A stretch of DNA of 40,565 nucleotides, taken from Ministeria vibrans ATCC 50519 (taxonomy: Eukaryota; Protista; Filasterea). This document shows, one piece after another, positions 1 to 40,565 of the stretch. The notes beneath the pieces were generated by a model that worked only from the letters and a program-made list of their open reading frames with translations, was not told the DNA's origin and searched no databases. The translations under genes were made by a program, and so were the position numbers. Where the stretch lies: positions 1 through 40,565 of the forward strand of contig CALSCP010001860.1 of the NCBI GenBank assembly GCA_943704425.1. Direction: 5' to 3'. The stretch's first letter is position 1. The number at the start of each line of letters is the position of its first letter.

Positions 1-175
1 CCCCCCTCTTTAGGTCCCTTTGTCGGATGTAAAGGCTCTGCTCCGAAAGGAGAAGATTCCCGTGCGGCTATAAACGGAATTATTAAAATAATAAAAAGCT
101 TAAAATAAACTAATATGAATTTGTGGAGGGTCGTGGAGCGTTCTGCATTTTTTTTTTTTTTTTGCTACTCCTCCT

Positions 176-770
176 CTACCAGAGGGACGGGTTGACAACG
201 AGCTCCTTGAGAACACCAAAGTTGAGGGAGCCAAGGCCCGAGGCGCAGTCCCAGCCCTGCGTGGCAGCACATCCCTTGCAGACAAGGGCGCCGTTGTTGC
301 CCTGTGTGATGTCGTTGAAGGCGGCGGCGTGCGAGGCGGCGAGCGAGTAGAAGAGCGGGTTGACGAGACCCAGCGTAGACATGCCCTTGTTGAGGCGCAC
401 GTCGTTGAGCGCAGCCAGAATGCCCGAGACAGTGGGAGCCGCGCACGACGTGCCCGCGACGGGGATGCTCACCGCATGGTACACCACCTCAAACTAAGTC
501 AGGTGAGTGAATGAGTAAGCAAGAGTTGACCAAGCATTGTGGAGTACGTTGGTGGAAAAGGCAGTGACGTCGGGGTAGCCACGGCCGGTGGCGTTAAAGT
601 CCTTGCGGTCGGGGGCAACACCGCTGTCAAGGTAGTGCTTGACAGCGGCAGACTGCCACGATGGCTGGGCAAAATGGTTGGAGAAGCCACCGCCACCTTC
701 AGCCCACACACGGTCAGTGCCACTCGTGCCACCCACAGTGAGCACATGAGGAGAAGACGCAGGCCAGTCC

Positions 771-807
<37 letters not shown>

Positions 808-1610
808 TACATCAATCATAACTATTATTGGATACGCAGCACAAAAGCGTACGGAACAAAGACACCCTGGGAGTTGCAGCTGACGCCCGAGTCGCCCGCA
901 GCAAGGACCACTGTATGGCCAGTGCCCGAGAAGATGGTAAACTCATGCTCACAACGGTCAAGGTAGTCGTCGGGAATGGACGACTCAACGTCACCGTAGC
1001 TCACCGAGTGCACCCACGGCGCATCAGTCATGTTGTTGAGCATCACCAGCCACTCCACTAGTATGAAAAGAGACACAAGGAACACAACCGAGTCAGGACA
1101 TTAGCAGCACTGAGTCAACACTCAAAAATCTGTCTGTCGTACGGAATCCCTCTTGTCCCTTGTTGTCCAGGTCCTTGGTGTACACCACCCACGTATCGAC
1201 CTTCTTTCCACCAACCTACACAACCACAACCAACGTGTGTAAGCCACACACACATTTATATATGTACGTATATATAAGCCAATCCTTCACCTGGATGTAC
1301 TGCGTGTCAAGCTCAGCCTCAATGCCGGGCGACGTCGCAACGTTGTCGCCAACCTCCTTGGAGATGGGGTTGTTGGGCAGCGAGTACTTGGCTTGGAAGT
1401 GCGCCAGGTCAGACGGGCTGTAGTACTACACACACACACACACACACACGCAATGAATGTCAAAAAAGCTCACTACAATAAAAAAAATAAGTCTTACTTG
1501 CTTGAGGAACGACGCAACAGCCTGGCTGTTCTTGGGATTGGTCGACGTGTACGACGACAGGTTGTACGCCTAAATCATGCCATTTTTAACATTCATAATG
1601 CCGTTATGCT

Positions 1611-1661
<51 letters not shown>

Positions 1662-2483
1662 TGACCTGGTCAATCGTGTCGGGGGTGACGCCAAGCAGGT
1701 CAGGAGTGCGCTCCATCACCTTGGGCTTGCATGTGTTGAACGACGGCTGAGGGAACACGTCGAGACCGGTGACAAACGCACAGTGGGCGCTCACCTGAGC
1801 AGGCAGAGTGTACGCAAGAGTCTGCATCCAATTTTCAAAAAAAAAAAAAGTAAAATGTCAAACTTCGATGACATAAACAACAAAACAGAAAAGTGCAAAA
1901 AAAAAGCAAAAAAAAAAACTTACGCGGGTCACAAAGCGATCCATCTGCGGGTGGTAGTAGAGGCCATAGGTGGTCTTGAAGAGGGCGTTGGCCTGGGCAA
2001 TGGACAGCGTGGCAAACACGTAGTCGCGAGTGCGCGTCCAACGGCGCTGCGTGATCCCGTACGACTCGAGTTCGCGCTCCAGCGCCTCCACAACGGCGTC
2101 GGTGGGCCCGACGAGCTTCTGGATCTCTTCGTGGCTCAACCATTGGCCGTAGGTAGGCGAGTGCGGGTCCGCAGCGGCGTTGACGCGCGCGTCCAAGCTG
2201 GAAAACGAAAGGCACTCAAAAAAGAAGAAAAAAACACACACACACACACACAAAAAGAAACAAATCGCACTGCGTCGTACACGTCCATGTTGCGGTGTTC
2301 GACGGCAAACATCAGTTCCATCTCGAGGGTCTACAGAAGGGCGGCGAATGAGCTCTTATTCCGTTGTGGCATTGTCGATCGTACTTCGTCCGCAGCACCC
2401 ACAAAGGTCCAGCCCTCGTGCGAGAGGACGGGGGCGGCAGTCGCAGCCGCGATCAGAGCAGCAAGACAAAGAATAGTTCGCAT
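176..2483 (-). CDS. TPP1: Tripeptidyl-peptidase I / sedolisin (peptidase S53), secreted or lysosomal; multi-exon
   Basis: Signal peptide MRTILCLAALIAAATAAP; pro-domain motif DPHSPTYGQWLSHEEI; catalytic-domain motifs GIEAELDTQYI (Glu/Asp), VHSVSYG, AAGDSG (oxyanion Asp), PASSPHVLTVGGT, GGGGFSNHFAQPSWQ, GRGYPDV, GTSCAAP (catalytic Ser), GWDCASGLGSLNF (Ca site). GT-AG introns join the ORF fragments. Confidence 0.93.
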
Positions 2484-2616
2484 TGCAACAAATTGGAGTG
2501 AGAAGTGAGAACTGTCAAGTGTCAACTGAAAAAAACAGAGAAATGAGAACTGATATAACTATTAACTCAATAACTTAGTTAAATCTGGATAAAAATTAAA
2601 ATTGAAACTGTATTGC

Positions 2617-4330
2617 TCATTCGAGGTCGGAAACATCCTCCTCATCATGTTCGACACCATGCACCGCATACGGTACGTCGTCCTCATACATCTCCTCCTC
2701 GTCCTCCTCGTCCTCCTCGTCCTCATCCTCCGGCGCTCCTTCGGCCTTGAGTGTGACAAGCAGTGCGTCCATCTCTCGCGTCGCGTCTTCCGTCGTCGCC
2801 GTCTCGCCATCCTCTTCCTCTGTCACACACACGCTCGTGTTCTCTTCGGCAACTGCAACACCATCACCGCGCACAACGCCCTTCATGGCAACGGAAAGAC
2901 GCGCCACCGAGGCGACGCAGGCAGCGACAAGGACGTCGAGGCGCGCCTGAGTGCGCTGCACCAGCGATCCACTTCCACTCACACCACCCGTGTGATCGAT
3001 GCTGCTGTTGTTGTTGCTGTTGGCAAGTGCCGCGTACAGGTCGTTGAGAGACAGCTGGATGGCGTCCGTGAGAGGGGCGAGTCGCTGTGCGACGTGCTGG
3101 GGCATGTGTGCGGCCGCCGCAACAGCCGTGTTGCGCGCCGTCACAGCCGCATCCGCCGCCGCTGCCACAGCGGCCGTCAGCGCGGTGCTGCTCTCCATTG
3201 TACGACTTTGCGCCACCATTGCCGCTCGTTCCATGTTCTCTCGAGCATACACCACAATGAGCGACGCGTACTGCAATGCAGCCGTTGTCTCCCGTCGCTG
3301 ACGCACTCCCTCCAGTTGCTTGAGCGCACGCTGACGCAGACGCGCCTGGATCTTGCTTGTCAGACCCCACACACCCATCTGTTCCGTCTCTTCCTCCGTC
3401 GCACTGCTCGCACCTTCCTCATCGTCTTCCGCATCCGCATGTGCACCTGCGCCCAAGTCCTCCATCGCAATCGCCTCCTCCTCCTCCTCCGGCAAGAATC
3501 GCTCCACAGCACTATCCATGCTCTTCACAATGGTCTTCTGACTGCCTTCAATGGCCTTGGCCACCACCTGGCGGCCCTGAGCGATCAACTCCGTCGTGGG
3601 CTCCTGCACCAGACACCAATGAATAATAATAATAACAATAATAATAATAATAATAATAATAATACAACATGGTCAGGATCGAGACGCATAACTTCAACAT
3701 TCATTATTGTGTCGCTCGTCGGACCTTGATCACCGGAAAGCGCGTCTCAAGGCTGTCCAGCTGCTGACATCCAAACCGATCAATGGGCTCCAGGTGCTTG
3801 GAGAGCAGTGGCTAACACAATTGGAGAAAAAAAAGAAGAAAAAAAGAAGAAAAGAAAAAAAAAGAAAAAAAGGAGTTAAGGGACGACTTATCACGTAAGG
3901 GTTGAGGCACATGTCGCTTACAGCTGCGTGCGTCGAAATGGTGGTGAGCTGGCCCTCAATCGTCTCAAGGCTGCGTTGGACCACTGGATGGACACCCTTG
4001 GTCGATGAATAGAGCGACTACAGGGCACCCAGTGAGTGTGTGCGTGAAATTCCTCGTGAACTTTCGATTCACGTGAAGACAAAAAAAATATTCACGGGAA
4101 TTTTCGACAGAGGAGTCATGCGACTCATTGGAGCTCGGCAACGAGGTGAGGGAGATGGTATGGGCACTGGGGATGCATACCTGCGCGGTGGAGAGCGCCG
4201 ACGTGACGACAGGGATGGAGGAGACGCGAGAGAAGAGCGACGAGGTCGAAGCAGAAGGAACGGCCTCGGGCGATGCTGAGCCACCGTCGCCGCTGGCGGT
4301 CGTGGGGGGGTGTGCTTCAATCATAGTCAT
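2617..4330 (-). CDS. Perilipin (PAT-domain) lipid-droplet protein with acidic C-terminal tail; multi-exon
   Basis: Spliced N-terminus reads RVSSIPVVTSALSTAQ|SLYSSTKGVHPVVQRSLETIEGQL...|PLLSKHLEPIDRFGCQQLDSLETRFPVIK|EPTTEL, matching the PAT pattern RVxxLPLVSS...YxxTK..HP...ACxGLDxLExRLP. The later AVERFLPEEEEE resembles the perilipin VDxYLP motif. Confidence 0.72.
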
Positions 4331-4664
4331 GATCCTGTTGATTTGGTGTTTTCCTTCCTTGAGAGAGTGGTTGAAAATATTAAAAATTGTGAAATGTGAA
4401 TTGAAAATTAATATTCAATTTGATTAATTGCGACAAAAGCCCGACAAGAAACTTCCCCTACTCCAAACGACACTCAGCAAGATAAATTCGATATAATTAG
4501 CATAATATAAACGTATGTAACTATGTATACTGATATAACTAGTTCACTACGCTGCACTTCGTCGAAGACTCGGAGTACTTTATATCACTTTATCATAATT
4601 ATTCGAGATTCGAGATGAATAACTTTTCAATCATAGCATTTTTTTAATTTTTTTTTTCATTACA

Positions 4665-5263
4665 ATGAACGACGAAGAAAGAAAGGCACGCTTTGCCGCT
4701 GCTGCAGTCACAGTAGATTTTGTTGTCAAGACTGCTGCGGAGCCAGTCGTGTCATCACGGACACGCGTGGCCGGTGATTTCCATGATCATGCCACTCGAC
4801 GACTGCACACTCTCCTCGACTCTACTCTCGATGTGCGTCTCTCTCTCACACACACATACACACGCACTCCCCAGTCGCCCAAGAGCACCCTCCTTGCGTA
4901 ACCTGGCCTTGTGCGGTGTAGATCAGAGACGGCGTGTGGGCACAGGCGACGGAGAGTGACGCAGCACAGGGCGAGAGCGACGACTGGCGCCTTCTGACCG
5001 GAATGGCTCCTCTCGACCAGCTTGAGCAGCGACGTGCCGCAGCGACGCCTGCAAATCCGCGACACACACCCCCCGTGCGTGTTCCCGACGACGAGCAGCG
5101 CGCCCGGCTGCAAGCGGCCGCTGTATCCGCTGGTTTTGTGCACAGTCAACGCGACGCGTTTGTGGCGCTCGATTGTGCCCGCGCACGAAAGCCCATTGTC
5201 GCCGAGGCCGGGAACTCAACTGCCACGATACGAACACCGTTGAAAGCAACCTCGCTGGAGTAG
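4665..5263 (+). CDS. Small two-exon protein resembling Custos (C12orf43 family)
   Basis: Exons 4665-4832 and 4922-5263 (GT-AG, phase 0). Motifs EERKARFAAAAV, DFHDHATRRLHTLLD, DDWRLL and RARLQAAAVSAGFV resemble, in the same order, recalled Custos blocks (EFRAHVAKKLGALLD, DDGFRLF, RCREAAVSASDIL). Confidence 0.5.
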
Positions 5264-5384
5264 CTCTTGTAATGACAAAGCCAAATGTCAACTGTAAATT
5301 ATATAAAAATATTCATTCCCTTCTCTCTTCATCTCCTGATCTGACTGGAGGCATCCCCCCCCATTTCCTCACACAACGGCACTG

Positions 5385-6711
5385 ATGAAGGATAAAAAAG
5401 ACGTAGCGTCCGCAAGACGATCGGTAAGAGCGACGCGAGAGAGACAGAGAGAGCCAGACCGGTGCGATTCCTTCCGCCGTGCCATGTTGCGCTCCTCAGC
5501 GCATCGCAACGCAGCCGAGATGGCATCCCGCGACACTCGCACCAGTGTCGCACCACTGCACGCGACTGACCTGCCCCCCGTTGCCGTCCAGCGTCGCGAG
5601 GCCCACGCGCCCCTCGCGGACGAGCTCATTGCCGACGAAGCCCCTCGAGTGCACCCGAAGCGACAGGAGAAGCGCCGCGGACGCGCCACAGACGAGTCCC
5701 TGGAGGAGCAGGTAGGCTACACATGCGCGTGCTGCAGCCAAATGAGGCTGCTGTGCAATGGTGTGGGCCAACGAGAAACTCAACCCTTTTCCTTTTTCGC
5801 GTGTCTTGCGCGCGCTCTCTCTGTGTGTATCTCCCTCTCTGTTGCTGCCAGGGTGCCGTTGTGGACGATCGGTTGAGTCGACGGATCTTACAGCAGGCGC
5901 ACGAACAGCAAATGGAGGAGGAGGACGAAGCCGAAGTGCAGCGAAGCAGACTGGACAAGCACAAGCGCAAGGTGTCGAGTGCGCTCATGAGGTAGGCGGT
6001 GTGTTCTGCACGACTAGCGGTATCATCACACGCTCACCTCCATGATAGTAAAGGAAAGGGGTCAGCGATGAGAACGGGGGCAAGCGCGTCAGCATCATCG
6101 GCAGCAACGGCAGACTCGTCCGACGACGAGGACGAAGACGATGCAGCGACGAGTGCAGCAGCCACCGACATGGCCCGTCTCAAGGGCGAAGAGCTTCTTG
6201 AGGCATACGGCCTTAATGAACGCGACGAAGAGGCTGTGAACCGATTCATGTCCACAGACGCCCCACAGGTACGTCACAATAACACTAACATCCCATTAAG
6301 CGAAACACCCACTCACCCTCCACACATGAGTAGCGACGCACCTTGGGCGATTTCATTCGGGACCGAATCACAGAGCGAATGACAGAAGTGGCGTCACAGG
6401 CAGCACCCGAGAGCACTGCCCTCCCGCCTCTGATGCAGCCTAAAATCGAGGCAGTGTACCGCAGTGTGGGGGCTCTCCTCGCAAAGTACCGCTCTGGCAA
6501 GCTCCCAAAGGCCCTTAAACTTGTTCCGGTCCTGTCAAACTGGTACACTCTATATTGCATATGTATATCCTCTTATGCATATGGCTGTGTGTATGTGGTA
6601 GGGAGGACATTGTGTATCTAATGGAGCCCGACCAGTGGACTGCAGCGGCCATGTTCGCTGTCACGCGCGTGTTTTCGTCAAACCTCAATGCCAAGATGGC
6701 CCAACGGTACA

Positions 6712-6746
<35 letters not shown>

Positions 6747-7019
6747 AAAGTCACTTTTACTCGCTCATTGTAGCTCATTCACACACACACACACAATCTC
6801 ACTTGCATGTGCGACTCGCACGACTTAAGCAATCACTCGCGTACATTTTACACTCACACTTATTGGCTAATTAGATTTATGAACCTTGTGCTTCTACCGC
6901 GCGTCCGTGACGACATTGCCGAGTACAAGCAGCTCAACTACCATCTGTACCAGGCACTTGCCAAGGCCCTCTTCAAGCCAGCCGCCTTCTTCAAGGGCAT
7001 TCTCATTCCCCTCTGCGAG
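5385..7019 (+). CDS. BYSL: Bystin / Enp1 (40S biogenesis factor), 5' exons
   Basis: [103 protein letters not shown]; ends at a GT donor at 7020. Confidence 0.93.
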
Positions 7020-7132
7020 GTACAGACAGACTCATTGCTACGTGTGCCTATTGTGTTTCCGCTGCAATGCGACTGAAAACAGAGAGACTGATTGACAGAA
7101 GGAGAGTGCGTGTTATTCACCCAAATGTGTTT

Positions 7133-7237
<105 letters not shown>

Positions 7238-7318
7238 GCACAAATACAATAAAAATAATAATATTCCTTTTTTGTCCTGTTATTGTTTTAAGAAACAGAA
7301 AAATTAATCAAGGAACAA

Positions 7319-8823
7319 ATGGGGAAATCGTTGGCGGTCGTCGCGGTTGCATGTGCCATTGCTGCACTGGGGATGATACCTCTGGCGACGTCTGCGCAGT
7401 CGTCGGTGGGGTCGCTTTCGTCGTGGATGAGCACCGTGGCCAACCGCACTCTGCAGCAGGTGACGCTGCCTGGCACGCACGACGCAGGCTCGTACAACGT
7501 CACCGACGAACTTCAAGGAGTGCCCAATGTAAGCCAATGGAGCACCTGGCCCGCGGCAGTCTGACTCTGCGAGTGTCATATAGTATCTGAAGGAAATCGT
7601 CATAATCGCCGACAAGCTGCACCTGCCGGTCGGGGCCATCATCGACGCATGGGCTAAGTCACAGCGACAAGACTTCTACGGACAGTTCAACGGGGGCATC
7701 CGCTACGTCGACGTGCGCTGCTGCTGGGACGCCGCCAAGGATGAATGGCGCACTTGCCACGGCGCCGTCCTTGCCGGCCCGATGGCGCTCCTCCTGAACG
7801 ACACACAGCGCTTCCTGCGCGAGAATCCATCCGAAGTGCTTGTCATGGAGTTCTCACACCTTGCCGGCAGCCCTTCTCAGGCCAACGTGACCGCTCTTGT
7901 GTACGACAGTTGCCACGCAACACCAGTGCATTCATTCACCTTGCCTGTTTTCACCTTTCACCTTTCAGGTCAATGATTATGGCAAATCTGGGGAGCCAAC
8001 TGTACCGCACCTCTAACAAATTTAGCATGACGATTGGAGAGATGGCGGCCAAGCAGCAGCGGGTGCTGGTGACGCTGGACAACAGCGCGGCCGTCGCGGC
8101 CCATAGCGACCTGCTCTGGCCCGCCTCAACCATTATTAACTCGTACGCCAACTCTCCCGTCCTCGACACTATGGAGGCGTACAATGCCAAGAAGGCCGCT
8201 GAGTTTGCGGCACACGGTGTTTACGCTAACCAACTGTTCAAGATGAGCTGGACACTAACACCCAACGCGGAGCAGATTGAGAAGAGCATTCTGCCGGGTG
8301 AACCCAAGTCGCTCCTCCGTAAGCGACAATCGAGAGAGAGAGAGAGAGGGAGAGAGAGAGAGAGGAGAAAGAACAAGGCGATACAGAGAGAGAGAGAGAG
8401 GGAGAGAGAGAGAGAGAGGAGAAAGAAGCAAAGTGATACAGAAAGAGAGAGGAGAAAGAAGCAAAGTGATACAGAGAGAGAGAGAGGAGAAAGAACAAAG
8501 TGATACAGAGAGAGGAGAAAGACCAAAGTGATTCAGAGAGAGGGAGAGAGAGGAGAAAGAACAAAGTGATACAGAGAGAGGAGAAAGAACAACATGATAC
8601 AGAGGAAGGAGAAAGAACAAGGAAAAAGAAGAAAGTGATAGAGAATACTGACCCCCGCCCCTGTCCTTTAGACCTGGCGGACAAGGGCAATGAGGCACTC
8701 CCACACTGGTACGACACGGTCATTACGCCGCAGCACTACACGTATCCTGTGCTCGGCAACATTCTCATCATTGACGACTATGAGAATTCCGACATTGTCA
8801 ACATTGTCCTGCGCGGTCTCTGA
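7319..8823 (+). CDS. Secreted PI-PLC X-domain phosphodiesterase (PLCXD / bacterial PI-PLC-like); about 4 exons
   Basis: Signal peptide, then SSWMS...LQQVTLPGTHDAGSY (catalytic His), WAKSQ...GQFNGGIRYVDVR, TCHG (second His), FLRENPSEVLVMEFSH and NILIIDDY. Confidence 0.85.
8331..8645 (+). repeat. Intronic compound minisatellite: GAGAGGAGAAAGAACAAAGTGATACA units interleaved with (GA)n
   Basis: About 8 degenerate tandem units in the last PI-PLC intron. Confidence 0.9.
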
Positions 8824-8874
8824 TTGCGATGGCACAGTGCACACACATTCATATTTTCTCTCACTCATCGCCCC

Positions 8875-10525
8875 TCAGGCAAAGTCAACAGACCAAAAGT
8901 AGAGCAGACCTTCTGCGGCACCCAGCGCCTGGGGGAGACCCTCGAGACTGGAATCGAGCACAGTCTATCCATCGAAAGAGAGAGGGAAAGGAGGAAATGA
9001 GAAAAAGAAGGGAAAAAGAAAAAAAGAAAAAGTGATGGAAAGGAAGAACGAGGAGAGAAGCAAAGTGTTAGAGAGAAAACAAGTGTGTGGGTGTGAGAGC
9101 AAGAGAGTGAGTCAGTGTATGAATTTACCCGTCCCGTCTTGGTCTCGAGGACCAGCACCTGCAGACGCCCCGTCTCGCTGTTCCCACTCGCGTGGACCAT
9201 CAGCGCGTCGTCTGGTGCAAAGGTCGACAGCCACTCCTCAGTGCCCAGCGTCGTGTTGTGCTGCATGCACGCAACCAGCGTCGCATTGGCCGACGCCAGA
9301 TTCACCGTCGCAAACGCAAAATCTTCGTACGGATGCTACACAGCACATACCACTCCATCAGTTGCCACAACACACATATATATACATACACACACATAAA
9401 CAACACGAGGGTTATCGTGGACCACTTGACATTAGAGATACACCTTCGATTGTGTACCTTGCACTGTCCCTCAAATCCATAGACAAACCCGAGAATATCG
9501 CCATTTCCTCGAACCTGCTGCGCATACTTGTACTACACAGACAAGAAAAAAAAAGGACATGAGTGGAAAGCCGCTCGGAGTCTCTGACTCGTACGACTGT
9601 CCAGTCGTTTGCACGCGTGGCATTGATGAGTTTTCCTGTTGAGCCGTCAATGGCAAGAAGACAGTCGTCTGCGTCGTCTTTGCTGCACCGCTCGCTTTCT
9701 TCCCGCAGATCATACGATCCTTGAACCCACATCACGTCTGTTTTCGCATCGTAATAGTGTGAGTCGTCCAGAATCGCCTGAAAACAAACAAACAATGCAG
9801 TCATGGTTAGCCGAGAACGATTGGGTGCGCTCTTGGTCACTTTGAAAGGAATGTCTGAGAGACGCGTCACATGGCCCGCCTCACTCATTTCAACATATTG
9901 AAAGCAACCGTCGTCACAGTATCCCTCCTGCTCGACGTTGGCCGACAGTCCTTCGAAACGAGAGCAGAGTGTCAAAACCAACAGTGGACGAACCCGAACG
10001 CTGACGCTCACCTTGAAGCACATTGGCGGTGCCGTGCTTCTGGACAAAAAAGTTCTCATAGCCAGTCCAAAACATATCGTCGGGCTTGGCGCTGTGTTTG
10101 ACCACGCCTGAGTGCGTGAGACGGAGATTAAGCGGTGTTAAACAAAAAGACGCAATTTACCTTGTCGGACGTCAACGGTGGTGAACCAGCCCACATCGGA
10201 TGTAAAGTCAAGGTAGAGCAGGCCGTTGTCGTTGTCAAAGAACACCGTGGGGTCGTACAGGGCCGGACTGTGGAGTGGGAGTTGAGAATGTTTTGGTTTT
10301 TGCCTTTTCATCACAGTACCACCCGAAAATCTCTTTGGGCCAGTCGAAGGTGTTCACCACGCGGTAGGCACCAGTCAGAGTGTCCACAGAGACCACGGCC
10401 CCCTTGCTGGTGAAGTCTGTCGGACAAAAGGCGAGTGTAATGTACACAACTTGGGCGTTGGGACGCGCCGAAACGCCCGCAGCGAGAGCCACCAGCGTCA
10501 CGCCAAGAAGAGCCAGTGTGCGCAT
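8875..10525 (-). CDS. Uncharacterised secreted protein (about 8 exons), beta-strand and Cys rich
   Basis: Signal peptide MRTLALLGVTLVALAAGVSA. Exon fragments join through GT-AG introns to a C-terminus ...LEGLPQALGAAEGLLYFWSVDFA-stop (TGA at 8875-8877). No family recognised. Confidence 0.7.
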
Positions 10526-10632
10526 GTCAATCACGAGGAAGGTGAAAAAAATAAAAAATGTGTCAATGTGACTATATTTCACTATAAGAAGCCAAAATAG
10601 GGTTTGATCGTTTTTTCGCTTCATTGTTCTTT

Positions 10633-12272
<1,640 letters not shown>

Positions 12273-12956
12273 AAGAAAAAAATGAAAATATTTAAATGAA
12301 TAGAAAAAATAATAACAATCAGTTCGTCGAATTGTGTTGGTTTGAGCCAACGGCATGAAATCCGCATGTCATTCACCCACGCGGCGCGTGTGACTGCGTA
12401 AGCAAGTTAATAGTTATCTATTCACGAGTTGAAAGCACACGTGCGTCCTTCGGTTCGTGCATGGCTGACTTACAACACACTCACAAAGACAAACAACGAA
12501 CAAATCTTGCACACCATCCGCCAGCATGAGGTGAAAACAATCCGTAATGTATCCTCTCGTGTCAGACTGCCAGTGATGTGATGTCACTGATGTGCGCAAC
12601 AACGACACTCTCCTCTCTATTCTTTCTATGGGACAAACACTCTCACAGTCACAGAATTCCTCTGAAACTGGCTGGTCGCGCCAACTACCGCAGCAACGCT
12701 GGTACGACCGCATTGTCCATTGAATTAGATAGTCACTGTAACGACTGCCGCTACTCTTCATGCCTGGCGTAATGCTTTTCCCCACTTGCGACCAACATTT
12801 TCTCGCACTTTTCGCCACAAATCTTCTGGCGACCCATTCAGCCAAGCTAGAGCAACTCCCCTTTCCCGTTTGTTACTACTACTTACTATCATGGTATATA
12901 CAGGGCATGAATGAACAGAGACATCTCCGGCGGACGTATTGGCCGGGTGCGAGGTG

Positions 12957-12998
12957 TTTCGCGAAATTTCTCGAAAAACATCCGCGAAAATTATAAAA
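12957..12998 (+). promoter_or_regulatory. Four-unit heat shock element plus TATA box (Hsp20 copy 1)
   Basis: tTTCgcGAAatTTCtcGAAa at 12957-12976 is a perfect run of alternating nTTCn/nGAAn; TATAAAA at 12992-12998; ATG at 13103. Confidence 0.88.
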
Positions 12999-13102
12999 GA
13001 CCGCAAAAAATCGCACTTTATTCACTTTTTTTTCTCTCTTCCGTCTTTGAGAAACGTTAACCAACCCTCTCTACTACCTAAACCAGCCATCTATACATCA
13101 TC

Positions 13103-13567
13103 ATGAGCTTCTACGACAGCTTCCGCAACCTCCACCGCATGATGGACCAAATGTCGCGCTTTGACTTCCCTGCCGTCGACTATCCGGCCGACAGTGGCGC
13201 ATCTGCTGCGCTTGTGCCAGCGGCATCGCAGGAAGGACGCCTCAACCTGGATGTGCACGAAGACAGAGATGCCATTGTGGTGGCGGCCGACCTGCCTGGC
13301 TTCAAGAAGGACGAAGTCAAGGTGACATGTACCGACGGTGTGCTCACCATCACTGGCGACCGTGCCGGCTCGAGCGAGAAGGACGAGGAAGACGCGCAAG
13401 GCCGCAAGTGGCACGTGAAGGAATCGCACTCGGGCTGGGTCCAGCGCTCAGTGCGCCTTCCCAAGACCGCTGACGTCGACGGTGTCTCGACCACCTACGA
13501 GAACGGCCAGCTCAAACTGTCCTTTCCGAAGAAGGAGCACACCAACACCAAAACAATCGCTTTCTAA
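13103..13567 (+). CDS. Small heat shock protein (Hsp20 / alpha-crystallin domain), copy 1, intronless
   Basis: LDVHEDRDAIVVAADLPGFKKDEVKV...GVLTITG...QRSVRLP...YENGQLKLSFPK and a C-terminal IXI-like TIAF. Confidence 0.95.
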   Translation: MSFYDSFRNLHRMMDQMSRFDFPAVDYPADSGASAALVPAASQEGRLNLDVHEDRDAIVVAADLPGFKKDEVKVTCTDGVLTITGDRAGSSEKDEEDAQGRKWHVKESHSGWVQRSVRLPKTADVDGVSTTYENGQLKLSFPKKEHTNTKTIAF

Positions 13568-14150
13568 GCTGTGAGAAAGCGAACCAAGCCGACTTTAAGA
13601 GAGAGAGAGCAAGAAAGAGAGTGGTGTGTGAATAAGAGAGAGAGAGAGATCGATAGGGACAAACAGTGTGCGTGTTCAAATGAAAATCGAAATAAATTAT
13701 TATTATCAATCGCGCAAACAAAAAGCGACAGCACAAACAGCTCACAACTAAAAAATAATTGAGTTGAAAAACACAAACTATGATAGTTCATAGTTAGTAT
13801 TGTAATATTTGTTCACTCTTCATGGGACGAACACTCTCACAGTCACAGAATTCCTCTGAAACTGGCTGGTCGCGCCAACTACCGCAGCAACGCTGGTACG
13901 ACCGCATTGTCCATTGAATTAGATAGTCACTGTAACGACTGCCGCTACTCTTCATGCCTGGCGTAATGCTTTTCCCCACTTGCGACCAACATTTTCTCGC
14001 ACTTTTCGCCACAAATCTTCTGGCGACCCATTCAGCCAAGCTAGAGCAACTCCCCTTTCCCGTTTGTTACTACTACTTACTATCATGGTATATACAGGGC
14101 ATGAATGAACAGAGACATCTCCGGCGGACGTATTGGCCGGGTGCGAGGTG

Positions 14151-14192
14151 TTTCGCGAAATTTCTCGAAAAACATCCGTGAAAATTATAAAA
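14151..14192 (+). promoter_or_regulatory. Four-unit heat shock element plus TATA box (Hsp20 copy 2)
   Basis: tTTCgcGAAatTTCtcGAAa at 14151-14170; TATAAAA at 14186-14192. Confidence 0.88.
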
Positions 14193-14296
14193 GACCGCAA
14201 AAAATCGCACTTTATTCACTTTTTTTTCTCTCTTCCGTCTTTGAGAAACGTTAACCAACCCTCTCTACTACCTAAACCAGCCATCTATACATCATC

Positions 14297-14761
14297 ATGA
14301 GCTTCTACGACAGCTTCCGCAACCTCCACCGCATGATGGACCAAATGTCGCGCTTTGACTTCCCTGCCGTCGACTATCCGGCCGACAGTGGCGCATCTGC
14401 TGCGCTTGTGCCAGCGGCATCGCAGGAAGGACGCCTCAACCTGGATGTGCACGAAGACAGAGATGCCATTGTGGTGGCGGCCGACCTGCCTGGCTTCAAG
14501 AAGGACGAAGTCAAGGTGACATGTACCGACGGTGTGCTCACCATCACTGGCGACCGTGCCGGCTCGAGCGAGAAGGACGAGGAAGACGCGCAAGGCCGCA
14601 AGTGGCACGTGAAGGAATCGCACTCGGGCTGGGTCCAGCGCTCAGTGCGCCTTCCCAAGACCGCTGACGTCGACGGTGTCTCGACCACCTACGAGAACGG
14701 CCAGCTCAAACTGTCCTTTCCGAAGAAGGAGCACACCAACACCAAAACAATCGCTTTCTAA
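14297..14761 (+). CDS. Small heat shock protein (Hsp20), copy 2
   Basis: 154-aa translation identical to copy 1. Confidence 0.95.
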   Translation: MSFYDSFRNLHRMMDQMSRFDFPAVDYPADSGASAALVPAASQEGRLNLDVHEDRDAIVVAADLPGFKKDEVKVTCTDGVLTITGDRAGSSEKDEEDAQGRKWHVKESHSGWVQRSVRLPKTADVDGVSTTYENGQLKLSFPKKEHTNTKTIAF

Positions 14762-14894
14762 GCTGTGAGAAAGCGAACCAAGCCGACTTTAAGAGAGAGA
14801 GAGCAAGAAAGAGAGTGATGTGTGAATAAGAGAGAGAGAGAGATCGATAGGGACAAACAGTGTGCGTGTTCAAATGAAAATCGAAATAAATTGA

Positions 14895-14991
14895 NNNNNN
14901 NNNNNNNNNNNNNNNNNNNNNNNNNNNNNNNNNNNNNNNNNNNNNNNNNNNNNNNNNNNNNNNNNNNNNNNNNNNNNNNNNNNNNNNNNNN
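14895..14991. other. Assembly gap inside the Hsp20 tandem array
   Basis: N run; about 110 nt before and after the gap are the same sequence. Confidence 0.98.
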
Positions 14992-15148
14992 CCGACTTTA
15001 AGAGAGAGAGAGCAAGAAAGAGAGTGATGTGTGAATAAGAGAGAGAGAGAGATCGATAGGGACAAACAGTGTGCGTGTTCAAATGAAAATCGAAATAAAT
15101 TGAGTTGAAAAAACAAACCATGATAGTAGTATTGTAATAATTGTTCAC

Positions 15149-16009
15149 TCAGTGACCACCCTGATCGCCAAAGACCTTCTTGATGTCGTCGTTGTGGGGG
15201 TTGGTTGGAGGAATCCAAGAGGTCTCAGCCTTGAGCTTGTCCCACAGCTTGGCAGCACCGAGCCAGTTGCCTTGGGAGTTAGGGTGGAATCCATCCGACG
15301 GCTAAGAAAGAGAGGGCAAATGTTGAGAAGGAAATCTTTGATAGAGCAGGAAGGGGCGCACCTCGATAAGCTGGTAGATCTGACCGCCCTGGGCAACCCA
15401 GTCGTCGAGGACGTCGTTGATGACAGAGCCCACGTAGTGCAGGTCAAAGTTGGCGTACTTCTTGGTCTGCGTGATGTTAGAAAGCACTGCGTTGAGTTCG
15501 TTGCGGCGTTCCAGCGTCAGATTGCGCATGGTGTCGTTGCTGTTCATCCAGCCACGGCAGGGCGAGATGCTCAGACAGTTGAGCCAGTCGTAGAATGCCT
15601 CGTACGCTACAAAGAAGGCAATAAGTGCGAGGGTATGAACAGACATCAAGGCGTACTGATGTCGCTGTTGAGGACACCGAGGGGATGGTAGCGTTTGGCA
15701 AGACCGTCAAAGAGGGGACGGCCATCGGCAAGGCCTGCCACAGCGACATGGGAACCCTTGGGCAGACGTGTGTCGAGGAAGTCAAGTGCAGCCTACGAGT
15801 GAATAAGTCAGTGTGAGTGTCTCCGTCACTGTCCTCCTCCCCTCTCCCTTTTTTGTCCGTACCACTACGTTGACGTACATATCGTCAGGGGTGGTCATGT
15901 GGCTGGTGCCCGGGTGACCGTTGCACACGTCGTTGCCCACCAGCGCATACAATCCCAGCACCGGACGGTCGGACGGCTCACGCGCAATCCCACGGATGAT
16001 GGTTGCATT
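15149..16009 (-). CDS. AOAH: Acyloxyacyl hydrolase (LPS deacylase, GDSL/SGNH family), last four exons only; 5' part absent
   Basis: Spliced translation: YALVGNDVCNGHPGTSHMTTPDDMYVNVV|AALDFLDTRLPKGSHV...GLADGRPLFDGLAKRYHPLG...|YEAFYDWLNCLSISPCRGWMNSNDTMRNLT...WVAQGGQIYQLIE|PSDGFHPN...KKVFGDQGGH-stop. This matches the AOAH C-terminus (GNDVC, DGFHPN, FGDQGGH). Confidence 0.92.
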
Positions 16010-16023
16010 CTAACAAAAAAAAA

Positions 16024-16032
16024 NNNNNNNNN

Positions 16033-16087
<55 letters not shown>

Positions 16088-16103
16088 GTGTGTGTGTGTG
16101 TGT
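16024..16103. repeat. 9-N gap followed by (GA)n and (GT)n at the right boundary of the nested block
   Basis: Directly visible in the sequence. Confidence 0.95.
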
Positions 16104-16170
16104 GATGTTGATTGATTGACAGAGAGGGACACACATTCACCCTTGCGCGCCTTCCCTTTTCTCACCTCAG

Positions 16171-16732
16171 AGTGGCACATGCACCCTGCGCGAGGCAGTC
16201 ATCGTGGGGTCTGTCCTGGCCAAGGTCAGTGCCCCTGTCCTCCATGCTGCCGCTGCCATGCTTAAAATTGCCGAAATGGACTACACTGGTACCCACTTAT
16301 ACAATTATCTTGTATATACATACTTACACACCCGGCTGACCTGTATGATTATTCAGGGGCCAATTCCATCTTCTTGCGCATTCTGCTCAACAAAAAGTAT
16401 GCTCTTCCCTTCCGCGTCATTGATGCGCTGGTGTACCATTTTCTCAGGTATCGCAACCATATATGCATTGTGTTTACGACTTCTACCCTTTTCGTACTGA
16501 ACCCTTTTGCGTTAGGTTCGAGAACGACTCGCGCGAAATGCCCGTTCTCTGGCATCAGTGTCTCTTGGTCTTTGTGCAGCGTTACAAGAGCGACATTGCT
16601 GTCGAGCAGAAGGAGGCCCTGCTGGGCCTGCTCCGTCGCAAGTCTCACCCGGGCGTCACACCTGCCATTCGCTTTGAAATTGTCCACTCGGAGTCGCGCG
16701 GTGGTCAGCAACCAATGGAGATGGAAGAATAG
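16171..16732 (+). CDS. BYSL: Bystin / Enp1, last three exons
   Basis: After the acceptor ctcacctcag (16170): [40 protein letters not shown]|[29 protein letters not shown]|[25 protein letters not shown]...[12 protein letters not shown]. Confidence 0.93.
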
Positions 16733-16828
16733 AATACAATTAACGCACTTATGAAAATAGTATACAAATACTATACTAATATTTTTATTTATTTATTCGA
16801 CGTGTTCGCTTTCGTCACAGACCAAGCG

Positions 16829-18293
16829 ATGGCACGCACCAAGGTAGCCATCTTGGCGATCCTTATTGCGGCGATGGTTCTCGTCACTCTGTCGCAGTTT
16901 CATTTCCACACTCTCCATGCCACATCGGACGACGCTACGACCATCACTGCACAACAACCACAACGCGCTCCTTCTTTTCCACCTCTTCTCATCCCGCCTC
17001 CTGTCGCCAACGCGGCGCCTCCGGCTGTACAGCAGAACACGGTCGAAACGCAACGGACCGATCAGAGCCACACTGATGCGCCTGCCGAGGCGAACGACGC
17101 TCACGCCGATCCCCCCAGCATTGTCGATGGCAAGGAAGCCGGGCAGGACCATCGCGATGAAGCCCAGGTGGAGCATCGGCTCGTCAATGTCGAAGACCAT
17201 CAAAATGTTTACAACGCCGATCGTTTCTACACCGACGACCACTGCCACGAGTACACCGACCCCAAGGCCATTGTGTCACTGCCTCCAATGGATCCCATGC
17301 CGACCATTGCCGACCCGGCGCTGTGGAACCAGCACACCGACATTGACTTCTACAAGTGCAGCAGTGTGTACTTCAACCTAAACCGCATCGCTCTGCAAGA
17401 GCAGCTCGCTCGTCTCCACAACCTTTCCCGTCTCAAAAACTACTACATTGGTTGCTACACAAGTCCCAAGCCCGACAACAACAACATTGTGCTTGTTGAT
17501 ATGGAAGTTGGAGGAAAGGTACCACCGCATACTTTCTCACTCACATTCACTCACACACACGCGCACGCTTCTTCCATGTCTATCTAATTCGTAGTCGTTA
17601 CCATTTGCCGAGCGCGCCAAAGCAATCCTTGACTACTCAATGGAGCGGGTGTGCCATCCTGTCAAACCCTTGAAGGGCGCGCACACGTACATGCCTCTGT
17701 TTGAAATGATCAGTCTCACTCTGTTTCCTGCACTCAAACCGGGCGCCCCGATTGATCTGGACGCCATGGACTGGTCGCTGACTCATCAGGTACCAGAATT
17801 GGTAGAGACGGCACGTGCACCAGAGTACGACTTTGTCTTCTTCGGCATGATGAACGAACGTCGCATCAATATGGAGAAGCGTCTGCGTAAAGAGACGTCG
17901 CTCAAGTTCCTCATGAAGACCTTCTCCATTGGGTTTGAGACAAAGGAGCAGCGCGACGCCGTCAGCAAGGCCAAATTTATCTTGTGCATGCACTACTACA
18001 CGCCCCGGATTGCGTCGCTCGAAGTCCACCGTATCAATCCAATGCTTGCGCGCGGTATGTGTGTCCTTGGCGAGCGCGGCAACGACCCGCTCACAAACCG
18101 CATGTACAAGGAGCAGGCGGGCCTCACCCTCGTCGACTACGACGACCTTCCCGCCGCTCTCGTCGCCCTGGCCACCAACAAAACTCGTCTTGAGCTCTGC
18201 CGTCGCACCGGCTACCAGTTTATCGTCAACAAGCGCCTCAACTACCCTCATTTCTTACACGCTGCCGTCAATCAAATGCCCCCTGTCACCTAG
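16829..18293 (+). CDS. Type II membrane glycosyltransferase-like protein (GT-B-like C-terminus); 2 exons
   Basis: N-terminal anchor VAILAILIAAMVLVTL, Pro-rich stem, intron 17519-17594 (phase 0), C-terminal YDFVFFGMMNERR...SKAKFILCMHYY...LEVHRINPMLARGMCVLGE. Confidence 0.6.
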
Positions 18294-18495
18294 TAGATAT
18301 TATAATCCTCATGATAACTATGTATCTATACATAATAATATAGTCGTACTGTTTGTGAGTATTTAAACAAAGAAAAAGAAGAAAAGTTGGTTAATTTTAC
18401 TCGAGAGACGGACAAAAGAAGCCGACGTCTCTCACATTCACACTCACACACGCTGTTAATGCACTCTCTGACGCACTCACTCTGAGCGTCATTAA

Positions 18496-22773
<4,278 letters not shown>

Positions 22774-23209
22774 CGGGTGGCAAAGAAAGAAAGACTACGC
22801 AAAGGCCAACGGGGGGTGTATAACTAATGTCGAGAGGAGGGCGCAGACGGATGAAAAACGCACTGGGAAATTTTATTCATGATCGGAAGAAATCGTGTCT
22901 CAAACTTCACTTATAACATGAGCTAAGCACTTTGTGGTTTGGAGTGCCCCAGACAGATCAGTGCTCCCAAACAACCCGCCTCCTTTCCTAAAACATAGCA
23001 GGGTAGCAGTCGTTGGTTGCTTGTCTGCTTTTGGCGTTGTTCACTTCACCGTCTGTCTTAAATCGACCAAAGTCACACACACCAAAAGTTGAATAACGGG
23101 ATTTCACTAATTTGATTAGCACTTCAATTCTTCCTTCTACCCCACGCGCTCGTCTGGCCCCCTCCTGCTCCTCCTCGCACACCAAACCCCGTGACTTACA
23201 CGCGTCACC

Positions 23210-24242
23210 ATGGACTTCGCCGGCCAGTATGCTCCTGGCAGGCCTGCAGCCCAACCGACGACGGTATGTGACAAGCGTCTCTTTTTTGGCGTTGCACCCC
23301 GATCGCTTCTCGCCTTCCTACCGACTCCCCGCGCGGGTTTTTCTCTCTCACCCATCCCCACCCGCACCACGACCAATCCTACCGGCCGGCCTCCATCGCC
23401 AATCCGCTCCTGTTGCTCCCCCCAGTGCAGTTGTCGAACCTTTCATCCTGCGTGGCTCTTTCTGCCCACCCCCCGCGTCTCATTCCCGCTCTACTCCCCC
23501 CCACATGCTCCTATGTCCCCATGCCTCTATTCCCACCCTCCTGTCTTCTTCAATTTCAGGCGCTCTCGCCTCTTCCCTATTTTTTTTTTTTCTCGATTCT
23601 CGATTTCAAACTCGGGAGCACTTCCAGACACTTTTATGAGGCCGGCATTGTTTGTGCCATGCTCACACCACACCACACCTTGCAAACTCGTGTCTCCACC
23701 TTTCAAACGTCCCTTTCTGGCCCCATATGCAAATCGTTTTTTTTTATTTTTTTTTCTTATTAATATTTTTGGCCTTTTTTTTCAGCTTGAGACACTCGCC
23801 ACTCCCTCTCCCACACTCTCCGACTCAGTGCACTCATCAGAGTCTATGAATGTCGGCATGGCGACCGGTGGGCAGTTTTCATCGGGCGTCAATCGGTTTC
23901 GGGACTCCTCTCCTGAAACGTCACTGTCGCCTGGACAGTCTCTTTCGCCTTCCGACGGATCGAAGCAGTCATCGTCGCTCTCGCCCGAATCCGACGATTC
24001 CGCCAACTTTGTCTACAACCAAGCTATGAGTGTCGATCCAGTAGTACCTCTGGACGACGTGATGGCGTATGCGGCTGTGAACGAACTCACAAACGACGAC
24101 TTTGCGCTTTCGTTTGCTACCGACCAAACAGCGCTTCCACCCCACCAACACCAACAACCACAACCACACCAACAGCACCACCAACAACAACGCCAGCCTC
24201 CATCACAACCAATGCATTACGACACGCCGCTGTACCACGACC

Positions 24243-24274
<32 letters not shown>

Positions 24275-27200
24275 CAACAGCAGCAGCAACAACAACAAAT
24301 GTTGGAAATGATTACCATGCAACCTACCAATGGTCTTGCGTCTCCACAATCATTTCCTCTCGGCCCTATGATGCCCTCACTCGAGCCCGTCGTGGTCGAA
24401 CCTATTGCCTTGCCCACACCCACCAGCCACCAGACATCATCGTTTGACGCAACAAGTGCACGCGCTCCTTCACGCAAGCGCGCCCGTGCCTCCGCTTCCA
24501 AACCCAACTCACGCACCACGAAGCCTGCTGCTTCTGCCGCCGCCGCCGCTGCTGCTGCTGCTGCTCCTGCCGTGACCACCACGACGAGTGTGCACAGTGG
24601 CGACGTGGACGATGGATACGACGACGACGACGACGGCGCCACCACCATTGTGGCGCAAGGGCAAGCGGCGAATTTTGCGCCATCGACCAACGGTAGCGAC
24701 AGTGGCGCCCCCAAACTGCTCGGCTTTGCTCCCTCGGCGCGCGTGTTTCCTTGCGTTGCTCTGCAGTCGGACGCCAGCGATGCCTGCCCCGTCTCCATGG
24801 CCGTCAACGCCGACAAAGGATTCAGCTTCTCCGTCTTTGACGGTTCCTTTGTGTGCCAGCGCAAAAACCACTTTCAAATCACGGTCGACATTCTCGCCCC
24901 ACATCTGCCCCAATTCGTCGAGGTGACCGACCCCACCACAGGCCAGGCTGTGTGGGCGCCCATCCAGCGTTTGGGTCTGTGGGCGCGAGGTCTCAAGGTG
25001 CAAACGCCCGGCGAGACGGTCGAACTCGAAAAATCCCTTGCAGATCGTAGCAAGGTGCCCTTCACCGAGTACGCTCTGGACGAGTCGTCGTGCGACGTTC
25101 GTCGTGGTCTCTCGACACGCGCCACCATCCAGAGACTACACTTTTGCGAGACGACCGCTCACAACAACCGTCGTCGGGGCAAGCCAAACCCGCTTCAGAT
25201 GCACTTTAGTCTTGAGGTGACTCTTCGCGCGTACACTGCGCTCACAGGTGACATCCCTATCGATCTGGCCGCATGTGAATCCCAGCCCATCATTGTGCGC
25301 TCGTCCTCTCACGAAAAGTTCACCATTGACGATCCCGGTTGGCACATCAGCCAGACTGCTGGCTCCGTTGTGCACACCGGGAATGTCGGTATCAACACGG
25401 AGCACCCCGACGAGGCGCTCGTGGTACATGGCAACATCAAGGTGACCGGTGTCATTATGCAGCCTAGCGACCGTCGCATCAAGGAAGACATTGTGCCGGT
25501 GGACACGGAAGCGCAGCTCTCGCGCATTGAGGCGCTCCAGCTCTACGACTACCGTTTGCGCGACTCGTGGCGCGAGGCCACCGGACGTGATCAGCCCGAA
25601 CACGAACGCGACGTGGGCGTCCTCGCTCAGGAACTCCGCGAAGTTATTCCCACGGCGGTCACCGTGTGTCCCGGCGCGCCTATTGCAGACAAGCCAGAGC
25701 TTGCCGACGAGTCAGGCGAACCCATTCGCGATCTTTTGGTGGTCAATCCTCAGCGTGTTTTCATGGAAAGTGTCGGTGCCGTGCAGGAGCTTGCAAAGCG
25801 TACACGAAATCTGGAGGCACGTGTTGATCGTATCGACCACGACAATGTGTACGGTGCGGCCGCTGGTGCGGCCATCGTTTCCGACGAGAGCATTCAAAAC
25901 GCTCCCACCACTACTCCCCGTTCGTCCAACCTTCCTCTGCCATTTGCGCGCCACTTGCTGGACGCTGAAGATCTCGGTGCGGATGGCGACCAGGCGGTTC
26001 AGCAAGACGATGATGTCTTCGACGACAGCGACGCCAACGTGCATTCTTGGATGAACGGTGAAGATAGCCCCGCCGTGACCGCGGCAAGTCTCAAACGGGG
26101 TCTCCAGCAGCAGCAGCAGCCAGGCGGACATAATGCGCGATTTTGGCGTCGTTCGCGCACCGTCAGCTCTTCATCGCGTGAGAGCGGTGATCGAAACTCG
26201 TTCGAGTCGCCTCGACAGCTCAGCGAGGACCTTCAAGAACAACAAGCGATGTCGCACATGGTGCGTTGCGACGGCGATGGTGCACTCATTGTCACGACGC
26301 CAAGCACTGACTCGCGGATCACTCGATCGCTATCGTCGGGCAGCACGCTGCGTGGCAGCTCAAGCAAAACGTCCGTTAGCACGCCACGTCGGCAATCGAT
26401 GTTGCAACACGTCTCCACTCGCTGCCTTCTTATTGCCCTGCTTGCCATTGCGACTGTCGCCGCCGCGGCCGGTACCACTGGCTACCTCGTGAGCAACTCG
26501 TCAGCGAGCGCCTCGTCGTCCTCCATTGCCAGTCGACCTGCCCCATCCATGGCCCTTGTGGGTACCCCGCAACTTCAAATGCGCCTTGGCGAGCCCTACA
26601 CCGAACTGGGTGCAACAGCCGTTGACGCACTCGGCACAAATATCACGCATCTCGTGCAGTACCCTGAGTCACCGCCCGACGAAGTGGGCGTCTACCAGCT
26701 TGTGTACCGCGTTGTCGATGCCCTCGGTACGACGGCAAACACAACACGCACCGTCAATATAGTCCCCGCCACGTGTACACCGGCGTGCGACAACAAAGGT
26801 GTATGTAGCATCACCGGTTGCCGTTGCTTATCCGGCTGGTGTGGTCCCATCTGTAATGAGCCCGTGTGCAGTACGTGCACAAACAATGGAATGTGTGTTG
26901 CACCGGAAACGTGTGTTTGTTCATCATCCGATTGGACCGGTCCTGGCTGCGACCAGGCTTCCGGCTCCAACCCCTACCTTGACACACTGCACGTCGCCAC
27001 GGTGCTTCCGCCCAATGTGCTCACGCCCAGCACCTTTTCGCACCTTGTCCGTGACTACACCCTTCGCCTGGACAACACGTCGACCCTGATGGAAATCACG
27101 ACTCACGTCAAGATGCTACTGCGCCCGGCAAACCCCGAGTTGTCCATCACGCTGTGTTCCTCCACTCGCTGTGGCTGTTCGCTTGGCGTCGAGGCGCAGA

Positions 27201-27787
27201 GTGAAGTCTCTTTTGGCGTTTTGCCGAGCTTTGAATTTGATTTGCTTCTTCGCACTGGCACCACCACGCTGACGTTTGCCGTGGTGACCGACTCGCAAAC
27301 GCCCGAATCGGTCTGCCAAAATGATGCGCACTTCAAGTATACTTTCTCCACGGCCGTCCAGTGCCCCGAAGTTTCTTACTTCTGTGCCCCGTCGCTCCCC
27401 GAGCAAATCGAACAGCCTGCACCTGCGCCCACGTCGGCTGTCGCTGCCGCAGTCGCTGGTCCCACTTCGGCCTTGCCCGTTGCCGCTCCGGCCTTTGTCG
27501 CGACGGCCACTGCAGTCGCCACCACCGTCGCTGTCGCTGCCCAGCCGTCGACCGCTTCATCGGAGAATCCCACACCCGAGGGCGACGAACGCCAATTGCC
27601 GTATGAAGAGCCGGCTGTGGAACCCTACACGACCACCGTTGCACCTCTTCCCGACGATGCCCGACCGCTCTCGAACGCCGCCGCCACTACGGCAGCAGAT
27701 GAAGTACCAGCAGCCGGGTCCCCACGTATGTCGTCTTCTTTTGATGTTCCTGCCGACGACGCAAGTGCCGATCGCATTTTTGAATGA
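23210..27787 (+). CDS. MYRF: Myelin regulatory factor homolog: Ndt80/PhoG DBD, ICA (peptidase S74) autocleavage domain, TM helix, extended luminal region
   Basis: DBD motifs ADKGFSFSVFDGSFVCQRKNHFQITV, RLHFCETTAHNNRRRGKPNP and SQPIIVR; GNVGINTEHPDEALVVHGNIKVTG; QPSDRRIK (Ser codon 25466, Lys codon 25481); GVLAQEL; RVFMESVGAVQEL coiled coil; TM CLLIALLAIATVAAAAGTTGYLV. Probable intron at 23264-23785. Confidence 0.93.
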
Positions 27788-28212
27788 TTTTTATTTTCCG
27801 CACTCTAGTCACCATTTATGCAATATTATTAATATAATAATTATATTATTCTTATTTCTCTCCTTGAGTAAACATTTCGCTTCATTTATTCCCTAATAAT
27901 AATTATTATATTTTAACTGTTCACTTTATTGATAGAGAAAATTATTAATATTTGTCTGGGTTCCAAGATTGGACAGCCTTCACTGAGTCAGTGAGCCTTG
28001 CCGGCTGGGTATACCGTCGCGACAGTTTCTTAATAGAGAGCTGTCCTCAACAAGGGATTTTTTTTAATTTGATCCCAGTCAACAGCAATAAATTAATAAT
28101 AATAAAATTATACCATTCTTATGATTATGATAAGAATAATGTTAAACAAACCATTATTCAAAGTTCAAAAATAAAATAAAAAAAACCCAAAATAAATCTT
28201 TTTTGGCTTCCC

Positions 28213-30210
28213 ATGGCGTCGTCAACGTCGTCACTGCCGCTGCGGCTCCCGCCCAGACCCTCGGCAGCGGCCGCGCCCCGCCGTGTGCTGGCGCCCAGTG
28301 TCGATTCGGCCTTCACCCTCAGTTCCCCGTCGAAACCGCCGCTGCCCTTTCCCGCCCCCACCGACAAGCGATACCGCGGCCACCATGTACGCTCCCTTAC
28401 TCTCTCTCTCTCTCTCTCCCGTCTCCTTCCCTCGCCCCTCTCCACATTCATTTCTTCTTGTCTCTTTCTTTCTTTTTTTTTTTTTTTAATGTGTATCGCT
28501 TTCGTTTTTCTTCCTTTCCTGAGTTGCCCATTTGACACCGCAGCTCCCCTTCCCCTGCAAAAAATAGAGTCTGTGCATTCCTGGATGATTCCCTCCTCGC
28601 CCTCGCTTTTGCTACGGTTCCTTTGCTGTTTTTCGCGTTCGGTCATATTCAAAAAAAAAAAAAAAAAAAAAAAAAAGAAACAGCGAAAGGGAAATTTCAC
28701 TTCTACTGCAACGGTGTTCTTCAGCTTTTCAAGTGTGCTGCCTTCTCTACATGAACTTTGTTCTGTGGCTGTACGAAGGGGCAGTTTTCGTGTGACTGTC
28801 TAGTGATACAGTCTGTTTTGTGTCGTTTTTTGTGGACCGTTGTCATGTCACCCTCCCAACACGTCTTGCTGTGGGGTGCGCCCAGCCGCGCGCGTGTTCG
28901 ATGGCTTACTCCCTGCTTTGTCTGTGTCTTGCAGCTGCTCAAGTCCATGTCGGTGAGTCTGGTGCGCACCTATCGTCGTGTTTCCGGCGGCTCCTACCTG
29001 TATGATCCTCAGACGCAGAATCCGCGGCGTGCCCTGACCAAGCCCAGCGAGGGTGTTGCCAACGACGGCTACGACAACAAAGAGGGCGACCTTATCCTCC
29101 ACGTAAACAGCGTGATTGGTCGAGAAGGCGAACGGTAACAAGAGAAAGAGAGGGGAAGGGTTAGAGAGAGAGAGAGAAAGGCTGTTGACGCGTGCCCTTG
29201 ATTTCAGATACATTGTATTGGACAACCTTGGTGCGGGCACCTTTGGAATGGTGTTTAAAGCACGACCCGTGGGTTCGCAAGATCTTGTTGCTATCAAAGT
29301 GGTCAAGAACAAAAAGGCCTACTACAAACAGAGCAGTGCCGAAGTGGCTACATTGGATTTGGTATATGGAGGTGTTGAAGAAACTCGCAATCACTCATTA
29401 GTGTTCCATGTGATTGACAGTTGAACAACCAGTACGACCCACGAGGAGTGCACCACATTGTGCGTATGCGCTCCAGCTTCATGTACCGCAACCATCTTTG
29501 TCTCATTTTTGAGCTGCTAAGTGTCAACATTTACGAACTCATTAAACAGGTCAGTTGGAAGCCGATGATAATAATAATAATAATGACGTTATTATTTCAC
29601 TCCATCGATTGTGTTGTATGTAACTATATTGACACTGTTTTCTCTCCCTTCAGAATCACTTTCGGGGTTTCTCGCTGAATCTGATTCGTCTGTTTCTGCG
29701 GCAAATTCTCGATGCAATGGCGGTCATCAAAGACGCTCGCATCATCCACTGTGATCTTAAACCCGAAAACCTGCTTCTCACAGAGTAAGAAGCAGTAGTG
29801 GGTGTGAATATATATATATATATATAAGCGTGTACGTGTGTGTGTGTGTGACTGATCAGTATTGCTTTAGTCTGAACCAGCCCAAGTTAAAAGTGATTGA
29901 CTTTGGCTCTGCATGTCGTGAGGGCCACACCACCTACACGTACATCCAGTCGCGCTTCTACCGCTCTCCCGAAGTTATCCTTAGACTCCCATACACCACA
30001 GCCATTGGTAAATGCATACTGCCTGAACAATACCTTATGTCACTCATTTTCTTTTCGTGTCTTGCAGACTGTTGGTCGCTCGGTTGCGTTGCTGCTGAAA
30101 TGTTTCTTGGCCTGCCTCTTTTTCCGGGAACTTGTGAATACGATCAAATGCGAAGAATGGTCGAACTCATAGGGTAAAAAATAAAAAAAGAGAGAGAGAG
30201 AGAAACAAAG

Positions 30211-30247
<37 letters not shown>

Positions 30248-31675
30248 CGCTCACACGCGCGCACTCTTGACTCGTACAACATACACTTACAATACTTCCA
30301 ACAAATCTTGTCTTGCAGTGTTCCTCCTGAGGAAATGCTCTTGCGCGCCACTGCGACCAAAAAGTTCTTTCGTCGCACTGTCGACAGTTCCGACAACAAA
30401 GTGTTTCGTCTCAAGGACGTCGTTCACTACGAACTCGTATGTTTCTGATTTATAATAATTATATAATTATATATATATATACTTTACTCACTTTCAATCC
30501 CTATTCAGGAAACGAACAAGCGAGTGAAACTGTCGAAACAGTATTTCAAATTGTCGTGTGTGAATGACATTGCGCGAGTGCGTCTGCCAAGCAAGGCCAG
30601 CGATGCAGAGAAGCACGAGCGGTCGTGCTTTGTGCACTTTCTTAGCGGTCTACTTGTATACGACGTGAGCAAGCGATGGACACCACGCCAGGCTATGCGT
30701 CACCCTTTCATCACCCGCGAGCCTTTCACTGGCTCCTTTGAACCCCCGCCAGCCCACGTTTGCGATGCCCCGTCTCTCCCCAAAATGGTCCAGCGTGCCC
30801 TTCAACGCTCTTCGTCAAACTCCCGTGAACGTGCCGCTTCCTCGTCGGGTGCAGAATGCCCCAAGGAGACGTCGCTGTCGTCAACGACCGCTACTGCTGC
30901 TGCCGCCGCCGCTGTGGCTGCTGCCACCGACGCCGTGTCTGCCGCTGCCTCGTCGTCGTCGACTGAAAAGGAAAAGATCCTCACTGTGACTGCAGTCGGC
31001 GTGCGTCTCACCAATGCACCTACTTCAAAGTCCGCGGACGCCACCCCCGCCACTACTACTCCTAAAACCACTGCTACTACTACTACCTCCACAAATTCTG
31101 CGTCCGCCCTGTCTGCTGCGGCCGTTATTGCAGCACGCGCCACACAGGACACATCATCTACCTCCAAACGCAGCAACTCCCTCATGCAGAACCCGTATGT
31201 GTCGCCCCAGAGCGCACGACGCCTGCCTCCCGCGCGTCATCCTTCAGCGCCTTCCGACGCTCCTTCTACCACGTCTGCCGCAGCCACAAAGCAGGCAGAA
31301 CTTCTCGCCGGTGTTCCTCGCCCCGCACCCGTTCACTCCAATCGCAAGGTCGAGTCTATCATGGAAGACACGACAGAACCAGTCGAGTCAAACTCCGACG
31401 CAACCATGACCGGTGATTCTGCAGCGAACACGTTGCTGAAAACAACAACAGCAGAAAAGAAGCCATTGCGTCGCATGCGCAGCAAGAGCACGAGCAAGAG
31501 CGACGCGCCTACAGATGCAGCTGCGGCACTCACGCTCAACGCACTTCCGTCAGGCGCGACTCTCGTTAGTGAGCGTGGCGACGAGCAAGTCTCTGGCAAG
31601 AAGGAACCCGCTCTCACGCTGGGGAACCTCCGCCGTGGAGACGATGATGTCTTTCACGAGATAACACACGTGTAA
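28213..31675 (+). CDS. YAK1: Yak1-subfamily DYRK kinase; multi-exon
   Basis: Yak-specific pre-kinase motif [30 protein letters not shown]; [55 protein letters not shown] (YxY loop); low-complexity Ser/Thr/Ala tail. Confidence 0.88.
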
Positions 31676-32099
31676 TTCTGTACATTTCAACACCTCAACT
31701 CTAAAAATATTTTGACTGGGATTCATTACGCATTAGACTCCGTTTGTTCGCTTTCAAGTCAAAGTGGCACTTCAAAAGAAGTCACCAATTGGAAATGTCT
31801 TCTTGGTCTTCACACTAAAATTACTTCCTTATTTGAATAATTTTGAAATCTCAAAAAGTTTGTTTACACAGTTTTTATTCTTTGTTTGAAATCACGTCAT
31901 CATCTACTTTGTCAACACTGTAAAGAGGGTGCACGAGTGGGCAATTTCACAACCAGTAGGTTTCCGTTTTTTTTTTTTTTTCTGTGTGTGTGACGTCGTT
32001 TTGCCCTCAGAGTTATTTGGACAGGAATTCATCGCACTGTCACCAACCGTAGCGTCGTCGATTCGAGCGGGAGGCTCCACCACGTCCACGGTGGACCCA

Positions 32100-33197
32100 A
32101 TGACGGGCCTCTCCAGCTCGCCGTCGTCGCTTGAGAGCGGTGAGGCGCTGCTCTCTGCACTCGTTCACGACGACAATCCTCAAACGCGAGTCGTTTCCAT
32201 CCGCCAAATTCGCGACCGCGTTCGCGAGTCGTCAGGGTCCATCTGTATTGGTGTTGGCGTTGCAAGGTATTGCCAATTTTTCACTCCTCTCCGCTCCGTT
32301 TTCGGGTTCGTTTCGCCCCTTGTTTTCGCCGTCGCAAAGTGACAACCATTGACAGCGCCACAAAAAAAACTTGAATCCTTATCGTTGGCGCGCCACCTCG
32401 TCGTCTTTGTAGCCGGTTTCATTTTCATCTCCCGTACATAAGTGGCAGCTTTCTCTCTCTCTCTCTCTCTATCTTATTCTCTCTCAATTCTATATCTCGA
32501 ATTTTTCGATTATCACTGATTGTTTTCATTCACCCTCTCTCTTTCTCTCTCTTTTCCAGAGTTATGAAAACAATTGCAAGCTTTGTAAATGACAAGTCGG
32601 CCGAGGTACGGTCGCACGCATTGAGTTTTCTGTATGAGACGGTCGCACAACATCCAGTCGAAGCGGAGTGTTGCATTAATGCACTCGTCGTTGCCATGGG
32701 CGACTACAAGGCGGCCTTGCGTCGTGGTGCCGTTGCCACGCTTGCTTTGTACCTCTCGAGAGTGGGCAATAACTTTGCGCCGCTCGCGCGTGCTATTGCC
32801 AACGAGGGTCTCACCCACAGCGACTGGCACGTTCGCGTCGAAACCGCACACTCATTGGCATCGCTCTTGCGTGCACCCTGTCACTCCGATCCTCCCACCG
32901 CACTCAACGCCCTCGTTGAGCGTCTTTTCTCGTTGCTGCGCGATCCCGTCGACGACGTTGTCACCGCAGCCTACCGCTCGCTCGACTACACTGAGTCGGT
33001 CCTAGGGCAGGCAACTTTTGCGCGTCATTCGAGCGGTGTTGATCCATTGCACCTCCGCATCTTCCATATGCTCAAGGAGCGCGCCGAATTAGGCAAGGGC
33101 ACGCCCAAGAAACTCAAAGAACGTCCATTGGCGCCTATCACAACAGATCCCACATTAGGACTGCTTGTCGCTCGTGATCGTCGTCACCACCACCACC

Positions 33198-33240
<43 letters not shown>

Positions 33241-36200
33241 CCACCACCACCACCACCAACAACAACAACACGAACAACAATATCCTCCCTCAACGGCAAA
33301 TTCGGGCCTCTCAGCCGTTTCTTCAACCAACACAGGGCACTTCAGCGTCTCCACCACTGCCACCACTCCCGCACCAGCAGCACAAGTGACCCTAAATCCA
33401 ATCCTCAATGGCATTGCAACAACAGCATCAATGGCAGACGTACGCCCTCCTCCTCCAGTCACCGCCTCCACTTTCTCATCATCCTCGTCGTCCCTGCCCC
33501 GCCGCCCACCCGCTACCCACGAAACCATCTGGGGCTTCTTGTCCGCCTCGGCTGTCTACAAACTGCGCCACGCCGACGACTACAACGAGCGCGTGGCGGC
33601 CGCTGAGGACTGTCTCGCCGCGTGCAAGGCCCTCACCGACGCTTCCGTATTTCACCGCGACGCCCGTCCTCTCATGGACTTTTTTGCGTCACTCACGCGC
33701 GACTCCAACTTCACCATTGTCCTGACGGCCCTGCACATCCTACGCGTGCTCATCAATCGGCTCTCCGAAGGCGATGCAGAGCTCCTCCTTGACCTGCTTG
33801 TGCCGCCCCTCATGGAGCGTCTAGGCGACACCAAGATTGTCATCCGCCAGGCCAACAACCAGGTCGTGCGTGAGCTCATCCGCTCTTTGGGCACTCCTTT
33901 GCCCCTCCTCGCGCGTCTCTTGGCCGACGTTGCAGGCCAGGCCAACTGGCACGTCCGCGAAGAAATCCTCAACACAACCATTGCGACCGTTGTCACCTTC
34001 CCAACTGCCAAGTACTCCTTCTCACACATCCTCAGTCAGGCACTCGCCTGCCTCAACGATCCAAAACACCGCGTCCGCTTCGTCGCCGGCGAACTCATTG
34101 CGGTCGTCGCGTCGCTCACCAGTCCCGAAGAGGTCTTTGCCATGCCCGACTCGCACACACACCACGAGATGCTTAGCCGGCGCTTCTCGGACTCGCAACT
34201 GCCGCGCGTCGACGTTGACGGTCTCGTGGAACACCCGAGCCTGCGCTCCAACGGCCCGACTGCCCTTTCACGCTCCAACAGCACCTCTGGCAGCACTACT
34301 CACTCCAACATCCTCCGTCGCATGTCCGCCGCAAGTCGAACCTCCCCTCTTCAGTCCGAGGCTGTCCCCGAAGGCCACGCGTCAACCACAGCCAATTATC
34401 ATGAACACAGCGCTAGCGAGCCACCATCTACAAATGTCACGTTTAACACCGGCCGTCGTGGCTCTCGCTCCTCATCCGCCACCAATAAGCTTCCCTGGAC
34501 TCGCATCGACGACCAGTACTCCCTATCAACCTCGCGCGCCAATGGCTCCAGTACAGTAATGTCATCTCAACGTTCCGCGCCCAATGATCCGCTGAGGTCT
34601 GCCACATCGTCTGCGTCAACTGCCATCCCCGCCACCTCGTCGTCATCCACCTGCTCCTCAGCGACCTCCGCCGTCCGTCTGCCCACCCTCGCTCGCTCTC
34701 CTCCTCCCGTTCCATCGCTCTCTACATCTACCGCTAATGCCTCTTCACGCACGCTTCGTCGCAAGGGCTCCCTCTCCAACATGCCCTTCCCGCCCCGTCG
34801 CGGCTCCACGACCGGCAGCGACACTGACGCGCAACAGCCCATGAGTCGGACTGCGCGTGCCCGCCCCAACTCAGCCTCCCGACAAACCAACAGTGCTAAC
34901 ACTAGCAGCAGCAGTAGTGCTCAGCCCGTTGCCACCAGCACCACGTCCTACCAACAGCAATTCAATCCACCCATCATCCGTCTGCGCCAGTCCACGTCTA
35001 CCTCCCTCTATCGCAGCCTTGGCAACCACTCGTCAAACCCTGTGGCCAGCAGTGCTACCCACGGCACCTCAGCTGTTTCCTCATCATTGCCTCATCACAG
35101 TGGAAGTGGCACCAACAGCAACGCTAGCACTCCTACGTCACGATCCCTCGCGTCTACACTCACAGCCAGTCAACCCGCGCCCATCGTCTCCCCGGCGCCC
35201 CGTCACCTGCCTCCTACCTTCCCCGTCACAGGCGGCGACCGCATTGCCCGCACACCCCCCGAGCAGCATCGCCATCACTTGCCTCGACACCTGCACGCCA
35301 CCAGCCATGCAAGCGACAACGACACGACAAGCGACTCGCACGACAACGACGACGGCGACGACCAGGTGGACCCAGCGGTTGTTCCAGGTCAACTGCGCAC
35401 CCTTCGTGGTCGCATCGAAGAGCGTCGCTCGGCATCTCGCTCACGCACTTCCCCCGACGACACCATGGGTCCGCCTGCAGGCGCATCCACCTACTACGGC
35501 GGCAACCTATCGCCCGAACAGTCCGATGAGAGCACGTCAATGTCAAGTACGACGTCGGGTGCTCCTTCCAAGAAACGTCCGGCCGGCCACCGGCTCTCTG
35601 CGGCCACTCTGAGTCGCATGGCCGCGCGTGAAAAGGAAAAGCAACAACAGCTGCAACAGCAACAGCAACAGCAACAGAGACACGGCACGTCGCAACACTA
35701 TCAAGAGAGTCGCCACACGACGGCAGGCGACAGTGCCTACTCAACTCTGGTGCCGGAGCAAAGCCGTGTTACGAGCGGCACGCGCAGTGGTCGTGACCAG
35801 ACAGGAACACCGGCACGCAAGGGGGGCCTCACGCGTGCTAAGACAACCATGGCATCGTCGTCGACGCCGTCGTCGGCCAGTCGCCACTCGGCATCGCGCA
35901 CCATGTCGTCGACGGTCAACTACTGCGACGAGGACGAGCTGGAGCCCTTCTTGCAGCCCCAGAAGGAACTCACGTTTGCGTTGGGGCATCTGGCCAAAGA
36001 CGACTGGACCGACAAGACGGATGGTCTTATGAGTGTGCGGCGACTAGCTCTGCATCATGCGCCCGTTCTGCTCGGGGACCTCAAGACGGTGGTGGCCGCA
36101 GTGTGTCGCGAAGTGCCCAATTTGCGCTCGACGGTGAGTCGAGTAGCGCTTGTTGCGCTGGGGGATCTGTTCCGTGGGTGCGGTCGCGCGATGGAGACGG

Positions 36201-37663
36201 AGCTGGAGAAGACAACGGCGACACTGATGAAGCGAGCGGGAGAGGCCAATGCCTTCCTCATTGAACAGGTGGAGCGCTCCCTGGGCGAGATGATTGACAA
36301 TGCATCGCCCTCGCGCGTGCTTCCAGTGCTCGCGGGGTATGCGCAGCACAAAAACGCTCAGGTGCGCCGTCTGGCGGCGTCGGCGACGGCAGACACGCTT
36401 GAGCGGACGGGTGCACAACTGACGGCCAAGGATCGCGAGCGCTCGCTGACAACCGTCGCTCAGTTTGCAATGGACGCCAATGCAGACGCACGTCACTCAG
36501 GGCGTCGCTGTCTCTATATGCTCAGCAGCTTTGGGTCGCCCGGTGAGCTAGAGCGACAGATCGACCGACTGCCGGACCAGTCGAATGCGCGGCGATTGCG
36601 CGATACAGTCGCTCAGTTGCGCACCTCGCGTGGAGTCGGTGCGCCGCCCAAGGGGTACCGGCAAAACTCAAGCCACCGACACATGAGTATAGGTGGTGGT
36701 AGCAGTACTAGTGTGGTCAGGGCCGGAGTAGACGGCGGCGACGGCGGTGAGGCAAGCGCGTACCAGGACAACAGTCGTCTGTGTGTGGTCGGCAAGGGCA
36801 GTCCTGACCACCCTAGTCCTCCCTCATACTCGACCACCGGCTCGAAGCACCACTCTCACTCTTCGGCGCATGTGCGCCGCAAAGCAAGCCACGTGCAGCC
36901 GAGCGAGCTGGAGACGCTACCGGGACTGCTCACTGCGATGGCGGCCAGCGATTTCCGCTCTCGTCATGATGCCATCCGCCAGCTCGCACAGCTCATGGAG
37001 CACCACAGCCATCTCGTGTCTCCCGCCGACTCGGTGCGCTTCTGGGATGTGTTTGTCCTCCGTCTCTCCGACGCAAACTCAAAGGTGCTGGTCGCTGCAC
37101 TCCACGCCTGTCCCTCCCTCATTCTTCAGCTCAAGGTACAACAACGCATGTCAATGCAACATCATAAACTAAACATCATAGTAATAAATTAATATATTTA
37201 TAAAATACAAATGTGTTTGTAGGATCACTTTGAGTCGCCCGTCGTGACTATGCTCGTGCAAGGGCTAGTGTCGAATCTGGGTGGTTCGCTGGACGAGGTG
37301 CGTAGACTGGCCGGGACGGCACTGGACACGCTGGGGATGCACGCGCACCCACAGCACAGTGTGCCTGCCTTTGCGAGTGCCGTCACCCATGGCAATGTGC
37401 GTGTTAAGCCCGTCATGGCTGACAAGCTGTGTGCGCTGCTTGTGTCACGTGCTGGCACCTCGAGTTCGCTAGGTCCGGCACTTCTCACTAAACATGTGGT
37501 GCCCGTTGCGCTTGAGCTGCTCAACACGGCACGCTCCCCTGAGCTCGTTGCGAGCGCGAGTCAATTGCTGCGCTTCCTTCACACTCGTGTGCGCGATGCG
37601 CTCTTTCGCCACGCCGATCGTCTTCCAGTGCATACGCAAGAGCGCTTGAGGGCCCTCCTCTAA
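32100..37663 (+). CDS. TOGARAM1: TOG-array ciliary microtubule regulator (crescerin/FAM179/TOGARAM type); 3 exons
   Basis: HEAT/TOG motifs SDWHVRVE, DSNFTIV, RLGDTKIVIRQ, NWHVREE, then a long Ser-rich linker, then DDWTDKTDGLMSVRRL, VPNLRSTVSR, EANAFL, SDFRSR, RLSDANSKV (2+2 TOG layout). Introns 32267-32559 and 37136-37222. Confidence 0.8.
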
Positions 37664-37772
37664 TGTACAAAGTACTTCTGTACTATATTTTAACAGTCGA
37701 TGAAAGAATGAAGATAATTGTCAAATTGAATCATTTCACACTTTCTTTGTTTGAGTTTGTTTTCATCGCTAA

Positions 37773-39548
<1,776 letters not shown>

Positions 39549-39683
39549 AAACAAAAAAAGCGAAACAACCAACCTTTTCTTCTTTATCAAATCCACACAC
39601 ACACACATACGAAGCACACAATCAGGACATACACACACGCAGAGAGACACACACACACACTTGAACCAAAACAAAAAGAGAAA

Positions 39684-40184
39684 TCACTTGTCGCGACGGA
39701 AGCGACCGAGCCAGCCACCGGAGGTCTTGACCTCCGACTCGCGGATGGCCTTGAGCTCATTGCTGTGTTCCTCCGCCTTCACTTTGTACTCCACCAACTG
39801 CAACTGTTGGGGGTACATCGCTTGTCAGTTTTTCTCTCTTCCTTTATTTCTTGTGCATGTGCGTGCTGTTACCTTTGCCGAGGCGAGTTCTACTTCTGCC
39901 TTGCGCAGTTTCTTCTCCAGCTCAATCACTTTGGCTTCCGCTGAGCCTTCTTCCGGTGGAGGCTAAACACACACGCGCACGCACACCAATGAGACAATCA
40001 GAACACCCCTTGTTTTCCAATTGCTTTTTGGAATTTTCGTACTTGTTGGGCCTTTTCAGCAAGTTCGCGACAGAACAGTTTGAGCTCATTGACCTCCAAA
40101 CGCAGTCGATCATTGTCCACTTCCGCATCCTCCAGCTCGCTCTTAGTCTGTTCTTGCACTCTACACACACACAAAGAAGGAGAG

Positions 40185-40242
<58 letters not shown>

Positions 40243-40439
40243 GTGTCACGCTCGATTTTAGTCTCTTTGTTGTGTGTGATTTGTGTGTACCGAACAAGCT
40301 CCTTCTCTGCTTCGTCGCGCTTTGAGTCAGCCATCACCACTGCCTCTTTGCACTTGTTCTTAAACCGCCGCATTGCACTCTTCAGTGCCTCGTGCTGCGT
40401 CTTGGTCTCCTCAAGCTCACCCGACAGCTGAGACTTCTC
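39684..40439 (-). CDS. 3' four exons of a coiled-coil protein resembling the RABGAP1/EVI5 TBC-GAP C-terminus; continues beyond the window
   Basis: Spliced: ...DEAEKELVR|VQEQTKSELEDAEVDNDRLRLEVNELKLFCRELAEKAQQ|...VIELEKKLRKAEVELASAK|LQLVEYKVKAEEHSNEL...GGWLGRFRRDK-stop. Resembles the recalled RABGAP1 segment ELELAQTKLQLVE...WF. Confidence 0.5.
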
Positions 40440-40463
40440 CTACAAACACACACACACGTGCGC

Positions 40464-40565
<102 letters not shown>

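Follow-up and report, generated by a model that had tools for sequence, protein, structure and literature searches.

The self-cleaving transcription factor MYRF has been studied in depth, and the reason for its membrane anchoring and the role of the outer part of the protein are still under debate. The animal proteins (human/mouse MYRF and Caenorhabditis elegans MYRF-1/PQN-47) comprise an NDT80 DNA-binding domain (DBD), a Peptidase_S74 or intramolecular chaperone auto-processing (ICA) domain with a Ser-Lys dyad, a MYRF_ICA segment, a single transmembrane (TM) region, and a non-cytoplasmic C terminus that contains an MRF_C2 domain (PF13888). Cleavage of mammalian MYRF is constitutive in cultured cells (PMC3742443). 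In C. elegans, surface localization and timed cleavage require the extracellular region of MYRF, which binds the LRR of PAN-1 (PMC8099431, PMC12803276). The window analyzed here, a stretch of 40,565 nucleotides of the genome of the marine protist Ministeria vibrans ATCC 50519, encodes a protein that shares the first four of these elements with animal MYRF and has a non-cytoplasmic region of different composition, namely, an Ig-like domain, two EGF-like repeats, and a novel beta domain in place of a detectable MRF_C2. All features described below are on the forward strand.

The protein, a MYRF-family member of 1351 aa, is encoded by one gene with its ATG at 23210, an intron at 23264-23785, a stop codon ending at 27787, and a poly(A) site near 27895. 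Exon 1 (23127..23263) comprises the 5' untranslated region (UTR) and the first 18 codons, with the start codon in the context caccATGg; RNA contigs of runs X1, X5, and X6 have their 5' ends at 23127-23153 and are spliced at 23263. Intron 1 (23264..23785; 522 nt) is of the GT..AG type with a GTATGT donor, is in frame, and contains no stop codon, and its 522 nt are skipped in RNA joints from 3 runs of 3 studies. Exon 2 (23786..27895) contains the remaining coding sequence (stop codon at 27785-27787) and an approximately 108-nt 3' UTR. A contig of X1 covers 24578-27895 and terminates in a nontemplated A run, the genomic sequence past 27895 having no such run; X5 and X6 cover 24578-27634 and 24578-27813, respectively; a poly(A) RNA-seq run of a marine metagenome adds support for the same transcript. 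Since the contigs from the 3 studies continue past 26545 without a break, the ectodomain and the transcription factor part are on one transcript. The MYRF-family gene is single in the genome, and Peptidase_S74 likewise occurs once in the 29.7 Mb. Residue numbers are counted from the ATG at 23210 and include the in-frame intron [nt = 23210 + 3*(aa-1)]; exon 2 or the read-through frame served as query in the protein searches, and the spliced exon 1-exon 2 protein was used for the length count only.

The cytoplasmic core bears out the original prediction of an intact DBD, an ICA dyad, and a TM helix. (i) The NDT80/PhoG DBD (24848..25321; PF05224, residues 547-704) was matched with an E value of 5.4e-20 and 72.8 bits against a cutoff of 27. 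(ii) The Peptidase_S74 domain (25466..25660; PF13884, residues 753-817, E 1.1e-13) starts with the S-D-R-R-I-K dyad motif, comprising Ser753 and Lys758 (nt 25466-25483), and this motif has the same position in the Choanoeca flexa MYRF and in a metagenomic MYRF, L001. (iii) The C-terminal MYRF_ICA segment (25736..25834; PF13887, residues 843-875, E 1.2e-12) is followed by a low-complexity juxtamembrane linker of 196 aa rich in Ser, Asp, Arg, and Gln (25835..26422). (iv) A single TM helix (26423..26491, residues 1072-1094) with an Arg-rich N-terminal side was called by hydropathy alone (Kyte-Doolittle 19-residue mean up to 2.16). By these matches and the single TM helix on the C-terminal side, the protein is classified as an intact MYRF-family member. 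The flanking charges of the helix, and the absence of a signal peptide at the N terminus, point to an N-in/C-out (type II) topology, and self-cleavage with release of the N-terminal part is predicted. The DBD-ICA core is 40 to 44% identical to that of animal MYRF and 43 to 45% identical to the corresponding cytoplasmic core of the choanoflagellate MYRFs of C. flexa and Savillea parva. The MYRF tree gave the protein a very long branch that falls outside the animal clade and is not joined to the choanoflagellates.

Beyond the TM helix, four modules follow in a single stop-free frame at the positions initially assigned to them; this region is cysteine rich, containing 19 of the protein's cysteines, and carries four of its five N-x-S/T sequons. 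The first module, described earlier as a bacterial-type Ig repeat resembling DUF5011, is indeed a match to the bacterial-surface-type Ig-like family PF16403 (formerly DUF5011; 26552..26761, residues 1115-1184). It scored 34.7 bits with the whole ORF, 36.9 bits with the C-terminal piece, and 40.5 bits in a genome scan (cutoff, 27), in which it was the only copy in the genome. The AlphaFold2 model of this domain (pLDDT 80-91) superposes on the Ig domains of Bacteroides BT2262-64 (Foldseek 5fq7_H; E 6e-6, TM 0.76, rmsd 1.4 Å, 29% identity). The nearest database sequences are bacterial as well (for example, Aquimarina, 35% identity), and a word search with the ectodomain among full-length proteins retrieved three bacterial PF16403 proteins and nothing else. 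The domain thus resembles bacterial surface Ig-like domains (Bacteroides BT2262-64, Moritella chitinase, and ZmpB) in sequence and fold, but occurs here as one copy within a eukaryotic transcription factor precursor.

The second module consists of two tandem EGF-like repeats of the non-calcium type (26774..26950; C1189-C1215 and C1220-C1247). A phmmer search of the Protein Data Bank (PDB) matched the pair to solved EGF domains of fibrillin-1 (E 1.1e-7), WIF-1 (4e-7), and HHIP (1.2e-6), and the AlphaFold2 pLDDT was 60-71. Pfam EGF models remained under their own cutoffs, including EGF_TEN (residues 1187-1249, E 5e-7), which is a long model; L001 was also just under (EGF_Teneurin, 24.1 bits versus 24.3). 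Of the proposal of two six-cysteine repeats, the two EGFs stand, whereas EGF1 contains seven cysteines; the additional one, C1211, is a Gly in L001, in which all canonical EGF cysteines are kept. Phmmer matches to Notch1 constructs were weak (E 3.6e-4 to 7.9e-4) and disappeared when the beta domain was queried alone, a query that gave no PDB sequence match at all, Notch included.

The third module is a lineage-specific eight-strand beta domain (26957..27409) that starts with N-x-Y-L and has a C-terminal Cys. Modeled alone by AlphaFold2 with four homologues, it gave an all-beta, moderately confident structure (pLDDT 63.7, pTM 0.65), and 11 columns are invariant across four MYRFs. Among 1.84 billion representative sequences it has one true relative (P0124, the protein of L001; E 7e-10); the second match, P0125, is a repeat-made protein and was dismissed. 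Foldseek and VIA-align comparisons of the model returned only generic Ig-like sandwiches (RhoGDI, ZP-C, CARDB, and the Y_Y_Y domain of Bacteroides hybrid two-component proteins), with a best structural Z of 7.2, inside the stated background of the tool. The ESM Atlas, searched through named and unnamed clusters, was uninformative (best score 0.76), and NCBIfam gave no match on the C-terminal 455 aa. The last module is an acidic low-complexity tail of about 126 aa rich in Ala, Pro, and Thr (27410..27784; Ala 32, Pro 18, Thr 13, Ser 11, Val 11, Glu 9, Asp 8), and it has no counterpart in three homologues, namely, L001, C. flexa, and a second metagenomic MYRF, L002, all of which stop directly after the beta domain.

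The comparison with other MYRFs revealed which parts of this ectodomain are shared. In L001 the order ICA-TM-PF16403-EGF-EGF-beta is the same, with 35 to 39% identity over the ectodomain; the domains and their order, present on a single mRNA in M. vibrans, are conserved in a second species. L001 differs in having introns inside the ICA region, a six-cysteine EGF1, and no Ala/Pro/Thr tail. The EGF-plus-beta part is common to C. flexa and L002, both of which lack the Ig-like domain; the C. flexa protein (EP00730_P001087) has a Cys-rich EGF-like part and an N-x-[YH]-L beta domain, with an unassigned region of about 110 aa after a Thr-rich stalk instead of the Ig. The C. flexa ectodomain, used as a query, matched only itself, and two scans of metagenome contigs with ectodomain alignments provided no confirmed match. 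In S. parva (EP00038_P005832), a 57-aa Ser/Thr stub takes the place of the ectodomain; several choanoflagellate MYRFs have such stubs of about 55 aa outside the membrane, and an MMETSP protist and further MYRFs also have a short one, which indicates that the core mechanism of the family can do without an elaborate ectodomain. In agreement with the earlier statement that animal MYRF has no EGF or DUF5011 modules, neither PF16403 nor an EGF family was present in any of the 120 best MYRF matches (mostly animals; precomputed Pfam lists). A literature search found no published account of an Ig-EGF MYRF architecture.

We consider it most probable, at about 45%, that the protein is a type II membrane-bound transcription factor whose ectodomain binds a partner that sets the place and time of release. 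The N-terminal cytoplasmic part with the NDT80 DBD would be freed once the phage-derived ICA domain trimerizes and cuts at Ser753/Lys758. The C-terminal part, in the ER lumen or at the cell exterior, would form a folded, disulfide-rich interaction module of the Ig, the two EGFs, and the beta-sandwich, the latter known to date from only a few protist MYRFs. Its likeliest role would be the binding of a protein or glycan partner, located either in cis or on a different surface. Judged by the analogy of MYRF-1 and its partner PAN-1 in C. elegans, this binding may control surface export, stability, or clustering for trimer-dependent self-cleavage and would thereby set the place and time of transcription factor release. 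In favor of this reading are the domain matches, the single TM helix, the unbroken poly(A)-ended RNA, the Ig and EGF matches in structure and PDB sequence, the module order shared with L001, the EGF-plus-beta part shared with C. flexa and L002, the sequons and cysteines beyond the helix, the purely synonymous run-to-run differences in the folded ectodomain, and the C. elegans findings. Against it are the constitutive cleavage of mammalian MYRF in cultured cells, the short-stub MYRFs, the moderate confidence of the beta-domain model, and the 196-aa (about 200) disordered linker between ICA and the membrane, which speaks against a rigid conformational coupling. The topology, the self-cleavage, the binding of a partner, and regulation of any kind are features that we infer.

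Several other explanations were weighed against this reading. The draft genome is fragmented (2860 contigs), so that a mis-assembly, or a read-through ORF joining a MYRF gene to a neighboring surface protein gene, could in principle create such a fusion; this was rejected as extremely improbable, since single poly(A)-ended RNA contigs of 3.1-3.4 kb from the 3 studies span the DBD, ICA, TM, and ectodomain and the same fusion lies within one 508-codon ORF on the independent metagenomic contig L001. A rather less probable reading than regulated release, which we nevertheless take seriously, is that one precursor yields two products: cleavage would be constitutive, and the leftover membrane-anchored Ig-EGF-beta trimer, produced in a constant ratio to the transcription factor, would have an adhesion, matrix, or secretory-pathway job and sense nothing. 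Li et al. proposed this for MYRF on showing that processing is constitutive and that the C-terminal part forms a homo-oligomer (PMC3742443); Ig and EGF are typical adhesion and matrix parts, and the short-stub MYRFs of other protists work without an ectodomain. It is at odds with C. elegans, in which cleavage occurs at set times and requires both the extracellular region and PAN-1 (PMC8099431, PMC12803276). Unlikely, finally, is a genuine sensor of contacts or ligands, in which outside binding would cluster or release the precursor and thereby let the ICA domain trimerize and cut. The idea of a Notch-like sensor is pure conjecture. The protein resembles Notch in being single pass, in its extracellular EGF repeats, and in the proteolytic freeing of a transcription regulator, but it has the opposite, type II orientation, the ICA domain is predicted to cut on the cytoplasmic side in an autocatalytic Ser-Lys reaction that depends on trimerization, and there is neither an LNR/HD negative regulatory region nor an intramembrane protease step. 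Pfam yielded no LNR or NOD match in the protein, which thus does not group with Notch-type receptors. Nor is the gating logic new, since the C. elegans extracellular region already controls trafficking and cleavage timing via PAN-1.

A separate question is whether the beta domain, originally labeled MRF_C2-like, is a highly diverged MRF_C2. The ancestral lumenal domain would then have been kept, the Ig and EGFs would have been inserted in this lineage, after the TM helix and ahead of C2, and the ectodomain would function as animal MRF_C2 does, in partner binding and protection from degradation. Both domains are located at the C terminus of the lumenal part, the present one is all-beta in the model, and the two share the layout L-C...C with a terminal ...Y-x-F...C; the hhalign alignment to animal C2 is colinear (query 62-121, template 69-134), and its score of 17.1 exceeds that of 199 of 200 column shuffles, a null that is lenient because shuffling destroys strand periodicity. 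However, Pfam gave no PF13888 match at an E value of ≤1, the hhalign probability was 1.4-1.6%, and an animal-C2 HMM scored ≤1.8 bits on the protist ectodomains, within the range of shuffles (up to 11.4 bits). The label thus failed by Pfam and the HMM, with hhalign as a weak hint, and we regard the homology as less likely than not. MRF_C2 is missing from many non-animal MYRFs and is therefore not defining for the wider family.

The outer part of a protist MYRF thus consists of recognizable binding modules that recur in a second lineage and, in part, in a choanoflagellate, indicating that the non-cytoplasmic region acquired modules before or alongside the origin of animals. If the protein were a sensor, it would represent a one-protein surface-to-nucleus pathway older than animals and a doubly chimeric precursor, in which a eukaryotic transcription factor is combined with a cleavage module of phage origin and an Ig module of bacterial type. 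The architecture by itself does not demonstrate signaling: the build is real and conserved, and the sensor role is hypothetical. The single gene copy offers a simple system for asking if surface events gate MYRF release. Variants between sequencing runs comprised three synonymous and no nonsynonymous changes in the folded ectodomain, and in the juxtamembrane linker the length of a CAG repeat was polymorphic at 26104, run X6 having an inserted CAG.

The gene model of the window's MYRF is sound. The protein belongs to a known family and has a new variant of ectodomain, which is conserved in at least one further lineage. A frame without stops spans 23210-27787 (+); residues were numbered from the ATG at 23210 through an in-frame intron (nt = 23210 + 3 × (aa − 1)). 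RNA contigs from three runs belonging to three studies skip 522 nt at a GT..AG joint, which, together with the genomic sequence, places intron 1 at 23264-23785 (+), between exon 1 (about 23127-23263, +; ATG in good context, 18 codons) and exon 2 (23786-27895, +). The spliced protein has 1,351 residues by local count, and all searches used exon 2 or the read-through frame. A single contig of RNA run X1 covers 24578-27895 unbroken and terminates with a non-templated stretch of A (the genome at 27895 reads taataataatt, not A(n)). Contigs of runs X5 (24578-27634) and X6 (24578-27813) are concordant with it, and a marine-metagenome poly(A) RNA-seq run also tiles the MYRF region. The DNA-binding domain (DBD), ICA domain, transmembrane (TM) helix, and entire ectodomain thus share one mRNA, as originally predicted; as far as these contigs show, from 24578 on the transcript neither ends nor is spliced before 26545. 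The RNA contigs break only at 24228-24305 and 24522-24577, CAG/GCN repeats at which short-read assembly stops. One low-depth (4×) marine metagenome contig lacks a base at 27047; this would shift the frame inside the beta domain and most likely reflects an error of assembly. At 22682-23263, a minus-strand SLC12-type transporter gene and the 5' end of MYRF are arranged head-to-head, and no RNA contig covers 22900-23083, between the two genes.

The part up to the TM helix is as first described: Pfam identified NDT80_PhoG (the DBD; residues 547-704), Peptidase_S74 (753-817) with the S-D-R-R-I-K dyad at its start, and MYRF_ICA (843-875), and hydropathy revealed one strong TM helix (1072-1094) with arginines on its N-side. 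Since arginines flank this one helix on its N-side and an N-terminal signal peptide is absent, the N-terminus is expected to be cytoplasmic and the C-terminus outside. The segment that follows the helix contains 19 cysteines and all but one of the protein's five N-x-S/T sequons. The tail contains a second, weaker hydrophobic stretch (27479-27541; Ala/Val/Thr-rich, Kyte-Doolittle 1.65 to 1.78). Were this stretch to cross the membrane, the ~80 acidic residues at the end of the protein would face the cytoplasm; no positive charges flank it, and it is therefore probably not a TM helix.

The proposed bacterial-type Ig module was borne out by two approaches: (i) PF16403 (Bact_surface_Ig-like, formerly DUF5011) matched residues 1115-1184 above the curated cut-off, and (ii) in Foldseek searches the domain superposed on Bacteroides BT2262-64 Ig domains (TM 0.76, rmsd 1.4 Å, 29% identity), as well as on Moritella chitinase Ig domains and a Big_3 domain. 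In the AlphaFold2 model of the ectodomain, pLDDT was 80 to 91 for the Ig domain and 60 to 71 for the EGFs. The EGF pair (partial EGF_TEN match, residues 1187-1249) matches the solved EGFs of fibrillin-1 (E 1.1e-7), WIF-1, and HHIP. The predicted count of six cysteines per repeat needs amending for EGF1, which has one more, C1211; the orthologue on metagenomic contig L001 has Gly at this place.

For the third module, the beta domain, sequence tests gave no support to the earlier label MRF_C2-like. Pfam detected no match to PF13888 (MRF_C2, the animal MYRF lumenal domain) in the protein at E ≤ 1. With an HMM trained on the C2 regions of 33 animal and sponge sequences, protist ectodomains scored at most 1.8 bits, inside the range of 2,000 shuffles (up to 11.4 bits), and a profile-profile comparison with MRF_C2 yielded a Prob of 1.4 to 1.6%. 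The two profiles nevertheless align colinearly, with a score (17.1) above 199 of 200 column-shuffled nulls, a lenient null; we regard the domain as no more than a candidate member of MRF_C2. Among 1.84 billion representatives searched with HMMER, the sole true relative of residues 1250-1400 was P0124 (E 7e-10), encoded on L001. There, a 508-codon ORF begins inside the ICA domain and continues with a TM helix, PF16403, an EGF pair, and a copy of the beta domain; upstream exons carry an S-D-A-R-V-K dyad. The two ectodomains are 35 to 39% identical, with every canonical cysteine retained. At L001 1-700, introns rich in (CT)n and (CA)n microsatellites split the ICA region, whereas the window's gene has none there.

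Inspection of the C-terminal ends of the top non-animal MYRF matches showed that Choanoeca flexa MYRF (EP00730_P001087) and the 1,405-aa MYRF of metagenomic contig L002 have a Cys-rich EGF-like part with this beta domain behind it; both, unlike the window's protein, lack the Ig. Their beta domain starts with N-x-[YH]-L directly after the last EGF cysteine and has a cysteine at its end. The four-sequence alignment has 11 invariant columns; folded alone with it, the domain was modeled as all-beta with eight strands (pLDDT 63.7, pTM 0.65), and structure searches with this model returned only generic Ig-like sandwiches (best Z 7.2, within the tool's stated background). The C. flexa and L002 proteins also have in common a ~110-aa region (P0011 residues ~560-690; L002 2747-3499) with two flanking cysteines, which follows a Thr-rich stalk, precedes the EGF-like part, and has no Pfam match at E ≤ 0.01.

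In agreement with the prediction that animal MYRF has no EGF or DUF5011 modules, neither PF16403 nor an EGF family was listed for any of the best 120 of 1,042 MYRF matches. MRF_C2 is present in animals and the sponge Oscarella. Amphioxus MYRF has additional EF-hands: in three Branchiostoma MYRF-like proteins (P0012, P0013, and P0018), PF13405, PF13499, and PF00036 precede MRF_C2 in the non-cytoplasmic region, a further instance of an outer part gaining modules. The outer part is just a Ser/Thr-rich stub of 53 to 71 aa in Savillea parva (EP00038_P005832), in an MMETSP protist, and in two metagenomic proteins. In a separate protist group (P0014, P0019, P0025, and P0030), the ectodomain measures ~90 aa, has six conserved cysteines, and is unrelated to the EGF-beta module. 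This variety agrees with the poor conservation of the MYRF lumenal domain (PMC3742443), so module gain there is unsurprising in itself. The genome (29.7 Mb, 2,860 contigs) contains a single Peptidase_S74 and a single PF16403, each of them in the MYRF gene, and the beta domain at no other place. Full-text literature searches retrieved no paper describing a protist MYRF ectodomain.

The MYRF ICA domain drives trimerization and Ser-Lys self-cleavage, freeing a trimeric NDT80-type factor, and mammalian cell lines show constitutive cleavage (PMC3742443). In C. elegans, full-length MYRF reaches the cell membrane. The extracellular region of the worm protein binds the PAN-1 LRR and is needed for localization, and release is timed, being inhibited by the juxtamembrane region as well as by the tail of PAN-1 (PMC8099431, PMC12803276). 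The logic of the proposed signaling is thus already published for animals, and a signaling role here is a candidate. We assign a probability of roughly 45% to the Ig-EGF-beta region being a partner-binding module: binding would set trafficking, stability, or clustering of the protein, which in turn would fix when the factor is released. The main rival, in which cleavage is constitutive and the C-terminal trimer has an adhesive or secretory role of its own, appears rather unlikely to us. A disordered linker of ~200 residues separates the ICA domain from the membrane, which makes Notch-like mechanical coupling unlikely; a route through clustering or a co-receptor would be more natural.

In a tree of the DBD-ICA core, the window's protein forms a very long branch outside a supported clade of animals and is not grouped with the choanoflagellate sequences; a unicellular relative of animals is a plausible host. 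The sequence is present in marine samples. Run X6 has an extra CAG at 26104, where the juxtamembrane linker has its Gln run, and differs at 13 single bases over 3.2 kb, with mostly synonymous changes; it therefore represents a different strain or sibling lineage. Between strains, the folded ectodomain differs by three synonymous and no nonsynonymous changes, a small hint of constraint.
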